Positions 1-64,000 of a DNA stretch of 64,000 nucleotides are shown here, in pieces (positions within the stretch are counted from its first letter, which is position 1; each line of letters starts with the position of its first letter). The notes beneath the pieces are model-generated. The model was not told where the DNA came from and ran no database searches. It saw nothing but the letters and a program-made list of their open reading frames with translations. The position numbers and the translations under genes were made by a program. The DNA is from Candidatus Latescibacterota bacterium (GTDB taxonomy: Bacteria; Latescibacterota; UBA2968), in assembly GCA_965208125.1 (NCBI GenBank), contig OZ242320.1, positions 640,001 through 704,000 on the forward strand, given 5' to 3'.

Positions 1-415
1 ACGCCAAAACCCGATTGAGATCCCCCAATGCCTCTTCAAACCGCCCCATCTCGCGCAGAGTCTCCCCCCGGCTGGCAAGTGCCTGCGTATTTTCCGGATC
101 GAGCGCAACAGCCTTTCCAAAGCTATCTATCGCCGCATCAAACTGCCCCATCAACCCGCAGGCAATCGCGCGATTGCTCCACACCCAGGGATCATCTGGA
201 GCCAGAGCGATTGCGCGGTCAAAATCTGCAACAGCCGCATCAAATCTCCCCAATTGCCCATAAGTAATCCCGCGCTGAACAAACACAACGGGATCGCAAT
301 CTCGGATCGCAACAGCCGCATCAAAATCCGCAACAGCCGCTTTCAGATCGCCGCCATCGCGGTGCGCAATAGCGCGCTGAACCACAGCGTCAAAGTCATT
401 TATAGATAGAGACAT
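1..415 (-). CDS. TPR-repeat protein (3' end outside window; absent from ORF track)
   Basis: Manual translation from ATG 415: MSLSINDFDAVVQRAIAHRDGGDLKAAVADFDAAVAIR...VFVQRGITYGQLGRFDAAVADFDRAIALAPDD...WSNRAIACGLMGQFDAAIDSFGKAVALDPEN; consecutive TPR units, open to window edge. Confidence 0.85.
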   Translation of the reverse strand, partial: MSLSINDFDAVVQRAIAHRDGGDLKAAVADFDAAVAIRDCDPVVFVQRGITYGQLGRFDAAVADFDRAIALAPDDPWVWSNRAIACGLMGQFDAAIDSFGKAVALDPENTQALASRGETLREMGRFEEALGDLNRVLA

Positions 416-532
416 AGAAGAAAATAATGGGAACCACAAAACACCCGAAACGTCTCCACAATGTAGATAAACCAAACCCCAAAATCAAGCGCAAACCCCG
501 TGACATTTTGCACGCGATTTAGTATATTACAG

Positions 533-615
533 CGGTGAGAGGTAAGCGGTAAGAGGTAAGATGACCGCCCTACCCCTCTCACGTCTCACTTCTCACCGCC
601 TCTTAACGTCTCACC
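533..615. repeat. Degenerate heptamer tandem repeats in two inverted blocks
   Basis: ggtgaga ggtaagc ggtaaga ggtaaga then tctcacg tctcact tctcacc ... tcttaac gtctcac. Confidence 0.6.
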
Positions 616-630
616 TTATGGAGGAACACC

Positions 631-1941
631 ATGAAACATTTGCAAATGCGTATTTTCTCTCTCGCCCTATTTCTGTGCTTATGCACAACAGCTTTTGCCC
701 AACCTGGAGTGGGTGAAAAAGTAGGTGAATTTCAACTCCAGGCCACCGATGGCAGGTTTTACGGCGTCAATCATTCGAACAACACGGTATCCGTCCTCTT
801 TTTTGTCGGCTACAACTGAGGGACTTGCATAGGGGCGGGTCCCGCCTTTGAACAAAATATCCACCAGCGCAACAAAGACAAAACCGGCGTACAGATCCTC
901 ACACTGGACAGATATGACGGCAACCGCGCACAGGCAACATCCTATCTGACACAATCCAGCGTCACAACACCGCTGCTCACAAGTGCCTCTGGCGTCTCCA
1001 GGAACCTCGGCACCCGAAACGAAGATATCCTCGTCGTTGACCAGGAAGGCATCTTGCGCCTCAGGACCACTGCAATCGCCAGTGGCTCTCATGATCTGAT
1101 CAACGCACAAATCGACGCTCTTCTCAACAAAACGCCCGTTATCACCCTGTTCCCGCGAGAGCTTTACTTCGGCACAACCCTTGAAGTGGGGCAATCCAAA
1201 ACTATAGAATTTAAGATCGAAAATACTGGTGCAGGTCCCCTCGAAATCACCGGATACACGGCTCCTACAGGCATCACAATGGAGCCATCCTCACTGACCA
1301 TAGCCCCCGGCGAAAGCAAAACCGTACAAATCACCCTGACACCAACACAGGCCGGGACATTCTCGGGTAAAATCACCCTAAAACACGGCGAACAAAGTGT
1401 TGGCACCCTGGAAATCCCCTTTGCCAACCTCACCATCGAAGCGCCCCAACTCCCGGTCATTTCACTGGTTCAGGAAAATTTGAGCCTGGATGAAATCGAA
1501 GTGGGTAAAGACTTCACAACAACATTCGCCATCACAAATACTGGTACAGGTCCGCTCACCATCACAGACATCCAATCCAACATCGCGGGCATTGCATTTT
1601 CAGAAACCCAATTAACAGTGCCACCCGGCCAATCTCAGAATATCACAGTGACTTTCAATCCGCCAGCCGAAGGTCCCATCACCGGCACCATCGACATAAT
1701 CTCAGACGACCCGGAAAAAGCCTCAATCAGCCTGACCATCACCGGCTCGGCCATCTTCATCCCCGCTGATCCACGCACCGACTTCGACGGTTCGCGCACC
1801 ATTGACTTCTCGGACTTCCTCTTGTTCGTAAGTGCCTTTGGCACGGCCAATACGACCTTCGATCTCGACGGATCCGGCACTGTTGACTTCCCCGATTTTC
1901 TCATCTTTGTCGCAAACTTTGGGAAAACAATCAATTCCTGA
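631..1941 (+). CDS. Probable secreted selenoprotein: signal peptide, AhpC/TSA thioredoxin fold with UxxC, two Ig-like (ASH-type) domains, dockerin-like Ca-binding tail
   Basis: ORFs 631-819 and 1054-1941 share a frame and only TGA 817-819 separates them; read-through gives VLFFVGYN-U-GTC-IGAGPAFEQ...ILVVDQEGILR; RBS GGAGGA; C-terminal DFDGSRTIDFSDF / DLDGSGTVDFPDF. Confidence 0.85.
831..849 (+). promoter_or_regulatory. Candidate SECIS hairpin
   Basis: AGGGGCGG-GTC-CCGCCTTT stem-loop starting 11 nt after the UGA, with G at the start of the loop. Confidence 0.55.
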
Positions 1942-1946
1942 AAAAC

Positions 1947-1971
1947 GGGCGGGTTTAAAACCCGCCCCTAC
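1947..1971. repeat. GTAG-family REP-like palindrome
   Basis: gggcgggtttaaaacccgcccctac; reverse complement begins GTAGGGGCG. Confidence 0.75.
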
Positions 1972-2025
1972 ATCATTATATATAACCTCCTGCGAGATCA
2001 TCGGTGTTAATCCGTGTTGCTTTCC

Positions 2026-2715
2026 ATGTCCCACCGCCAAACACTCATCAACGCATTCAAACGCATCCTCGAAATAGCGGATCACAACCATCTCTATTTG
2101 CCCTTTCAACGCGACAGCAAATTGCGGGCAGAACACTTTCCCGGCGCAGGGTCTAAAATCGGGCGAAAAAAACTCATCGACGCATATCTCTGTGAATTTG
2201 GCGGCACCAACCCCGATGAAAAATTGCTCCAACACGCCACCTATCCCTGGATTCACGGGTACGACGCCAGCCTCACGCATATTCTCGACGACCTTCGCAA
2301 GCATCAAAAGAAAGCACCCGAAGAACTTTCTCTTGACCGAAAGCGCGAACTCGAAAAAAAATTTACCCGCACGGGTGCCGAAGAAATCTCTGCCTTCTGG
2401 AGCGTATATGCCGCCGCCAGCCACAGCTATCGCAAAAGCGTCATAGAAATGCTCGCCCGCGTCGCCCCCCCCGAAGCAGCCCCTCCGACCATACAGCCCA
2501 CAACGCGCGATTCCTCTCAAATCGAACCCGCCACACAGTCGGGATATGCCTTGATGGGCGCGCTTATCTTCTTTGTCCCTACCCTTATATTTACTATAAT
2601 ACAATACTGGCGACTTCCACACGAAAGCCACTATATCGCTCTATCAATCGCCGGATTTTTTGGGATAGTCACACTCATCTTCCTCATCGACTACTTGCGT
2701 AAACGCAACACCTGA
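2026..2715 (+). CDS. Hypothetical membrane protein (two C-terminal TM helices)
   Basis: Open frame filling the gap; hydrophobic YALMGALIFFVPTLIFTII and YIALSIAGFFGIVTLIFLI. Confidence 0.7.
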   Translation: MSHRQTLINAFKRILEIADHNHLYLPFQRDSKLRAEHFPGAGSKIGRKKLIDAYLCEFGGTNPDEKLLQHATYPWIHGYDASLTHILDDLRKHQKKAPEELSLDRKRELEKKFTRTGAEEISAFWSVYAAASHSYRKSVIEMLARVAPPEAAPPTIQPTTRDSSQIEPATQSGYALMGALIFFVPTLIFTIIQYWRLPHESHYIALSIAGFFGIVTLIFLIDYLRKRNT

Positions 2716-2720
2716 TCACA

Positions 2721-4535
2721 ATGAAACGCCCTCTCGTCATCGCACTCTTTCTCGCCCTCCCACTTCGCCTCTGGGCAAATCCCCTCCAAACAGGTGCTGA
2801 AGAGGTTCCATTCAGTATCGGCGACACCCTCAATGATTTCGCCCTTGCCGACCTCAATGGCTCGCCCGTTACCCTCAGTGATTTATCTCAGAACCGCGCA
2901 CTCGTCATCATCTTCAGTTCCGTCGTCTGCCCTGCCTCGCTGAAATACGACATACACCGCACACAACTTCACGAACAATATGCCCCCAAAGGCGTACACT
3001 TGATCTCTGTAAATGCCAACTTTAACGAAACGGACAGAGACATCAAAGAACACTACGCCCAGAACCCCGTACCCTTCGATGTCCTGCGCGACCCGCACAA
3101 TAAACTCGCCGATCACCTCGGCGCGACCCACACCCCCCATGCCTTTCTCTTTGACGCCCAGCGCCGCCTGCGCTACAAGGGCGAAATCGACAACGGCTGG
3201 GGCATCCCCGAAGACACGACCTCGCGCGGTTTATGGGATGCCCTCGATGCACTGCTCGCCAACCGCGAAATTGTCAACACCAACCTGCCCAGTTTTGGCT
3301 GTGAAATCAGACGCATGCCCCGGCCAACAACTGTCGCGAACACCTCTATCCCAACATTTTATCGCGACATCCTGCCCCTGCTCCAAAACCGCTGTCAGAA
3401 CTGTCATCGCCCCGGCGGCATCGGGCGCGTACCCTTTTTCGACTACACAGAAGTACTCGCCTGGGCCTATCAGATGCGCGACTCCATCGAAGCCCGCATC
3501 ATGCCGCCCTGGAAAGCACGCCCCGAATACGGCGACTTCAAAAATTCCCGCAGACTCACAAATACCGAAATTCACACCTTCGCGCAATGGGTCAACAACG
3601 GCATGCCAGAGGGCAATCCCTCCAACCAACCCCAACCCATTGCATTTTCCAAAAGCTGGACCCTGGGCACACCCGACCTGACCCTCGAACCCGAAGCACC
3701 CTATCCACTCGAAGCTGTAGGGCGCGATGAATACCGCTGCTTTGTCTTGCCCACAAAACAGGACACGAGCAACTACGTATCGGCCATTGAAGTCCTGCCC
3801 GGAGAACGCGAAGTCGTCCACCACGTCAGCGTGTACATCGACATCTCTGGCAAAGCGAGCCTGCAACAGGAAAATTCGCCCTCGCCGGGATACCCATGCT
3901 TTGGCGGCATTGGCGTGCCCATCTACGAATCTCTGGGCGGTTGGGCACCCGGCAACACCCCCTTTGTCCTTCCAGATGGCACGGGCCGCGATTTACCGCC
4001 CAACAGCGACATCATCCTTCAGATCCACTATCACAAAATTGGTCGCGCCGTAAAAGATCATTCTCGACTGGGCATCTACTTTGCCAAAAAACCCGTACAA
4101 AAACAGCTCAGAGAAGAAGTCATCAACAGCCGCTTGCTCTTCATTCCACCCAACATCAAACGACACAGAGTAACCGGAGCACTCACCATCACCCGCGACC
4201 AGCACCTGCTCGGCATCTTGCCCCACATGCACCTGCTCGGCACAGAAATGAAAATAACCGCAACCTATCCCGACGGCACGCAACAACCCTTAATATGGGT
4301 CAAACCCTGGGACTTTAACTGGCAAGAAACCTACGTGTACAAAATACCCATCGCACTCCCGCGCGGCACACGCATCGCGCTCGAAGCCTTTTACGACAAC
4401 TCTGCCGACAATCCCCGAAATCCCAACAATCCCCCCAGGCTGGTGCGCTGGGGCGAAAAATCAACCGACGAAATGTGTACTGCATTTCTCTATGTCACGC
4501 ACGATGATGAAAACTTAACAACAGGTAAGAGGTGA
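2721..4535 (+). CDS. Secreted redoxin + cytochrome c + copper type II (PHM/DBH-like) monooxygenase fusion
   Basis: Signal peptide; redoxin (VVCPAS, GATHTPHAFLFD, YKGEID, FGCEI); heme motif CQNCH; Cu ligands VVHH, QIHYH, PHMH, DEMC. Confidence 0.85.
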   Translation: MKRPLVIALFLALPLRLWANPLQTGAEEVPFSIGDTLNDFALADLNGSPVTLSDLSQNRALVIIFSSVVCPASLKYDIHRTQLHEQYAPKGVHLISVNANFNETDRDIKEHYAQNPVPFDVLRDPHNKLADHLGATHTPHAFLFDAQRRLRYKGEIDNGWGIPEDTTSRGLWDALDALLANREIVNTNLPSFGCEIRRMPRPTTVANTSIPTFYRDILPLLQNRCQNCHRPGGIGRVPFFDYTEVLAWAYQMRDSIEARIMPPWKARPEYGDFKNSRRLTNTEIHTFAQWVNNGMPEGNPSNQPQPIAFSKSWTLGTPDLTLEPEAPYPLEAVGRDEYRCFVLPTKQDTSNYVSAIEVLPGEREVVHHVSVYIDISGKASLQQENSPSPGYPCFGGIGVPIYESLGGWAPGNTPFVLPDGTGRDLPPNSDIILQIHYHKIGRAVKDHSRLGIYFAKKPVQKQLREEVINSRLLFIPPNIKRHRVTGALTITRDQHLLGILPHMHLLGTEMKITATYPDGTQQPLIWVKPWDFNWQETYVYKIPIALPRGTRIALEAFYDNSADNPRNPNNPPRLVRWGEKSTDEMCTAFLYVTHDDENLTTGKR

Positions 4536-4536
4536 C

Positions 4537-6132
4537 ATGAAAAAACTCCTCAAACTCAGCATCCTCATCACCCTGATCCACGCGCCCATCCACGCCCAAT
4601 GGAATATCGCCGTATTGCCACATGAAAACACATTGGGCGACCCGCAGTGGAATTGGCTCTCCGCAGCCATTGTCGAAGGATATATCAACGCCTATTACCA
4701 TGTGCCCAAAATACATGCTGTTGACGAAGAATATCTGCGCCACAAACTCGGAGACACGCCAGTAAGCTCCTCTGACCTTGCACAAAAATTGAACATCCAC
4801 CTGATTTTAAGTGGGCGTTACGACATTGTGGGGTCCCGCATCCAAATCGAAACCGACATGCTTCAGGCAACCACAGGCGAAGTCATCGAAACCTTTGCGG
4901 GTCAGGCATCCATCTCTACTCCGCTCGACGCCATATTGCCCGTACTCTACGCCATTGCAAATCAGTTAAACGTGACCCTGACACCCCATGAAAAAACCCG
5001 CCTGCAAATCCCCATGTTTCACGATCCACAAGCTCTTCACATCGCAACCGAAAGCATGGTGGCACTGTATCGGGCGCTGCGACAATCTCCCATTGACGAC
5101 GCTCTGCTTACACAGGCTGAAGGCGGTCTAAAACGCGCCGTACAACACGATGTCAAAAGTGCGATGCCCCACTACTATCTCGGCCGCATACACGAAACGC
5201 GCAACAAAATAACAGAAGCGGAAAACGCCTATCGCAACGCCCTCAAAATCGACTTTGAACACGTTGCCGCGCGCTATCGCCTTGCCCTGATCCTCAAAAA
5301 ACGCGGACACACAGAAGAAGCCATGAGCGAACTCGAACAGGCCATCCAGCAGTCGCCCTTAAACCCCGATATTCAGACAGCCCTATCCAGCATGTTTTTT
5401 AATCAATACGCCCAAACCTTTGAAACCATCACCACCCAACTGCGCCAGGCCATCCAGGCCAACCCAAATGATCCCATTGCCTGTTATGAACTCGCCAATG
5501 CTTATAACGAACTCGACCGCATCGACGAAGCCACAAATTATTACCATCAAGCCCTACAACGCGATTCCACACTCGCCGATGCACATTTCAAACTCGGCCT
5601 CATTGCACACCGCAAAGGGGAACACGAAAAAGCCATTGACCACCTTCAAAAAGCCGCAGCGCACAACACCCAATTCACCCGCGTCCATTTCCGCCTCGGC
5701 ACCATCTTCCACCTTATCGAGCACTACGACGCGGCAATCAAAGCCTTTTCAAAAGCTATCGAAGTCGAACCCAATTACGTCATCCCGCGCTATCACCTCG
5801 GCCTGAGCTATCTCGCAAACGCGCAGCCAGACAGCGCTTATGAAGCCTTCCAGAAATACGCCGAACTCACCTCAGACGACCACCGCCCGTATTTCCAAAT
5901 GGCCGAGATCGCCCGGCAAAAAGGCGAACATGAACGCGCAATAGACGGGTATATACGCGCAATCGCCATCAGCCCTGTTCACGTACCCTCACACCTCCGC
6001 CTGGGCTATCTCCATGCCGAACAACAACGCTTTGACCTCGCTGTCCAGCAATTGCAAACTGTACTGCGCCTACAACCCGATCACCCGGAGGCCGAGAAAA
6101 TCCTCGCCGACATCCAGAAATGGACACCATGA
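4537..6132 (+). CDS. Exported TPR protein with N-terminal TolB_N/CsgG-like domain
   Basis: Signal peptide, IAVLPHEN...WNWLS, many TPR units; ATGA overlap with next gene. Confidence 0.85.
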   Translation: MKKLLKLSILITLIHAPIHAQWNIAVLPHENTLGDPQWNWLSAAIVEGYINAYYHVPKIHAVDEEYLRHKLGDTPVSSSDLAQKLNIHLILSGRYDIVGSRIQIETDMLQATTGEVIETFAGQASISTPLDAILPVLYAIANQLNVTLTPHEKTRLQIPMFHDPQALHIATESMVALYRALRQSPIDDALLTQAEGGLKRAVQHDVKSAMPHYYLGRIHETRNKITEAENAYRNALKIDFEHVAARYRLALILKKRGHTEEAMSELEQAIQQSPLNPDIQTALSSMFFNQYAQTFETITTQLRQAIQANPNDPIACYELANAYNELDRIDEATNYYHQALQRDSTLADAHFKLGLIAHRKGEHEKAIDHLQKAAAHNTQFTRVHFRLGTIFHLIEHYDAAIKAFSKAIEVEPNYVIPRYHLGLSYLANAQPDSAYEAFQKYAELTSDDHRPYFQMAEIARQKGEHERAIDGYIRAIAISPVHVPSHLRLGYLHAEQQRFDLAVQQLQTVLRLQPDHPEAEKILADIQKWTP

Positions 6133-6842
6133 ACCTGCTCAAAAAATGTGGTGCCGAATTTATCGGCGCATTTGCCATCGTCTTTGGCGGATGTGGTGCC
6201 GTCGCCATCAACCAGCTATCCGAAGGCGCCATCACCCATGTGGGCATTGCAACATCCTTTGGCCTCATCGTCATGACAATGGTTTACGCCACCGGGCACA
6301 TCTCGGGCGCGCACTTCAATCCCGCCGTCACCACCGCCTTTGCCTGCACCCGTCACTTTCCCAAACGCGAAATCCTGCCCTACATCGCAGCCCAATGCCT
6401 CGGAGCCATCGCCGCCAGCGGCATTCACCTGTGGTCTCTTACGCCCATCTTAAAATCAAAACACCCACAGCAGACCCTCAACCTGGGTGTCACACAACCG
6501 ATGGACAATCTTTTTACCACAGCTTTTATCTGGGAATTCTTACTCACCTTCTTCTTAATGCTCGTCATCATGGCCGTTGCCACAGACTATCGCGCCACGG
6601 GTCAAGCCGCCGGCCTGGCCATCGGCGGCACCATCTGGTTTGAAGCTATGTTTGCCGGTCCGCTATGCGGAGCCTCCATGAATCCAGCGCGCAGCCTTGG
6701 CCCCGCTCTGGCCGCTGGTGATTGGACCCATTTTCCCGCTTACGTATTCGGCCCCATTCTCGGCGCAACTGCAGGCGCGTTTTTTTACGAATTCATCCGC
6801 TGCCATTCCGAACCCGGCACCGATGTCAAAGGTTGTTGTTAA
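6129..6842 (+). CDS. MIP-family channel, probably arsenite-conducting (AqpS-like)
   Basis: SGAHFNPAVT and GASMNPARS motifs; C-terminal C...GCC; adjacent to arsC. Confidence 0.9.
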   Translation: MNLLKKCGAEFIGAFAIVFGGCGAVAINQLSEGAITHVGIATSFGLIVMTMVYATGHISGAHFNPAVTTAFACTRHFPKREILPYIAAQCLGAIAASGIHLWSLTPILKSKHPQQTLNLGVTQPMDNLFTTAFIWEFLLTFFLMLVIMAVATDYRATGQAAGLAIGGTIWFEAMFAGPLCGASMNPARSLGPALAAGDWTHFPAYVFGPILGATAGAFFYEFIRCHSEPGTDVKGCC

Positions 6843-6915
6843 AAGCGGTTAGCACAAACTAAGCAGCATCTAAATGCTTGTAATTCTCAATTTTTAATTT
6901 TTAATTTCTAATTCT

Positions 6916-7338
6916 ATGAACCGCGTACTCATCCTCTGCACGGGCAACTCCTGCCGCAGCCAGATGGCGCAAGGACTATTTAGCCATCTGAGCAATGGCA
7001 CTTACGACGCCTATAGCGCAGGTGTCAGCCCTACAACAGTCAATCCACTCGCCATTCTCGCCATGCGTGAAATCGGCATCGACATATCCCACCACACATC
7101 CGACAGCATCGAACAATATCTCAATCGAAACTTTGATCTCGTCATCACCGTTTGCGACAACGCAAACGAAAATTGTCCGATCTTCCCGGGCGCCAAAAAC
7201 ACGCGACACTGGCCCTTTGAAGACCCCGCTGATGCCAAAGGTACAGAAGAAGAACGAATGCGCGTATTCCGCAAAGTGCGCGACAAAATACGCGACAAAA
7301 TCGCAAACTTCCTCCACATAAAAAAAGCCTCGAGATAA
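6916..7338 (+). CDS. arsC: Thioredoxin-coupled arsenate reductase (LMW-PTP fold)
   Basis: ILCTGNSCRSQMA, VITVCDNANENCPIFPG, HWPFEDP. Confidence 0.92.
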   Translation: MNRVLILCTGNSCRSQMAQGLFSHLSNGTYDAYSAGVSPTTVNPLAILAMREIGIDISHHTSDSIEQYLNRNFDLVITVCDNANENCPIFPGAKNTRHWPFEDPADAKGTEEERMRVFRKVRDKIRDKIANFLHIKKASR

Positions 7339-7355
7339 CTCGAGGCTTAAAAAAA
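7321..7355. terminator. Bidirectional intrinsic terminator
   Basis: aagcctcgag-ataa-ctcgaggctt hairpin between convergent genes. Confidence 0.7.
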
Positions 7356-7381
7356 TTTCTGTGTCGGGGTATTATTTACCA

Positions 7382-7603
7382 TCATTTAAAATAGATACCG
7401 ATTATACCGCCGATAATCACAGACAAGAGTCCCAATTGCCAATATAATAATTTATCTATACGGTTTGTCGTATTATCTATACGAGTTGATATGGCACGCA
7501 TATCTTGTCTATACTCGGCCTGATCTTTAACCATTTGCTCTACGATGCCTTCAAGCCGCCCAATGTGCCTATCCGTATCTTGTGATCGGTCTGTAACAGC
7601 CAT
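7382..7603 (-). CDS. Small coiled-coil protein with C-terminal TM anchor
   Basis: RIDNTTNRIDKLLYWQLGLLSVIIGGIIG; RBS GAGG; AT-richer than neighbours. Confidence 0.7.
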   Translation of the reverse strand: MAVTDRSQDTDRHIGRLEGIVEQMVKDQAEYRQDMRAISTRIDNTTNRIDKLLYWQLGLLSVIIGGIIGIYFK

Positions 7604-7683
7604 ATCTTGTTCCTCTCGCGTTAGTCTATCCAAAAATATAGCATAAATACCTCTTGATCCAAAGGCAATTTTTTGTTATCCCG

Positions 7684-8772
7684 CTACGCCCATACCACAC
7701 GCGGCCCATCCACATAATCCAAAAAGCGATTCGCAATATCGGCCTGCGCCGTATCCCCCGTATGCACAATCACGCGCCAGCGAAACGTCATAGATGCGCC
7801 CTCGGGCAAATGGTGGTCGGGCTTGAACATCCAGCAATTGGGCGCAAACAAACCATAACCGCGCACATGCCATGTGGTTGGATATCGGAAATTCTGCGGA
7901 TGATCAAAAATGGCAAACCCCGCCACCTCATCGCCCACCGGACCGTAGTAATCCATCCAGTGTGAAGGCAGCGACCAGCACCCCGTCTCATCCGTCGCGC
8001 CATAGGCATTGCGCATCTCCCCATCGGCATTGGCATTCATCGACGGATTCACGCGAATACACAAAAATCCCCCCTCTTTCGTATCCCCAATCGTCACAGC
8101 ACCGTGCGAAGCCTTGAGCGTCAGCGCAACATCCAGAACCGCTGCATCTCGACCCGAATCGTACAACCGATACGAACGACTATCGCTCATCAGCGCGCGA
8201 TTGCCCTCATACCACGTATTTTTAGAAGCGATCACCAGGGACAATGCATTGTGCGAAATAGAAATATCATCCTGTGCCGTGCGCCCATATCCCGGTTGGT
8301 TGGGCCGCTCGTTCCAGCAATCCACCCCATTTATAGCCCCCTGCATCAGAGTCAAACCCCGCTGCCAGGGATGTTCACCCTCCCCCCATGCCGCCATTGG
8401 CTCGCGCAACATATTGGTCCCATTCGGCGTCAAAATCGGATTGATAACTGGCTTGGGATAATCCGTCGTATGGTGAAACGTCATAAATGGCGACCCCGAC
8501 AGAGAAACACTGAGCGCACCATCGGCATCGTGAGACGAAATCCCCGCAGCCGCATCTGCACTATCCAATGCCAACACCTCAAAATTCGCTTCCTCTCCCC
8601 CGTCCAGCGCGGGCAGAATGACGTGATACACAGGCGCAGACGGATCGCGTTCGGCAATCAGCACCTCACCTCTACCCTTCAACTGCAATAACGGAGCCTC
8701 ACATCCCTCTGGAGCAGAAAAGCTCGCCAGATGCGCCGGACGAGAACGCGGAATTGAAAGCGTCAATTTCAT
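7684..8772 (-). CDS. 'PmoA family' (DUF6807-like) protein, not true methane monooxygenase
   Basis: KPVINPI, EHPWQRGL, DTKEGG, AIFDHPQN..PTTWHVRGYGLFAPN. Confidence 0.75.
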   Translation of the reverse strand: MKLTLSIPRSRPAHLASFSAPEGCEAPLLQLKGRGEVLIAERDPSAPVYHVILPALDGGEEANFEVLALDSADAAAGISSHDADGALSVSLSGSPFMTFHHTTDYPKPVINPILTPNGTNMLREPMAAWGEGEHPWQRGLTLMQGAINGVDCWNERPNQPGYGRTAQDDISISHNALSLVIASKNTWYEGNRALMSDSRSYRLYDSGRDAAVLDVALTLKASHGAVTIGDTKEGGFLCIRVNPSMNANADGEMRNAYGATDETGCWSLPSHWMDYYGPVGDEVAGFAIFDHPQNFRYPTTWHVRGYGLFAPNCWMFKPDHHLPEGASMTFRWRVIVHTGDTAQADIANRFLDYVDGPRVVWA

Positions 8773-8884
8773 ATGTCAAAACTCCTCCACAATAATGAAA
8801 AAAATGATCCGACCATTGAAAAAAATGACCAAAAAATGACCAAAATCAGGCACTATCGCTCAGTTGTGCAAACACCGTGCCAGA

Positions 8885-11224
8885 CTACGGGTTTAACTCT
8901 AACTTGCTCTGTAAATTCTCCACTATATCTTCCCAATCCATCAGCAGGGGATGGTATTCATCGGCGGCCCACAATTCGGACTGCGTGCGATAATTTGGAC
9001 TGAGCGGATGTCCCGACTGTCCACCTGCCGCCGTCGCCATACTCTGCGCCGGATTGCTCATATCCACCACCATCCGATAGGTCGAAAGCGAACCTACTTT
9101 AAACAGACTACCAAAATTATACCCCGTCGCGCGTACAGTACCCGTACTCCCCGACGACTCAAAAGGCCCCACATCAAACATCTCTGACAACGCCCCGCCA
9201 TCACTCAGCGGATGCCGAAAAGTTACAGTGTGCAAACGCCCCCAGCGCCACTGTGATTTGCGCGGACCCACGCGTCGGCGCAACCAATCCAGCGCATCGC
9301 CCAATGCCGCATGCACCTCCCCATCCAGATCCCAATCGCCCGGCGTCCACTCCGACGCCTGGCCCATCAACACCTGCCGCGCCACACTACCACCTCGACC
9401 TACCACCAATTGAGCCACATGCTCGGGAAACCGAACTCGCACCACCCGCCGCACCCAGTGCTCCCAAAAAGTCGTAAACACCGTCGCCGCAATCGAATCA
9501 ACCGAATACGCGCCATCCCATTCGTGTAACAACTCACCCAGATCGCGCAAGCGTTTATTTCCCGCTCTCAGTGCAATCTCTGCGACAACTGGCGCCAGAT
9601 CTTCTCCCCGCCCATGAACAACATCGGCATGAATAGCACCCGTACTCTCCTGCGTATGCGTCTCCAACTCCTCAATACGCGCCCTAATCCGCCGAAACCG
9701 ATATCCCTCCGACCACGAACCCAGCGACAGATAAGGACCGCGACCACCCCACGGTGGATTATTTGCCGTCGCCACCCAATTGCGCTCGGGATCCACCAGA
9801 TGCGGCAACTCATCAAAAGCATGCGGCGCGCCCCATTCGCAATCCGGATCATTGGCTTTGCGGAACCCAAAATCTCCCACCTTGCGCGTTGGCACATGCC
9901 CAACCACATGATATCCAAGCCGTCCATTGGAATCGGCAAACACAAAATTCAAAATGGGCATCGGCCATTTGGCGAGCGCATCCAGAACCTGCGCGACATT
10001 TTTTGACCGCATCAGCCCCAGCATCGCCTCAAACCCCGTTGTCGCCTCAGACCCTATCCAGCGCATAGACAATTGCTCTCCATCACCTGCAGCAGGCACA
10101 AACTCATTGACAACCGGGCCGCGACGGGATCGGCGAATCACCAGTACATCCGCTGCGGCATCGCGCACGGGAATCGCCTGCTCCTCCACCTCAAACGGAC
10201 GCCATGCATCGCCATCCCGGTACAAATTCTCATCCTCCGCCGACACATCTTCGACGTATAAATCGCGCACCGAAGCCGAGTGATTGGTCACACCCCAGGC
10301 CGTATCGCGCGTATGCCCCAGATAAATACCCGGCGTCCCCAAAAAAAACGCGCCCACAGCATCCATACCCGGCGCGCGCACCTGAGCCTGGTACCATTGC
10401 CTGCACAAACTCACATCATTGTGCGGATCAGTTGCCAGAACGGGTTTGCCATTCGCCGTTCGCTCTCCCCCAATCACCCAATTATTGCTGCCAATCCCCG
10501 TATCGTATCCCCCCACACCGGCCGGTTCATCAGACGGAACAATGGTCTCTTCTGAAGCCTCTGTAGTCAAAAACAAATCGAACAAATCGGGAGGCAAATG
10601 GCGTTTGGCCGCCTCATTCACCGCAACCGCACTCAGTCGCCCCGTCAGCATCCACCACCGCCATTTCCATATCGCAATCGAATCCACCACCGTCCACGGC
10701 GCGGGATCGTAATCCAGCAAATCGAACTCAACACAACGCCGATCACCCATCGCTTCCATCCACGCATTGATACCACCGCCCAGCGACTGCAACACCATCT
10801 TCACCTCATCCGACATCGCCGAAGCCGCCCCCTGTGCCGCACGCGTCAAACCAATCGTACGATGCAAGCGATCCTGCGCCAGACAATCCGCTCCCAAAAT
10901 CTCCGACAATTGCCCATGTGCCAACCGCCGCATATAATCCATCTGCCACAGCCGATCCTGCGCCATCGCATATCCCAGCGCAGTAAAACAATCCGCCAGC
11001 GAAGCCGCCTCGATATGCGCCACGCCCCACCGGTCGCGCAACACCGTCACCGATTGATCAACCGGTGCTTTTACCGTCTCCTGTGTCCCGGGCAATTTCT
11101 GGCGCAAAAACCGCCGCTGAAAATCCAGAAAGGCCCTGCGCGAAATATCCAATTGATCGGCTGCCTCATCAACAGTTATATCGCCCCGCATCGCCTGCAT
11201 CAAAACAGTTTTTCGGTCTGCCAT
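8885..11224 (-). CDS. Penicillin acylase family (Ntn hydrolase) with N-terminal HTH-like extension
   Basis: RDRWGVAHI, GYAMAQDRLWQMD, GSNNWV nucleophile, ATANN, GGQSGHP; start 11224 with GGAGGG RBS. Confidence 0.9.
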   Translation of the reverse strand: MADRKTVLMQAMRGDITVDEAADQLDISRRAFLDFQRRFLRQKLPGTQETVKAPVDQSVTVLRDRWGVAHIEAASLADCFTALGYAMAQDRLWQMDYMRRLAHGQLSEILGADCLAQDRLHRTIGLTRAAQGAASAMSDEVKMVLQSLGGGINAWMEAMGDRRCVEFDLLDYDPAPWTVVDSIAIWKWRWWMLTGRLSAVAVNEAAKRHLPPDLFDLFLTTEASEETIVPSDEPAGVGGYDTGIGSNNWVIGGERTANGKPVLATDPHNDVSLCRQWYQAQVRAPGMDAVGAFFLGTPGIYLGHTRDTAWGVTNHSASVRDLYVEDVSAEDENLYRDGDAWRPFEVEEQAIPVRDAAADVLVIRRSRRGPVVNEFVPAAGDGEQLSMRWIGSEATTGFEAMLGLMRSKNVAQVLDALAKWPMPILNFVFADSNGRLGYHVVGHVPTRKVGDFGFRKANDPDCEWGAPHAFDELPHLVDPERNWVATANNPPWGGRGPYLSLGSWSEGYRFRRIRARIEELETHTQESTGAIHADVVHGRGEDLAPVVAEIALRAGNKRLRDLGELLHEWDGAYSVDSIAATVFTTFWEHWVRRVVRVRFPEHVAQLVVGRGGSVARQVLMGQASEWTPGDWDLDGEVHAALGDALDWLRRRVGPRKSQWRWGRLHTVTFRHPLSDGGALSEMFDVGPFESSGSTGTVRATGYNFGSLFKVGSLSTYRMVVDMSNPAQSMATAAGGQSGHPLSPNYRTQSELWAADEYHPLLMDWEDIVENLQSKLELNP

Positions 11225-11246
11225 AGTCCCCTCCAATACCTCAATC

Positions 11247-12704
11247 TCACCGTTCACAATAAGGATTGGAATTCGGATCGTACCACGCGAACAATCGCGC
11301 CAGCAAATCCGCACGAATAGCTGCAAAATCTCGATTGTCAATCAAATTGATACACTCGCCTGGATCATTTTCCAAATCGTATAATTCATGCCGCGAACCA
11401 CCATCATTATAAACGCACTTAAACCGTTCGTCCCGCACCATATATTGGGGTATAGAAGAGCGCAACCCATGCTCGGAAAACGCGGCATCGGGACCTGGCG
11501 TGTCGGGATCGCGCACGATACTGGCAAAACTCTTCGCATCCATTGTATCGCGAGCACCATCAAAATCCACCAGCGTCGTCCGCTCTGGTGCCGACAACCC
11601 ACACAACTCCGAAAGCGTGGGATATAGCCCAAAATATTCGGTCAACGCAGAAGCTATCCGACCCTCTGGAAAACGAGACGGACAACTCACGATCAAAGGC
11701 ACCTTCACCGCAGGCTCAAACATACAAAACTTCTGATACAACCCGTGCTCACCGCCCATCTCGCCGTGATCCGAAGTATATACCACAATCGTATCTTCCA
11801 CCAGCCCCAACTCCTCCAGCCCATCCAGCACGCGCCCGATACAATAATCGACAAAAGATAGATTGCCCATATACCCCGCCTTATGCGCCCGAAGACGCTT
11901 TTCACCCATACCCTGCGTCCTATCAATGCGTTGTTGTATATGCCTCGGATACTGCGAACTATCCCCCACCTCCACCAGATCTACCGATCCCGGCGGAAAC
12001 TGCTCTGCCCATTCGCGAGGCGGGTAAAAAGGCGGATGGGGCTTCATAAAACTCGCCACCAGAAAAAACGGCTGATCGCGATATTCGCGCATAAACTTCA
12101 CAGACTCGCGCGCCACAAACATATCCAGATGATCCTCGGCATCGAGCGGCGAAGCCGTACTCGAAAAATCCCACTGCGCCACATTGCCCGCCCATGGACT
12201 TGCGCCATCCCACAGCACCGACACATCGGGAAACCCACTACCCGTATCAAAAACCGAATTGAAAAACCCCTCGCCTATCGCGTGATTGGCAATCTCATTC
12301 GCATAATGCCCGACCTTTGGCCCCAAATACATCAACCAATCGTTAATCGACAAATACGACGCAAAACCGTGGTTATGTGCATCGTTAAAATGCATCTTGC
12401 CGATCAAACTCGTCAAATATCCGTGATCGGCAAAATGATGTGCCACCGTGCGATAGCGCCAATCCAGCCGATCATTATTATTAATAGCCCCCGTATTATG
12501 TGCGTACAAACCCGTCAACAACGACATACGCGAAGCCGTACACACCGGATAGGGACAATAGGCATTCTCAAACCGCACCCCACGCGCAGCCACGCGATCT
12601 ATCATCGGCGTAGGCACCGTATTATTCCCGGCACACGTCATCCAATCCGCGCGGTGCTGATCGGTCATCAAAATGAGAACATTGGGGCGATTGCTATAAT
12701 CCAA
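11247..12704 (-). CDS. Sulfatase (choline-sulfatase-like, Cys type)
   Basis: PNVLILMTDQHR, CTASR, GKMH, SDHGEM; TTG start with AGGAGG. Confidence 0.9.
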   Translation of the reverse strand: MDYSNRPNVLILMTDQHRADWMTCAGNNTVPTPMIDRVAARGVRFENAYCPYPVCTASRMSLLTGLYAHNTGAINNNDRLDWRYRTVAHHFADHGYLTSLIGKMHFNDAHNHGFASYLSINDWLMYLGPKVGHYANEIANHAIGEGFFNSVFDTGSGFPDVSVLWDGASPWAGNVAQWDFSSTASPLDAEDHLDMFVARESVKFMREYRDQPFFLVASFMKPHPPFYPPREWAEQFPPGSVDLVEVGDSSQYPRHIQQRIDRTQGMGEKRLRAHKAGYMGNLSFVDYCIGRVLDGLEELGLVEDTIVVYTSDHGEMGGEHGLYQKFCMFEPAVKVPLIVSCPSRFPEGRIASALTEYFGLYPTLSELCGLSAPERTTLVDFDGARDTMDAKSFASIVRDPDTPGPDAAFSEHGLRSSIPQYMVRDERFKCVYNDGGSRHELYDLENDPGECINLIDNRDFAAIRADLLARLFAWYDPNSNPYCER

Positions 12705-12730
12705 GATATGACCTCCTAACTCAAAAGAAC

Positions 12731-13555
12731 CTATTCCTCAGGCATCTCAACCGGCAAATCCAGCCGGTCACCCCACTCTTTCCACGATCCAATATAATTT
12801 CGGACCTTTTCATAACCCAGCAACCGCAATGCCAGGTACGTTTGGGAAGAGCGGTACCCGCCCTGTCAGTAAGGCACAATTTCCTTATCGGGCGAAATAC
12901 CCACAGCCTCGTACATCGCCCGCAATTCATCCGCTGGCTTAAACGCCCCCGTCTCATCCAGATTATTCACATACTCAACATGCACAGCACCTGGAATAGC
13001 CCCCCCGCGCGCCGCACGCACATTGCGCCCGAAATACTCATCGTCACCCCGCGTATCCAGAGGCACAACATCCTCGCGCCCCAAAAGACCATTTAAAACA
13101 TCCGCCCCCATGTGACGCCCCGGCACCGCAGATATGACAAACTCCGCGGGCGCTGCCTCCTCACAATCCGTAGTCAATCCATAACCCATGGCCGTCCAGG
13201 CATTGCATCCCCCGTCCAGCACGCGCACATCGGGATGACCCAAATATTCACAAATCCAAAAACCGCGCGACGCGCGCACCCCGGAATCATCCTCGTACCA
13301 GACCACCGTCTTATCCGTACCAATACCCCGATTGCCGAACAAATAACCGAGCATCCACATAAACGCATCAAAAGCCTGTTCGCGGGTATCGTTCAAACTG
13401 ATCGCGTAAAGATCCAGATGAAGCGCACCCGGAATATGCCCGGCAACATAAGCATGTGTCGGCCGCGTATCCACAATACAAACATCGGCAGCCCTCTCAT
13501 ACAAATCCCGCGGCGAAATCAACAACTCGGGATTCACATACCCTTTATCGCTCAT
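12731..13555 (-). CDS. Probable selenocysteine-containing tandem rhodanese (3-mercaptopyruvate/thiosulfate sulfurtransferase, SseA-like)
   Basis: GHIPGA and GAIPGA motifs; TGA at 12868-12866 lies in EIVPY-U-QGGYRS (catalytic Cys site) and the frame continues [26 protein letters not shown]... to TAG 12733-12731. Confidence 0.9.
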
Positions 13556-13671
13556 AATCACCTCCTTGCAATTTTCAAAACCCGAACCAAAAACCAACTC
13601 ATGTGTTCTATCACTTGACAATATCCCCTACCAATATCCATATTAAACGCCTAAACACCAGGAGACACTAT

Positions 13672-14538
13672 ATGAAAGGCATCTTACTCGCAGGAGGGGC
13701 TGGCACCCGCCTCTATCCCATCACGCGCGTGGTCAGCAAACAACTCCAGCCCGTTTACGACAAACCCATGATCTACTATCCCCTCTCCGTCCTCATGCTG
13801 GCCGGCATCCGCGATATTTTGATCATCTCCACCCCCCACGACCTGCCCCTCTACAGGCGTTTATTCGACGACGGCTCCTATCTCGGCCTCAACATCACAT
13901 ACGCCGAACAACCGCGCCCCGAAGGCGTTGCCCAGTCATTTGTGATCGGAAGCGATTTTATAGGCACCGACCCCGTCTGTTTAATCTTCGGCGACAACAT
14001 CTTCTACGGCCATGGACTCGGCGCAATATTAGATCGAGCCGGAAAACTCACCAAAGGCGGTCTCATCTTCGGATATGCAGTAACCGACCCCGAACGATAT
14101 GGCGTCATCGAATTTGACAGCGAAGGCCGTATCATTGGCATAGAAGAAAAACCCGAACACCCCAAATCGCGCTACGCCGTACCCGGCCTCTATTTTTACG
14201 ACAATCAGGTCGTTGACATCGCCAAAAACCTCACGCCTTCAGCGCGCGGAGAATACGAAATCACCGATGTAAACGGAGAATACCTCAAACGCAAGCAACT
14301 CGAAGTCGAACTCCTCGGCCGCGGGTATTGCTGGCTCGACACCGGCACATTTGAATCGCTTCACCAGGCATCGGGATTTGTCCAGGCAATTCAAGAACGC
14401 CAGGGCCTCAAAATTGCGTGCATCGAAGAAATCGCCTATCGCCGAGGATACATCGACGCTGCACAACTCGAACAACTCGCACAAACAATGGCGCAAAACA
14501 GCTACGGCCAATTCCTATTATCAGTCCTGAACGAATAG
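13672..14538 (+). CDS. rfbA: Glucose-1-phosphate thymidylyltransferase
   Basis: [50 protein letters not shown]. Confidence 0.95.
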
Positions 14539-14560
14539 ACGAACCCTACCACCACCCAAC

Positions 14561-14587
14561 GGGCGGGCACAGGGGCACCGCCCCTAC
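14561..14587. repeat. GTAG-family REP-like element; supplies the TAG stop of the amidase gene
   Basis: gggcgggcacaggggcaccgcccctac, identical to 63048-63074. Confidence 0.8.
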
Positions 14588-17391
14588 ATTACTATCGGAT
14601 GCATCGCGTGCCAATCGGTAGCCTGTTCATAGGCTCGTGCAACAGCGAGAATCGTCGCCTCATCGTACAAATTGCCCAAAAAAGTCAACCCTCTCGGCGT
14701 ACCCTCGGCAAACCCACAGGGCAAAATCACCGCGGGATGGCCCGTCAAATTTGTCACAGCCAAACTCGTCCTTCCACCGCGCGGCACCAGCACCGCATCC
14801 CAGTCTTGCATCACCTGCGCCACATCGCGCATCAACAGAGCACGCAAACGCTGCGCCCGCAAATACTCCACAGCCGTCACCGTGCGCGCCGCCCGAAAAG
14901 TATTGGGCCACGAACTCTTATCCGACTCCGTCATCACATCCAGTTCTCCGCACAGGGTTGCATCGTCAAACATCGCGGCAGCCTCAACCCGCAGCACCAT
15001 CGCAATCGCATCCGTCGGATAATCCGGCAACGCAACCGGTTGTAAATCAGCGCCCAAACCGCGCATCTCGTCCAGCGCAGCGGCATAAATACCAGTGGGA
15101 TCTTCCCCATCTGCCTCCTTCCGAAACTCAGACACCAGATATCCAATCCGCAACCCGGATAAATCCACATCGGGACACCAGTTAAACGGCGCATCCACCA
15201 CCGAACGATCCTTTCCATCCGGTCCACAAATCGCGTGAAACACCGCAGCACAATCCTCTACACTTCGGCACATAGGCCCCAATTTATCCATTGTCCAGCT
15301 CAGAGCCATCGCCCCGTAACGACTCACCCGCCCATAAGTCGGGCGCAACCCAACCACACCGCATGTGTGACTGGGCGAAACAATAGAACCTTGCGTTTCT
15401 GACCCGATACTGAACCCCACCAATCCCGCCGCGGTTGCCGCGCCAGACCCGGCTGACGACCCACTCGATCCCGTCTCGGTATCCCACGGATTGCGCGTCA
15501 TCCCCTCAAACCACGTCGGCCCCGACGCCAGCGCGCCCAGTGACAACTTGGCAACCAGCACAGCACCCGCCTGTCTCAATTTTTTCACCACACTCGCATC
15601 CTCATCCGGCACTCGATCTCTAAACGGCGTAGCCCCCCACGTCGTGCGAATACCCTTTGTACTCAACAAATCTTTCGCACCCCAGGGAATACCGTGCAAC
15701 GGACCTCTATAATCTCCCCTTGCAATCTCCGCCTCAGCGGCTTTTGCCTGTTCCATCGCCAGATCTTCTGTCAGCGTAACCACACACTTCAACTTCTCCC
15801 CATAACGCGCAAGGCGATCCAGATACAACCGCGTCAATTCAACCGGTGAAATCTCCCTCTGCGCAATCAAACGCGCAAGAGAACTCGCCGGCAAAAAAGC
15901 CAGCTCATCATCGTCATCTGGCCGCGCAATATTGGCGTCACTCAGCACAAACGGCTGCTGCTCGCCCTCGGGCACATCCCCCGGCGCAAACACCAGAGGT
16001 GGCTCCACATCATATCCCACCGACACATTGCGCAAAGCAGCATATTGCCGCCCCTGCCTTTCAATTTGCCCCCGTACCTTTTGCCATTGCGCCCTGGAAA
16101 ATGGCAACCGGGCAACATCTGCCAAACCCGACACTGCGCGATCCACCAGTGCATTCTCGCGCTCGGCAACCCCATCTAAAAACACATGTCGAATTTCCGT
16201 ATCGATATCCGGGCTGCATCCCTCACCTATCTCACCGTGCGTGTACAAAAGCTGGGGGACTCCGATCTTGTTCGCGGGCGTAGCACAACGCTCCAAACTC
16301 GGCAACCAATCCGACACTGTCTCATCCTCCGGCGAAACCCGGTACGCCCGCCAGGTCTCCCCCACATCCCGCGAAGTGAACAACACAATAGCATTTGTCG
16401 GATCGGCCCAATCTCCGCCGCGCTTACACACCACACCCGCCGCGTACAGCACCCCATCCTTTGACACACTCAACACACACCGATCTGACATCGCACACCG
16501 CCCAAAAACTTTCTCAGCCAAAGGCAAAAAAGACTTCCGCTTCCACTTCCCCTTTTTCCAGCGATACAAAAACGTCTCCTCAAACTCGCCCTCTCGCCGG
16601 TTCAACGTAAAAAGCACCACATCGCCCGCACAGGCCACCACATTGCCAATACGAACATCGAACCCATCGCTGTATTCAATCACACACGGAGAATCCGGCG
16701 TCACGGGCAAGTCGAGCCTCTCCCCCGCCACAGTCTCCCAGGTCTCACCCCAATCGCGCGACCGCATAATGCCAAACCCGCGGCCCTTTGTATCCCCCGG
16801 ATTATCCTCATTGCTCCGCGCCAGATGAAAAGACAAATACAGCACATCTCCTTCAATATGGATACAATTCTCAAGATGCACATAAGCCGGCGGTCCCTGA
16901 GGATCAACCAACTTCACCGGCACTGTCCAATCTCCATCCACAGACCGCTTCTGATAAAACAGACCCCAGGGCCGTTCGCGCTCATACGCCCCCCGATAAC
17001 ACGCATGCAACACATCGCGCGCATCGCACACCAGACTGGGATAAGTCGCATTCACACCGCCAAACGGGGGAAACAGTCTCCACTTAGACGCATCATTGGG
17101 ACGCACACTCACCGCGTGTTGCATCGGATTGTGATGCGGACCAAACGCGAGATAGAGATACCCCTTCGAATCCATTGTCATTGCCGCGCCCGCGTGATTG
17201 TCATCGCCATCTGCCACAAAAACTGGATCGCTCCACGTTTTCGCCTCGTGACAATATGTAGCCACATACGTCTTGTGAATCTGATCCAGCCACACCACAT
17301 GCGTCTTGCCCTCATGCGTAATAATTTTATTGCTCATCCCATAAGCCGTGCCGCGCGTCGAGCCAGTCTTTGACAAAACAGTGTATTCCAT
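14584..17391 (-). CDS. BNR-4/sialidase-like beta-propeller fused to amidase-signature domain
   Basis: DDNHAG, FGPHH, ATYP, Asp-boxes SRDWGETW and SRDVGETW; then GPLHGIPWGAKD, GSSGSSAGS, GSETQGSI. Confidence 0.85.
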   Translation of the reverse strand: MEYTVLSKTGSTRGTAYGMSNKIITHEGKTHVVWLDQIHKTYVATYCHEAKTWSDPVFVADGDDNHAGAAMTMDSKGYLYLAFGPHHNPMQHAVSVRPNDASKWRLFPPFGGVNATYPSLVCDARDVLHACYRGAYERERPWGLFYQKRSVDGDWTVPVKLVDPQGPPAYVHLENCIHIEGDVLYLSFHLARSNEDNPGDTKGRGFGIMRSRDWGETWETVAGERLDLPVTPDSPCVIEYSDGFDVRIGNVVACAGDVVLFTLNRREGEFEETFLYRWKKGKWKRKSFLPLAEKVFGRCAMSDRCVLSVSKDGVLYAAGVVCKRGGDWADPTNAIVLFTSRDVGETWRAYRVSPEDETVSDWLPSLERCATPANKIGVPQLLYTHGEIGEGCSPDIDTEIRHVFLDGVAERENALVDRAVSGLADVARLPFSRAQWQKVRGQIERQGRQYAALRNVSVGYDVEPPLVFAPGDVPEGEQQPFVLSDANIARPDDDDELAFLPASSLARLIAQREISPVELTRLYLDRLARYGEKLKCVVTLTEDLAMEQAKAAEAEIARGDYRGPLHGIPWGAKDLLSTKGIRTTWGATPFRDRVPDEDASVVKKLRQAGAVLVAKLSLGALASGPTWFEGMTRNPWDTETGSSGSSAGSGAATAAGLVGFSIGSETQGSIVSPSHTCGVVGLRPTYGRVSRYGAMALSWTMDKLGPMCRSVEDCAAVFHAICGPDGKDRSVVDAPFNWCPDVDLSGLRIGYLVSEFRKEADGEDPTGIYAAALDEMRGLGADLQPVALPDYPTDAIAMVLRVEAAAMFDDATLCGELDVMTESDKSSWPNTFRAARTVTAVEYLRAQRLRALLMRDVAQVMQDWDAVLVPRGGRTSLAVTNLTGHPAVILPCGFAEGTPRGLTFLGNLYDEATILAVARAYEQATDWHAMHPIVM

Positions 17392-17471
17392 AACACAACC
17401 CTCGGTATTGTTGCGTTCTTTCTCACGACCTGCTATAATAGACATCATCAACTTCACACGAAAGGAAGAAT

Positions 17472-18299
17472 ATGTCCAATCTCAAAAACAAAGTAGCCCT
17501 GATAACCGGTGCCGGTGGCGAACACGGAATCGGATGTGCAATAGCGTTGCGTTTTGCGCGAGAAGGCGCCGATATCGTTATCTGTGATATAGATTCAAAT
17601 GCCCGCGGCGACTGGGCTGGATTGCCCGCGGTTGCCGAAGAAATCGAAGCAATGGGACGGAGGGTTCTCGCAACAGAAGTCGATGTAACCAGCGCAGAGC
17701 AAGTCGAACAAATGATACAAGCCGCACTCGCGCACTTTGACAAAATCGACATCCTCGTCAACAACGCGGGTGCCCCCGCTGGACCGGACCGCGTACCCGT
17801 TGCCGAATTAGAAGAAGACGTCTTCGACCACGTTCATCGCGTAAACGTCAAAGGCACCTTCTTGTGTTCCCGCGCCGTTGTCCGCCACCTCATCGAGCGG
17901 AACAACGGAGGCAAAATCATCAACATCTCATCAACTTCGGGACTGCGCGGAATCGCCAGATTCGCGGCCTATTGCTCCTCAAAATTTGCCGTCATCGGAT
18001 TCACCCAAAGCCTCGCCCATGAAATGGGCCCCTACGGCATCCAGGTCAATGCAATTTGCCCCGGCCTGATTGAAACCGAACGCCTGCACGGCATAGCCAG
18101 CGGATTAAAACCCAGAGGAACATCGATCAAAGACTTTAGAGCGCAAATGGTCGAACGCTCCTCTCAGAACAATCCACTCGGACGCATTGGACAGCCAGAA
18201 GATGTTGCAAACGTAGCTGCATTTTTGGCCTCTCCCGATGGCGATTACATGACCGGACAGGCAATCAGCATATCGGGCGGAGCGGCCATGGTGCATTAA
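17472..18299 (+). CDS. SDR family oxidoreductase
   Basis: TGAGGEHGIG, NNAG, YCSSK. Confidence 0.92.
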   Translation: MSNLKNKVALITGAGGEHGIGCAIALRFAREGADIVICDIDSNARGDWAGLPAVAEEIEAMGRRVLATEVDVTSAEQVEQMIQAALAHFDKIDILVNNAGAPAGPDRVPVAELEEDVFDHVHRVNVKGTFLCSRAVVRHLIERNNGGKIINISSTSGLRGIARFAAYCSSKFAVIGFTQSLAHEMGPYGIQVNAICPGLIETERLHGIASGLKPRGTSIKDFRAQMVERSSQNNPLGRIGQPEDVANVAAFLASPDGDYMTGQAISISGGAAMVH

Positions 18300-19132
18300 T
18301 ACAAAATGCGTTGATCGCTCAAATCCTTGCCACCAACCGCGCGCGTAAGCGACCCGCCCAAATACTCGACAACCTCCAGATCGGCCAGCGCATTGACAAT
18401 ATTATACATCGTGGGCAAATCTTCCCAACGCGCGCGGTTCCACGCAATACACCCATCGCCGACCAGATGTTCCTCAACCTTTCGGTGCCCTCCCTTCGCA
18501 GGCGTAATAACCGGATAGGCAATATCCTCCTTACCCCATACGCCCGTCCGCGGCATATATTTGTAGTGAAGTGTCCCATCGACTTTCGTGCCACCGCCTT
18601 TTGCTGGCGTCGGATTTTCAGACGGCGACCTCAGATTAGTCACCGAAATATCCAGAAAATTGAACCCCAACCAACCCGCAACAGCTTGCGCTTCACTGCT
18701 CGTAATACGCGGCTCGGGCATCTCGCAATAGATCTTCGAAAACCCGAGTTCTTCGCGTCCCGTGATAATCGGATCACAGAGATTCTCCCACAACACGGAA
18801 AGAAAAGGCCCGCGAACATGGTCTCTCGCCCCCTTAAACACCGCCGGAAAAGAAACACCCAGAATATTGTAACCGCGCCCTGCCAGCCATTCAATTTCCT
18901 TCATATAATTGGCATACACCGACACAACAGGCTCCCCGCCGAGTTCAAAACACTCGGGCAAAAGCGCCTTGAGTTGCTCCGCATTTGAAAGAAACGACAC
19001 CGAAATCGAAGTATTCTTCGGATTATCCACACATTCAAATTTGCGACCATCTGGCCCCTGGCGAGGACCCATAAGCGGGCCAAAATGCGTGGGCATGCGA
19101 TACATCTTGTCGGGTTGAAATTTATAAGCCAT
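18296..19132 (-). CDS. Acetoacetate decarboxylase family protein
   Basis: YRMPTHFGP, WLAGRGYN, GREELGFSK (catalytic Lys position). Confidence 0.8.
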   Translation of the reverse strand: MAYKFQPDKMYRMPTHFGPLMGPRQGPDGRKFECVDNPKNTSISVSFLSNAEQLKALLPECFELGGEPVVSVYANYMKEIEWLAGRGYNILGVSFPAVFKGARDHVRGPFLSVLWENLCDPIITGREELGFSKIYCEMPEPRITSSEAQAVAGWLGFNFLDISVTNLRSPSENPTPAKGGGTKVDGTLHYKYMPRTGVWGKEDIAYPVITPAKGGHRKVEEHLVGDGCIAWNRARWEDLPTMYNIVNALADLEVVEYLGGSLTRAVGGKDLSDQRILY

Positions 19133-19157
19133 AACAACTCCTTTTTTAAGTTTTCAC

Positions 19158-19970
19158 CTACTCTTCCTGCAAATTATCATACATAGACAGCGGCGACCCT
19201 GCGAACAGCCCTGCATCCACGGGCAAAACCACGCCCGAAATCCAGCGCGACTCATCGCTGCCCAAAAACACGGCTGCCCAGGCAATATCCCATGCATTTC
19301 CCTCTGTACCCAGCGGCGCAATTTTGCGGCGGCGCTCTCGCGACTCCTGGGGAATATTGCCGACAAAAGTCGTGTGAAGATGCCCGGGCGCAATACTATT
19401 CACGCGCACATTTTCGCGCCCGTGGTGAACCGCAGCCAGCCGCGTCAGCGTAATAATCCCCCCCTTGGTAATCCCGTAGGGAACATTGCGCGAATTGCCA
19501 GCGCGCATACCGTCAATAGACGAAATATTAATAACAGAACCGCCGCCGGAAGCCGCCATCTCGGGAATCGCGTACTTACACAAAAAAACCATACTCTTAA
19601 GCCCCACATCCATCACGCGATGCCAGTTCTCTTCTTCGACTTCTGTCACCCTCCCAGGCCCGTGAATACCCACATTATTAAACAGAATATCCAACTTCCC
19701 ATAGTGTTCAACTGCCGCATCCACAATCGCCTGACACTGATCCGTCCTGGAAACATCGGCCAAAACGACCTCTGCCTCTCCACCCTCTGCCCGAATCTCC
19801 GCCCGGGTCCTCTCCGCATTTTCCCCGTCAATATCCGCCAGAATGACTCTCGCACCTTCGCGGGCAAAAAGCACCGCAGTCGCACTCCCTACACCTCGTA
19901 ATTCCCGATCTTCAACCTCGCGCATACCCGCACCCGTAACAATAGCGACCTTATCTTTCAAACGATCCAT
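19158..19970 (-). CDS. SDR family oxidoreductase
   Basis: KVAIVTGAG, NNVG, YGITK, GTEGNAWDIA. Confidence 0.9.
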   Translation of the reverse strand: MDRLKDKVAIVTGAGMREVEDRELRGVGSATAVLFAREGARVILADIDGENAERTRAEIRAEGGEAEVVLADVSRTDQCQAIVDAAVEHYGKLDILFNNVGIHGPGRVTEVEEENWHRVMDVGLKSMVFLCKYAIPEMAASGGGSVINISSIDGMRAGNSRNVPYGITKGGIITLTRLAAVHHGRENVRVNSIAPGHLHTTFVGNIPQESRERRRKIAPLGTEGNAWDIAWAAVFLGSDESRWISGVVLPVDAGLFAGSPLSMYDNLQEE

Positions 19971-19981
19971 AAAAACGCCCC

Positions 19982-21427
19982 TCATCTCCTCAAATTTACC
20001 CACTGTTGGTATTTACCGTGATCAAAGCGATCGCGCAGTGGACCGATATGCGTCTCAATCAGATCCTGGCGAATCGACTCAAGCCCCACATCTTCCACCA
20101 GATTATTCATCTCATCCGGGTCAGCCTCCACATCATACAATTCAACAGACCTCTCCGAAACCGATTCCACCCCGAGCTTATAGCGCCCGTCAAAAACCAT
20201 CGTATGTCCCAAAACCTCGCTAATAACAGCGCCCTTCCCCCTCTGCGCCCTCTCTGCATCCGCACCCCCTTGAACCTGTGAAATAAGGGACTGCCCATCG
20301 GTCTGCAAAGGTTCGGCATTGGCAATATCAACAATAGACGCCGCCACATCAATCACATCGGTCAACGCCCTGGTTTGCCAAGCCCGCGTACCTCCCGGCG
20401 GACGCACAATCAGGGGAACGCGAACAGACGCATCGTAAAAAACGATCTTATTATACAACATATGATCGCCCAGCATCTCGCCGTGATCCGAATTGTAAAT
20501 CACCCATGTATTATCCGCCAGACCAGTCTCCTCAAGCGCATCGAGCATCTCGCCAATATAGTGATCAATAAGCGTAATCTTCGCAAAATAATTCACCATC
20601 ATGATTTGCTTTTGCTCAACCGTCATACCCGACAAATTCTTGCTCCTCTGCATACGTCGAACATTCAGCGGAACGGGATCGCCCGGCGCATCCATAATAC
20701 CCGCCGGCATATCCCCGGGATCGTACATATCCCGGTACTCCTGCGGAGAATCAAACGGATCGTGGGGACCGGGACAAAGAACCTGCAAATAAAAAGGCTT
20801 ATCGCCCTTGTAATCGCGAATCCAGTTCGCCGCAGTGCGCCCCGTATAACTATCTAAATGCGCCTCAGTAGGCAATGGACAGGGAGGTTCCTCCCAGGGC
20901 TTGAGCGTCCCTCTTTGCCAGGGAATGCGATAATCATTAATAAATTTTCGATGCGTCTCCAACAGCCCCATCTCATCGAGATAATCGGTATAAGGCGAAC
21001 TGTGTCTCCCCGAAGCAATCGGACCGTGAAGCTCGTGCGGATCGTCAAACCCCCACGCATTGAGCACATCGACGCGATCTCTGCTATGCGAAGCCGGCAC
21101 CCCGCCGTGAAGATAGAGATGTGACTTCCCAATCAGAGCCGTATGATAACCCGCATCGCGCACCTGACGCACATGGCTGGGACCTTCACAATCGGCATCC
21201 TGATCATTTGCCCACAGCCCGTGTTCGCGGGGATACAGACCGCTCATCATAGATGCGCGAGACGGCATACACAATGGACAATTGGTATAGCACTGCGTAT
21301 AAGTGACACTCTCAGACGCGAGGCGATCCAGATTCGGCGTCTTAACCGCCGGATGCCCAACGCACCCCATCGCATCGCCGCGATGCTGATCGGAAAAGAT
21401 ATAGAGAATATTGGGTTGATCAGCCAT
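19982..21427 (-). CDS. Sulfatase (Cys type)
   Basis: PNILYIFSDQHR, CMPSR, SDHGEMLGDH. Confidence 0.9.
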   Translation of the reverse strand: MADQPNILYIFSDQHRGDAMGCVGHPAVKTPNLDRLASESVTYTQCYTNCPLCMPSRASMMSGLYPREHGLWANDQDADCEGPSHVRQVRDAGYHTALIGKSHLYLHGGVPASHSRDRVDVLNAWGFDDPHELHGPIASGRHSSPYTDYLDEMGLLETHRKFINDYRIPWQRGTLKPWEEPPCPLPTEAHLDSYTGRTAANWIRDYKGDKPFYLQVLCPGPHDPFDSPQEYRDMYDPGDMPAGIMDAPGDPVPLNVRRMQRSKNLSGMTVEQKQIMMVNYFAKITLIDHYIGEMLDALEETGLADNTWVIYNSDHGEMLGDHMLYNKIVFYDASVRVPLIVRPPGGTRAWQTRALTDVIDVAASIVDIANAEPLQTDGQSLISQVQGGADAERAQRGKGAVISEVLGHTMVFDGRYKLGVESVSERSVELYDVEADPDEMNNLVEDVGLESIRQDLIETHIGPLRDRFDHGKYQQWVNLRR

Positions 21428-21436
21428 AAACTCTCC

Positions 21437-22474
21437 TTATCTCGGAATCGCGACCCTGCGCCCTCTCGACATCAGCGCCGCCTCATAAACCTTCATAACA
21501 GACAGTGCGAACTCCAGGGACCCGACCTCTGCCGTCCTATCTTCCAGAACACAATCGCAGAAATAGCGCATCTCATCGTAAAAGCCCTGCGTAAAAAGCG
21601 CCTTATTCTCAAGGGTCCCCAGCGTATCCTGGGGTTCCCATGAGATCGCACCAGAATCCAGACCCGTGGGAATATAACTTCTCGTACTTGAATAATTAAA
21701 AGGAATACCGCGTTCCAGAGTCACGCGAAGATCTTTATCAATCGCCACATGCTGCTGCCCCCAAAATGCATACCGCTCGCATCCGCGACGCGCGGAAACC
21801 AGATTAAAAGACCCCACGACACCACTCGCAAATTCGAGAATACACACACCAGTGCCGTGATCGCTCCTGTGCATAGTCACAGCCGAAACATCTCCCCCAA
21901 CAGCGAGCAGCAGCGAAAGCGGATGACAGCCATTCTTCAGCCAGTTGGGCGCTTCGCGCGCTCTGAGCACCTGCTCCCCATCCTCGGGAATGGTCATCGG
22001 ATACTCTGCGGAAAGTCCCCTGAGCGGACCGCAATCCTCTGTCCCCATCAACTCAATCACCTTCCGAGTCGCCGGCATAAATGCCTTCTTAAAACCCACA
22101 ACGACCACGCGATCCCCACGGTGGCGCATCATAGTTTCCACTTCAGAAGCCAGCGTAGCAGGCGGCTTCTCCATCCACACATGCAGCCCGGAATCCAGCG
22201 CCTCGCACGCCAGTTCTGGATGTGCTTCTGGAGACACACAGATAAACACGCAATCCAGATCTTCACCCGCGTACATATCCGCAGTGCTGGCATAGCAAGC
22301 ATCCACCCCGTATTCCTCTGCTGTCGCCTTCGCGAGATCCAGCCTCAAATCGCAAAAAGCCTTAAGCCTCACCGGAAGATAATGCATCGCAGGCAGGATA
22401 TTCCTGTAGCAATGTGACCCGATGCCAACAACGCCGACATTCAGCCGGCTTTCAAACTCTCTCTGATAACTCAT
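21437..22474 (-). CDS. Gfo/Idh/MocA oxidoreductase
   Basis: GVVGIG, HVWMEKP, NGCHP. Confidence 0.88.
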
Positions 22475-22479
22475 AGCTG

Positions 22480-22884
22480 CTATCTGGCAAAACTGGAGCG
22501 CAATTTAATACCCCATCTGCCATCCTCATACGTAAGAACATAAAGAGAATCGTGAGCCGCAATCACCGAACCGTCTTCGCGGTAGCGGGTAAATTGCGTA
22601 TCGACGTGAATTTTCTCGTCCGAGCAATGGACAATCTCGCGCCGGGTCCACACACTGTAGTGCCAACCGATATTGCCCAACCCAGTCCTCACACGCGCGA
22701 TAAATGCATCGTCCATATCCGCATCTTCCCATCGGTGCATAATTCCCGAAGCCAGGCGAAAGTGTGGAAAATGCATCGTCGCTTTCCACGCCTGGAGATC
22801 CAGCGCATTAAAACCGGCCATCCACGCATCCAGCACGGGAATCGCCCGTTCTCTCGCCAGTGCAACTGCTTCTTCTGATGGCAT
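22480..22884 (-). CDS. NTF2/SnoaL-like protein
   Basis: [36 protein letters not shown]. Confidence 0.7.
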
Positions 22885-22895
22885 AAGCCCTCCTC

Positions 22896-25340
22896 CTAAC
22901 CATGCGGCAAATAATATTCATGTAGCTGCTCCTTCGCCACGCCCTTTGCGATCAGACCGTCAACAAAGTCGTCATCATACCCCAATTCCCCGAGAATCTC
23001 CCTCGTATGCGCACCCTGTTTGGGACACGCGTAGAGCAATTGAACAGGCGCATTCTTCAAACGCACATAAGCGGGTGGCGCGAGATCGACAGCACTGCCA
23101 ACCGGGTGATCCGTAAAGCGAACAATAGAAATGGAGCGCCCATCGTCCCATGTGTCCAACAGATCGTCACACACCTCGTGCAAAAACATCTCGCGAATAT
23201 CCTCAAGCGAATCAATGCGGTGCCCGGCCAGCCCCACCTCGTTAAAAACCTTAACCCAATAGGCCACATCGCGTTTTTTGATCTCACCCTCTAAAAATTC
23301 ACCAGCATCTTCATCGGGTGTATTCTCCAACCCCGCAATACATCTCAACTTACCCATCTCATGCTCCAATCCACCCAGGAAAACCCAGCCATCCCGCGCG
23401 CGATACATGCGGTGAAGCGCGTGTTCACCAACAGCATCCTGTCCCGCTGGCTCATCGCCCGAGCACCCGGCTTCGCAAGCATACATAAAAGGCGCCTGAA
23501 CGAGTTGCCCCCCCTGCGCGAGCGAAGTCGTCACAAAATCACCACCATCGGGAACACCACTGCGCCTGCGCTTGAGCAACGCCAGCACCGCGCCATAAGT
23601 TGCCGAATATCCCGTAATATAATCGATACACGACGCCCAACCGTGCAACACCGGTCTATTCCCCTCACCGCCATAGCGCATTTGTATGCCAGTCGATCCC
23701 TGAAGCAGGGGATCAAAACCCGGTCGATTCATCCACGGACCTGGACGCGGACCATTAAACGCCGTCAAATTGAGATACACAATATCGGGTTTGCACCTCT
23801 TAACAGCATCGTAATCAATACCCAAACTTTGCGCAACCCCGGGCCGGAAATTGTGAACAATAATATCGGCTGTTTCAACCAGCTTCATAAAAGCCGCCCT
23901 GCCAGCTTCGTCTTTCAAATTCAAAATCACACTGCGCTTGCCGGGACTGACCTCCAGAGGAAACCAACTGGAAATACGCGGACCAAAATAAGGCTCCGGC
24001 GGATCGATCTTAATAACCTCCGCGCCGTATTCCGCCAGCGTGCGCGCACTGGCTGGCCCGGCGAGCACATTGGATAAATCCAGAACGCGGATACCCTCCA
24101 GAATGGGTTTCCCGAGCGATGCCGCAATATCCCCATTCGGTTTGGGTTCAACATCTCCCACAAACGGTCCTGACGGCCTGGGAATCGCGCATTCATCCGG
24201 CGTCTTGGCAAGCCACGTCTGCACGCCGAGTTGCCGCATCGGACCGTACTCGGGATCGTCAACCACAACCGTCAAAGCCGCTTCCTCAGTCTCGGATTTG
24301 TGCAACCACGCCTGTGCCGTGCGCTGAATCGTACACGGCACGCCAGCAGCGGTCAAAACATCGACCCAGTGTTGTGCGGGTTCACTCGCCAGCACACTTT
24401 CAATTTTTTCGCGCGCTTTGAGATTCCATTCTCTGGACAAATGGGATGAATCGGGAATATTATTCGTCAGATGGAGATTCTCATACACGGGCACATCGAC
24501 CATCCCCTCCGCGATCAAATCATCGTACACCTCCAGCGCTTTAACCAGTGACCGACTATTTCGAGAATGCCCAGCCGCAATAATATAAAGCCATTGCCCA
24601 TCTCCCGCGCGAAACGTACCACTAAAAGGCGACCCCGCACTACTGCGTTGTTTCTGACGACCAGCATTAGACGGCGTGCCATATCGCGCGGGCTTATCCG
24701 CCACATCCAGCATAATAACCGCCATAGCAGACATCGCCGCACCAACCAGCGAAACCTCAATCACATCGCCGCGCCCGCTCTCTTCGCGCGCATAAAGCGC
24801 AAGCGTAACAGCGATAGCACCGTGAATCGCCCCATAAGTCGAACCCAATGGCATCGGCGTATAAACAGGCGGCAGATCCGGTCTTCTACTTTGAAGATCT
24901 GTATATTGACCTATAGCCGCGCTGATAATACCTTCAAATGCGCGAATGGACGCTCTTTCATCCGTCGAGGCAAAACCCGGCAAAGAGAGATAAACCAACC
25001 CTGGATTCAGCGCAGTCATCTCTTCTGCCCCCAAACCCAATCGCTGCATAACGCCCGGGCGAAAATTTTCAATAACCACATCCGCCGAACGGATTAACTT
25101 CACCGCAGTCGCGAGATCATCCGCATTTTTCAAATCGAGGGTAATGCGCTGTTTGCCCCGATTAAAAACGCCATTTGCCGGCGTATCGTAATCCGGTTTG
25201 CCCGGCCGATCCACCTTAATCACCTCGGCACCTTGATCTGCGAGTAACATCCCCGTCAAAGGCCCGGCAATATAATGACCGAAATCAACGACGCGGATCC
25301 CGGTCAATGGCGCTTGTCTATCGCGTTCTGGATTCATCAA
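22896..25340 (-). CDS. Tandem (double-domain) family III CoA-transferase, CaiB/BaiF
   Basis: Two modules: GIRVVDFGHYIAGP...ENFRPG and GIRVLDLSNVLAGP...HNFRPG. Confidence 0.9.
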   Translation of the reverse strand: MMNPERDRQAPLTGIRVVDFGHYIAGPLTGMLLADQGAEVIKVDRPGKPDYDTPANGVFNRGKQRITLDLKNADDLATAVKLIRSADVVIENFRPGVMQRLGLGAEEMTALNPGLVYLSLPGFASTDERASIRAFEGIISAAIGQYTDLQSRRPDLPPVYTPMPLGSTYGAIHGAIAVTLALYAREESGRGDVIEVSLVGAAMSAMAVIMLDVADKPARYGTPSNAGRQKQRSSAGSPFSGTFRAGDGQWLYIIAAGHSRNSRSLVKALEVYDDLIAEGMVDVPVYENLHLTNNIPDSSHLSREWNLKAREKIESVLASEPAQHWVDVLTAAGVPCTIQRTAQAWLHKSETEEAALTVVVDDPEYGPMRQLGVQTWLAKTPDECAIPRPSGPFVGDVEPKPNGDIAASLGKPILEGIRVLDLSNVLAGPASARTLAEYGAEVIKIDPPEPYFGPRISSWFPLEVSPGKRSVILNLKDEAGRAAFMKLVETADIIVHNFRPGVAQSLGIDYDAVKRCKPDIVYLNLTAFNGPRPGPWMNRPGFDPLLQGSTGIQMRYGGEGNRPVLHGWASCIDYITGYSATYGAVLALLKRRRSGVPDGGDFVTTSLAQGGQLVQAPFMYACEAGCSGDEPAGQDAVGEHALHRMYRARDGWVFLGGLEHEMGKLRCIAGLENTPDEDAGEFLEGEIKKRDVAYWVKVFNEVGLAGHRIDSLEDIREMFLHEVCDDLLDTWDDGRSISIVRFTDHPVGSAVDLAPPAYVRLKNAPVQLLYACPKQGAHTREILGELGYDDDFVDGLIAKGVAKEQLHEYYLPHG

Positions 25341-25427
25341 CTATCTCCTTTTGAAATTCTATTATGATCTACCATAATAATACTTTTATATTGCGGTAGT
25401 TAGCCAAAAGAGTCGTGGAGGAACAAA

Positions 25428-26606
25428 ATGTCCAAAAACAAATCACTCGAACAACGAGTCGCTGAAATTTTAGAGGCCTACGACCAGCAGGGCATCCACC
25501 GAACAGGAACAACAGGAGATACGAAAAACGCACACTATTTGGCCGAACGAATAAAAGCAACCGGCCAAAAACCTCTATTGACAAAATTTCGGCATTTGCG
25601 CGTTGACCCAATACAGTCTGAGCTTCAAATCGGCAATCACACAATTCAAGGCATACCTTTTTTTGACGGCACATTTACAGACAAAAATGGCGTAAGAGGG
25701 CGGATGGGTAGTCCAGAAAACAACGCACCCATAGCAGTGGGACACCACCTGACCAATCGGGGATGGGACAAACCCCAACTTGCCCATGCGCGGAGGCGGG
25801 ACAAAATCAAAGCCATGGTCGCGATATGCAAACGAACCCACCCCGATGACGTCCGCGGATTGACACCAACCAATGCAGAGAATTTTACAGCACCTTTTGG
25901 ACCGCCCGTATTACAGGTGCCCGACAGTGCCGAAGAGCGCATCGCAGAAGCCATATCTGCTAAAAAAGAAGCGCGCGTAATTACCCAGGTAGCGCGCACA
26001 GAAGTCCAGGCACTGAATGTTGAAACGCGAATACAGGGCAAAAATTCATCCCTGCCTCCGCTCGCAGTCATCACGCCGCGAAGCGGCTGGTGGCAATGTG
26101 TATCGGAACGCGGAGGCGGAATAGCCTGTTGGCTCGAAATGATTCGCGCCCTCTCTGAAAATCAGCCGCAACGAGACGTGTGGTTCGTTGCAAGCACGGG
26201 ACACGAATTGGGACACCTGGGATTGGATTTCTTCCTCTCGCACCACCGTCCATTGATCAAAGCGGCGCACGTCTGGATTCATCTGGGCGCGAATTTTGCG
26301 GCAACAAATTGTCCCATAAGACTTCAAGCATCGCGCGAGGAATTGGCGCAATTGGCCCATCGTGCCATTGCGGAGACCTGCGTTTCTGCAATAGACTTTA
26401 CACCTGTTGGCACGCGCCCTGGCGGTGAAGCGCGAAATATCTACGACAGAGGCGGGCAATATATTTCCATCACAGGTCGCAATCGCCTCTTCCATCATCC
26501 CGCTGACCGCTGGCCCAGTGCAATTGATCTGCAAAAAATTGTAAGCATCACCCATGCCTTGACCGAACTGACAGTACAACTGGCCAACTCAGATGATCTT
26601 ATGTAG
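25428..26606 (+). CDS. M28-like metallopeptidase-fold protein
   Basis: HRTGT.GD, TPRSGWW, ERGGG, STGHELGHLG, FHHPAD. Confidence 0.6.
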   Translation: MSKNKSLEQRVAEILEAYDQQGIHRTGTTGDTKNAHYLAERIKATGQKPLLTKFRHLRVDPIQSELQIGNHTIQGIPFFDGTFTDKNGVRGRMGSPENNAPIAVGHHLTNRGWDKPQLAHARRRDKIKAMVAICKRTHPDDVRGLTPTNAENFTAPFGPPVLQVPDSAEERIAEAISAKKEARVITQVARTEVQALNVETRIQGKNSSLPPLAVITPRSGWWQCVSERGGGIACWLEMIRALSENQPQRDVWFVASTGHELGHLGLDFFLSHHRPLIKAAHVWIHLGANFAATNCPIRLQASREELAQLAHRAIAETCVSAIDFTPVGTRPGGEARNIYDRGGQYISITGRNRLFHHPADRWPSAIDLQKIVSITHALTELTVQLANSDDLM

Positions 26607-28542
26607 CGACGCGTTTTTGCACCAACATCAGAACAAGTAAAATAGCTCCGCCAATCGCGTGACCGACCAGATTCCAATTCTCGGCATTGTCGAAAACCTG
26701 CACGATCTTCAAAAAAGAAACGATTTCCTGAAAAGGCCAAAGCAACAGCACCGCTGCCACCAGGAACAAGACGCGGTATAATACACTCAGCGACACCATG
26801 TGAAATCCCTCAGAAGCCGCAGCAAAACACAGCAGACCGAGAAGAGCGGCAATCGCAGTCTCAATAACGCGCCAGGTCTCTCCTTCAAAAAGAATGGGCG
26901 TATAGCAAAAAAGCAGGGGAATAAAATAAATACCCTTGGCAATGCGCCACGACTGAAAACCCGTACGAAGCGGATTTGCCCCCGCAATACCCGCAGCGGA
27001 ATACGCAGCCAGACAAACCGGCGGCGTGACATTGGCATCCTGTGAATACCAGAAAATCAGCAAATGCGCCGCAATCAGACTCACCCCCAGACTGGTCAGC
27101 GCAGGCGCAGCCAGCACTGCCAGCACGATATAAGAAGCCGTCACCGGCAAGCCCATGCCCAGAATCAGAGACGCAACGGCAATAAGCACAACAGTAATAA
27201 GCACACTGCTTCCGGCAATCGTCGAAATGAGCAAAGAAAATTTGATCCCAACGCCAACCATCAGCACCACACCCACAATAATACCAGCGCACAGCAGAAT
27301 AATACCAGTGGTAACCATATTGTGAGCACCCAGCGCAAGTGCATCGACAATATCGCGGATATTCATGCGCGTATTCTTATTCAACCAACTCGCAACAACA
27401 ATACTCGCGGTTCCCGTTGCCGCGGCAAACGTGGGTGTAAAACCGTAGATCAGCGTGCCCACGAGCACCCCAATGGGAATCGCAAAATGCCAGCCTTCTC
27501 GGATCGTATCGCGGATATTTGGGAGTTCCGAAGCAGGCAAGGGCGCAATCCCTCTTTTTCGCGCGCGAAAATGAATAAAAAATGTAACACTCAAAAAATA
27601 GATCAGCGCGGGAATAAAAGACACAGCGACAATAGTCAGATAGGGGATTTGCGTCCACTGACTCATAATAAACGCGCCCGCACCCATAATCGGTGGCATG
27701 AGTTGGCCTCCCGTGGATGCCGCCGCCTCAACTGCGCCTGAAAAAGTAGGCGAAAAACCCGTGCGCTTCATCATCGGAATCGTAAGCGAACCCGACCCCA
27801 CCGTATTCGCCACAGCACTCCCCGAAATTGAGCCGAGCATACCACTGGCAAAAACCGCCATCTTTGCCGGTCCGCCCACTGTGCGTCCCAGCAGCGCGAG
27901 CGCCAGACGAATCATAAAATCGCCCGCACCCGAACGCAGGAGAAACGCGCCAAAAAGCACAAAAAGCGCGACAAAAGTAGATGAAATAGTCGCAATCGTT
28001 CCAAAAATACCATCGGGCGCGAAGTACATGCGGTATAGCAAACGCGGAAATGACACACCGGGAAACGCCCATATACCCGAAAGATATTGCCCCCAAAAAA
28101 GCGCGTAAGTGAGAAATACAAGCGCGAGCAGCGGAATAAAAAAACCCGTCGTGCGGCGGGTAATCTCGAGCAAAAGGAGAATCGCGATACCCGCAAAAAT
28201 GAGATCAGCCGTATTCGGCACCTCATTGCGGGCGTGCAGCGCATCCTCAAAAAACACGAGATAAAGAGCGACAACGAGAGAGAGAATGGCGAAAAAATAA
28301 TCGAGAATCAGCGTGCGCGAGGCATAGCGCGTAGAGACGGGATAAAGCAGATATCCCAAAAAAAGAATGAAGGCATAATGAGCGGCATTGCGCTGCAATT
28401 CGGGCAAAACGCCCAGCGTATTGCTCCACAGATGAAACAGAGACAGGCAGACCCCCACAACAACGACGAGCACCTGATGCCTGCCAGTAAGCACGCGATG
28501 AGGCGTACTCACTTCGCCGCCCTGTTCAAATTCGGAATTCAA
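26599..28542 (-). CDS. TRAP transporter 4TM/12TM fused permease (TAXI type)
   Basis: GGPAKMAV, GSAVAN, EAAASTGGQLMPPIMGAGAF, TPPVCLAAY. Confidence 0.93.
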   Translation of the reverse strand: MNSEFEQGGEVSTPHRVLTGRHQVLVVVVGVCLSLFHLWSNTLGVLPELQRNAAHYAFILFLGYLLYPVSTRYASRTLILDYFFAILSLVVALYLVFFEDALHARNEVPNTADLIFAGIAILLLLEITRRTTGFFIPLLALVFLTYALFWGQYLSGIWAFPGVSFPRLLYRMYFAPDGIFGTIATISSTFVALFVLFGAFLLRSGAGDFMIRLALALLGRTVGGPAKMAVFASGMLGSISGSAVANTVGSGSLTIPMMKRTGFSPTFSGAVEAAASTGGQLMPPIMGAGAFIMSQWTQIPYLTIVAVSFIPALIYFLSVTFFIHFRARKRGIAPLPASELPNIRDTIREGWHFAIPIGVLVGTLIYGFTPTFAAATGTASIVVASWLNKNTRMNIRDIVDALALGAHNMVTTGIILLCAGIIVGVVLMVGVGIKFSLLISTIAGSSVLITVVLIAVASLILGMGLPVTASYIVLAVLAAPALTSLGVSLIAAHLLIFWYSQDANVTPPVCLAAYSAAGIAGANPLRTGFQSWRIAKGIYFIPLLFCYTPILFEGETWRVIETAIAALLGLLCFAAASEGFHMVSLSVLYRVLFLVAAVLLLWPFQEIVSFLKIVQVFDNAENWNLVGHAIGGAILLVLMLVQKRVAT

Positions 28543-28544
28543 AC

Positions 28545-29606
28545 CTATTCCCCTATCAAAGACGGCGAAATATCGATACCCTTCTCGCGATAATAGCGCG
28601 CGGCACCCGGATGCAGGGGAACAACCAGGCCCATCGTCGCTTTCTCGAGAGACATTGCGAGCGTGGCCTTGTGGATATTTTGAATCTCCTCTAAATTCTC
28701 ATAAATAGTTTTTGTGATCTCATACACCACATCCTCGGGCAAATCTGCTCTACACGCCAAAAAATTGGGTTGTGCAATCGTCTCAATCGCTTCGGACTGC
28801 CCGGGATACGTATTGGCCGGAATAATATAACGCGTCCACATGGGAAACGCATTTTGGATCGCCGCGAGATGATCATCGCTAAAAGCAAGCACAGAAACCC
28901 CGTCCGCACCGATCTGGGCAAAAGCCTGCGTCACAGCAGCCACGGGCGGACCAGCCGAAAGCGTCGCCCCTGCGATACGGCCGTCAATCATAGCCTGAGC
29001 AGACGGACTATAGCCCAAATACTCAGACGTAAAATCCTCATCCGGAGAAATATTAAGCGCTGCGAGAATAGTTCGAGTCGCGCCTTCTGTACCACTGCCG
29101 CGTTTGCCAATAACGTATTTGCGGCCGAGTTTTCTCAAGTCCTCAACAGTACCTGTTTTGGCATCAGACGCCCGAAGTAGAAAATGCTCGACATTCTCCC
29201 ATAGCAGGGTAATAGATCGGAGTTCTCCAACCGCTTGCCCCTGATAAGTCCCTTCTCCGCGATAAGCCATCGCACCGTACAAACCCAGCAAAATCGCCAG
29301 ATGTGCCTCTCGATTGACCAGCATCTGAATATTCTCGGCCGACCCTGCAGAATTGATAGCTGCTACCACAATTTTGGGCTGTAGCTTCTGTGTAATCGTC
29401 GTACTCAGCGCTACACCCACCGGATAATACGTGCCTCCGGGCGTGGCTGTTGCAATAATCAAACTTTGCGTCTGCATACCCTCCTGCGGTGTCCCACAAG
29501 ACATAAAGAAGAAAAAGGTGAGAAGCAACCACAGATGAACACGGATAAACACAGATGAAAGGGAAGGATGCAAAAAGGAAGATATACGCGACATAAAAAA
29601 CCTCAT
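28545..29606 (-). CDS. TAXI family TRAP solute-binding lipoprotein
   Basis: ATATPGGTYYPVG, SAGSAENI, PLHPGAARYY; lipobox-like FMSC. Confidence 0.92.
   Translation of the reverse strand: MRFFMSRISSFLHPSLSSVFIRVHLWLLLTFFFFMSCGTPQEGMQTQSLIIATATPGGTYYPVGVALSTTITQKLQPKIVVAAINSAGSAENIQMLVNREAHLAILLGLYGAMAYRGEGTYQGQAVGELRSITLLWENVEHFLLRASDAKTGTVEDLRKLGRKYVIGKRGSGTEGATRTILAALNISPDEDFTSEYLGYSPSAQAMIDGRIAGATLSAGPPVAAVTQAFAQIGADGVSVLAFSDDHLAAIQNAFPMWTRYIIPANTYPGQSEAIETIAQPNFLACRADLPEDVVYEITKTIYENLEEIQNIHKATLAMSLEKATMGLVVPLHPGAARYYREKGIDISPSLIGE
29529..29559. repeat. Three 10-mer tandem repeats inside the TAXI signal peptide
   Basis: ccacagatga acacggataa acacagatga; related unit in opposite orientation at 2000-2018. 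Confidence 0.6.
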
Positions 29607-29638
29607 ATCAAAAAAGTGAACAGATATTTATTAGCCTA

Positions 29639-29714
29639 ATTATACCTGCCCACCTATATGCGTCAAGAGAAAACACCTTTGCGCCTTGACAACCCCTGTT
29701 GCGATTTCTATACT
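29639..29714. promoter_or_regulatory. Back-to-back sigma70-like promoters
   Basis: Plus strand TTGACA(29686)-17-TATACT(29709); minus strand TTGACG(29666)-16-TATAAT(29644). Confidence 0.65.
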
Positions 29715-29733
29715 TCCCCTGAGGAGTAGTTCT

Positions 29734-30717
29734 ATGGATAACACGCGCACAACTCTCTTTTGCACACTCGTATCCGTCTTGCTCTTGTCTGGCTGTGCCG
29801 AGTATCGGGCGTATCGCCATTTAGACCGCGCTATTGCTCTCGAAGCCAATCGGGATTACGAAACCGCGCTCGCGATATTTCAGGCTGCTGTGGATATATG
29901 CCCTGAAGACGCGGTTTTGCGGCGGTGGTTGGGCAGGGCATATTTGAGGCGCAACCAATACGACGCAGCGCGAGCCGAGTTCGAAACGGCGCTCGGATTG
30001 GCACCTGATTATATGCGCTTGTACCGAGACCTCGCAATCGTCAATGAAGCCCTACAAAAGCCAGAAGTCGCTATCGCGTGGTTGGAAAAAGCCGTATCAC
30101 AGGTACCCGAGCATCGGGAATCTTACCGCGACCTCGTCAGTCTCTATCTGTCTCACGATCGGTTGAGCGAAGCGCAATCCCTTTTGGAAACAGTTGTCGA
30201 ACAGTGGCCAAAAACGATGTGGGCACATTTTCAACTGGGCGGTCTCTATATGGTATTAAAATGGCCCGAGCGCGCCGAAGAAGCTTATGTGCAGATACTG
30301 AACATCGAGCCAAAAAACGACAATGAAGCAGAAATACGAGCACGCACGCACGGCGAATTGGGCAATGTCTATTACGAGCGCAAAAACTATGAGCGCGCCG
30401 AGGAATTTTACAAAAAAGCACTGGAACTCAATCCCCTTGACGACAGCAGCCTGAACAATCTCGCCTGGATATACGCCATTCAGGGAATTCACCTGCGCGA
30501 AGGCATTCGCCTATCGCGGAGGTCTTTGCGCCTGCGCCCACACACCCCTTCCTACCTGGACACACTGGCCGAACTACATTACCAGATGGGCAATACCGAA
30601 CGCGCCATTTTCATTATTCGCCAGGCCATTGCATTGGATCCGGATAACCCGGAGATGCGCGCCCATCTACATCGGCAACTCGCCAAATTTATTTCCGGCG
30701 GACGGGGGAAGGTATAA
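29734..30717 (+). CDS. TPR lipoprotein
   Basis: Lipobox LSGC; TPR units; LNNLAW, YLDTLAE. Confidence 0.88.
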   Translation: MDNTRTTLFCTLVSVLLLSGCAEYRAYRHLDRAIALEANRDYETALAIFQAAVDICPEDAVLRRWLGRAYLRRNQYDAARAEFETALGLAPDYMRLYRDLAIVNEALQKPEVAIAWLEKAVSQVPEHRESYRDLVSLYLSHDRLSEAQSLLETVVEQWPKTMWAHFQLGGLYMVLKWPERAEEAYVQILNIEPKNDNEAEIRARTHGELGNVYYERKNYERAEEFYKKALELNPLDDSSLNNLAWIYAIQGIHLREGIRLSRRSLRLRPHTPSYLDTLAELHYQMGNTERAIFIIRQAIALDPDNPEMRAHLHRQLAKFISGGRGKV

Positions 30718-30836
30718 TGAATTAAAAATTGAGGAGCGGTGTAAAACTGGTCGCAGCCCAGACCAGTTCATTAAAAATTAAAAATCGGGAAGCAAGGCGG
30801 GCTAACCACTGACTACTGACTACTGGATACTGACTT

Positions 30837-32677
<1,841 letters not shown>

Positions 32678-32688
32678 AGGCACAAAAA

Positions 32689-33417
32689 GTGAGTAACTCT
32701 CTCCTACAAATCGCATCGCCAATTTTACCCGAAGAGACCCGCACGCGCCTGAACGCAGTGTACGCACAGGTCCCCGCTGTATCGTGTGCAGGTTGCGATG
32801 CACCGGGAAGCTGTTGCGAACTAACAGATGCCGAATACGACGACGATTTTGCAACCATGTATCCGCTTTACGCCGTCGAATACGTCAACATCATAGATTA
32901 TGTGCGCTCGCACTTTGATCCCAATAAACAGCGAGAACTGCTGAACACAGTCGAAGAACGCCCGCGCCGTTGTCCGTTCTTGACATCCGAAGGCGGCTGC
33001 TCAATCCATCCGGCGCGTCCCCTGACCTGTCGCACCTACGGTATTTTGAACCAGGTATCACAGGTCAACGCCACCGCTGAATCCGCACGCGACCAGGTAC
33101 CCTGGCAGTGGATATCTTCCTTCTTATCCACAGAGCGATACACAGTATGTCCAAAAACCAGATTACAAGAAACCGACAAAGTCAATGCACACATGAAGGC
33201 GATGGTATCCCTGGAATACGAGCGCGAATTGATCTATCTGTCGGACACACTGAACTGGTTGGACGCAGACCGTCGAGAACTATTCCAAAAAATAACAAAA
33301 AAAACCCACCCCACGCGGTGGACATGGGGTGGATTTAACGCACTCGCCCAAAAACCATTAAAATGGGTAAAACGCCACTTTGCGAATTTTTGGAAAGCAT
33401 CTTTTTTAGGGGAGTAA
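32689..33417 (+). CDS. YkgJ-family cysteine-cluster protein
   Basis: CAGC...CC, CPFL...CSIHPARPLTCRTY. Confidence 0.82.
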   Translation: MSNSLLQIASPILPEETRTRLNAVYAQVPAVSCAGCDAPGSCCELTDAEYDDDFATMYPLYAVEYVNIIDYVRSHFDPNKQRELLNTVEERPRRCPFLTSEGGCSIHPARPLTCRTYGILNQVSQVNATAESARDQVPWQWISSFLSTERYTVCPKTRLQETDKVNAHMKAMVSLEYERELIYLSDTLNWLDADRRELFQKITKKTHPTRWTWGGFNALAQKPLKWVKRHFANFWKASFLGE

Positions 33418-33512
33418 AGGGGATCGTTTAGACCGTGAAGTGCAAGTTTATACGAGTTGATACACCTCGTCGTTTGCCCTGATCCCCATTCTTAATTTTT
33501 AATTTTTAATTC

Positions 33513-34460
33513 CTAATACCCCTTCTCCTTATCCACCACATTCTGCAGCGCCTCACCCCTCACATACCTGTGCAAATTATCCACAAACCGCACCATAGCG
33601 CGCCTCCGAATATGCTGTGAAGACCCCGCACTATGCGATGTCAAAATCACATTGGGCTCGGTCCACAGCGGACTATCTTCCGGACATGGTTCCGTATAAG
33701 TCACATCCAGCCCAATACCCGCCAGTTTGCCCGACCGTAGCGCCGCGACCATAGCCTCCTCATCCACCACCTTTCCCCGACTCACATTGACGAGCAAACT
33801 ACCCTCCATCAACCGATCAAACATCTCACCAGACAGCATCTTATGCGTTTCCGCCGTACTGGGACAACACACCATAACCACATTGGACTGCGACATAAGT
33901 TCGGGTAAATAATCCATCTTCTCCAACCGATCCACAGAAGCCGGACACGCCATATCCTCTGGATCGACCGCAATAACCCGAAACTCAAACGCCTTTGCGC
34001 GGTCTGCAATCGCCCGTCCAATGCCGCCCAAACCAATAATACCCATCGTCATCCCCGCCAGTTCCAAACACGGCACGCGCTCCCAGTGCTTGCGCTTCAT
34101 AAACTCCAACTGCGTGTGAATCTGCCGCGTCAACGCCAGCAAAAGCGCAAACGCATGTTCCGCAATTTGCGGACCGAACAACCCCCCCGCATTGGTCAAA
34201 ACCATATCGCTATTCTTAAATTTTTCATACAAATGTCCTTCGGCCCCCGCATGAGGCTGCTGAACCCACTTCAACGCATCTGCGTGATCAAAATCGGATT
34301 CGGCAAGCCGCCCAAAAAGCACTTCCACACCCGACAAATAATCGGCTTGCTTTTCTCCCTCTGGCAAAAAAATCACCTCAACCTCAGAAGGCGCATCTTT
34401 TAACAACGCCTCAACATCTTCTGAATACCGACTGCCAATCAACGTGCGAACCATGCTCAT
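33513..34460 (-). CDS. D-2-hydroxyacid dehydrogenase
   Basis: GIIGLGGIG, NVSRGKVVD, GLDV..EP, SHSAG. Confidence 0.92.
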   Translation of the reverse strand: MSMVRTLIGSRYSEDVEALLKDAPSEVEVIFLPEGEKQADYLSGVEVLFGRLAESDFDHADALKWVQQPHAGAEGHLYEKFKNSDMVLTNAGGLFGPQIAEHAFALLLALTRQIHTQLEFMKRKHWERVPCLELAGMTMGIIGLGGIGRAIADRAKAFEFRVIAVDPEDMACPASVDRLEKMDYLPELMSQSNVVMVCCPSTAETHKMLSGEMFDRLMEGSLLVNVSRGKVVDEEAMVAALRSGKLAGIGLDVTYTEPCPEDSPLWTEPNVILTSHSAGSSQHIRRRAMVRFVDNLHRYVRGEALQNVVDKEKGY

Positions 34461-34520
34461 ATCTCCTTTTGGTCTCATGAATAACTAAATCAGCCTCTGG
34501 TCTTTCTCATGGTACAAAAA

Positions 34521-34557
34521 GAAAACGCCACCGCAAAGTATTTCCGATGGCGTTTTT
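34521..34557 (-). terminator. Intrinsic terminator after ankyrin gene
   Basis: gaaaacgcca...tggcgtttt hairpin; A-run on plus strand gives U-tract on minus. Confidence 0.5.
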
Positions 34558-34572
34558 CGACGATATCCATTT

Positions 34573-36261
34573 TTACAGATACCGTTTGATGAGATCGGCA
34601 ATATCCCCATACCCTTTTTTCTCTGCCCAGGCGAGTGGCGTTGCCCAATCAGCACCCGCCAGTGTGGGATCGGCACCGCGCTCGAGATAGAGACGCGCGA
34701 GATCGTATTTTCCCCATCGCACAGCCCAGCCAAGCGGTGAAGATTGCAAAAGCTCATCAATCACATCGAGATCTGCACCATAATCGAGGAGAATAGTGGC
34801 AAAGGCAACGCGCTCAGCTTCGGTCATAATCACCTCTCCCCACACAACACCGCACGCCGCCATGTGATGGGCGAGGCGATACCCGAAACGCCCGACCAGA
34901 TTGGGATTGACGCCATGATCGAGAATCATGCGAAAAATCTCGGGATAGACCGTGCGATCAAAATCTCGGAATTTGCGATGAGGGTGGGTGCGCCACAGGC
35001 GCACAGGTTGCTCCAGCAAGCCAAACCAGCGACCGTCATCGGGATCCCACTCGAGTTGACGCAGACACATCCCCACAATATTTGGATCGCCCCCACAACC
35101 CGCAGCCCACAAAAGCCTCTCCGCAAGCGAAGAATCATTGTGAAGCGCAACAGCAGCGGCAGACGTCTCGCCTTCAAGCCCAGCAGTGATATGATCCAAA
35201 ACCCCACCGTATCTAAACAGCAAACCCTTCATCTTATCGTCGCGATTATTATACGCAGCCGCTATGGGATTGCCACTCGCGTAAATACTCGCATTGGGAT
35301 CGGCGCCGCGCGCGAGCAGAAGCTCGGCAATCTCATACTGCGAGTGACCCGCCGCATGAGCCAGCGGTTGGCCCCATGAATAGGGTTTGGTCTCATAGTG
35401 ATGCAGTTGATATTTGTCATCGGGATCGAGACCCAAATCCAGCAGCATACGCACCATATCGAGATTGTCATTTTGCACAGCGATCGGTAAAAGACCGTCT
35501 CGCTCGCTATCATTGGACTGAAAGCGTTCGGGATGTTGTCTCTTATAATCTTGAACAAAACCAAGATCCCCAAGCGCGACAGCAGACTCAAGCGATTGTT
35601 CGCATCCGGCCTGAAGCAGAATACCCGCACAAATCAAACACCCCTCATTGAGCGGCCTGTTGCGACCGCGAATATTGTGAACAGCGCCGTCGAGAGGCGA
35701 TTGCCCCTCGGGCGTGAGATGGGTGATATCCGCACCGCGCTTGAGCAGATATTGAACAAGCTCATAATTTCCAAGAGATGCACCAGTGTGAATCACACTA
35801 CCGCCATTGCGATGGCAGGCGTTGATCAAATCGGGATTCTTATAGAGAATTTCCACGGTCTCCATCATCCGCCCCTCATGAATAGCCTCAAAAAGCGCGT
35901 CATTCTCCTCTGTAATAGTAATATTCTCGCAAGCCGCGAGTTTGCGTTTCTCGTCTTCCTCTCGCAAAATCTGAACAATATCATCCATACCGCGTTCATC
36001 CGCCATGGTAAGCGCGTCCGTAGCATCGCGATGGGGATAAATACCCGACGTGTGATCTGCACCCGACTCCATAAGAACGCGCACCGCATCCGCGTGCTGA
36101 TTCATAACCGCGTAGTGAATGGCGAGGTGTTCGTCATTCTCGGCCATGTGCACATTGACCAGATCGGGTTGCACATCGAGAATCTGACGAATTTTGGCGA
36201 CATCGCCCTCACTTGCCGCTTCGCATAAATCGGCGACCTGATAAGTTCCATTTGTATCCAT
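34573..36261 (-). CDS. Ankyrin-repeat protein
   Basis: AIHYAV, LLARGADPN, SPLGWAVRWG, TPLAWAEKKG. Confidence 0.9.
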   Translation of the reverse strand: MDTNGTYQVADLCEAASEGDVAKIRQILDVQPDLVNVHMAENDEHLAIHYAVMNQHADAVRVLMESGADHTSGIYPHRDATDALTMADERGMDDIVQILREEDEKRKLAACENITITEENDALFEAIHEGRMMETVEILYKNPDLINACHRNGGSVIHTGASLGNYELVQYLLKRGADITHLTPEGQSPLDGAVHNIRGRNRPLNEGCLICAGILLQAGCEQSLESAVALGDLGFVQDYKRQHPERFQSNDSERDGLLPIAVQNDNLDMVRMLLDLGLDPDDKYQLHHYETKPYSWGQPLAHAAGHSQYEIAELLLARGADPNASIYASGNPIAAAYNNRDDKMKGLLFRYGGVLDHITAGLEGETSAAAVALHNDSSLAERLLWAAGCGGDPNIVGMCLRQLEWDPDDGRWFGLLEQPVRLWRTHPHRKFRDFDRTVYPEIFRMILDHGVNPNLVGRFGYRLAHHMAACGVVWGEVIMTEAERVAFATILLDYGADLDVIDELLQSSPLGWAVRWGKYDLARLYLERGADPTLAGADWATPLAWAEKKGYGDIADLIKRYL

Positions 36262-36402
36262 GTCGGTTCCTTTCCCGAATGTCATTACACAACATCTCCA
36301 GGTTTTCTATAATAAAAATTATAGTGAACATTTGTATATCTGTCAAGGGAAGTTCTGCATCACTGATTGTGCGGAAAAATTCTCTAATCCAACTTTTTTT
36401 CT

Positions 36403-38775
36403 CTATTCACATCGCAATATATCAACGGGATTAGTACGCGCTGTTTTCCAGGCGAGGCATCCTGCTGTCAAAACAGCAATAAAAAGCAGAACCGCTATAC
36501 TCAAAAGAAACGGCCAAACCGCGAGATCAATCTGATAGGCAAAATTTTGCAACCAATCCCGCATCAAAAAATATCCAACCGGACACGCAATCGTGCTGGC
36601 GAAGAGAGCTAGCCTGGCAAAGTCCTGGCTAATCAAAACCACGAGATGGGATGCCGAAGCACCCAGCACCTTGCGAATACCAATTTCGCGGGTACGCTGT
36701 TCAGCGGCAAAAGCCGCCAGACCCGCCAGACCCAGACAGGCCAGCACAATGGCGACAATTGCAGACCGCGTAAAAATGTGCCCCTGGCGTTGTTCTCGTC
36801 GATATTTGGAATCGATATAATCGTCAATAAAAAAGTATTCAAAAGGCCGCGTCGGGATAAAATGCGACCAGGTCTCTTCAACAAAAGCCAGCGTCTCCCG
36901 AATACGGTCGGGTTTAATCTTGAGATGCAAGTATTTCAAATCCGCACCCGCCGCAGATAAAACCACAGGACCCAGAGGCTCTCTGAGAGAACGCACGTGA
37001 AAATCTCCCATCACGCCAATAACCTGAGCGGGTTTCTCCCCAATCATAAGCGTATGTCCCAAAGGATTCGACCAACCGAACCGCTTTACAGCAGTCTCGT
37101 TTATCACCACTTGCATCGCACCCGCGTTCTCTGTCACCTGCTCCGCATAAGACTGCGAAAAATTTCGACCCGCAAGTATCGGAATATTATAACAGGAGAG
37201 AAAATCCTCATTCGCCCGAAAAACGCGCACTTCAACTTCGCGGTCAGGCATTTCAACATCCGACGCAAAACGCCGACTCGGCCAACTGTGTCCGGGCAGG
37301 TCCAGACTCGTACCCGCTATGATAATATCGGGATGCTGAAGAAACCGCTGTTTGACCGCATTATACTGACCATTTAAGTGGATTTGCTCCGCATCGGGAC
37401 CAAAAATTTTCACCACGACAATCTGATCGCGATCAAAACCCAGGTATTTGCCGCGGACCAGATCCATTTGCTGATAGACCACGAGCGTAGATGCAATGAG
37501 AATAGCAGACACGGCAAATTGCACCACCACAAGACCTTTCCGTAGCCAGAGATCTCTCGGAAACCTGTTGCGCAGCCCCTTCAGCGCATCAACGGGCTGC
37601 TGCGCCGAAAGATAAAAGGCGGGATAACTCCCCGAAACAAGGGCGGTAACCAGCGCAATGCCCCCAATCCACAAAACATGATCAGAAATATTGAAGACAA
37701 GCGGTTGGCCCATCAGGCCTGAAAATTGGGACAAAAGCAACACCGTCAATCCAAAAGATACGGGCAACGCAACCCCGGTAAACAACACAGACTCGCACAA
37801 AAACTGACCCATAATATGCTGCCTGCGCGCCCCCACAACCTTCCGCAGACCAATTTCGCGGGCGCGAATAGCTGACCGCGCAGTAGCCAGATTCATAAAA
37901 TTGATACAGGCGATGAGCAAAATACCCAGCCCCAGAACAGACAGGGGATAGAGATCGCGGACATCTCGATACGGCATCCCCGAATCACCCGTAAAACCCT
38001 CCAGATCAATCCTGGAATACAGATGGATGCGCGGCAGAGCCTGGAGATGGTAAGTCGCCTCCGATTCAGAGGGAAAGTGAGTAGCAAGTGCGCGCTCGAG
38101 AGCCGCAACATCGGCATCGGGACGCAAACGCACGTAAATCGGCGCAGCGCGTATAGCCCAGTTATCGGACGCAAAAAAAGTCACACTATCAAACTCCAAC
38201 CGCGTATTGGTCGGGCGATCTTTCATCACAGCAACAACCGAAAACACCAGCTGATAGGTCTCGCGCTGCACTTCAACGGTGCGACCAATGGGGTCAGCAT
38301 TTCCGTAGAGCTTATTGGCGACGCTCTGCGTTAAAACAATGGACGCATCTCGGCGTTTGAGCGCGGTCGCATCCCCCCGAATAATATCCAGACCAAAGAA
38401 ATCCACAACATCTCCATCAACTGGACAAAGGCGCTGTTGAAACAATCGGTCCTCCGCGCGAAACCAGGACGTGATGCGGCGAAACTGAACAACAGCCTCG
38501 ACCTCGGGATATTCATCGCGCAAATGCACGGCAATCTCTGACGGAAGTGCGCCGCGCCATTCGACTTGTCCGCGCGCATTTACATCCCTCTTCATAATTC
38601 GATAGACCCGATCAGCATGGGGTCGAAAGGCGTCATAACTCATCTCATAGCGGATAGAAAGCATAATGAGCACAGCACACGTCAATCCAATGGCGAGACT
38701 GCTCAGACTAATAAACGCATAAAACTTGTGACGCATCGCGTTGCGAATCGCAACTGTCAGAAAATTGTAGAACAT
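36403..38775 (-). CDS. MacB/FtsX-type ABC permease (duplicated, no cognate ATPase adjacent)
   Basis: IACINFMNLATARS..RAREIGLRKVVGA; EQRTREIGIRKVLGA; NPVDILRCE. Confidence 0.92.
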   Translation of the reverse strand: MFYNFLTVAIRNAMRHKFYAFISLSSLAIGLTCAVLIMLSIRYEMSYDAFRPHADRVYRIMKRDVNARGQVEWRGALPSEIAVHLRDEYPEVEAVVQFRRITSWFRAEDRLFQQRLCPVDGDVVDFFGLDIIRGDATALKRRDASIVLTQSVANKLYGNADPIGRTVEVQRETYQLVFSVVAVMKDRPTNTRLEFDSVTFFASDNWAIRAAPIYVRLRPDADVAALERALATHFPSESEATYHLQALPRIHLYSRIDLEGFTGDSGMPYRDVRDLYPLSVLGLGILLIACINFMNLATARSAIRAREIGLRKVVGARRQHIMGQFLCESVLFTGVALPVSFGLTVLLLSQFSGLMGQPLVFNISDHVLWIGGIALVTALVSGSYPAFYLSAQQPVDALKGLRNRFPRDLWLRKGLVVVQFAVSAILIASTLVVYQQMDLVRGKYLGFDRDQIVVVKIFGPDAEQIHLNGQYNAVKQRFLQHPDIIIAGTSLDLPGHSWPSRRFASDVEMPDREVEVRVFRANEDFLSCYNIPILAGRNFSQSYAEQVTENAGAMQVVINETAVKRFGWSNPLGHTLMIGEKPAQVIGVMGDFHVRSLREPLGPVVLSAAGADLKYLHLKIKPDRIRETLAFVEETWSHFIPTRPFEYFFIDDYIDSKYRREQRQGHIFTRSAIVAIVLACLGLAGLAAFAAEQRTREIGIRKVLGASASHLVVLISQDFARLALFASTIACPVGYFLMRDWLQNFAYQIDLAVWPFLLSIAVLLFIAVLTAGCLAWKTARTNPVDILRCE

Positions 38776-38781
38776 GGAAAC

Positions 38782-39630
38782 TCAGGGAAAACGACCAGCG
38801 TGTTGATAAACGCGGGCTCCGTGTGCCATAAGCATCTCATTCTCTTCTGGCGCAGGTGCCCGCCAATCATCCAACAGTGAAAAATCGTGCTCAAGCTCCG
38901 CCCGGTCATTGGGCGCTGCAATCGCAATGGCAACAGAGGGATAGGCCAGCGCAAAGCGGTACCACTCTCTTGCAGGTGGCGGTATAAAATCGGGTGGATC
39001 ATCCGGAGTAGGCTTCATCAAAGCACCCCATCGCAGACAGGTATAAACAACCACCGGAATACTGATCGGATCGGTCAGAGGGAACACATCCTCCTCCGCC
39101 CCCCGGTGGGCGGCATTGTACCGGAGCATAAGCATATCCAGAGGACGGGACCCAACCTGTTCAGGCGCTCGGAGGTCGCCCACCGCAATGCGCGCGGCCA
39201 TATTGCGCTGGTGGCTGGTAAGACCGAGAAAGCGCACCTTACCCTGCTCTTGGGCGCGAGCCATAGCTTCATAAGCGCCCCCTTCAGACGCGACCTCGCA
39301 CCATTCACCCTCGCTCTCCACATAGTAAAAAGTCACAACATCTATATAGTCCGTATTCAGCTCACACAACGCATCTTCAAGCTCCCGTTCAGCATCTGAA
39401 GCAGTACGAGACTTGAGTTGCCATGCCAGTACAATCTCCTCCCGCTCCGCACCCATACCCGCAACCGCGCTACTCAAACCATCGGGACGCCCGCACCAAT
39501 TGAGATAATTGACACCGCGCTCAACCGCATAATAGACATCGGCAGGGGACAAATGCGTATTGCCCCTCGTCGCCAGACCCAGGCGACAAAGAGGTGGGGT
39601 ATTCTGGTCAAATTGAAAGATACGTCGCAT
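38782..39630 (-). CDS. Aldo/keto reductase family protein
   Basis: LNTDYIDV, GKVRFLGLTSH, RYNAAHR. Confidence 0.82.
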   Translation of the reverse strand: MRRIFQFDQNTPPLCRLGLATRGNTHLSPADVYYAVERGVNYLNWCGRPDGLSSAVAGMGAEREEIVLAWQLKSRTASDAERELEDALCELNTDYIDVVTFYYVESEGEWCEVASEGGAYEAMARAQEQGKVRFLGLTSHQRNMAARIAVGDLRAPEQVGSRPLDMLMLRYNAAHRGAEEDVFPLTDPISIPVVVYTCLRWGALMKPTPDDPPDFIPPPAREWYRFALAYPSVAIAIAAPNDRAELEHDFSLLDDWRAPAPEENEMLMAHGARVYQHAGRFP

Positions 39631-39728
39631 GTATTTCTCCTGAGATTGTTTAACGTAAAAATACTGAACACAGGTATAGTTTAATTTTGGTAAATGTCAA
39701 GGACAAACACATAGATTTTAACGATGTA

Positions 39729-39756
39729 TTGACATCAAGTGTAAGTTGGCTATCAT
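39729..39756 (+). promoter_or_regulatory. Sigma70-like promoter
   Basis: TTGACA-16-TATCAT upstream of MFS gene. Confidence 0.5.
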
Positions 39757-39794
39757 GTCTGAATCTGACGAAATTCTTATGAACAGGAAACATA

Positions 39795-41030
39795 TTGACA
39801 AAACACAATCCCTATGAAGCATTTCACATCAGGGAATTTCGGTTATACGCGCTGGGCTGGTTTGCCGCACTGGTCGGCACACAAATTCAGAGTGCAGCCA
39901 TAGGATGGGAAATGTATGCCCGCACCGGGCAAGCACTCGCGCTCGGCCTCGTGGGCCTGGCAATCGCATTGCCCACAATGATCCTCGCACTCCCCGCGGG
40001 TTATCTCGCCGACCGCTTTAACCGACGCACAGTCATGATGTTGAGCTTGACCGGCACGACATTAACCTCTCTGGGCCTTGCCGCAGTATCGTGGAAACAG
40101 GGACCAATTGCCCTGATGTACGCCCTGCTCGTCGTCGATGCCGCAATAACCGTACTCGGTGCACCAGCACGGCGGGCAATCGTACCCCAACTGGTACCGC
40201 GCGGAATGTTCCCCAATGCCGTGGCCTGGAGCATGAGCTTGATGCAAATGGCATGGGTAGTGGGACCCATGATCGGAGGCGTGATCGCAGCAGTTTACGT
40301 ACCTGCAGCGTACCTTGCAAGTGCCGGATGTACAGGGTGGTTTTTGCTGATATTGTCCCGATTGCGCGTACCGCCCGTAGAACGCGATAAAAACGCAGTG
40401 AGGGTCTCACCGCTGCAAAATCTGATGGGCGGACTGGTATTTTTAAAAAACAACCGCTTGTTATTGTCGCTCATGGCACTGGACATGTTCGCCGTGCTAT
40501 TGGGTGGCGCCGTATATTTATTGCCAATTTACGCACAGGACATATTGAAGGTAGGATCCGAGGGATTCGGAATTTTGCGCTCAGCACCCGCGGTGGGTGC
40601 CCTGATAATGGCACTCACACTGGCACACTTGCCGCCAATGAAAAAAGCCGGCAGAAATTTGCTCCTCACCGTAGCCGGATTTGGCGTGGCAACCATAGTA
40701 TTTGGAATATCGGAAAACTTCTGGTTATCATTTGCGATGCTCGTATTGACCGGGGCATTTGACAACGTGAGCATGGTCATTCGTCACACACTCGTACAGT
40801 TAATCACGCCCGATGCAATGCGCGGCAGGGTATCCGCTGTAAACGGAGTATTTGTGAGCGCGTCAAATGAACTGGGTGGCCTCGAATCTGGAGGCGTGGC
40901 GGAATTGTATGGACCTGTATTCTCAGTCGTAAGCGGCGGCATCGGAACGCTATTAGTCACAGGCATAACAGCAATAGCTTCCCCGAGCTTGAGAAAAGTA
41001 GGCGCACTGGATGAAGTGGAAGAGGGATAA
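39795..41030 (+). CDS. MFS transporter (EntS/DHA3-like)
   Basis: GYLADRFNRR, LDMFAVLLGGA, TPDAMRGRVSAVN. Confidence 0.92.
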   Translation: MTKHNPYEAFHIREFRLYALGWFAALVGTQIQSAAIGWEMYARTGQALALGLVGLAIALPTMILALPAGYLADRFNRRTVMMLSLTGTTLTSLGLAAVSWKQGPIALMYALLVVDAAITVLGAPARRAIVPQLVPRGMFPNAVAWSMSLMQMAWVVGPMIGGVIAAVYVPAAYLASAGCTGWFLLILSRLRVPPVERDKNAVRVSPLQNLMGGLVFLKNNRLLLSLMALDMFAVLLGGAVYLLPIYAQDILKVGSEGFGILRSAPAVGALIMALTLAHLPPMKKAGRNLLLTVAGFGVATIVFGISENFWLSFAMLVLTGAFDNVSMVIRHTLVQLITPDAMRGRVSAVNGVFVSASNELGGLESGGVAELYGPVFSVVSGGIGTLLVTGITAIASPSLRKVGALDEVEEG

Positions 41031-41064
41031 TACAGCGATCAGACCTGGGACCACAACCCGTGAT

Positions 41065-42003
41065 TTAGCTTCGCTTAATAATAACGTAACTGATATCATC
41101 ATCGGGTGCATTGAACGCGGCGAGGTCTTCTTGGATAGCGTGGAAAATTTCTTTGGCGGCCAGATCTCTGATCTCGTGAAGTTTTTGTTCGAGATAATGC
41201 GGCGCGTAAAACTCGCCATTTCGGTGATGCTCAACCAGACCATCGGTAAAAAGAATAAGAATATCGCCCGTGCCCATTAAATCCCATTCGTTAAGTTCGT
41301 ATTCTTCCTTAAAACCGAGCACACTCTCATTGATATTGCGATCAATATCGCGTCCCGAGGGAAGTGTACCAATGGGCGGAGAGGCAATCATCCGATCTTC
41401 GGACACATCGACAATACCTTTGTACTTGCGCGAATACACCAGCGGCATGGGATGTCCCGCCGACAGAAACTGGAAATGCCCTTCCTGAGATATCTCCCCG
41501 TAAATCATCGTAATAAATTTGCTGAGACTCGACGAATTGTAAAACCGCGTATTGAGATTTTCAAACAACTTGGCCGTGATATTGCCGTAATAATCCATCT
41601 CGTAAATCGCACCCATCAAAAAAGCCTGATGGAGCATCGCCGCGAGAAGCGCGTCCGTAATCTGATGCCCTGAAACATCGGCCACTGCCACACCGGCCTT
41701 AAAGCGACATTCCTCCAGCTTTTTGACAACATCACCCTGCCCGCGGTTGCGAGCTTTTTCTATACGAGCATCGAGATCATAGCGCTTCTTAAAATCGACA
41801 TAGACAATATGATCGCCACCTACAATGCCATTGAGCGGAATGGTCTCGCCGTAAATATCAACACCATCAAGCGCGGGTATTTCCCCCGGCAATGGTTTGA
41901 CGTAGCGGGCAATATCCTGAAAATTAGCCAACTCCCCCATAAGCATCTTCATGGAGTCATTCACTTGCTGGATACCCGTTTCACCTATCTCATCAAAAGC
42001 CAT
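41065..42003 (-). CDS. Stand-alone PP2C/SpoIIE-type phosphatase
   Basis: VGGDH, ADVSGH, SAGHP, LFTDGL, DDIS. Confidence 0.88.
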   Translation of the reverse strand: MAFDEIGETGIQQVNDSMKMLMGELANFQDIARYVKPLPGEIPALDGVDIYGETIPLNGIVGGDHIVYVDFKKRYDLDARIEKARNRGQGDVVKKLEECRFKAGVAVADVSGHQITDALLAAMLHQAFLMGAIYEMDYYGNITAKLFENLNTRFYNSSSLSKFITMIYGEISQEGHFQFLSAGHPMPLVYSRKYKGIVDVSEDRMIASPPIGTLPSGRDIDRNINESVLGFKEEYELNEWDLMGTGDILILFTDGLVEHHRNGEFYAPHYLEQKLHEIRDLAAKEIFHAIQEDLAAFNAPDDDISYVIIKRS

Positions 42004-42068
42004 TCATCCTCCTAAAAAATCTCGAGCCAAACACAACTCTTGAAAAGTAACCATTTGTCAGCCTCAAA

Positions 42069-44264
42069 TCAAGTCAGGCAATTCTCATCCGACAAAATCT
42101 TGTATGAAGACATAAACGGCACATAAAAAGAAGCAAACGCTTTGGGACCCGAACCATCAAAAAGCACAGTATCGCCAACGAGATCTTTGACAATGCGCTT
42201 GCCACTGCGGCTACCACCCGGTCGCATGGATTTCATCATGCGCTCGGCCTGTTCCAAAAAGCGTTTATCGCCCGAATGCTCATAAGCATGACACAGCGCT
42301 TCCATCTCTCGGGGACCGCCTGCACGCCGCTGGAGACTGGGCAATTCCTTGTAAAAAAAACGCCCATCGGGCATCACACAATGATCGAGCAAATCGCCCA
42401 TCTCTGCCACAATAAGTGGCGGAATGCGACCGTCTCCCGTCGCGGTATAATACCGATGCAACGCATTGATCGCTATAGAAATCATAAAAGGAACGCGCAC
42501 CAGCGTATGCGCGGTATAAGGCGCGAGAAAAGCCCCCCATTTTTCCTTCCACGCAATAAATTGCTCGGCAATACTGCGACACGCATCGAGGTATTTTTCT
42601 TCCCTTGTCTCGATGTACACAGCAATCAAACCGCGCATCGCCCAGCCAGTCTCGCGGGCTTGCTGCCCCCCGGCGCGAGAAAATTTGGGCGAATCGAGAT
42701 GGCGGATCATATTATCCGCAATAGAAATAGCCTTTTCGCGAGCCTCCCGTTTACCGGTCATGTGATAATAATCCAGCAGCCCCTCGGTCCACTCGTGCGA
42801 AGGCGTTACACTACCTGTCACATGCCCCGCCGTGTGAATGGGTTGCCCACCCATCTTGAGTGGATCGTCGCTGTAATGGCAAAAATCCACATCAATCCAG
42901 TGTTGTGCAGCCACACACGCGGCATCTCTAAACCGGCGCTCACCCGTCTTCGCATAGAGCAAAAACATCGCATGTGGAAAATCGTATTCATTATTGGTCC
43001 ACACCAATTCCCCTTTGCCGCGCCCCTGCTGCGTGTACCCGTGATCCGGACCATCGCCCCAGTGCATCATCCCAAGCCCCTGATTGCGCCCATCGGCCAT
43101 ATTGATAATACTGGCTTCAATATCCCAATTTTTATTCGTGGGAAAAAGATTCTCCCAAACATTGGCTTCGCGATACCACGACTCGGGCAAAATACCGATA
43201 TCCGGATATTGAAATTGGAGCGATTGTACAACAACATCATCCAGAGACACGGCAGAAGTGTGAAAATAAAATTGCATGCGATGGGTCTTAGCCACGCCCT
43301 GCAAAATCTTGACGGGATCCTGACTCGCGGGATAAATATCCAGATCAATGCCATCTTCGCCGACTGCAATCCCTTTGGGAAAATTTTGATGCGCTTGAAA
43401 AGGCGTAATACAAACGCCTTTTTCAGCATCGCACCAGTCCGCCCAGAAATCCCCGTAAAACGTATCAAGCACGTGTTCAACAGACTGAAAAACAATCGTC
43501 TCAGCATCCAGAAGACGCGCATTTGCACCCTCTGTTATGGTAGTTTGATAATAACCCTCTCCAGTAGCGCATCGCACATCGCCCGCACCCGATGCGGCGA
43601 ACTTCAGCGCAATTTCTGCCACATCAACGCTCGCTGCCTTCTCCCGATTGATAAACTGATAATCCAGACGAATAAAAGGTTTTCCCGCCCATGCCTCAAT
43701 GAGAACGCGCATATCGAACAACGTGCCCGCATCGCCAACGTGTTTGCCCGCACATTCGACAAGACTCCGCACGGGACCTGACTCCAGAATAGTAATGGTA
43801 TCAATATTGGCGAGATACGATCCACCTTCTGCACCAGCTATACCAAAAGAAGAATTTGCACCAAACCACTCAATACCATTTACGCGAATCGCCTTAAAAA
43901 GATCTGTCTCAAGCCCTACATCAACAGAAAGAACACCCGTATCAATGGTATAGAAATCTCCCCCTTGTGTCACTGTGGTCCTCTCATCGGAATCAGGCGT
44001 AGAAATACTGCCATCAGTGGCAAAAGTGAGATCGTGTGCGCGATTGCCGGGAAGATCAGCCAGAAAATGCGCCATAAGCCACTTAATTGACCCATCGTCC
44101 CAGCGCGCTGTAACATCGGTCTGAACCGCTATATCTGTTCCATCATTACAAATACCAAATTGCCCAGAGTCGGTGAGCCGTCCCTGGGCAAATGGAATAC
44201 CGAGCGAAACGGGTTCGCCAATGCGGTCGTACATCGAAAGTTTGTCAAAATGAATTGTAGCCAT
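42069..44264 (-). CDS. PcRGLX/YetA-like (exo-rhamnogalacturonan lyase family) protein
   Basis: EPVSLGIPFAQG, ARWDDGSIKW, GMMHWGD, WTNNEYD, SHEWTEGL. Confidence 0.7.
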   Translation of the reverse strand: MATIHFDKLSMYDRIGEPVSLGIPFAQGRLTDSGQFGICNDGTDIAVQTDVTARWDDGSIKWLMAHFLADLPGNRAHDLTFATDGSISTPDSDERTTVTQGGDFYTIDTGVLSVDVGLETDLFKAIRVNGIEWFGANSSFGIAGAEGGSYLANIDTITILESGPVRSLVECAGKHVGDAGTLFDMRVLIEAWAGKPFIRLDYQFINREKAASVDVAEIALKFAASGAGDVRCATGEGYYQTTITEGANARLLDAETIVFQSVEHVLDTFYGDFWADWCDAEKGVCITPFQAHQNFPKGIAVGEDGIDLDIYPASQDPVKILQGVAKTHRMQFYFHTSAVSLDDVVVQSLQFQYPDIGILPESWYREANVWENLFPTNKNWDIEASIINMADGRNQGLGMMHWGDGPDHGYTQQGRGKGELVWTNNEYDFPHAMFLLYAKTGERRFRDAACVAAQHWIDVDFCHYSDDPLKMGGQPIHTAGHVTGSVTPSHEWTEGLLDYYHMTGKREAREKAISIADNMIRHLDSPKFSRAGGQQARETGWAMRGLIAVYIETREEKYLDACRSIAEQFIAWKEKWGAFLAPYTAHTLVRVPFMISIAINALHRYYTATGDGRIPPLIVAEMGDLLDHCVMPDGRFFYKELPSLQRRAGGPREMEALCHAYEHSGDKRFLEQAERMMKSMRPGGSRSGKRIVKDLVGDTVLFDGSGPKAFASFYVPFMSSYKILSDENCLT

Positions 44265-44331
44265 AATTTCCTCCCGCAAATTTCTCGATCATCAGATCGA
44301 TAGCCTACAACCTCTTACACGTCACACTTCT

Positions 44332-44625
44332 CTATACAGATATTCGAACCTCAGCATCTACCGGCAGTGCTTCAACAACGAGTAGGGCCAGAGCATCACT
44401 GGCGTCGGGATGAGTGAGAATAGCGTCTGCGGAACTGGGTGCAGGAATCTCATCTCCATCCTCGGCAAGGCCATCCAGATGGAGCGCAAGAGCTTCGGCG
44501 GCCATTTCCCGGGTCTCCTCAATCGTGCGCCCGGCGGTGACGCAACCGGGCAGATCGGGAAAATAGACGCAGTAATCGCTGTCAGGTTCTTTTTCAACCA
44601 AACCTATGTACGTTCGACTATCCAT
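44332..44625 (-). CDS. hicB: Orphan HicB-family antitoxin
   Basis: YCVYFPDLPGCVTAGRTIEE...EALALHL...IPAPS; no hicA adjacent. Confidence 0.88.
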   Translation of the reverse strand: MDSRTYIGLVEKEPDSDYCVYFPDLPGCVTAGRTIEETREMAAEALALHLDGLAEDGDEIPAPSSADAILTHPDASDALALLVVEALPVDAEVRISV

Positions 44626-44794
44626 AGCTCATATCTTGTAAATACACAAATGAATATATTTTAAAGCGCCACCTCATGCAACAACGCGATAAACTTGACA
44701 ACTTGACGGAGTATAGTTTTATCTTATATTATCGCCACGCAGTTGGATTTTGAAGTCTCTATCTCCTCCACAATCCAATAGAAAGGATTACACT

Positions 44795-45427
44795 ATGTCA
44801 TTGCAGTTAGGCGATGTTGCCCCCGACTTTACAGCAGAAACAACAGAAGGCACCATCAATTTTCACGAATGGTTGGGTGATGGCTGGGGCATTCTGTTCT
44901 CCCATCCCGCCGACTTTACGCCAGTATGCACCACCGAATTGGGCGCCATGGCAAATATCAAAGACGAATTTGATAAGCGTGGCGTCAAAGTTTTAGCCAT
45001 CAGCGTTGATCCCCTCGAATCCCATGAAGGCTGGATTAGCGACATCAACGAAACGCAAAATGCAACCGTCAATTATCCCATGATCGCCGACCCAGACCGC
45101 CAGGTAGCCGATCTCTACGAGATGATCCATCCCAATGCAGATAACACGCTAACCGTGCGATCGGTATTTGTAATTGGACCCGACAAGACCATCAAACTGA
45201 TGCTCACCTACCCCGCATCTACGGGTCGAAACTTCGACGAAATCCTGCGCGTAGTCGATTCTCTGCAACTCACAGCCAAGCACAGTTTGGCCACACCAGT
45301 GAACTGGCGACCCGGCGAAGACGTGATCATTTCACCCACGGTTACAGACGAAGAAGCCGCCGAGCGCTTCCCCGGATATACCGCGGTAAAACCCTATTTG
45401 CGCGTCATACAGCAACCCGCCGAGTAA
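44795..45427 (+). CDS. 1-Cys peroxiredoxin (Prx6)
   Basis: FSHPADFTPVCTTE, YPASTGRNFDEI. Confidence 0.95.
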   Translation: MSLQLGDVAPDFTAETTEGTINFHEWLGDGWGILFSHPADFTPVCTTELGAMANIKDEFDKRGVKVLAISVDPLESHEGWISDINETQNATVNYPMIADPDRQVADLYEMIHPNADNTLTVRSVFVIGPDKTIKLMLTYPASTGRNFDEILRVVDSLQLTAKHSLATPVNWRPGEDVIISPTVTDEEAAERFPGYTAVKPYLRVIQQPAE

Positions 45428-45446
45428 ACGACCATCCGCAAAAAGC

Positions 45447-45490
45447 AAAAGGTCTGTGACAAATGTCACAGACCTTTTTTATTTTTTTTA
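45447..45490. terminator. Bidirectional intrinsic terminator
   Basis: aaaaggtctgtgaca-aa-tgtcacagacctttt followed by T-run. Confidence 0.85.
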
Positions 45491-45495
45491 CCAAT

Positions 45496-47931
45496 CTACT
45501 CATGCCGCAACGCTTCCACCGGATTAGACAGCGCCGCGCGAAGGGCGTGGAAACTCACAGTAAACAACGCAATCGCCAGGGCAACCACACCACTCAACAC
45601 AAATATCCACCACGAAAGATCCGTGCGATAGGCAAAACTTTCCAACCAACTTTGCATGACAAAATAGACAACCGGCCATGCAAACAGATTCGCAATCAGA
45701 ACCATAATGGCAAATGTCCTGGAAATTAAAAGCACAATATTTGACACACTCGCACCCAACACCTTTCGCACCCCAATCTCTTTCACGCGCTGCTCAACCG
45801 TAAATGCCGCAAGGCCAAAAAGACCCATACACGCGAGCAAAATCGCCATCCCCGAAGAGAGCAATGTCAGCGCCTGCGCCCGTTGCTCTGCAGAGTACAT
45901 ATATTCAAACTGCTGATCCCACATCATATATTCAAAAGGCTGATCTGCAGGAACGAATTGCTTCCATGTCTCTTCAAAAAAAGCGAGCGTCTCTTCCATC
46001 CCCTCGGCTTTGACGCGCACGCCCAGATTGTAAAATTGCTGGTGCCGAATCGTCAGCACAATGGGACCAATTTCATCTCGCAACGAACTGAAGTGAAAGT
46101 CCTGCACAACGCCAATCACCGTCCCCTTTCGATTTCTCACCCGATCAATCCACTCAAAAGATTTGCCAATAGGATCATCCCAACCGAGCCGAGCCACCGC
46201 CGTTTCATTAATAATAAAAGCTCTCGACGTATCTGTGGGAAATGCAATTGGATCAAATTTGCGCCCTTCTACCAGCCCAATTTGAAACACATCGAGAAAA
46301 TCTTCATCGACCTCCAGAAGGGGCATGCGCCAGTCTGTACCCTCGTGTCCTTCTGCCCGAAGGGTCCGGATAATACCCCCACCCCATCCAAGCCCCCAGC
46401 GATAAGCCGTCACCTCAAGCACATTCGGATGGGCGCGAAAAGCCTCTTTCACCGTAGCATAACGGGCGGCGAGCTTTTGTCCCGGGTCCGATTTTGTCTC
46501 CTGATCGAGAACAAATATGGGTATGAGCACCATCTGCTCCATATTAAAACCCAGATTCTTGTTTCTGATATAATCGAGTTGCTGATAGATCACCCCCGTA
46601 CTCGCAAGCAGAATAATTGAAATTGCAAACTGCACCACCACCAGCCCCTTGCGAATCCACTGCCCCCGAGAACCCGCGCGAAACGCCCCCTTTAGCGTCT
46701 CCGCAGGTTCATACGCCGAAAGAAAAAATGCGGGATAAACGCCAGCCAACAGCCCGACGAATATAGCTATACCAATCAAAGGGATTACAAGCAACGGATC
46801 GCTCGACAAATTCAACTCGATCTGCATGAAGAAAAAGGTGTTAAACTCGGGAAGCACGAATTTAACGGCAACAAGCGCGAGCACAAGCGCGACCAGTGCT
46901 GTGAGAACAGACTCACCCAAAAACTGACCCATCAGTTGTGAACGATACGCTCCCGACACCTTTCGCAAACCCACCTCGTGCGCCCTGCGAGCCGATTGCG
47001 CCGTGGTCAAATTTGTAAAATTGATACATCCAATTGCAAGGACCAGAACCGCAATAGCCCCAAATTGATAGACGCGGTCAATATCGCCGAACCACTCCAG
47101 ATCATAGTCCTTCCTCGAATAGAGATAAATGCGATTGAGAGGCTGGAGATGATACGCATTTGTGCGCGCAATCTCTGCCCCCATATAGCGATCGATAAAT
47201 TCAGGTAATTTTGCAGACAGTGCCTTTGGATCCGCCCCTTCTCGCAGCAGAAAATACGTATTGACGGGACGCCAACCGTCAGTTGGTATCCAATCTTCCC
47301 AGGCGTATTTCGCGCCTGGGGACGTAAATCCACCTGTTGAAACATAATCGAATTGCAGTGTAGAATTGTGAGGCACATCTTTTAATACCGCTGTGATGGT
47401 GCGTTCGCCTCCGTGATGATTGCTCTCAGCGGTGATGGTCTTCCCAATCGGATCTTCGTCTCCAAACAACACCTTTGCCGCTGATTCCGTTATCGCGATC
47501 GCATTGGGATTGGGAAATGCGGTTTCGAGATTGCCGCGCACAAAGGGAAAATCGAAAATTTCAAACATCTCTGGATCGGCAACACAGACACTCATATCAA
47601 ACTTCTTTTCGCCCAAATGCACATCTAAGAACACTAACATCACGCGCACGGCTTTTTCCACCTCGGGAAAGTCCCGCTCAAGTGCCCGCGCCAGCGCGCC
47701 CGACGTATATGGCAAATAATCCGACTGCCCCCCGGCTCTGGTCTCCCGGATAACCTGGTAGATCCGATCTCCTTTTGCATGCCAACTGTCAACACTCAAC
47801 TCATCCTGAATATAGAGCACGATCAAAATGCACGTACCCAGACCAATGGCAAGCCCCAGAATATTAATCGCACTAAAAGTCTTTTGCCGATTGAGATTTC
47901 TCAGTGCGATAACCAGATAATTTTTAAACAC
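45496..47931 (-). CDS. MacB/FtsX-type ABC permease (orphan paralogue)
   Basis: MFKNYLVIALRN, CINFTNLTTA, EQRVKEIGVRKVLGA, NPVEALRHE. Confidence 0.92.
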   Translation of the reverse strand: MFKNYLVIALRNLNRQKTFSAINILGLAIGLGTCILIVLYIQDELSVDSWHAKGDRIYQVIRETRAGGQSDYLPYTSGALARALERDFPEVEKAVRVMLVFLDVHLGEKKFDMSVCVADPEMFEIFDFPFVRGNLETAFPNPNAIAITESAAKVLFGDEDPIGKTITAESNHHGGERTITAVLKDVPHNSTLQFDYVSTGGFTSPGAKYAWEDWIPTDGWRPVNTYFLLREGADPKALSAKLPEFIDRYMGAEIARTNAYHLQPLNRIYLYSRKDYDLEWFGDIDRVYQFGAIAVLVLAIGCINFTNLTTAQSARRAHEVGLRKVSGAYRSQLMGQFLGESVLTALVALVLALVAVKFVLPEFNTFFFMQIELNLSSDPLLVIPLIGIAIFVGLLAGVYPAFFLSAYEPAETLKGAFRAGSRGQWIRKGLVVVQFAISIILLASTGVIYQQLDYIRNKNLGFNMEQMVLIPIFVLDQETKSDPGQKLAARYATVKEAFRAHPNVLEVTAYRWGLGWGGGIIRTLRAEGHEGTDWRMPLLEVDEDFLDVFQIGLVEGRKFDPIAFPTDTSRAFIINETAVARLGWDDPIGKSFEWIDRVRNRKGTVIGVVQDFHFSSLRDEIGPIVLTIRHQQFYNLGVRVKAEGMEETLAFFEETWKQFVPADQPFEYMMWDQQFEYMYSAEQRAQALTLLSSGMAILLACMGLFGLAAFTVEQRVKEIGVRKVLGASVSNIVLLISRTFAIMVLIANLFAWPVVYFVMQSWLESFAYRTDLSWWIFVLSGVVALAIALFTVSFHALRAALSNPVEALRHE

Positions 47932-48146
47932 AACAACCCGCCTCCGTTATAAATAAAACTAAATTCATCACGTACGAGTGTAGCTACGATCTTCAGAACC
48001 GTCAAGGTTTAGAGCATATAATTTCCCATTAAAAACCATCACCCATTGGACACACCTTGACCGCAGAGGGTTTCTCTTTAAACACATAATACATTATATT
48101 GAGTGATATTCCCCGCTCTCCCATACATCCTCTGCCTGATCGAGAT

Positions 48147-48992
48147 ATGAAGACCTTTACTCGCACAACCCTCTATCTCATCATCCTCTCTACCTTCTTA
48201 CCCGGATGCAAAGACAAACCCACCGCACCGCCGGAAGAACCAGAGGCGCCGCCCCCCGTTGTATCCCAGACGCAAACAGGTATCCAGATTACAACCCATG
48301 TGGGCACGACGCACACCCTCATCTTAATACCCGAAGGCCCATTCGAAATGGGCGCCAACAACGGCATCCGCAACGAAGGACCAGAACACACCGTACACCT
48401 CAAAGCCTATTACATAGACCACACAGAAGTCACCAATGCCCAATGGAACCCCTACGCCATCGCAGAACGCCAACTGCCCAACTTCGACCCGCCCGAACAT
48501 CCCGTTGTCAACATCAACTGGTTTCAAGCCGGCGAATACTGCGAATGGCTCGGCGGACGCCTGCCCACCGAAGCCGAATGGGAAAAAGCAGCGCGCGGAA
48601 CAGACGGGCGCATCTATCCCTGGGGCGCTGCCCCGGACCCCAACCGCGCCAACTACCTCAACAGCGGCGACCCCTTTGACAATGGCACAGCACCTGTTGC
48701 ATATTATCGGGAAGGCAATAGAGACGGGCGCAGCCCTTATGGCGTATTGGACATGGCTGGCAATGTTTGGGAGTGGACACAAGACGAATACGACAGCGCG
48801 TACTATCAACGCAGCCCACGCGACAACCCCGTCAATTACGAACTCAGAACCCACTTCTTACACCTCGAACGCGTCGTGCGCGGTGGATCCTGGTTCAGCA
48901 CGGCCTTCCTGGTACGCACAACCGCACGCGACGCCCGAACATCCAACATCCAAACCGATACTCTGGGATTTCGGTGCGTGGTGGATCGGTAA
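48147..48992 (+). CDS. FGE/SUMF1-domain lipoprotein, lacking FGE catalytic cysteines
   Basis: Lipobox LPGC; FEMG, RLPTEAEWEKAARG, DMAGNVWEW, RGGSW, GFRC. Confidence 0.9.
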   Translation: MKTFTRTTLYLIILSTFLPGCKDKPTAPPEEPEAPPPVVSQTQTGIQITTHVGTTHTLILIPEGPFEMGANNGIRNEGPEHTVHLKAYYIDHTEVTNAQWNPYAIAERQLPNFDPPEHPVVNINWFQAGEYCEWLGGRLPTEAEWEKAARGTDGRIYPWGAAPDPNRANYLNSGDPFDNGTAPVAYYREGNRDGRSPYGVLDMAGNVWEWTQDEYDSAYYQRSPRDNPVNYELRTHFLHLERVVRGGSWFSTAFLVRTTARDARTSNIQTDTLGFRCVVDR

Positions 48993-49065
48993 TTTTAAAT
49001 AGATATTGGCGTTACGCATACTTGGGTGATATAAACCATCATTTTTCCTTTTATGCCTTCGGCGA

Positions 49066-49111
49066 CTTCATTTTTTTGCGCGCCCAAAAAAATGAAGCAA
49101 AAAAAGGGCGC
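49066..49111. repeat. Structured element: 13-bp hairpin plus pseudoknot
   Basis: cttcatttttttg / caaaaaaatgaag perfect inverted repeat; gcgccc (49080-85) complementary to gggcgc (49106-11). Confidence 0.65.
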
Positions 49112-49404
49112 CCCTGCGGGGGGCTGGCACAGCGCAAACCGTTTCTGTGGTAATACGACATGCTGTGGCCTGCACAGTTGGGATATCATCAAGATGTCCA
49201 CTGCGAATCGGACTCACGCGCTGTGCACAATGGCTTTGATTGATGGCGTTTTTTGAAGGTGCGTTTTGTAATGCTTTATCTGAAGTACTGCGTAACATCA
49301 GTTATAAATACAAAGGACACGCATTCATATCGAGTGCATGTCCTTTGTACTTTTCGACAAAGATCAAAGGCCGAGGATTTTGAGAAGCCTTTTCAGTTCA
49401 CTTT

Positions 49405-50170
49405 TTAACCAATCTTTGGAATACCACCGAGCACCCCCGCCCGGTATTTGGGATAGAGACGCGTATCGCGGCGGAGACCCTGCACATCTTGTGCTCCATG
49501 CACACGAGTCGCGCCACTGCTATCCTTCTCTACAATAAAAATCTCCTCCTTTTCCAGATTGTCGAGCAAGCCAACATTGTGAGAGGAGACAAAAAGCTGT
49601 GCGCCTGAAGGATTGACCTCTTGAGAGCGGAACCAGCTAAGAATTTCTCCGGCAATATCCACATGGAGATCGCCATCTATCTCGTCGAGGACAACAGGAA
49701 CGCCATGGCGGAGCGCGAGACCGATCTGAGGCAACAGATGGAACAGGCGTTTCGTCCCACTGGATTCAAAACGCAGGGGGATCCGCGTATCAAGCCCATG
49801 ATGGTCAAAGAACACTTCCTTTTCCCCAGATTGCTCAGAAATCGTTATATCCTGAATCCCCAAATCACTGGATCGGATATGATTTCTAATCCAGGATCTC
49901 ATATCGGGAACACTCTCGAATATATCCACCACCGTTTGGGTTGGAGGTGCCCATCTCTCATGAAACATGATATTGGATGTGAAAAAAAAAGGTTCCATCC
50001 AGTCTGCAATACGCATTGCCAAGGACACATTGAGCAGGGCGAGCGTGGCGATCACCGATGTGTCTGCCCTAACCGCCTAGAGGCGATCATCTTTGGGCTT
50101 AAGACCAAATTCTTTAGAAATGTATATAGGTTTTCCCGGGGCACCGCGCTCGAATTTTCGTCGAGATAGC
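49405..50170 (-). pseudogene. 5'-truncated AAA_21 (RloA-like) ATPase pseudogene
   Basis: ESSGTKRL, VLDEIDGDLH, QLFVSSHN, YRAGVLGGIP present; Walker A absent; in-frame TAG at 50079-50077 with frame continuing upstream (FERGAPGKPIYISKEFG). Confidence 0.8.
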
Positions 50171-50190
50171 AATATAATAGTCAAAAAATA

Positions 50191-50235
50191 GAGGGGCAAT
50201 CAGGGCTCCGCTCTTGTGGCCTGATTGCCCCTTTT
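50191..50235. terminator. Hairpin or terminator
   Basis: aggggcaatcagg...cctgattgcccctttt. Confidence 0.55.
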
Positions 50236-50366
50236 CGTGTATAAAACTACTATGCCTTTTTTTATTGTATCGATAGAAACAAATTTCATCGCATAAATCC
50301 ACGTAATTAATTATACTACTTCTCAATCACATCAGCGGGTTTTGGTATGTCTGAGGAGACAATCTC

Positions 50367-51776
50367 ATGACATCAGACATAAATTACGCAAGCTGGCCTC
50401 GGCATGTGGCGCGTCACATCGACGTGGGCGCTCAGAAGCAACTCTTTCTGGACGACGGGTTTCTGGTAGAACGCGCTGAAGGGATTCGCTATGTCATGCA
50501 CCAGCCAGTAAAACACCCGCACAACCCGCTGCTCGTGCCCGACATGCCCTATGAATTGCAGGTACAACTCTACGGCTCCGTCCTGTGGGATAAAGAAGAC
50601 CAAACCTACAAAATGTGGTACACAAATCGCACCTTCAAATACGGCAAAGACAGCGCGGTACTGATGGCCTATGCCACCTCTGAAGACGGACTCAAATGGA
50701 CAAAACCCACCCTCAACATCCTGCCCCATGAAGGATCCGCAAAAAATAACCTCCTGCTGGATCCCGGACCCGGCGGCAGTGGCGGCGTATGCGTTTTAAA
50801 AACCCCTGATGAGCGGAACCCCAACAAAAAATACAAAATGCTCTACAAAACCATCGAAGAAGGCGGCGGACTAAAAGTCGCATTCTCCCCAGACGGCATC
50901 CACTGGACAAAACACCCCAAAACCGTCTTACCCGGCGTCTTCGACACATTCAACGTCGCAATACAGGACAACGACAAATACGTCGCGTACGTACGCATAA
51001 ACCAGAGACCGCGAAAGCGACACCGCGCATTGGGACGCATCGAATCCGCAGACTTTATCCACTGGACCACACCCACAATCGTCCTGAAACCAGATGAACA
51101 CGACCCCGAAGACACAGATATCTACACATCCGCTGCATTTAAGTACCCACAAGCGGACTATGCCTATATTATGATGCCCAGCCTTTTTGATTGGCGAACC
51201 GGAAAACTCCAGGTACAATTGGCCACGAGTCGGGACAATGCAAATTGGAATCGAGCGGGGAACCGCGAGATCTTCATCCCATTGGGAAAACCAAACAGTT
51301 ATGAATCGGAAGAAATCATGGTCGGCGCGCCATCAGTCGTAAAAGATCAGATCTACATCTACTACCACGGCAGCAACCGGCCACACTGGAACGGAATGGG
51401 ACGTCCATTTGAAGAAAAAAGCGGCATTGGTCTGGCAACACTGCGCCTGGATGGCTTCATCTCGATTGACGCAGGCGAAAAACCGAGCGGTGGCACAATA
51501 ACAACCGTACCCATACAATTCTCGGGCACCCACCTGGAAATAAACGCAGATGCAACCTGGGGGGAAATACGCGTCGAAATTTTAAACGACGAAAATGAAG
51601 TAATCGAAGGATTTGATCGCCTATCGTGCCAACCCGTAATCGGCGACTCCGTGCGCCATCGCGTCTCCTGGTCGGGCGGCGATGTACGCACCCTGATCGG
51701 AACAACCGTGAAACTGCGATTTCATATCCTCTGCGCCCGGCTCTACGCCTTTCAATTCAGCACAAAACACCCCTGA
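50367..51776 (+). CDS. GH32/GH130-like five-bladed beta-propeller protein
   Basis: KQLFLDD, YKMWY, YATSEDGLKW, SPDGIHW, LATLRLDGF. Confidence 0.75.
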   Translation: MTSDINYASWPRHVARHIDVGAQKQLFLDDGFLVERAEGIRYVMHQPVKHPHNPLLVPDMPYELQVQLYGSVLWDKEDQTYKMWYTNRTFKYGKDSAVLMAYATSEDGLKWTKPTLNILPHEGSAKNNLLLDPGPGGSGGVCVLKTPDERNPNKKYKMLYKTIEEGGGLKVAFSPDGIHWTKHPKTVLPGVFDTFNVAIQDNDKYVAYVRINQRPRKRHRALGRIESADFIHWTTPTIVLKPDEHDPEDTDIYTSAAFKYPQADYAYIMMPSLFDWRTGKLQVQLATSRDNANWNRAGNREIFIPLGKPNSYESEEIMVGAPSVVKDQIYIYYHGSNRPHWNGMGRPFEEKSGIGLATLRLDGFISIDAGEKPSGGTITTVPIQFSGTHLEINADATWGEIRVEILNDENEVIEGFDRLSCQPVIGDSVRHRVSWSGGDVRTLIGTTVKLRFHILCARLYAFQFSTKHP

Positions 51777-51790
51777 CCTAAGGAGACCCC

Positions 51791-52696
51791 ATGCCTTCAC
51801 ACTTTGTATTTGTCACAGACAGCCATCACCACGCCGCTGCCGAAAAAGACTTCGGCGCGCCCAAAATGCTGACGCGCAGCCACGAAATACACCGTGCAAT
51901 GGTACCCGCCATCAACGCCTGCAAAGCGGACTTCATCGTACACGGCGGCGACGTGGTCTGCGGCGGCGGGGCATTTGAAATGCCCTTTGATATTTATTTG
52001 CAAACCATAGACGAAGCCAAAAACGCGTTTGACGGCCTTCACGCGCCCACATACTACGTCCCGGGCAATCACGATTGCGATGCCCAGGAAGGAAGTTTTG
52101 AGGCTTTTGCCAGACAATTTCCAATCCCCGAAACCCTGGACATCGTCGAAGCCGCACCGCGCCTGCGCTTGGCGCTCGCCAACGTATATCCCATCAGCCC
52201 ACTGGAAGACAGTTTGGGCACATGGACAGAAGCACACGACCGCATCTTGCGCGAAGCCGCCGCAAAAGCTCATAATGACCGTTGCGCGCTCATCCTGTTC
52301 ATTCACCCCTGGGTCTTCCCCCAATACGAAGCACAGGCCGATTTCGTACCGAGTGGCGTTGTCACCAACGCCGAGCAACTCATGGAAGCCGTAAAAGATC
52401 TGCCCGCTGTCATAGCCATCTTCACCGGACACAGACACATCAACCGCATCCGCATGTATCGCGACTTCCTCATCGTTGACACCGCCTGCCTGATTGGTTT
52501 CCCATTGGGATTCCGCGAAATCTGGCTCACAGAAGACGGCTATTTCAAAACGCGCTTCCGCACACTGGACCTGCCCGACCTGATGCAGGCTTCCTTTGAC
52601 CGCTCCCCCGTAAAAACAAATCAAATGTGGCAAGGCGAAGTCCACGATCGCGACACAGAAATCTTAATCCCGCGACTAAAAGCACTCTGGGAATAA
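51791..52696 (+). CDS. Calcineurin-like metallophosphoesterase
   Basis: TDSH, HGGD, PGNHD, FTGHRH. Confidence 0.9.
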   Translation: MPSHFVFVTDSHHHAAAEKDFGAPKMLTRSHEIHRAMVPAINACKADFIVHGGDVVCGGGAFEMPFDIYLQTIDEAKNAFDGLHAPTYYVPGNHDCDAQEGSFEAFARQFPIPETLDIVEAAPRLRLALANVYPISPLEDSLGTWTEAHDRILREAAAKAHNDRCALILFIHPWVFPQYEAQADFVPSGVVTNAEQLMEAVKDLPAVIAIFTGHRHINRIRMYRDFLIVDTACLIGFPLGFREIWLTEDGYFKTRFRTLDLPDLMQASFDRSPVKTNQMWQGEVHDRDTEILIPRLKALWE

Positions 52697-52697
52697 A

Positions 52698-53483
52698 CTA
52701 TCGCCCCTGAAAATCCGGCTTGCGCTTCTCCATAAATGCCGCGCGGCCCTCTTTGTAATCCTCACTCGCAAAACAGGCATCGATAATCCGCTGGCACAAA
52801 TCGAGATCGCGCTCATCCGCATCTTTGCCAATCTCTGCAATAATCTGCTTGGTTGCCCTGATCGTAAGCGGCGCATTGCCCGCAATAGTCTCTGCATAAT
52901 CATCCACATAAGCGTCTAACTCATCCCGCGACAAAACCCGGTTAATCAGGCCCATGTGATACGCCTCAGAAGCATTAAACCGGCGCGCCGTAAACAAAAT
53001 CTCGCACGCATTGGCAGGACCCACCAGACCCACAAGTGGTTTGAGCGCACCGTACCCATACCCCAGACCCAGCTTCGCAGCGGGAATGGCAAAAGACGAA
53101 TCATCGGACGCAATCCGCAAATCGCAACACAGCGCAGTAGCAAGCCCCCCGCCAATACAATACCCCGCAATTTTGGCAATCGTGGGCTTGAGCACCTGCG
53201 CGAGCTTCTCATAAGCGCGTCCCATAGTCGCATTATACACCTCCACCGCATCTGCCGTCCCGCGTTGCGCTTCAAACTGCGAAATATCCGCCCCCGCAGA
53301 AAACGCCCTGCCGCCCGCGCCCGAAAGCACAATAACGCGAACAGCATCATCCGATTCAAAATCGTCAATCGCCCGCGCCATACCCTGCCACATCTCATAA
53401 GAAATGGCATTGTGTTTCTCCGGCTGATTCAGGCGAATATGTCCAACACCGCCATCTTTTTGCACAATAATTTTATCCGTCAT
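52698..53483 (-). CDS. Enoyl-CoA hydratase/isomerase
   Basis: AFSAGADI, GYCIGGG, CDLRIAS, EGRAAFMEKRKP. Confidence 0.93.
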   Translation of the reverse strand: MTDKIIVQKDGGVGHIRLNQPEKHNAISYEMWQGMARAIDDFESDDAVRVIVLSGAGGRAFSAGADISQFEAQRGTADAVEVYNATMGRAYEKLAQVLKPTIAKIAGYCIGGGLATALCCDLRIASDDSSFAIPAAKLGLGYGYGALKPLVGLVGPANACEILFTARRFNASEAYHMGLINRVLSRDELDAYVDDYAETIAGNAPLTIRATKQIIAEIGKDADERDLDLCQRIIDACFASEDYKEGRAAFMEKRKPDFQGR

Positions 53484-53503
53484 TGAATCCCTCACAGAGA
53501 ACA

Positions 53504-54691
53504 TCAAACGACATTCTCCTCTTTCATAGTCGCAATTTCATCTTCCGAAAACCCAAACTCGCGCAAAATCTCATCCGTATGCTCACCCCGTTCGGGCGAC
53601 GCCCTGTAGGGCAAGTCTGACGCATTACTCAAATTAGTTGCATTCCTCACCACCTCATAATCCCCCATAACGCTGTGATTCACTGAACGCGACATTTTCA
53701 AGTGCATAACCTGCGGATCGGACCACATCTCATCCATCTTATAAATCGGCCCACACGGCACACCCGCTTCATTCAGCGCATCAATCCAATAGGCACTATC
53801 TCGCCCTACAAAATACTTTTGCAAATGCTCGTTTAGCGCATCCCGATTTGTCAACCGCACTCCGCCATTAATAAACCTCTCATCCCTGTACAAATCTCCA
53901 GCACCCAGCACATCGCACAAACGCTGCCACATAAGCTCCCCGCTACAGGCAATATTGATATACCCATCGCGGGTCTGAAACACCCCCGTCGGAATACTCG
54001 TAGGATGATTATTACCCGCCTGCTCGGGCACCTCATTTGCAATCAACCATCGCGCCGCCTGAAAATCCAGCATCGCAATCTGAGCTTCCAGCAATGACGT
54101 ATGCACCCACTGACCCTCCCCGGTCTCCTCGCGCTGAAGCAAAGCAGTGAGAATACCAATAGCGGTGTACAAACCCGAAGCGAGATCTGCAATCGGCACC
54201 CCAACGCGCACCGGCCCCTGCCCCGGCAAACCCGTAATCCACATTAACCCCCCCATACCCTGTGCAATCTGATCAAAACCCGGGCGCAATCTATACGGCC
54301 CCTCCTGCCCAAATCCCGAAATACTCGCGTACACAATACCCGAATTCTCTCTCTTACACCTCTCATACCCAATGTCAAGGCGATCTTTCACATCGGGCCT
54401 AAAATTCTCCACCACCACATCCGCGCGCTTAACCATGCGGAAAAACGCCTCGCGCCCCGCATCGGCTTTGAGATTCAAAGTCATCCCGCGTTTGTTTCTG
54501 TGCAAATTCTGAAAATCCGGCCCGTGACGCGGTCCCCCCATGGTCTTCGCCTCGTCAATATTCTCAGGCGGCTCAATTTTAATAATATTCGCCCCCCAAT
54601 CCGCAAGCTGACGCACAGCAGTGGGACCCGCACGCACGCGGGTCAAATCGAGCACAGTAAAACGGGCGAGAGGTGCATGTCCATTTTTCAT
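53504..54691 (-). CDS. Family III CoA-transferase (CaiB/BaiF)
   Basis: DLTRVRAGP, ENFRP, PGFDQIAQ, PIADL. Confidence 0.93.
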   Translation of the reverse strand: MKNGHAPLARFTVLDLTRVRAGPTAVRQLADWGANIIKIEPPENIDEAKTMGGPRHGPDFQNLHRNKRGMTLNLKADAGREAFFRMVKRADVVVENFRPDVKDRLDIGYERCKRENSGIVYASISGFGQEGPYRLRPGFDQIAQGMGGLMWITGLPGQGPVRVGVPIADLASGLYTAIGILTALLQREETGEGQWVHTSLLEAQIAMLDFQAARWLIANEVPEQAGNNHPTSIPTGVFQTRDGYINIACSGELMWQRLCDVLGAGDLYRDERFINGGVRLTNRDALNEHLQKYFVGRDSAYWIDALNEAGVPCGPIYKMDEMWSDPQVMHLKMSRSVNHSVMGDYEVVRNATNLSNASDLPYRASPERGEHTDEILREFGFSEDEIATMKEENVV

Positions 54692-54706
54692 AACACAAGT
54701 AACTCC

Positions 54707-55513
54707 TCAATAACTTACGCTTTGCACACCCGGCGGCATCTTAGGCGGCAGAGGTTGAACAATCTTACGTCGTTCAGGCGTCAACCGCGCAATCAACTCG
54801 GGCGAAGGCTGATAGCCATATCGGTCATTGCCCCAGTGCGGACCATAGCGAATAATAGCAACGCGTCGTTCCCCCGTGCGCGTGCGCTCTGACGAACCGT
54901 GCGCCATACAATCCACAAAAAAAATCGCATCACCCGCGTCGAGCTGAATCTGAACAGCCGCCTCAACGCGATCCAGCGAATGCCCACTACCCGTACCCTC
55001 GGGATCCTCAAACGCGGGATGAAGCAAATTGGACTTATGCGAACCGGGAATCGCCATCGTCGCCCCATCGCCATCCCCAATATCGTTAAGCGCCAGCAAA
55101 ATATTGATCTGCCCACACCGAAACTGATTGTTGTGAAAGCGAAACTGCGTGCGGATGCGCCGCTTGTGCGCGCCCGAATGAATGCGCGTCGCACCGCCCC
55201 GAGACCGAATATCAATAAATGACTCATCTATAAAAAGACCGTCATCCCCACCGACAAAGCGCCCCATGTGATGAACCCACGATGGATGGTCAATCAAGCG
55301 TTCAAAAGGTTCACCCATCTCAAAAATATTGTGCAAATGTCGTGGCCCCCCGCTCCGATGAACCCACCCCCGCCATCCATCGGGTTCGAGATCGTCATAC
55401 GTATCGATAATCTCATTGAGTTCGACGAGATGTTCGGCATCCACGGCATTTTTCAGCACAATATAGCCGCGCAAATCAAAAAGATATTCCTCCATTTCAG
55501 TCGGTCGCATCAT
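54707..55513 (-). CDS. PhyH-family Fe(II)/2-oxoglutarate enzyme with HxG motif
   Basis: FDLRGY, RIHSG, DGATMAIPGSHK, AGDAIFF...HGS...R. Confidence 0.85.
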   Translation of the reverse strand: MMRPTEMEEYLFDLRGYIVLKNAVDAEHLVELNEIIDTYDDLEPDGWRGWVHRSGGPRHLHNIFEMGEPFERLIDHPSWVHHMGRFVGGDDGLFIDESFIDIRSRGGATRIHSGAHKRRIRTQFRFHNNQFRCGQINILLALNDIGDGDGATMAIPGSHKSNLLHPAFEDPEGTGSGHSLDRVEAAVQIQLDAGDAIFFVDCMAHGSSERTRTGERRVAIIRYGPHWGNDRYGYQPSPELIARLTPERRKIVQPLPPKMPPGVQSVSY

Positions 55514-56184
55514 TCTCCCCTAAGAATATTGCACAACTCCGATAAACTGCTAATCTCATAATCAGGCTCCGGAATATCGTCCCGCCGCACCGCCCCATCC
55601 CGGTTGAGCCATGCAATGGAAATACCAGCCCGCCTTGCACCCACAATATCGTCCTCCTGAGAATCGCCGACATACAGAGTCTGATCGGGATCGGCACCGA
55701 GAGCCTCAAACGCAGAAAAGAAAATATCGGGATTCGGCTTATAACACCGCGCGGACTCCGAACTAACCACAACCGGAAAACTCAGATCATTAGCACGCAA
55801 AGCAGACGTGAGATGCCCGTGATCCGCATTGGAAATCACACCAATTTTCACATCGGGCAAAGCATCAATAGCCGGTTTCACATCGCAAAACAAGGGCGTG
55901 CGACCAAAAGCGTCAAAAAGATCTGCCGTATAAGACTCGGGATTCGCCCGCACACTCAAATCGGCAAACGTCTTCTCCAGACCAATAATATGCGCGTCCC
56001 AAAACGTGATAAAATCCCCCTCTCTCAACAGGGGGAAAAAGTAGCGATCCCAGTGATCGAGAAACGCCTCCTTACTCATATCGATCTGCAAATCATCGAC
56101 AATAATCTGACACGTCTCATACAGCGCATCAAAAGCCTTATCAAAAAGCGTCCCATACCCATCAAAAAAAATCGTCCCGTACAT
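55510..56184 (-). CDS. HAD hydrolase (haloacid dehalogenase type II-like)
   Basis: FDGYGTLFD, SNAD, YKPNP, VGDS..DD. Confidence 0.88.
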   Translation of the reverse strand: MYGTIFFDGYGTLFDKAFDALYETCQIIVDDLQIDMSKEAFLDHWDRYFFPLLREGDFITFWDAHIIGLEKTFADLSVRANPESYTADLFDAFGRTPLFCDVKPAIDALPDVKIGVISNADHGHLTSALRANDLSFPVVVSSESARCYKPNPDIFFSAFEALGADPDQTLYVGDSQEDDIVGARRAGISIAWLNRDGAVRRDDIPEPDYEISSLSELCNILRGE

Positions 56185-56930
56185 TACCGATAATCCTCCG
56201 CATCCCCCTCGGGTTCAAAACCGAGCACATCGCGCGCATGCGTCATATCTCGATAGCTGTATTTATTATTCGAAACCACATAAAAAATATCAAACTTGAG
56301 ATCATCAGACACCTCAATACACGACTCGACCATGCCAGCAATCGTACTTTGACTGCACCACACAGAATAACCGCGCGTACCATTGGGCTGATCCTCTGCA
56401 TTCACCGCACCAATGCGAAGACAAATAACAGACAGATCCGTACTATCGGCATAATGCCGCGCCAAAGCCTCGCCCCAGACCTTTGTACACCCGTAAATCC
56501 CGCGCGGGCGCGTAGGCGTCTGGTGGGAAAATTTATCCCAACTCTCGGGCACCTCATCGTATCGCCCCGACACAATCGCACCATACGGCGAATCGTTCTC
56601 CCAACCCGCTGTCACCGACCCGCTACTGGCAAAAATAACGCGCTTGACCCCGGCGCGGAGCGCCGCTTCAAAAACATTATAAGTCCCCACGATATTATGC
56701 GCGACAAACCCCTCAAAATCGCTTCTAATCGCAGCAGCCAGATGCACAACCGTATCAATCCCCTCAAACGCCGGGCAAATCGCATCAAAATCCGAAATAT
56801 CAGCCCGACGACAATCCACGTCAGCCACATCGCGGCGATTGAGCGCGCGAAGCTCATACTTCCCCTCGAGTTGCTCGCGAACAGCCCCGCCAATAAGCCC
56901 ACTCATGCCCGTAATAAGAATTTTTTTCAT
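56184..56930 (-). CDS. NAD-dependent epimerase/dehydrogenase (uronate dehydrogenase-like)
   Basis: ITGMSGLIG, FASS, YGCTKVWGE. Confidence 0.85.
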   Translation of the reverse strand: MKKILITGMSGLIGGAVREQLEGKYELRALNRRDVADVDCRRADISDFDAICPAFEGIDTVVHLAAAIRSDFEGFVAHNIVGTYNVFEAALRAGVKRVIFASSGSVTAGWENDSPYGAIVSGRYDEVPESWDKFSHQTPTRPRGIYGCTKVWGEALARHYADSTDLSVICLRIGAVNAEDQPNGTRGYSVWCSQSTIAGMVESCIEVSDDLKFDIFYVVSNNKYSYRDMTHARDVLGFEPEGDAEDYR

Positions 56931-56976
56931 GTGTTATCTCCCTGAATGTTTCACCTCTCTATAAAATCACATCAGC

Positions 56977-57046
56977 GGGCGACCACAGGGGGTCGCCCCT
57001 ACAAACACGACAATATCATCGTAGGGGAAGGCCCCTGTACCGTCCC
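56977..57046. repeat. Inverted GTAG-REP doublet
   Basis: gggcgaccacagggggtcgcccctac, 18-nt spacer, gtaggggaaggcccctgtaccgtccc. Confidence 0.75.
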
Positions 57047-57178
57047 CAGTAGTCAGCCCTTGTAGCATCCTCAATGAGGATACATTGAGAATCGGAATTT
57101 ATCAAGACCGATTTTGCTTGTGGTTCTCTCTTCTTATGCCCGAAGACAAATCCATTGAACCACCAATGAGACCCTAAT

Positions 57179-57217
57179 AAAAAAAGCCCAACGGTTTGGA
57201 AGAGGCCGTTGGGCTTC
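57179..57217 (-). terminator. Intrinsic terminator
   Basis: aagcccaacgg...ccgttgggctt with adjacent A-run (U-tract on minus). Confidence 0.7.
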
Positions 57218-57260
57218 ACCTAAAAGATAAGGACCGATCACACCCTTAGCTGCTTTTCAA

Positions 57261-57308
57261 TTACAGACGCCTGAGTAACTGGTCATAGTCCGCATGCGAT
57301 CCTATCCA
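57261..57308 (-). pseudogene. C-terminal remnant of a RelE/ParE-like toxin
   Basis: Reads WIGSHADYDQLLRRL* in a frame overlapping the end of the upstream ORF. Confidence 0.65.
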
Positions 57309-57528
57309 ATGAAAAAACATCATCAAGTGGCACCATATCACCCGCAGCAACTTCCCTTCTTACTCCTTTAGCCAAACGATCCCACTCCTCATCAGTTGTG
57401 GCCTCAAAACGTTCTGTCCAGGCCTGATCATCTTTCAGATCAGCTATAATACGTGCGGCAATGGCATCCCGTTGGTCTTGCGGCAGTTTTTGAATCTCTG
57501 CGACTACCTGTTCAAGTAAATCAGCCAT
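57283..57528 (-). CDS. Putative antitoxin (small acidic protein)
   Basis: MADLLEQVVAEIQKLPQDQRDAIAARIIADLKDDQAW; RBS GGAG. Confidence 0.75.
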   Translation of the reverse strand: MADLLEQVVAEIQKLPQDQRDAIAARIIADLKDDQAWTERFEATTDEEWDRLAKGVRREVAAGDMVPLDDVFSLDRIACGL

Positions 57529-57684
57529 TTCTGTGACTCCCTGCATAAATGCTCTGCTGACTTAAAATATAACTTCAAATAACAATATTAACCAGATAGA
57601 TTTCTTGTCAGCGACTATAAAGTGCAGGTAGTTATGGGGATTAGGATTATGTATTTTTGAGACTTATATCCCCATGACCACCTG

Positions 57685-57724
57685 AAATAAGCCCGTTGAT
57701 CGGCTGTGATTAACGGGCTTGTTG
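57685..57724 (-). terminator. Intrinsic terminator
   Basis: aagcccgttgatc...gattaacgggctt hairpin. Confidence 0.6.
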
Positions 57725-57746
57725 TGTTATACTTGAGATGGCCAAG

Positions 57747-57782
57747 TTAGAATGAGATATGCGCGCCGAGCCAAAGGGTCAT
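57747..57782 (-). pseudogene. N-terminal remnant of a DUF5615 PIN-like toxin
   Basis: ATGA overlap with DUF433 stop; MTLWLGAHISF* resembles the MTxWxDAHLS start of this family. Confidence 0.6.
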
Positions 57783-58003
57783 GCAGCGAGGACCGGATGG
57801 TTAAGCCGATTACTGGCAAATCGCAGACAGGCGCGGATGTCCTCAGGCTTAAGATCTGGATGTTCAGATATAATTTGTTCACGAGTCAAGTCATGAGCGA
57901 GCAGATCCAGCACATCCGTGACGCGAATCCGCATACCCCGAATACAGGGTCGTCCCCCGCACTGATTGGGATTGACCGTGATACGATCTGTTAGAGTAGC
58001 CAT
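57779..58003 (-). CDS. DUF433 antitoxin
   Basis: RITVNPNQCGGRPCIRGMRIRVTDVLDLLA...DIRACLRFA. Confidence 0.92.
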   Translation of the reverse strand: MATLTDRITVNPNQCGGRPCIRGMRIRVTDVLDLLAHDLTREQIISEHPDLKPEDIRACLRFASNRLNHPVLAA

Positions 58004-58111
58004 AGCTGTCCTTTCTTCCACAAAATAGCTCCCTGTATGAAATGCTCTGATTATAGGACTATTTTTTAGCTGAGACCCTCAACTAACTCCCGCTGGCGAT
58101 TTTCTCAGACA

Positions 58112-58333
58112 TTACGGCCCTGTTGGCTTGCCCAGTCGCCGTTGTTCCGCTTCCCATTGGAGCGCAGCCTCTTGAGTGGTGCGAAAACCGACCTGAAAAA
58201 TGTGGCCCCTGTCCCAACCGGGTTTTCGCTGGTGCTCGGCCTCGCGGCGATCAAGATCTCTGGTGATGCCCGTGTGGACAATGCGATTGCCCAACTTAAA
58301 GTGGTATTTGTAAACGGTTCTGCTGGTTGCCAT
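58112..58333 (-). CDS. Minimal GIY-YIG-like protein
   Basis: VYKYHF...HTGITRDLDRREAEH...AALQWE; RBS GGAGG. Confidence 0.65.
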   Translation of the reverse strand: MATSRTVYKYHFKLGNRIVHTGITRDLDRREAEHQRKPGWDRGHIFQVGFRTTQEAALQWEAEQRRLGKPTGP

Positions 58334-58337
58334 GTTG

Positions 58338-58850
58338 TTAAACCTCCACAATAAATTCCTCGCTTAAAATGATACAGTATTCCACGAATTTTTCACAGTC
58401 TAACAATGCGCGAGTCGCTTGTTGTCCCCTTCTTCCTCTTCGTCTTCCTCGAACAGTGATTGTTCCTTTATAGTAATCTGCCTTCCAGGTGCCCTCAAGA
58501 GTGCTTTCTTCATCATCGGGATCGTAAGAAAGAATTTCTACAGCGTGGATGATAGCGTTACACGCAGTGCGAAAATTCAGATCACCATAGCCTCTATGTG
58601 GAAAATTATTACAGTATTGTCCACATATCTGTGCCCCTATAGCGTGGTTTTTGATATCAAGCAACTGGCGAGTCGCTATAGCTATCCATATCAATAGCCT
58701 ATTGACTTCGTTGTCATGGTTAATTTCGGACAAATTTCTGAAATTCGCATTCATCGCAACTTTTTCGTCTGCCAACAACAAGGTAAGCAGTTGGTAAAGG
58801 TCACGACGATAGGAAGGAATGTTTATGATAGGGGATTCGTCTTGGACCAT
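58338..58850 (-). CDS. Hypothetical protein (low-GC island)
   Basis: 170-aa open frame, co-oriented with neighbours. Confidence 0.65.
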   Translation of the reverse strand: MVQDESPIINIPSYRRDLYQLLTLLLADEKVAMNANFRNLSEINHDNEVNRLLIWIAIATRQLLDIKNHAIGAQICGQYCNNFPHRGYGDLNFRTACNAIIHAVEILSYDPDDEESTLEGTWKADYYKGTITVRGRRRGRRGQQATRALLDCEKFVEYCIILSEEFIVEV

Positions 58851-59022
58851 TCTCTACTTCTCTATCAGGATGATTGACAATTATAGAATACTGGGGCTAT
58901 TCAAAGCGTTTCGCTTATACAACCATTTTTCTTTATTAGAGCAGCAAAGGGATTAGTTCAGGTCGATTTCATCTGCGGCGGCGTAACCTTCCCTTGTGAC
59001 TTCAAACATTTCGAAAAGGGAA

Positions 59023-59073
59023 TTATCCCTTTCGCAATTCTTTGATGCGGAATCTACGTCTTCTCGACGGCAT
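59023..59073 (-). pseudogene. N-terminal remnant of an RloB-like gene
   Basis: RBS GAGGA then MPSRRRRFRIKELRKG*, directly downstream of the AAA_21 ATPase. Confidence 0.5.
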
Positions 59074-59119
59074 CAGTCCGTTCCTCTATTTTTTTCGGAT
59101 TATGAAGATTTGCAAATAA

Positions 59120-60418
59120 TCATCCTGGCGAGATGCGAGGGATACCTCCCATCCGCCCCTGCAAATAACTTTTCCGAATATCCTTGTCATAACGAACATC
59201 TTTGTACTCGCTAAAAGAAAACAGACTCGACACACCAGCCTCATCCCTTTCCGCCGCCCACATTTCGTCCCGACGCAACAACTGCTGATCCATCAGCATA
59301 ACATTATGGGTCGTCAGCAGCAATTGCATCCGAGTCTCCTCAGAACAACTATCCAGATATAGCTCAAGCAATTGGCGAATCAGCAGGGGATGCAGACTGC
59401 GTTCAATGTCATCAATAATATAAACTCTCTGCGACACTTGTGCTGAAAGCTCGAGAAAGGCGGGCAGTAGATCGATAACTCGTTGCGAACCATCCGATTC
59501 CTGATAAATCTCAAATCTGGCCTCTGTACCATCCGATTTTGGGTGGAAAGTGACCGGTCTTTTTGCGATTAACTCTCCATCCTTGCGAGTAACCACGATG
59601 CGATTGGTCTGCGGTTCCATCAGCAACCGAACAGCCATGCCTTCTTTGACCTCTTCCTGAAGCTCTGTCTTTAATGGCTCGGGAATCGATATATTTTCTA
59701 ATGGAATTTCTTCACTGCCAAGATGGGAAATTCCGGTATCGAGCCGTGGCAACATCTCGTTCATAGCCGCGTAAAGTGGATGTCCCTCATCGAGAAATAT
59801 CTCGAAAAGATCAAACCGCGAGTCGGGTGCCACCAGTACAAGCGTATTCTCAAACCAGTCATAGACCGGCCTGAAATAGTCGATATTTTGGGATACGGAG
59901 TTGGTCAAGAAAAGCTGATTGTCCCGGGTTCCCCTGAAAACGAATGGGAAGAAATCGTCTTTGGAGAGCGATTTGTCAAAGCTGAGTTCGCCGTCTCGTC
60001 GATCATAGAGCACTTTTTCACTCGTACTCGTTATCTTCACCAGTCTTTCTTCCCGCACCACCTTTTGGGTCACTGCAAAGCTAAAATCGTAGATGGTCTC
60101 ATCAATCAGCAACTCAAAAGCAAAGCGCGAAGGCTTACTGCTCCCCTCGGCCTCCAACCGAAATGTCTCAATTGGAATCAGGCTATCGGGTCTGGTACCT
60201 TTAATAACCAGCGTCTTGGCAAAATTTAGAGCCTTAAAAAAATTCGTCTTGCCCGATGCATTGCCGCCATAAATCGCCGCAATCGGAAGAACTCGCGTTT
60301 GGTACTTGCCGAGCTTTGGGACGCGTTCTCCATGCTGACGCTCTCGGCTGGCAACCATCGAAAAGGTGGTTGGGTCGCGGAAAGACATCCAGTTTTCTAC
60401 TGAGAAACTGATTATCAT
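59120..60418 (-). CDS. AAA_21 ATPase (RloA/AbiEii-like)
   Basis: [50 protein letters not shown]. Confidence 0.9.
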
Positions 60419-60572
60419 CTCACCACCTCCTAATGTGGTATTTTCGGTTTATATCATCTTAAATTTAGAGAATTTTAGCCATAAATCAAGGTAGATAGAG
60501 AAAAAATCTCTTTAAATACTTTTTTTACTAATGATCATCGGGTTGCAACCACAGAAACAGGTACAAAAAACA

Positions 60573-60623
60573 GGGCGACCACAAGGGTCGCCCCTACTGT
60601 CGCGGCAGGGATGCCGCTCCTAC
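60573..60623. repeat. Two tandem GTAG-REP variants
   Basis: gggcgaccacaagggtcgcccctac and cgcggcagggatgccgctcctac. Confidence 0.75.
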
Positions 60624-60654
60624 GATTTAATTTTCCCACTTCCAACTTCTCCCT

Positions 60655-61575
60655 TCACACTTCTAACCCCACACCAAACGCCCTCTCAAATTCCTCCCAG
60701 AGATCGAGATCGACATCGGCAGTGGAATCGGAGAGCACCTCGTCGAGTTCGCGGGGAGAAGCCGGTCCCACAAGAAGCATGCCATTGCCATTTAAAGGTG
60801 CCGCCAGACAAAATTGCAGGGCGAATCGGCGAATACTAATGCCCCGCGCATTGCACCACTCCCACATCGCAACAGCGCGCTCTGCCTGTCCTGGATAGCG
60901 GCGACCAGACAACTCGGCATCGGGTCTGGGACCAGCCAGCAGGCCCATCCCCTGCACACTCGCCAGAATAAGACCCACATCGTGCTCAAGCGCGAGAGGA
61001 ATCGTCGTCTCCGCAGCTGTCTGACTCAGCAGCGTATAATCGAGAAACGTAATCACAATATCGCAAACCCCCGTCTCAATCGCGTAGCGGTGAAAATCGT
61101 GCGAACGACAGCCAATACCCGTATATCCAATCAACCCCTCGTCTCTCATCTTCAAAAGCTCATCCGAAGCAAATCCCGGTGAATAAACCTCTTCTATATC
61201 CCTCGGATCGTGGATAAGCAACGCATCGATATAATCCGTCTTGAGCTGTCTCAGACTATTTTCAACCGTCCACCGGATCGACTTCGCCGAAAAATCGTGC
61301 CGCCGATCCCGATGGGTACCCGCCTTAGTCTGCAAATAAACCTTCTCCCGGTACCCCCCTTGAAGCGCGAGACCCACACGCCGCTCGCTCTCGCCCCCGC
61401 CATAAGCAGCAGACGTATCGATAAAATTAATCCCCCGATCAATCGCCTCCCGCACAGTCGCGATCCCCTCGTCATCAGAGACCCGCTGCGGACTGCCGAG
61501 AAAAGCACAGCCAAGACCAATCGCTTTGGGTTTAAGTTCCGTGCGACCAAGACGTCGCGTTTCGAGTTCTGGCAT
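60655..61575 (-). CDS. Aldo/keto reductase
   Basis: RRLGRT, GINFIDTSAAYG, SLRQLKTDYID.LLIH. Confidence 0.92.
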   Translation of the reverse strand: MPELETRRLGRTELKPKAIGLGCAFLGSPQRVSDDEGIATVREAIDRGINFIDTSAAYGGGESERRVGLALQGGYREKVYLQTKAGTHRDRRHDFSAKSIRWTVENSLRQLKTDYIDALLIHDPRDIEEVYSPGFASDELLKMRDEGLIGYTGIGCRSHDFHRYAIETGVCDIVITFLDYTLLSQTAAETTIPLALEHDVGLILASVQGMGLLAGPRPDAELSGRRYPGQAERAVAMWEWCNARGISIRRFALQFCLAAPLNGNGMLLVGPASPRELDEVLSDSTADVDLDLWEEFERAFGVGLEV

Positions 61576-61588
61576 AGCATCTCCTTAT

Positions 61589-63025
61589 TTATTTTCGTTC
61601 ACTTCTCACATAACGCGCCAGCAAGCTCAGATTCCGAATAAACGTGCGGCACGAAAGAACCTCAGCATCAAGGCGCTCGCGTCTATTCTCTGGATTCCTC
61701 AACGACCCCTGCTCGACCCAGCGCCCCCGGTCATCAAGCGCATCGATAACTTCTTTCACGCGATCATCACCGGGGCTGGTAACGCGTCCGCGCTCAGACA
61801 GAATCTTCTCCCGCCCCTCTGTCCTGATGCGATTGTACAGGGCCTCAGCCCTCTCAACCCGATTCCCACTCACCTTAAACGCATAATGCGTGGGCAGATC
61901 TGAATCGTCATACGTAAGCACATAATCGCGGGTAAAAAACAGCGGGCGATTGGTTTGGAGCTCGTAGAACCGCGCCAGGCGACCATTGGGCAGAAGCGAG
62001 CGCTTGGCCCAATCCAGCGCGCTGGGAATCGGATCCAAAAAGCGTTCCTCCCCAGTCGCCAAATACAAATCCAAAAGCACTTGCAAAACCCCAAAACTCT
62101 CGCCACCCGTAACAGCAGGCGGCTCAAAACGACGCGCCCAGGTCGGCTCCATATCCAAATTGTACTGCTGCGCCCACGCTGGCTGTGGCTCGGGCATCTG
62201 CGCCAGAATAATAAAATCGCCACCCCGTTTCGCCGCATCGAGATAGCGGTCATCCCCATAAATATCGTATGCCTCAACCATCGTCTCGATCACATCGGCA
62301 ATCGCATTATCGTTAAACGTATAATACTCCAAATACCGCGTATTGGGATAGGTCCGCGACCACGTTTTGGGATAACGCGCCTTCTTCACCGGAAATTTTT
62401 CCGGATCTGGAAAAACCTCAAACCGCTGCGGCCATGCCCCATTCGGATACTGAGCTTTAATCAGAGCATTAAGACCAAATAGCACCGCCGCATGAACCTC
62501 CCCATCCTCAAAATTTTGTACCTTATCGACCCGCATCAACAACTGCAACGCACTCTGCGTATTATTGTCGTCGAGCGTCGTGCGATTGCGGCGGTCCCCC
62601 GTATCAACGTCACCCCGTTCGACATCCCGCCGAAAGTGCCAGCGCTTACTTCCCTCCGCATCAAAATCAATCCGATAATCCCAACCCCCAGAAGCGAGTT
62701 GCCCCCAAACAAGCGCGCGCGCCGCCTCAACAGCACCATTGAGAAACAGCGTATCGCCCGTAGCCTCATACGCCTCCAAAAACGCCATACCCACAGCAGG
62801 CGTACCCGGCGGCTGCACCCAGATTGTCAAAGGCGACGCCGTACCCTCGCCCTCGCGCATAGAAAAATCGGTCTTATACCGCCACAAATAACCGCCATGA
62901 GTCGCAACATCGGTGCGAAAATAGCGAGTCGCCACAACCATGGCATCAATCGCAGCCCGATGAAGACTTTCATCAGCACTGAGCGGCGCACTAACCATCA
63001 TGAGCAAAACAAAAAATCTTTTCAT
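61589..63025 (-). CDS. Secreted PL10-like pectate lyase family protein
   Basis: TTLDDNNTQ, AQYPNGAWPQ, YTFNDN, WAQQYN, ARRFEP. Confidence 0.82.
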   Translation of the reverse strand: MKRFFVLLMMVSAPLSADESLHRAAIDAMVVATRYFRTDVATHGGYLWRYKTDFSMREGEGTASPLTIWVQPPGTPAVGMAFLEAYEATGDTLFLNGAVEAARALVWGQLASGGWDYRIDFDAEGSKRWHFRRDVERGDVDTGDRRNRTTLDDNNTQSALQLLMRVDKVQNFEDGEVHAAVLFGLNALIKAQYPNGAWPQRFEVFPDPEKFPVKKARYPKTWSRTYPNTRYLEYYTFNDNAIADVIETMVEAYDIYGDDRYLDAAKRGGDFIILAQMPEPQPAWAQQYNLDMEPTWARRFEPPAVTGGESFGVLQVLLDLYLATGEERFLDPIPSALDWAKRSLLPNGRLARFYELQTNRPLFFTRDYVLTYDDSDLPTHYAFKVSGNRVERAEALYNRIRTEGREKILSERGRVTSPGDDRVKEVIDALDDRGRWVEQGSLRNPENRRERLDAEVLSCRTFIRNLSLLARYVRSERK

Positions 63026-63047
63026 CTCGAACTCTTAAAAGAAGCGC

Positions 63048-63074
63048 GGGCGGGCACAGGGGCACCGCCCCTAC
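63048..63074. repeat. GTAG-family REP-like element
   Basis: Identical to 14561-14587. Confidence 0.8.
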
Positions 63075-63096
63075 AAACACTGGATCGCGGCTTTAA

Positions 63097-63231
63097 TCAT
63101 GCCGCGATGACAATAGCATGAACCTGCATATCAGATACAACACCAGCCACCAACCGCTGCAAGCTATCCCATTCATCCCCAGCGGTCAACCGCAAAATGC
63201 CCACATCAGTTGCGCTTTTAATCTTTAACAT
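63097..63231 (-). pseudogene. 44-aa ORF resembling an enoyl-CoA hydratase N-terminus
   Basis: MLKIKSATDVGILRLTAGDEWDSLQRLVAGVVSDMQVHAIVIAA*; compare VGHIRLN...W...DDAVRVIVL in 52698-53483. Confidence 0.4.
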
Positions 63232-63247
63232 GTAAATTTGAGACACA

Positions 63248-63895
63248 ATGGACATCCTCTACCTCGACAATCACCTGCTGGTCGTACGCAAACCCGCCGG
63301 CATGCTCGTACAGGGCAACCACACTCGCGACGAAAACTTGTTGGACATGGGCAAAGCCTATCTCAAAGTCAAATTCAACAAACCCGGCAACGTATTTCTC
63401 GGACTCGTACACCGACTGGACCGTCCTGTATCTGGCGTAGTCGTCTTTGCGCGCACATCGACATCAGCGCGCCGCTTATCGCAACAATTTCGAGAGCGAA
63501 CCGTTGAAAAACGCTATATCGCTCTCGTCCACGGCAAAACCCCCAAAAGTGGCCGTCTTATAAACCACATCGCGCGTCGGCAAACAAAAAGCCGCATCGT
63601 AAACGCCCCTCGCGGACAACGCGCAGAACTCACCTACGAACGACTGGCATACCACAAAGGCATATCCTCAGTCCGCGTGGACCTCGCCACCGGACGCCAT
63701 CATCAAATACGCGTACAATTCGCAGACATAGGCCACCCCGTATTGGGCGATTTTAAATACGGATCGCGCAAACCATTTCCCAACCGCACCATCGCCCTCC
63801 ACGCACAAAGCCTGACCATAATACACCCGACAAAAAAGGAACGCATGACCTTTGAAACCCGCCCAGAAACATTTTGGCCCAAATCTTTCACATAG
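63248..63895 (+). CDS. RluA-family pseudouridine synthase
   Basis: KPAG, VHRLDRPVSG, TGRHHQIR, GHPVLGD.KYG, ALHA. Confidence 0.93.
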   Translation: MDILYLDNHLLVVRKPAGMLVQGNHTRDENLLDMGKAYLKVKFNKPGNVFLGLVHRLDRPVSGVVVFARTSTSARRLSQQFRERTVEKRYIALVHGKTPKSGRLINHIARRQTKSRIVNAPRGQRAELTYERLAYHKGISSVRVDLATGRHHQIRVQFADIGHPVLGDFKYGSRKPFPNRTIALHAQSLTIIHPTKKERMTFETRPETFWPKSFT

Positions 63896-63915
63896 CTTTA
63901 GAGCACACCCCACTC

Positions 63916-64000
63916 ATGACCGAACAAATAACATATCGCAACCGCAAAACGGGCGAAATGATCTCCGAATCGCTCATATTGCCCCGCGTTCAATACGCTG
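63916..64000 (+). CDS. Gene start, possibly phosphatidylserine decarboxylase (truncated by window)
   Basis: MTEQITYRNRKTGEMISES...; only 28 codons visible. Confidence 0.35.
   Translation, partial: MTEQITYRNRKTGEMISESLILPRVQYA

Follow-up and report, generated by a model that had tools for sequence, protein, structure and literature searches.

Reading frame and parts of the gene

The window analysed here is a stretch of 64,000 nucleotides from a Candidatus Latescibacterota genome. Its positions 631-1941 form a single reading frame, whose only break, in the ORF list and in a translation with TGA rendered as U, is the TGA at 817-819. In the ORF list it is represented by 631..819 (62 aa) and by 1054..1941 (295 aa). 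The preliminary description of this DNA had claimed that one in-frame TGA is all that parts them; the read-through does indeed run to 436 residues with U63 as its sole internal TGA. The residue lies in the context VLFFVGYN-U-G-T-C, and the stretch around it reads FFVGYN-U-GTCIGAGPAFEQ.

The features of the locus are collected in Table 1. The ATG at 631 is aligned with the start codons of same-genus orthologues. The region contains six promoter-type consensus matches against 1.6 expected, the match listed being one of consensus only. The predicted signal peptide includes a helix (residues 2-15) modelled by AlphaFold at a pLDDT of about 64. Past the stop codon, a GC-rich hairpin scored as terminator-like on the minus strand only, since the plus strand has no T-run.

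Table 1. Coordinates of the features at the locus, in positions of the window
Feature	Position	Strand	Basis or remark
Whole CDS, 436 aa, putative Sec at residue 63	631..1941	+	stop TGA 1939-1941
Sigma-70-like promoter match GTGACA-17-TATATT	500..528	+	10/12 consensus positions; consensus match only
Shine-Dalgarno-like GGAGG	620..624	+	6 nt upstream of ATG 631; sequence itself
Predicted Sec-type signal peptide, residues 1-23, ...TTAFA/QP (slash, cleavage site)	631..699	+	basic n-region, hydrophobic core, AxA site
Thioredoxin-fold domain, TlpA/ResA/DsbE-like, residues 27-168	709..1134	+	Pfam, PDB sequence, Foldseek
UGA read as selenocysteine U63, first position of U-G-T-C	817..819	+	frame and relatives
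Resolving cysteine C66	826..828	+	column invariant in alignment A1
SECIS-like hairpin, 9-bp stem, loop G839 U840 C841	830..850	+	folding; recodings
Ig-like domain 1, residues 175-264	1153..1422	+	Pfam Cep192_D4, fn3_5, DUF1573, HYDIN-type Ig, ASH
Ig-like domain 2, residues 275-375, choice-of-anchor D / DUF1573	1453..1755	+	NCBIfam, Pfam
Dockerin-like tail, residues 380-432	1768..1926	+	EF-hand_1 and predicted fold
Ca-loop-like repeat D384-D395, 12 residues	1780..1815	+	in dockerin-like tail
Ca-loop-like repeat D411-D422, 12 residues	1861..1896	+	in dockerin-like tail
GC-rich hairpin	1947..1967		begins 5 nt past stop codon

Conservation of the in-frame TGA

Is this TGA peculiar to the window? 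It stands at the column of U63 in all 30 loci drawn from as many related genomes, at 37-92% identity, and in 16 of 16 more distant TGA-bearing loci, which makes 46 out of 46 inspected in total. Four stop-free relatives were also inspected, and all four have TGT or TGC at this column. The preliminary description had proposed looking among homologues for Cys or TGA at this site, and that expectation is borne out: in an alignment of 43 rows (A1), 42 have one or the other and a single distant row has Ala, while Trp occurs in none of the 43. Among the database homologues of this alignment, 28 of 29 have Cys and one has Ala. In A1, conservation reaches at least 90% at column 63, and the column of C66 is invariant.

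Two Cys twins, P0031 (440 aa) and P0051 (435 aa), have the whole architecture in common with the window's protein, with CxxC in the redox motif. In the tree, the Sec clade of the window (23 rows) is sister to a Cys clade of six rows, with support of 100/96. Over 20 pairwise comparisons, dN/dS amounts to 0.16 over codons 1-62, 0.23 both over codons 64-170 and over the Ig domains, and 0.19 over the tail; purifying selection acts on the parts before and after the TGA.

A Logan contig from run X1 spans 482-840 with no differences. Contigs of three RNA libraries match parts of the gene at 85-99% identity, and one of them (X9, record 21) crosses the TGA, covering 729-935. As these libraries may hold DNA and 198 rows of differences were not seen, such contigs prove neither transcription nor the codon in those strains.

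The redox head

The preliminary description had placed the TGA at the end of a beta-strand, at the first position of a CxxC motif, within a redox domain that remains thioredoxin-like after the TGA. The AlphaFold model of the full protein (pLDDT 89.6) agrees with this placement: it has a strand at 53-59, then U63, then a helix at 64-81, and so puts U63 at the classic CxxC site of a thioredoxin fold. P114, the presumed cis-Pro loop residue facing the active site, shows at least 90% conservation across A1. The head retrieves 2ls5_A in a sequence search of the PDB (E = 9.4e-5), and Foldseek matches its predicted structure to 2ls5 (TMt 0.79, rmsd 2.4) and to 3gl3_C (TMt 0.81), a putative DsbE; these two are its best solved folds.

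The same description had called the domain AhpC/TSA-like. Its UxxC thioredoxin fold stands, whereas the AhpC-like label does not, the domain being rather of the TlpA/ResA/DsbE kind. Pfam AhpC-TSA gives 27.1 bits on residues 27-143 taken as a domain alone, against a cut-off of 26, and 24.3 bits on the whole protein; Pfam Redoxin gives 20 bits on the head (family accessions of the head matches, PF00578 and PF08534). In strict peroxiredoxins the peroxidatic Cys lies in a PxxxT/SxxC motif. We rejected a peroxiredoxin (AhpC/TSA proper) on the active site FFVGYNUGTC, which is a UxxC pair, and on the marginal AhpC-TSA score. The ResA model NF002854 reaches 13.9 bits against a cut-off of 170, which is far too little for an equivalog, so that the head is a relative within the superfamily; at E <= 1e-3, 33 of the family's 43 members have a match to the NCBIfam ResA model. 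Sequence and predicted structure together point to a TlpA/ResA/DsbE-like redox head and not to a true peroxiredoxin. None of the curated NCBIfam selenoprotein models reaches its cut-off on this domain.

Selenocysteine machinery and distribution in the phylum

A selenocysteine reading calls for the corresponding machinery, as the preliminary description had pointed out, and selA, selB, selD and tRNA-Sec are all in the genome, each over its curated cut-off. The selA (577.8 bits) and selB (396.2 bits) genes adjoin each other; selD (364.8 bits) itself contains one in-frame TGA and is adjoined by the tRNA-Sec, which ARAGORN reports with anticodon TCA.

In a sample of 151 Latescibacterota genomes, the family is present in 78, often in several copies, and selA is above cut-off in 77 of these 78; the single family-bearing genome without it is 91% complete and in 430 contigs. 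The genome of the window has two larger paralogues, of 1118 aa and about 1690 aa. Across the family, heads are joined to 1-15 Ig-like domains with a dockerin-like tail, or to modules of the LRR and zincin-like kinds. Matches in this genome to the OS_HP2 (NF041425) and TUGYCR redoxin (NF053656) models are sub-threshold or absent. The genome also has one DsbD_TM gene.

A SECIS-like hairpin

Bacterial SECIS elements are stem-loops that closely follow the UGA and bear G/U in their apical loop, about 20 nt downstream of that codon. A hairpin downstream of the TGA had been noticed in the preliminary description, and it is present, beginning 10 nt after the TGA, with arms at 830-838 and 842-850 on either side of a GUC loop (839-841) that falls at nt 23-25 if the U of UGA is taken as nt 1. 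By itself this hairpin is unremarkable: a z of -1.19 was obtained for the 76-nt fold, and 22 of 200 dinucleotide shuffles are as stable. Of 1000 synonymous recodings, 33 form a hairpin just as stable whose loop falls within nt 18-27.

The wider family gives a mixed picture. Ten of 16 representatives have a hairpin whose loop falls within nt 18-27 and whose stability is equalled by no more than 5 of 150 synonymous recodings; in four of the 16 (L041, L047, L059 and L072) no hairpin stands out from expectation, 35-48 of 150 recodings being equally stable. The four Cys controls are not cleanly different, 20, 97, 8 and 6 of 150 recodings being as stable, and the G-A-G-P codons are self-complementary by nature. 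Synonymous variability is low at codons 65-75, and at codons 66-76 it is the second lowest among 419 windows. Apical loops GGU/GGUC recur in selD and in one paralogue of the same genome, at nt 24-26 and 22-25. In a codon-anchored alignment of 27 sequences (A3), the stem registers vary among subfamilies (i+j = 42, 44 or 48), which precludes a column-wise count of covariation. A permissive Rfam scan of 500-2100 returned chance-level matches only, and no SECIS family. We consider a SECIS role for the hairpin at 830..850 plausible but only moderately supported by the statistics.

Ig-like stalk and dockerin-like tail

Downstream of the head, the NCBIfam model choice_anch_D (NF012200) matches in two stretches with 98.5 bits against a cut-off of 45, and Pfam DUF1573 (PF07610) with 92.4 bits against 26.1; the first domain is modelled by AlphaFold as all-beta. 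The Ig-like stalk of the preliminary description is thus upheld, and consists of two choice-of-anchor-D Ig-like domains.

The dockerin-like tail proposed in that description is supported by its predicted fold but not by the Pfam and NCBIfam dockerin thresholds. EF-hand_1 is reached with 31.2 bits (cut-off 25.4), whereas Dockerin_1 gives 15.4 bits, under the Pfam cut-off of 22.9, and dockerin_GC 24.3 bits, under the NCBIfam cut-off of 29. The tail is modelled at a pLDDT of about 93, with helices at 21-29 and 48-56 of the module, and its ten top matches in the PDB are all dockerins, the best being 2y3n_B (E = 8.9e-5, TMq 0.78, TMt 0.82). As modelled, the tail has a dockerin fold. Like the dockerins of cellulosomes (type I/II) and the 'GC-type dockerin', it is a tandem duplication of about 55 residues, each half being a D-x-D-x-S-x-x-x-D-x-x-D loop followed by a helix. 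Unlike cellulosome dockerins, it sits on a redox enzyme, in a genome where the tail profile matches 83 reading frames and where five cohesin matches are found.

One of the cohesin-containing ORFs, of 1606 aa, ends in a T9SS sorting domain. Among the 43 members of A1, 13 have a T9SS sorting domain and 14 a dockerin_GC-like tail. A complex prediction of the tail with one cohesin domain of the genome (L130) scored 0.06, a value that speaks neither for nor against binding.

Alternative readings of the TGA

Were the TGA a true stop codon, the locus would have to be a pseudogene, or else two genes encoding a 62-aa peptide and an Ig-dockerin protein made from an internal start. All 24 database entries found do begin downstream of the TGA (321-322 or 295 aa), and a TTG start is available at 1054; in the model, however, such internal starts would halve the thioredoxin fold. 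A stop is also at odds with the selection seen on both codons 1-62 and 64-170, and with a TGA fixed at the catalytic site in all 46 relatives while the Cys homologues are full length. Nor would a pseudogene be expected to hold one stop at one column across families only 27-48% identical. We regard this reading as highly improbable. We found no support for the TGA being an assembly or sequencing error for TGC or TGT, a concern already raised in the preliminary description: 45 other genomes, independently assembled, have the same codon, and the run X1 contig agrees with the window at every position over 482-840. A read error is excluded by the recurrence of the TGA in 46 of the 46 TGA-bearing relatives inspected, and we give this explanation a negligible probability.

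Read-through by other means, through near-cognate insertion of Trp or Cys or a lineage-specific reassignment of TGA, would likewise keep the frame open, and the SECIS evidence, being only moderate, leaves room for it. Against it, homologues have Cys at this column and never Trp, selA occurs alongside the family in all but one of the family-bearing genomes, and the genome of the window has a complete Sec system, including a Sec-containing selD. TGA is not reassigned, since it also terminates this gene and several orthologues, and such read-through appears very unlikely. The UGA might also act as a selenium-dependent switch in a chiefly regulatory gene, in which most ribosomes would stop after a short peptide destined for export and the complete enzyme would appear only under plentiful selenium. 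In bacteria RF2 competes with Sec insertion, whose efficiency is often low; this favours such a switch, and RNA-library contigs lie on both sides of the TGA, though they are mute on translation. Yet a product of 62 aa would comprise the signal peptide and some 39 residues of an incomplete fold, and selection on the 373 downstream codons is as strong as on those upstream. A predominantly regulatory role, which departs from a selenoprotein gene in degree and not in kind, seems to us very improbable.

Comparison with known selenoproteins and thioredoxin-fold enzymes

UxxC thioredoxin-fold selenoproteins are a well-known kind, represented in Table 1 of PMC13188914, and those predicted in prokaryotes were first listed, for the Sargasso Sea, in PMC1088965. 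Like these predicted proteins, that of the window carries Sec where CxxC has its first Cys, within a thioredoxin fold of the TlpA/Prx-like type; it likewise has paired Sec and Cys homologues, and a hairpin that follows closely on the 3' side of the UGA. It is set apart by its further modules, the UxxC families being listed as redox proteins of a single domain.

PMC13188914 also names, in the same table, a 'DUF1573 domain-containing protein, UGC' selenoprotein. Our protein resembles the OS_HP2 / DUF1573 selenoproteins (NF041425) in its Ig-like domain at 283-373, which scores 60 bits. We rejected membership in OS_HP2, as this score is below the cut-off of 100 and the Ig domains have no TGA; the Sec of the window's protein sits in the thioredoxin head.

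With the Cys enzymes ResA, TlpA and DsbE(CcmG), the protein shares predicted export, the thioredoxin fold and a redox motif at the N-terminus of helix 1. Unlike them, it has Sec in place of Cys, carries Ig and dockerin modules and is without a membrane anchor. No cytochrome-c maturation genes were seen among the neighbours.

UxxC thioredoxin-fold selenoproteins have long been known, and it is their fusion to surface-display modules that is new. The preliminary description did not recognise the architecture as one already described, and we found no paper describing it in a search of openly accessible literature; it is not unique, however, given the Cys twins P0031 and P0051.

A probable exported selenoprotein with a putative docking tail

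On both comparative and genomic grounds the locus has the hallmarks of a selenoprotein gene, and its domains are identified. In our view, 631-1941 is very probably one gene for a 436-residue Candidatus Latescibacterota selenoprotein, with an exported thioredoxin-like head, Ig spacers and a dockerin-like anchor. The steps from selenium incorporation through export to docking, like the substrate and the direction of electron flow, are inferred. UGA-63 would be decoded as selenocysteine by SelB with Sec-tRNA(Sec), SelB being recruited by the hairpin 10 nt 3' of the codon, and the N-terminal signal peptide would direct export via the Sec translocon. The mature head, with its redox pair U63-G-T-C66, would most likely act as a thiol-disulfide oxidoreductase via a selenenylsulfide intermediate. 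The two choice-of-anchor D Ig-like domains may serve as spacers, and the C-terminal dockerin-like Ca-binding module probably docks the enzyme onto cohesin-bearing envelope proteins.

A broader possibility, which we advance tentatively and consider rather doubtful as a whole, is a lineage-wide extracytoplasmic 'redox display', in which 1, 2, 3 or about 15 Ig-like domains would keep Sec heads at fixed distances from the envelope and dockerin-like tails would dock them onto T9SS-anchored cohesin proteins, some heads being fused to LRR and zincin-like modules. If this were true, these would be the first selenoenzymes on a bacterial cell surface, with host or environmental disulfides or oxidants as their targets.

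That standard pipelines would annotate the gene as fragments had been foreseen in the preliminary description, and the database entries are in fact truncated calls of 321-322 or 295 aa that go by the name 'choice-of-anchor D domain-containing protein'. This selenoprotein family is invisible in current Latescibacterota annotation because every relative found carries such a call. The family suggests an annotation rule, G-[YHFW]-[NSG]-TGA-x-x-C behind a signal peptide, and its Sec and Cys twins of identical architecture offer a natural experiment on the choice of Sec over Cys. To our knowledge, the bacterial selenoproteins described are, with few exceptions, single-domain enzymes of the cytoplasm. 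An exported Sec head on Ig stalks of variable length, with an anchor, suggests that selenium redox chemistry takes place in or beyond the cell envelope.

Reading frame and conservation of the in-frame TGA

The gene at 631-1941 is very probably a genuine selenoprotein gene that has escaped annotation. A standard ORF listing of the window gives two frames here, 631..819 (62 aa) and 1054..1941 (295 aa); translated with TGA as U, the whole gene yields 436 residues with one internal U, at position 63. The preliminary description of this frame, its lone TGA and the hairpin behind it was accurate, and its central claim of a hidden selenoprotein is supported by a conserved TGA column, Cys homologues, purifying selection on both sides of the codon and the presence of the Sec machinery.

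The N-terminal 170 residues of the window protein matched 39 of 41 genomes searched (its own and 40 relatives). In each of the 20 same-genus genomes an orthologue is present, 63-92% identical, whose matched part contains a single TGA, and in the frames extracted from 30 fetched loci the TGA invariably aligned to U63, within a conserved motif G-[YHWF]-N-U-x-T-C. Among 20 further, distant loci of the same phylum, all 16 that bear a TGA have it at this column, and the four stop-free ones have TGT or TGC. Homologues with Cys or UGA at this position, to which the preliminary description looked for support, are therefore what we found (TGA in 46 of 46 TGA-bearing loci, a Cys codon in all four stop-free ones). 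Sequencing error as the source of the TGA is ruled out, because the same TGA recurs across independent assemblies. In an even sample of the phylum, 78 of 151 genomes were matched at E <= 1e-10; the 113 match rows comprise 107 with one TGA, four with none, one with a TAA and one with two TGAs and a TAA, the column position being checked only in the 46 TGA-bearing loci (30 + 16), not in every one of these rows.

Selection was estimated as mean dN over mean dS in pairwise Nei-Gojobori comparisons of the window gene with the 20 same-genus orthologues. Codons 1-62 give 0.16, codons 64-170 and the Ig region 0.23 each, and the tail 0.19. The low values on either side of the TGA indicate that purifying selection acts on both 'fragments', in one and the same frame.

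Between a promoter-like site and the ribosome-binding site of the gene lies an imperfect 25-nt inverted repeat (window 532-599, forward strand; 80% complementary, 18-nt spacer), which occurs once in the genome. Strains differ in this stretch, as contigs from four runs diverge or break at about 529-540 and 596-613.

Coordinates of the features discussed (window positions, or contig C1 of the organism's own genome, G000; L, fetched loci)
Feature	Position	Strand	Remarks
Start ATG	631	+	GGAGG upstream at 620-624
In-frame TGA (U63)	817-819	+	context VLFFVGYN-U-G-T-C
Hairpin	830-838 / 842-850, loop G839-U840-C841	+	9 bp, 10 nt past TGA 817-819
Terminal stop TGA	1939-1941	+	frame open from TGA 817-819 to here
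Redoxin-Cu-monooxygenase-like protein, 604 aa, exported	2721-4535	+	AhpC-TSA 50.5 bits
Aquaporin/MIP-family gene	6120-6842	+	181 bits; 13-nt overlap with end of 531-aa TPR gene
selD	G000:C1:1005361-1006482	-	364.8 bits, one in-frame TGA
Giant paralogue, ~1690 aa	G000:C1:857359-862443 (L133), outside window	-	one in-frame TGA, same column
1118-aa paralogue	G000:C1:4826807-4830160 (L132:8-3361), outside window	+	GYS-U-PSC head, AhpC-TSA 45 bits
Best cohesin match, 1606-aa ORF	G000:C1:2266947-2271764 (L134:948-5765)	+	cohesin residues 1378-1497
Example tail-profile frames	C1:4611851-4612009; C1:2650203-2650370

Selenocysteine machinery and candidate SECIS element

The genome, a single contig of 5.75 Mb, contains the Sec genes that the first reading had suggested looking for: selA (577.8 bits) and selB (396.2 bits), mutually adjacent, and selD, with a tRNA-Sec immediately beside it (Rfam, 70.1 bits; anticodon TCA by ARAGORN), all above curated cut-offs. 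SelD is itself a selenoprotein (...SCGG-U-ASKLDP...). In the 151-genome sample, selA exceeds its cut-off in 77 of the 78 genomes having the family, the exception being 91% complete in 430 contigs, and is found in 39 of the 73 family-free genomes. Because related genomes are not independent, this co-occurrence serves as a consistency check and not as a statistic.

The candidate SECIS element is the weakest link of the case. Its 76-nt fold does not stand out from dinucleotide shuffles (z = -1.19; 22 of 200 equally stable), and 33 of 1000 synonymous recodings that keep the protein match the window hairpin (loop at nt 23-25, -10.7 kcal/mol). When 16 representatives of the Sec subfamilies were each recoded 150 times, with the apical loop at nt 18-27, no more than 5 of 150 recodings equalled the hairpin in ten of them, and no more than 11 in twelve; four were at expectation (35-48). 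Four Cys forms gave 20, 97, 8 and 6 of 150 and thus provide no clean negative control. Synonymous variability over the hairpin is very low in 21 orthologues, 11-codon windows from codons 66, 67 and 65 ranking second, third and sixth lowest of 419. Hairpin sequence and register differ from subfamily to subfamily; that a hairpin is built from such different sequences and registers argues for a structural constraint.

In the window gene, GGUC occupies nt 22-25, its first G being paired in the minimum-energy fold; within the same genome, the hairpin after the selD UGA has a GGU loop (nt 24-26) and that of one paralogue a GGUC loop (nt 22-25). This pattern resembles the E. coli fdhF element, in which loop nucleotides G23 and U24 contact SelB. 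No Rfam model matched the window hairpin.

Domain architecture

Residues 27-143, the thioredoxin-fold head, match AhpC-TSA/Redoxin marginally in Pfam and NCBIfam (AhpC-TSA 27.1 bits for the domain alone, cut-off 26). An AlphaFold model on A1, our 43-row protein alignment of the family, has a mean pLDDT of 89.6 and places U63 between strand 53-59 and helix 64-81. In Foldseek searches of the PDB, the head matches 2ls5 at TMt 0.79 (putative protein disulfide isomerase) and 3gl3 at TMt 0.81 (putative DsbE); 2ls5 ranks first among solved relatives by sequence as well (E = 9.4e-5). Because of these matches, we assign the head as a predicted TlpA/ResA/DsbE-like thiol-disulfide oxidoreductase. A peroxiredoxin is ruled out, since the motif is UxxC in place of the peroxidatic motif; of the first reading, the thioredoxin fold stands and the comparison with AhpC/TSA-like selenoproteins does not. 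The protein misses the ResA equivalog cut-off (13.9 bits against 170), and none of the curated NCBIfam selenoprotein models covers the head.

A predicted signal peptide (residues 1-23, AFA/Q) precedes the head. The Ig-like stalk was recognized correctly from the outset: it consists of two domains (choice_anch_D 98.5 bits, cut-off 45; DUF1573 92.4 bits), similar by Foldseek against the PDB to ASH/HYDIN/CEP192-type Ig domains. The tail is EF-hand/dockerin-like (EF-hand_1 31.2 bits). Modelled separately, the last 64 residues of the protein form two loop-helix repeats (pLDDT 93.2), each with a D-x-D-x-S-x-x-x-D-x-x-D loop (D384-D395, D411-D422), and dockerins take all ten top places among the PDB matches (first 2y3n_B, E = 8.9e-5, TMq 0.78, TMt 0.82). 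The dockerin-like reading thus holds for the modelled fold but not for the family cut-offs (Dockerin_1 15.4 bits against 22.9; dockerin_GC 24.3 against 29).

Sec and Cys forms of the family

Searched exhaustively with HMMER, 1.84 billion representative proteins yielded 264 matches at E <= 1e-3. Full-length matches carry Cys at the U63 column (for example, FLGYNCAPC and FFGYNCPYC), and two database proteins, P0031 (440 aa) and P0051 (435 aa), are built like the window protein, with a CxxC head behind a signal peptide, then two Ig-like domains and the same tail. Column 63 is Cys or TGA in 42 of the 43 rows of A1, and Ala in one distant row (P0081); C66 does not vary, and conservation of P114 is at least 90%. 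A tree of 66 heads, built by maximum likelihood, places the window's Sec clade, of 23 rows, as sister to a 6-row Cys clade (support 100/96) containing paralogues from two same-family genomes. The Sec/Cys label requires five changes on this tree, at least three of them forced by well-supported branches. Selenoprotein families typically show such repeated Sec/Cys exchange. The same-family genomes G119 and G122 (loci L055, L056 and L073) each hold a Sec and a Cys form of the architecture side by side, as natural paralogue pairs.

Proposed function and known relatives

Comparison demonstrates for the window gene the hallmarks of Sec decoding and the identity of its domains. We propose that SelB would insert Sec at UGA-63, guided by hairpin 830-850, and that the protein would be exported via the Sec translocon to carry out thiol-disulfide exchange through a U63/C66 selenenylsulfide; the Ig domains would act as a spacer, and the tail would dock Ca-dependently to cohesin-bearing envelope proteins.

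Catalogues have listed UxxC thioredoxin-fold selenoproteins since 2005, including a Prx-like thiol:disulfide oxidoreductase as well as a thiol-disulfide isomerase-like (TlpA-like) protein and a Redoxin family protein (PMC1088965, PMC13188914). The window protein shares their catalytic idea, which is therefore not new. In the literature searched, we found no account of a UxxC head joined with Ig stalks plus a dockerin-like anchor, nor of the multi-domain giants of this family.

Paralogues, neighbourhood and surface sorting

In the window, a gene order of TPR, Sec gene, ORF233, redoxin-Cu-monooxygenase-like gene and TPR is kept in all five same-genus genomes examined and is absent from a genome of a neighbouring family; its conservation may reflect mere relatedness. 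The redoxin-Cu-monooxygenase-like protein combines a Cys-type redoxin with a copper type II ascorbate-dependent monooxygenase-like fold, of which both domains are present. One gene for a DsbD-type membrane reductase lies elsewhere in the genome.

Two further family members are present in the genome. In the larger, a signal peptide and a GYG-U-PTC thioredoxin head are followed by some 15 choice-of-anchor-D Ig repeats, nearly identical to one another, and by the same dockerin-like tail; the other contains a dockerin-like module in its interior, LRR_8 in seven stretches and, C-terminally, a region bearing a HEIGH zincin-like motif. A cohesin match (C1:4832224-4832499) lies about 2 kb downstream of the latter. 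The number of Ig domains in orthologues elsewhere is one, two or three.

The tail profile matches 83 reading frames in the genome (E <= 1e-3), at the C-terminus or just past an N-terminal leader, and for this reason the tail probably serves the lineage as a general module for sorting or anchoring. Cohesin (PF00963) has only five matches. In the ORF with the best of these, the cohesin is directly followed by a terminal FlgD_ig/Por_Secre_tail T9SS sorting domain; the adjacent ORF (2154 aa) likewise ends in a T9SS sorting domain, and both ORFs are candidate surface scaffolds. A T9SS type A sorting domain replaces the dockerin-like tail in 13 of the 43 A1 members, so this thioredoxin family has repeatedly been joined to cell-surface sorting signals. 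Together, the 83 tail-like frames and five cohesin matches suggest that this Latescibacterota genome encodes a large sorting system of dockerin-like type.

Follow-up and report, generated by a model that had tools for sequence, protein, structure and literature searches.

A tandem rhodanese gene of a Latescibacterota-type genome as a probable selenoprotein gene with a candidate long-range insertion signal

The stretch of DNA analysed here, 64,000 nucleotides long and referred to as the window (C1:640001-704000), belongs to a genome assembled as one contig of 5.75 Mb. It carries a tandem rhodanese gene with an in-frame TGA at the codon of the catalytic residue, and this gene, which belongs to a Latescibacterota-type genome, very probably encodes a true selenoprotein. 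Its product would in all likelihood be a cytoplasmic two-domain rhodanese of the RhdA/COG2897 type, for which sulfur transfer is the predicted activity. The protein is not new, as it is a member of a selenoprotein family predicted since 2005. Downstream of the TGA, a long-range RNA helix and a distal hairpin, here called H3, quite probably form a working selenocysteine (Sec) insertion signal that is split in two.

The coordinates of the gene and of the RNA elements are collected in the table, in which RNA positions (+n) are numbered from the base after the UGA. The table-11 ORF listing ends the rhodanese frame at 12866, i.e. at the TGA. The first-pass annotation had described a frame that stops at IVPY-TGA with 44 in-frame codons beyond, and this is what the minus strand holds: the residues KEIVPY precede the TGA, after which the frame runs on as QGGYRSS...GSWKEW... 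for 44 sense codons. The N-terminus MSDKGY is common to the orthologues. In the public databases, the Sec forms of this rhodanese appear as proteins of 229 or 231 residues, named sulfurtransferase, rhodanese-like or hypothetical.

Features of the rhodanese locus, in window positions; both genes and all elements lie on the minus strand
Feature	Position	Strand	Remarks
Tandem rhodanese gene, 274 codons, Sec at codon 230	12731..13555	(-)	ATG 13555-13553, TAG 12733-12731
Shine-Dalgarno-like AAGGAGGTG, 3 bases before the ATG	13559..13567	(-)	direct sequence reading
In-frame TGA, codon 230, predicted selenocysteine codon (U230) in place of the catalytic Cys	12866..12868	(-)	
Active-site loop codons U230-Q-G-G-Y-R235	12851..12868	(-)	alignment to the RhdA C230...R235 S236 loop
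Local hairpin H1, +2..+19, loop +9..+11	12847..12864	(-)	
Long-range helix, 5' arm, +12..+23	12843..12854	(-)	
Local hairpin H2, +26..+55	12811..12840	(-)	inside the looped-out part; less conserved
Long-range helix, 3' arm, +82..+93	12773..12784	(-)	within the WKEWG codons
Distal hairpin H3, +98..+116, 6-bp stem, 7-nt loop UGGAUUU at 12756-12762	12750..12768	(-)	candidate SelB-binding element
Sulfatase gene, co-oriented, downstream	11247..12704	(-)	TTG 12704 behind AGGAGG; PF00884, E 1e-46

The assignment to the tandem rhodaneses relies on domain matches, alignment and a structural model. PF00581 matches the protein twice (E 8e-36, Pfam), corresponding to two rhodanese domains, and the best solved relative is RhdA of A. 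vinelandii (1E0C; E 1e-44 over residues 9-271). In tandem rhodaneses, the catalytic loop has six residues, C-X4-R, and is followed by S/T. The sequence U230-QGGY-R235-S236 in the C-terminal domain fits this loop with Sec replacing Cys, and U230-QGGY-R235 is invariant in 13/13 aligned homologues. It had been claimed at first reading that the UGA occupies the persulfide-forming Cys codon of the C-terminal rhodanese signature; alignment to solved tandem rhodaneses indeed puts the TGA on Cys230 of RhdA, with residues 229-236 of that protein (hCqthhRS) aligned with yUqggyRS. An AlphaFold (AF2) model computed from 13 aligned homologues (pLDDT 91.0, pTM 0.91) resembles the tandem rhodaneses CysA2/CysA3, RhdA and the T. 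thermophilus rhodanese at TM 0.81-0.83 (Foldseek). According to alignment and model, the 44-codon tail behind the TGA carries the catalytic loop and, with a final helix and strand, completes the fold. The N-terminal domain lacks a catalytic Cys, as in other tandem rhodaneses; its stretch YEDDSGVRA aligns with YDDEGGGWA of RhdA and has Glu/Asp in place of Cys. Cys102 is nearly invariant among the aligned homologues and was considered as a candidate resolving cysteine. An NCBIfam search returned no model at its cut-off, selenoprotein models included, and an assignment as 3-mercaptopyruvate sulfurtransferase (SseA, NF008557) was rejected at 103.8 bits against a cut-off of 250. The rhodanese-domain search of the genome found four further genes, all of them stop-free single-domain matches, and no second tandem rhodanese.

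RhdA is a biochemically studied enzyme, whereas the protein described here is known from its sequence. The two share 36% identity, a TM of 0.81 (Foldseek), the position of the catalytic residue (230), R235 and S236, and an N-terminal domain without Cys at the equivalent spot. They differ in the catalytic residue, Sec instead of Cys, and in the loop, which reads QGGY here and QTHH in RhdA. Cys230 of RhdA is the active-site residue and persulfide carrier, and a glutathione-linked redox activity depends on it, as stated in the available text of PMC3458005. In the Latescibacterota-type protein, insertion of the catalytic Sec at UGA-230 would fall to the SelA/SelB/SelD/tRNA-Sec system that the genome itself encodes. 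The enzyme may then follow the usual double displacement of rhodaneses, in which the selenolate would accept the sulfane sulfur, forming an Se-S- intermediate, and hand it over to an acceptor. Alternatively, it may serve in redox reactions, as has been reported for RhdA. The advantage of selenium would lie in its lower pKa and in its being the better leaving group.

Conservation of the UGA in sister genomes, a check suggested along with the first reading, was examined in 61 related genomes, the window's own genome counted in. A match at E <= 1e-20 was obtained in 56/61 of them. The match in one genome (G060) is a mere 32%-identical homologue, which leaves 55 genomes with an orthologue at 59-100% identity; the five genomes without a match are 86-93% complete. 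The TGA stands at the position of codon 230 in 50/55 orthologues and Cys in the other five. For the alignment, 54 full-length orthologues were extracted, leaving out that of G007, whose match falls into two overlapping pieces with the TGA on the second. A single alignment column then holds 49 TGA (U) and 5 TGC or TGT (C). Recurrence of the same TGA in 50/55 orthologues indicates that this in-frame codon is beyond chance.

The Cys forms make the history of the site accessible. Named genome records contain 80 loci, 36 with TGA vs 44 with Cys; homologues in these records at <=59% identity all have Cys within the same CQGGYR[S/A] loop, and Cys also stands at the TGA position in all 40 more distant homologues that were fetched. 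Record titles of the Cys homologues name Binatia, Deltaproteobacteria, Poribacteria, Acidobacteriota, Nitrospinota and others. In a tree of 93 proteins, every Sec form falls into a single well-supported clade of 60 (49 Sec and 11 Cys). At least four changes between Sec and Cys are needed on this tree, of which the well-supported branches force only one. Since the outgroups have Cys, the simplest reading would be a change from Cys to Sec at the base of the lineage, with some later returns to Cys. Loss of the Sec machinery as the cause of the Cys forms was ruled out: all five genomes with a Cys-form orthologue retain selA and selB above the cut-off, and the switch between Sec and Cys is therefore not a by-product of machinery loss.

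The RNA downstream of the UGA was compared in 46 distinct Sec sequences and 43 distinct Cys sequences. De novo folding of the 46 Sec sequences with RNAalifold, in an alignment of 135 columns, yielded the long-range helix and H3 (+98..+103 with +111..+116) at -29.3 kcal/mol. In the helix, +12..+19 pairs with +86..+93 and +21..+23 with +82..+84 in 98-100% of the Sec sequences, and across the 17 pairs of helix and H3, 99.0% of cells are paired. An H3 stem of >=5 bp is found in 44/46 Sec vs 4/43 Cys sequences, and the H3 loop of the Sec forms is UGGANYU, 7 nt long, from +104. The window's own 128 nt take the fold with helix and H3 (MFE -46.6 kcal/mol, z -2.47, 4/200 shuffles as good). Rfam, searched with 12650-12950 and an E limit of 10, gave just three chance-level matches and no family. 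Synonymous diversity is slightly low in the first 18 codons after the UGA, ranking 45 of 268 windows along the gene.

The pairing is accompanied by covariation. Two-sided changes occur in 46 cells vs 12.8 +/- 6.7 in shuffles, a value reached by 0/500 shuffles, and the covariation score is 0.167 vs 0.084 in shuffles (0/500). When the partners are slid by 1-3 columns, pairing falls to only 35-53%, with 0-3 cells of two-sided change. Four pairs covary. Two lie in the helix: +15:+90 (CG 30, UA 15, UG 1) joins third positions of Arg and Glu codons, and +18:+87 (CG 22, UA 22, UG 1, CA 1) third positions of Ser and Lys codons. The other two lie in H3: +99:+115 (CG 42, UA 3, UG 1) and +100:+114 (CG 38, AU 6, AA 2). 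A trend in GC content does not explain +15:+90 and +18:+87, because the two big clades go opposite ways. For 3/4 of the covarying pairs, each column changed at least three times along the tree; the columns of the fourth changed twice and once.

Covariation of single pairs was rejected as proof, as a comparable test is passed by 251/86,461 column pairs of the gene; it is common in this alignment because the sequences are related. Since relatedness can mimic covariation, every possible helix was scanned in the 858-column alignment of the gene. Among 353,220 stacks of eight pairs, only one reaches 97% pairing, namely +12..+19 with +86..+93, which contains two covarying pairs. Among 356,590 stacks of six pairs, nine reach 97%, and two covarying pairs are found only in the sub-windows of that helix and in H3.

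The structure of helix and H3 decays in the Cys forms. There, the helix pairs form in 42% (+15:+90), 33% (+18:+87) and 9% (+19:+86) of sequences, and three H3 pairs in 16%, 40% and 40%. At the site of H3, the protein reads DRL[D/E]LPV in Sec forms vs DR[T/A/M/P]DLPI in Cys forms of the same phylum, and the former fits the needs of the H3 stem.

How such a split signal would work can be read from its geometry. The helix (+12..+23 with +82..+93), starting 11 nt past the UGA, would loop out about 58 nt of coding sequence. In E. coli fdhF, the first structured base also lies 11 nt after the UGA, the same spacing as for the helix here. The 3' strand of the helix ends at +93, and four bases on, the 6-bp stem of H3 would rise to its loop. 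In linear sequence, 103 nt separate the UGA from the H3 loop; through the helix junction, the distance would shrink to about 21 nt (11 + 4 + 6), so that SelB would bind H3 at its normal working distance. In five other selenoprotein genes of the genome, the hairpin loop lies at about +20..+26, and the H3 loop is like the GGU, GGA and GUG loops of other selenoprotein genes in the same genome. The amidohydrolase selenoprotein gene of this genome has a second hairpin further downstream.

The bacterial SECIS (bSECIS) consensus provides a 3-9 nt loop with G and then G/U near its start, 16-37 nt from the UGA, and some putative bacterial SECIS elements depart from it, according to the available text of PMC13188914. 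H3 resembles a bSECIS of the E. coli fdhF type in its small apical loop with G[G/U] near the start and in its location in the coding region 3' of the UGA. It satisfies the rules for stem and loop; its distance of 103 nt in sequence becomes about 21 nt only via the helix. Unlike in the consensus with its 16-37 nt, about 58 nt must loop out to reach this value. On balance, a natural bacterial SECIS acting at a distance, with a SelB-binding hairpin 103 nt downstream, is somewhat more likely than not, and it would represent a distinct class. A search of the literature available without subscription found no natural long-range or distal bacterial SECIS. An artificial one has reportedly been made: Su, Li and Gladyshev are said to have found in 2005 (NAR 33:2486) that an engineered 3'-UTR SECIS was functional in E. 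coli despite its distance from the UGA, with RNA pairing bringing it near. That signal was an artificial construct, whereas the one proposed here would be natural and within the coding region, if real.

A different assignment of the signal accepts the selenoprotein gene, takes the local hairpin H1 or H2 as its SECIS and leaves to helix and H3 a role in mRNA stability or pausing, for example. This is unlikely, although several observations speak for it. An H1 stem of >=5 bp is present in 41/46 Sec vs 4/43 Cys sequences and an H2 stem of this length in 63% of Sec vs 5-9% of Cys sequences. If the closing G-U pair of H2 is opened, its loop begins 35-36 nt from the UGA, within the 16-37 nt rule, and bacterial SECIS elements are described as placed immediately downstream of the UGA in the available text of PMC13188914. 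However, two-sided changes in H1 and H2 are not above those of shuffles (263-351 of 500 shuffles equal them, with 46 sequences and likewise with 26), and RNAalifold passes over both hairpins in the 135-nt alignment. H2 is broken in one clade, with 3/7 pairs left in L071, and the loops of both hairpins are off +20..+26, the usual position in the genome's other selenoprotein genes. The H1 loop at +9..+11 is also too close to the UGA. As known from E. coli fdhF, these bases lie within the mRNA channel of the ribosome when the UGA is in the A site. Folded alone, the first 76 nt after the UGA give no signal (z -0.11, 82/200 shuffles as good).

H1 and the long-range helix are mutually exclusive, because both use +12..+19. 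H1 may act, for example, as a folding intermediate. In the same region, codon use is restricted in the Sec forms: the Tyr codon is TAC in 39/39 Sec vs 26/43 Cys sequences and the Arg codon CGY in 39/39 vs 27/43, and codon 7 encodes Ser in 37/39 Sec forms and Ala in 40/43 Cys forms.

The genome encodes a complete Sec system. A tRNA-Sec was found with 70.1 bits, called SeC with anticodon tca by ARAGORN, and selA (578 bits), selB (396 bits) and selD (365 bits) all score above their curated cut-offs; the presence of the sel genes, which the first-pass annotation had left to be confirmed, is thus established for all four components. selA adjoins selB, and selD, which has an in-frame TGA of its own, neighbours the tRNA-Sec. 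At least five other selenoprotein-type genes of the genome have TGA at known Sec positions. It is very unlikely that the UGA is read without selenocysteine, by near-cognate insertion of Trp or Cys or under a reassigned code. Read-through with Cys would likewise give an active enzyme, but this explanation is opposed by the complete Sec system, by the other selenoprotein-type genes and by a downstream RNA structure specific to the TGA forms. There is no reassignment of the code here, because TGA is the commonest stop of the genome and closes 788/1910 open frames of >=400 codons.

A further check named at first reading, for purifying selection 3' of the UGA, was made with pN/pS. Among 20 same-genus sequences with all pairs pooled, the ratio is 0.082 in the 44-codon tail vs 0.186 upstream, indicating that purifying selection acts more strongly on the tail than on the remainder of the gene. 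Between families, tail values are 0.02-0.10 at dS > 1.5, where synonymous distances are saturated. A broken gene, or one that ends at the TGA as the public gene calls of 229 and 231 residues would have it, is scarcely conceivable, since the TGA and the open, highly conserved tail are kept in 50 species-level genomes at such distances and the 229-residue product would lack the catalytic loop as well as the final helix and strand.

The neighbourhood of the gene adds little to this picture. The 26 bp gap to a co-oriented sulfatase gene and the penicillin acylase-like gene after it had been noted at first reading, and positions and Pfam matches agree with this description; the third gene, co-oriented as well, is of the penicillin-amidase type (PF01804, E 1e-188). 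No terminator-like site was seen in the 26-base gap, and rhodanese and sulfatase are probably co-transcribed. Upstream lies a divergent gene of the glucose-1-phosphate thymidylyltransferase type. The wider neighbourhood is catabolic, with the amidase, short-chain dehydrogenases, another sulfatase and a CoA-transferase, and contains no sulfur or selenium pathway genes.

Of the 80 loci, 19 were sampled for a comparison of neighbourhoods. The order rhodanese-sulfatase-amidase was found only in the nearest relative (L080). A same-genus locus (L086) lacks the sulfatase, so that the rhodanese is directly followed by the amidase, and in other genera the rhodanese has different neighbours. The genome contains at least 150 sulfatase genes, 150 of 193 candidates having been scored, every one of them with a match. 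Because the order is so little shared and sulfatase genes are so many, the sulfatase says little on function and is probably an incidental neighbour. A functional link to sulfatase and amidase is unsupported, and the link that the first-pass annotation had implied thus fails beyond the closest relatives among the 19 loci.

Sec rhodaneses have a short record in the literature. A Sec-containing 'rhodanese-related sulfurtransferase' (COG2897) was described from three sequences of the Sargasso Sea data in 2005 (PMC1088965), and the COG2897 Sec rhodanese was found again in GOS data (PMC2398784). A review of 2026 lists it as 'form 4', with the motif UxxG, among five forms of rhodanese selenoproteins, and describes nearly all such families as uncharacterised (PMC13188914). 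The available text of these three papers thus agrees with the initial statement that Sec rhodaneses have been predicted from metagenomes and are poorly characterised. The sequence UQGG at the Sec site fits the UxxG motif of form 4, a likeness drawn from the motif and the COG2897 type alone. One relative clusters with a protein whose accession belongs to the series of the form 4 representatives, which gives no more than a hint in the same direction.

With the published COG2897 Sec rhodaneses, the protein shares the two domains, the UGA at the catalytic Cys, the UxxG motif, widespread Cys homologues and a family known only from sequence. In contrast to them, the Sec form here fills one lineage, being Latescibacterota-type and present in 50/55 orthologues. 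A long-range RNA structure such as that described here is unmentioned in the available text on Sec rhodaneses of PMC1088965, PMC2398784 and PMC13188914.

These results add a well-supported, lineage-wide member to a selenoprotein family without bench study. They also bear on annotation: public records shorten the Sec rhodanese to a catalytically dead protein of 229 or 231 residues, an error that extends across a phylum-level group. If the long-range signal is true, this would account for the failure of gene callers and SECIS-based finders to detect the signal, or to place it correctly, in Sec rhodaneses. The engineered 3'-UTR SECIS would then be the laboratory counterpart of the split signal proposed here, and the latter, if real, would be a natural exception to the textbook placement of the bacterial SECIS immediately behind the UGA. 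The coexistence of Sec and Cys orthologues in genomes that keep the Sec machinery offers a natural pair with which to ask how selenium benefits a persulfide-carrying enzyme.

The clusters examined in the public protein collections were those of the 229- and 231-residue truncated rhodanese products. The cluster holding the truncated product of the window has 216 members, every one of which ends at the TGA, and its members are named sulfurtransferase, rhodanese-like or hypothetical. Several are assigned to Gemmatimonadota in the databases, although by the genome search they fall within the order of the window. The rhodanese orthologue of draft genome G007 consists of residues 1-189 and 185-274, and the overlap of these pieces in different frames points to either a frameshift or a faulty assembly. 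It was excluded from the rhodanese alignments.

Within the looped-out part of the rhodanese RNA, the coding sequence between the arms of the long-range helix, an extra helix was predicted (see table). Its inner pair alternates between CG (21) and GC (16), with about six changes per side on the tree. At 3 bp, the helix is too short to judge.

Elsewhere in the window, a 604-residue ORF weakly matches the copper type II ascorbate-dependent monooxygenase fold in each of its two halves, and the combination of such matches with an AhpC/TSA domain is an unusual pairing. The window alone also contains two further sulfatase genes besides the family of the co-oriented gene downstream of the rhodanese, and the 5.75-Mb genome (G000) has at least 150.

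Features and their coordinates (the first four G000 entries follow the order of the selenoprotein-type list)
Feature	Location	Strand	Remarks
Rhodanese orthologue, G007	G007:C241:5464-6284 (locus L079)		Two overlapping pieces, different frames
604-residue ORF	window 2721-4532	+	N-terminal AhpC/TSA (redoxin) domain; weak copper type II ascorbate-dependent monooxygenase matches
3-bp helix, +40..+42 with +63..+65 (from the UGA)	window 12801-12826	-	RNAalifold; inside looped-out part
PrxQ/BCP-type peroxiredoxin	TGA at G000:C1:2419765	-	Motif GGUT; outside window
AhpC/TSA-type protein	TGA at G000:C1:5058587	-	Motif WUPHC; outside window
UGSC-family protein	TGA at G000:C1:1753143	+	NF041046, 154.7 bits, above its cut-off; outside window
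selD	in-frame TGA at about G000:C1:1006452	-	Outside window
M20D-type amidohydrolase	G000:C1:3458846-3460171 (L160:247-1572)	+	Outside window

The list of selenoprotein-type genes in G000 is incomplete because the scan was a crude coding-score filter. Downstream of the TGA, these genes carry hairpin loops of GGU, GGA, GUG and AGGA at about +20 to +26 from the UGA.

In an M20D-type amidohydrolase, which scores 198 bits with NCBIfam TIGR01891 (cut-off 153.75), an in-frame TGA also falls in the motif GHGUGHN, at the metal-ligand Cys position of this family. Orthologues occur in 39 of 41 related genomes, each with one in-frame TGA. A literature search returned nothing relevant, and the 2026 selenoproteome review (PMC13188914) makes no mention of M20, amidohydrolase or peptidase. 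The TGA-bearing M20D-type amidohydrolase may represent an undescribed selenoprotein family.
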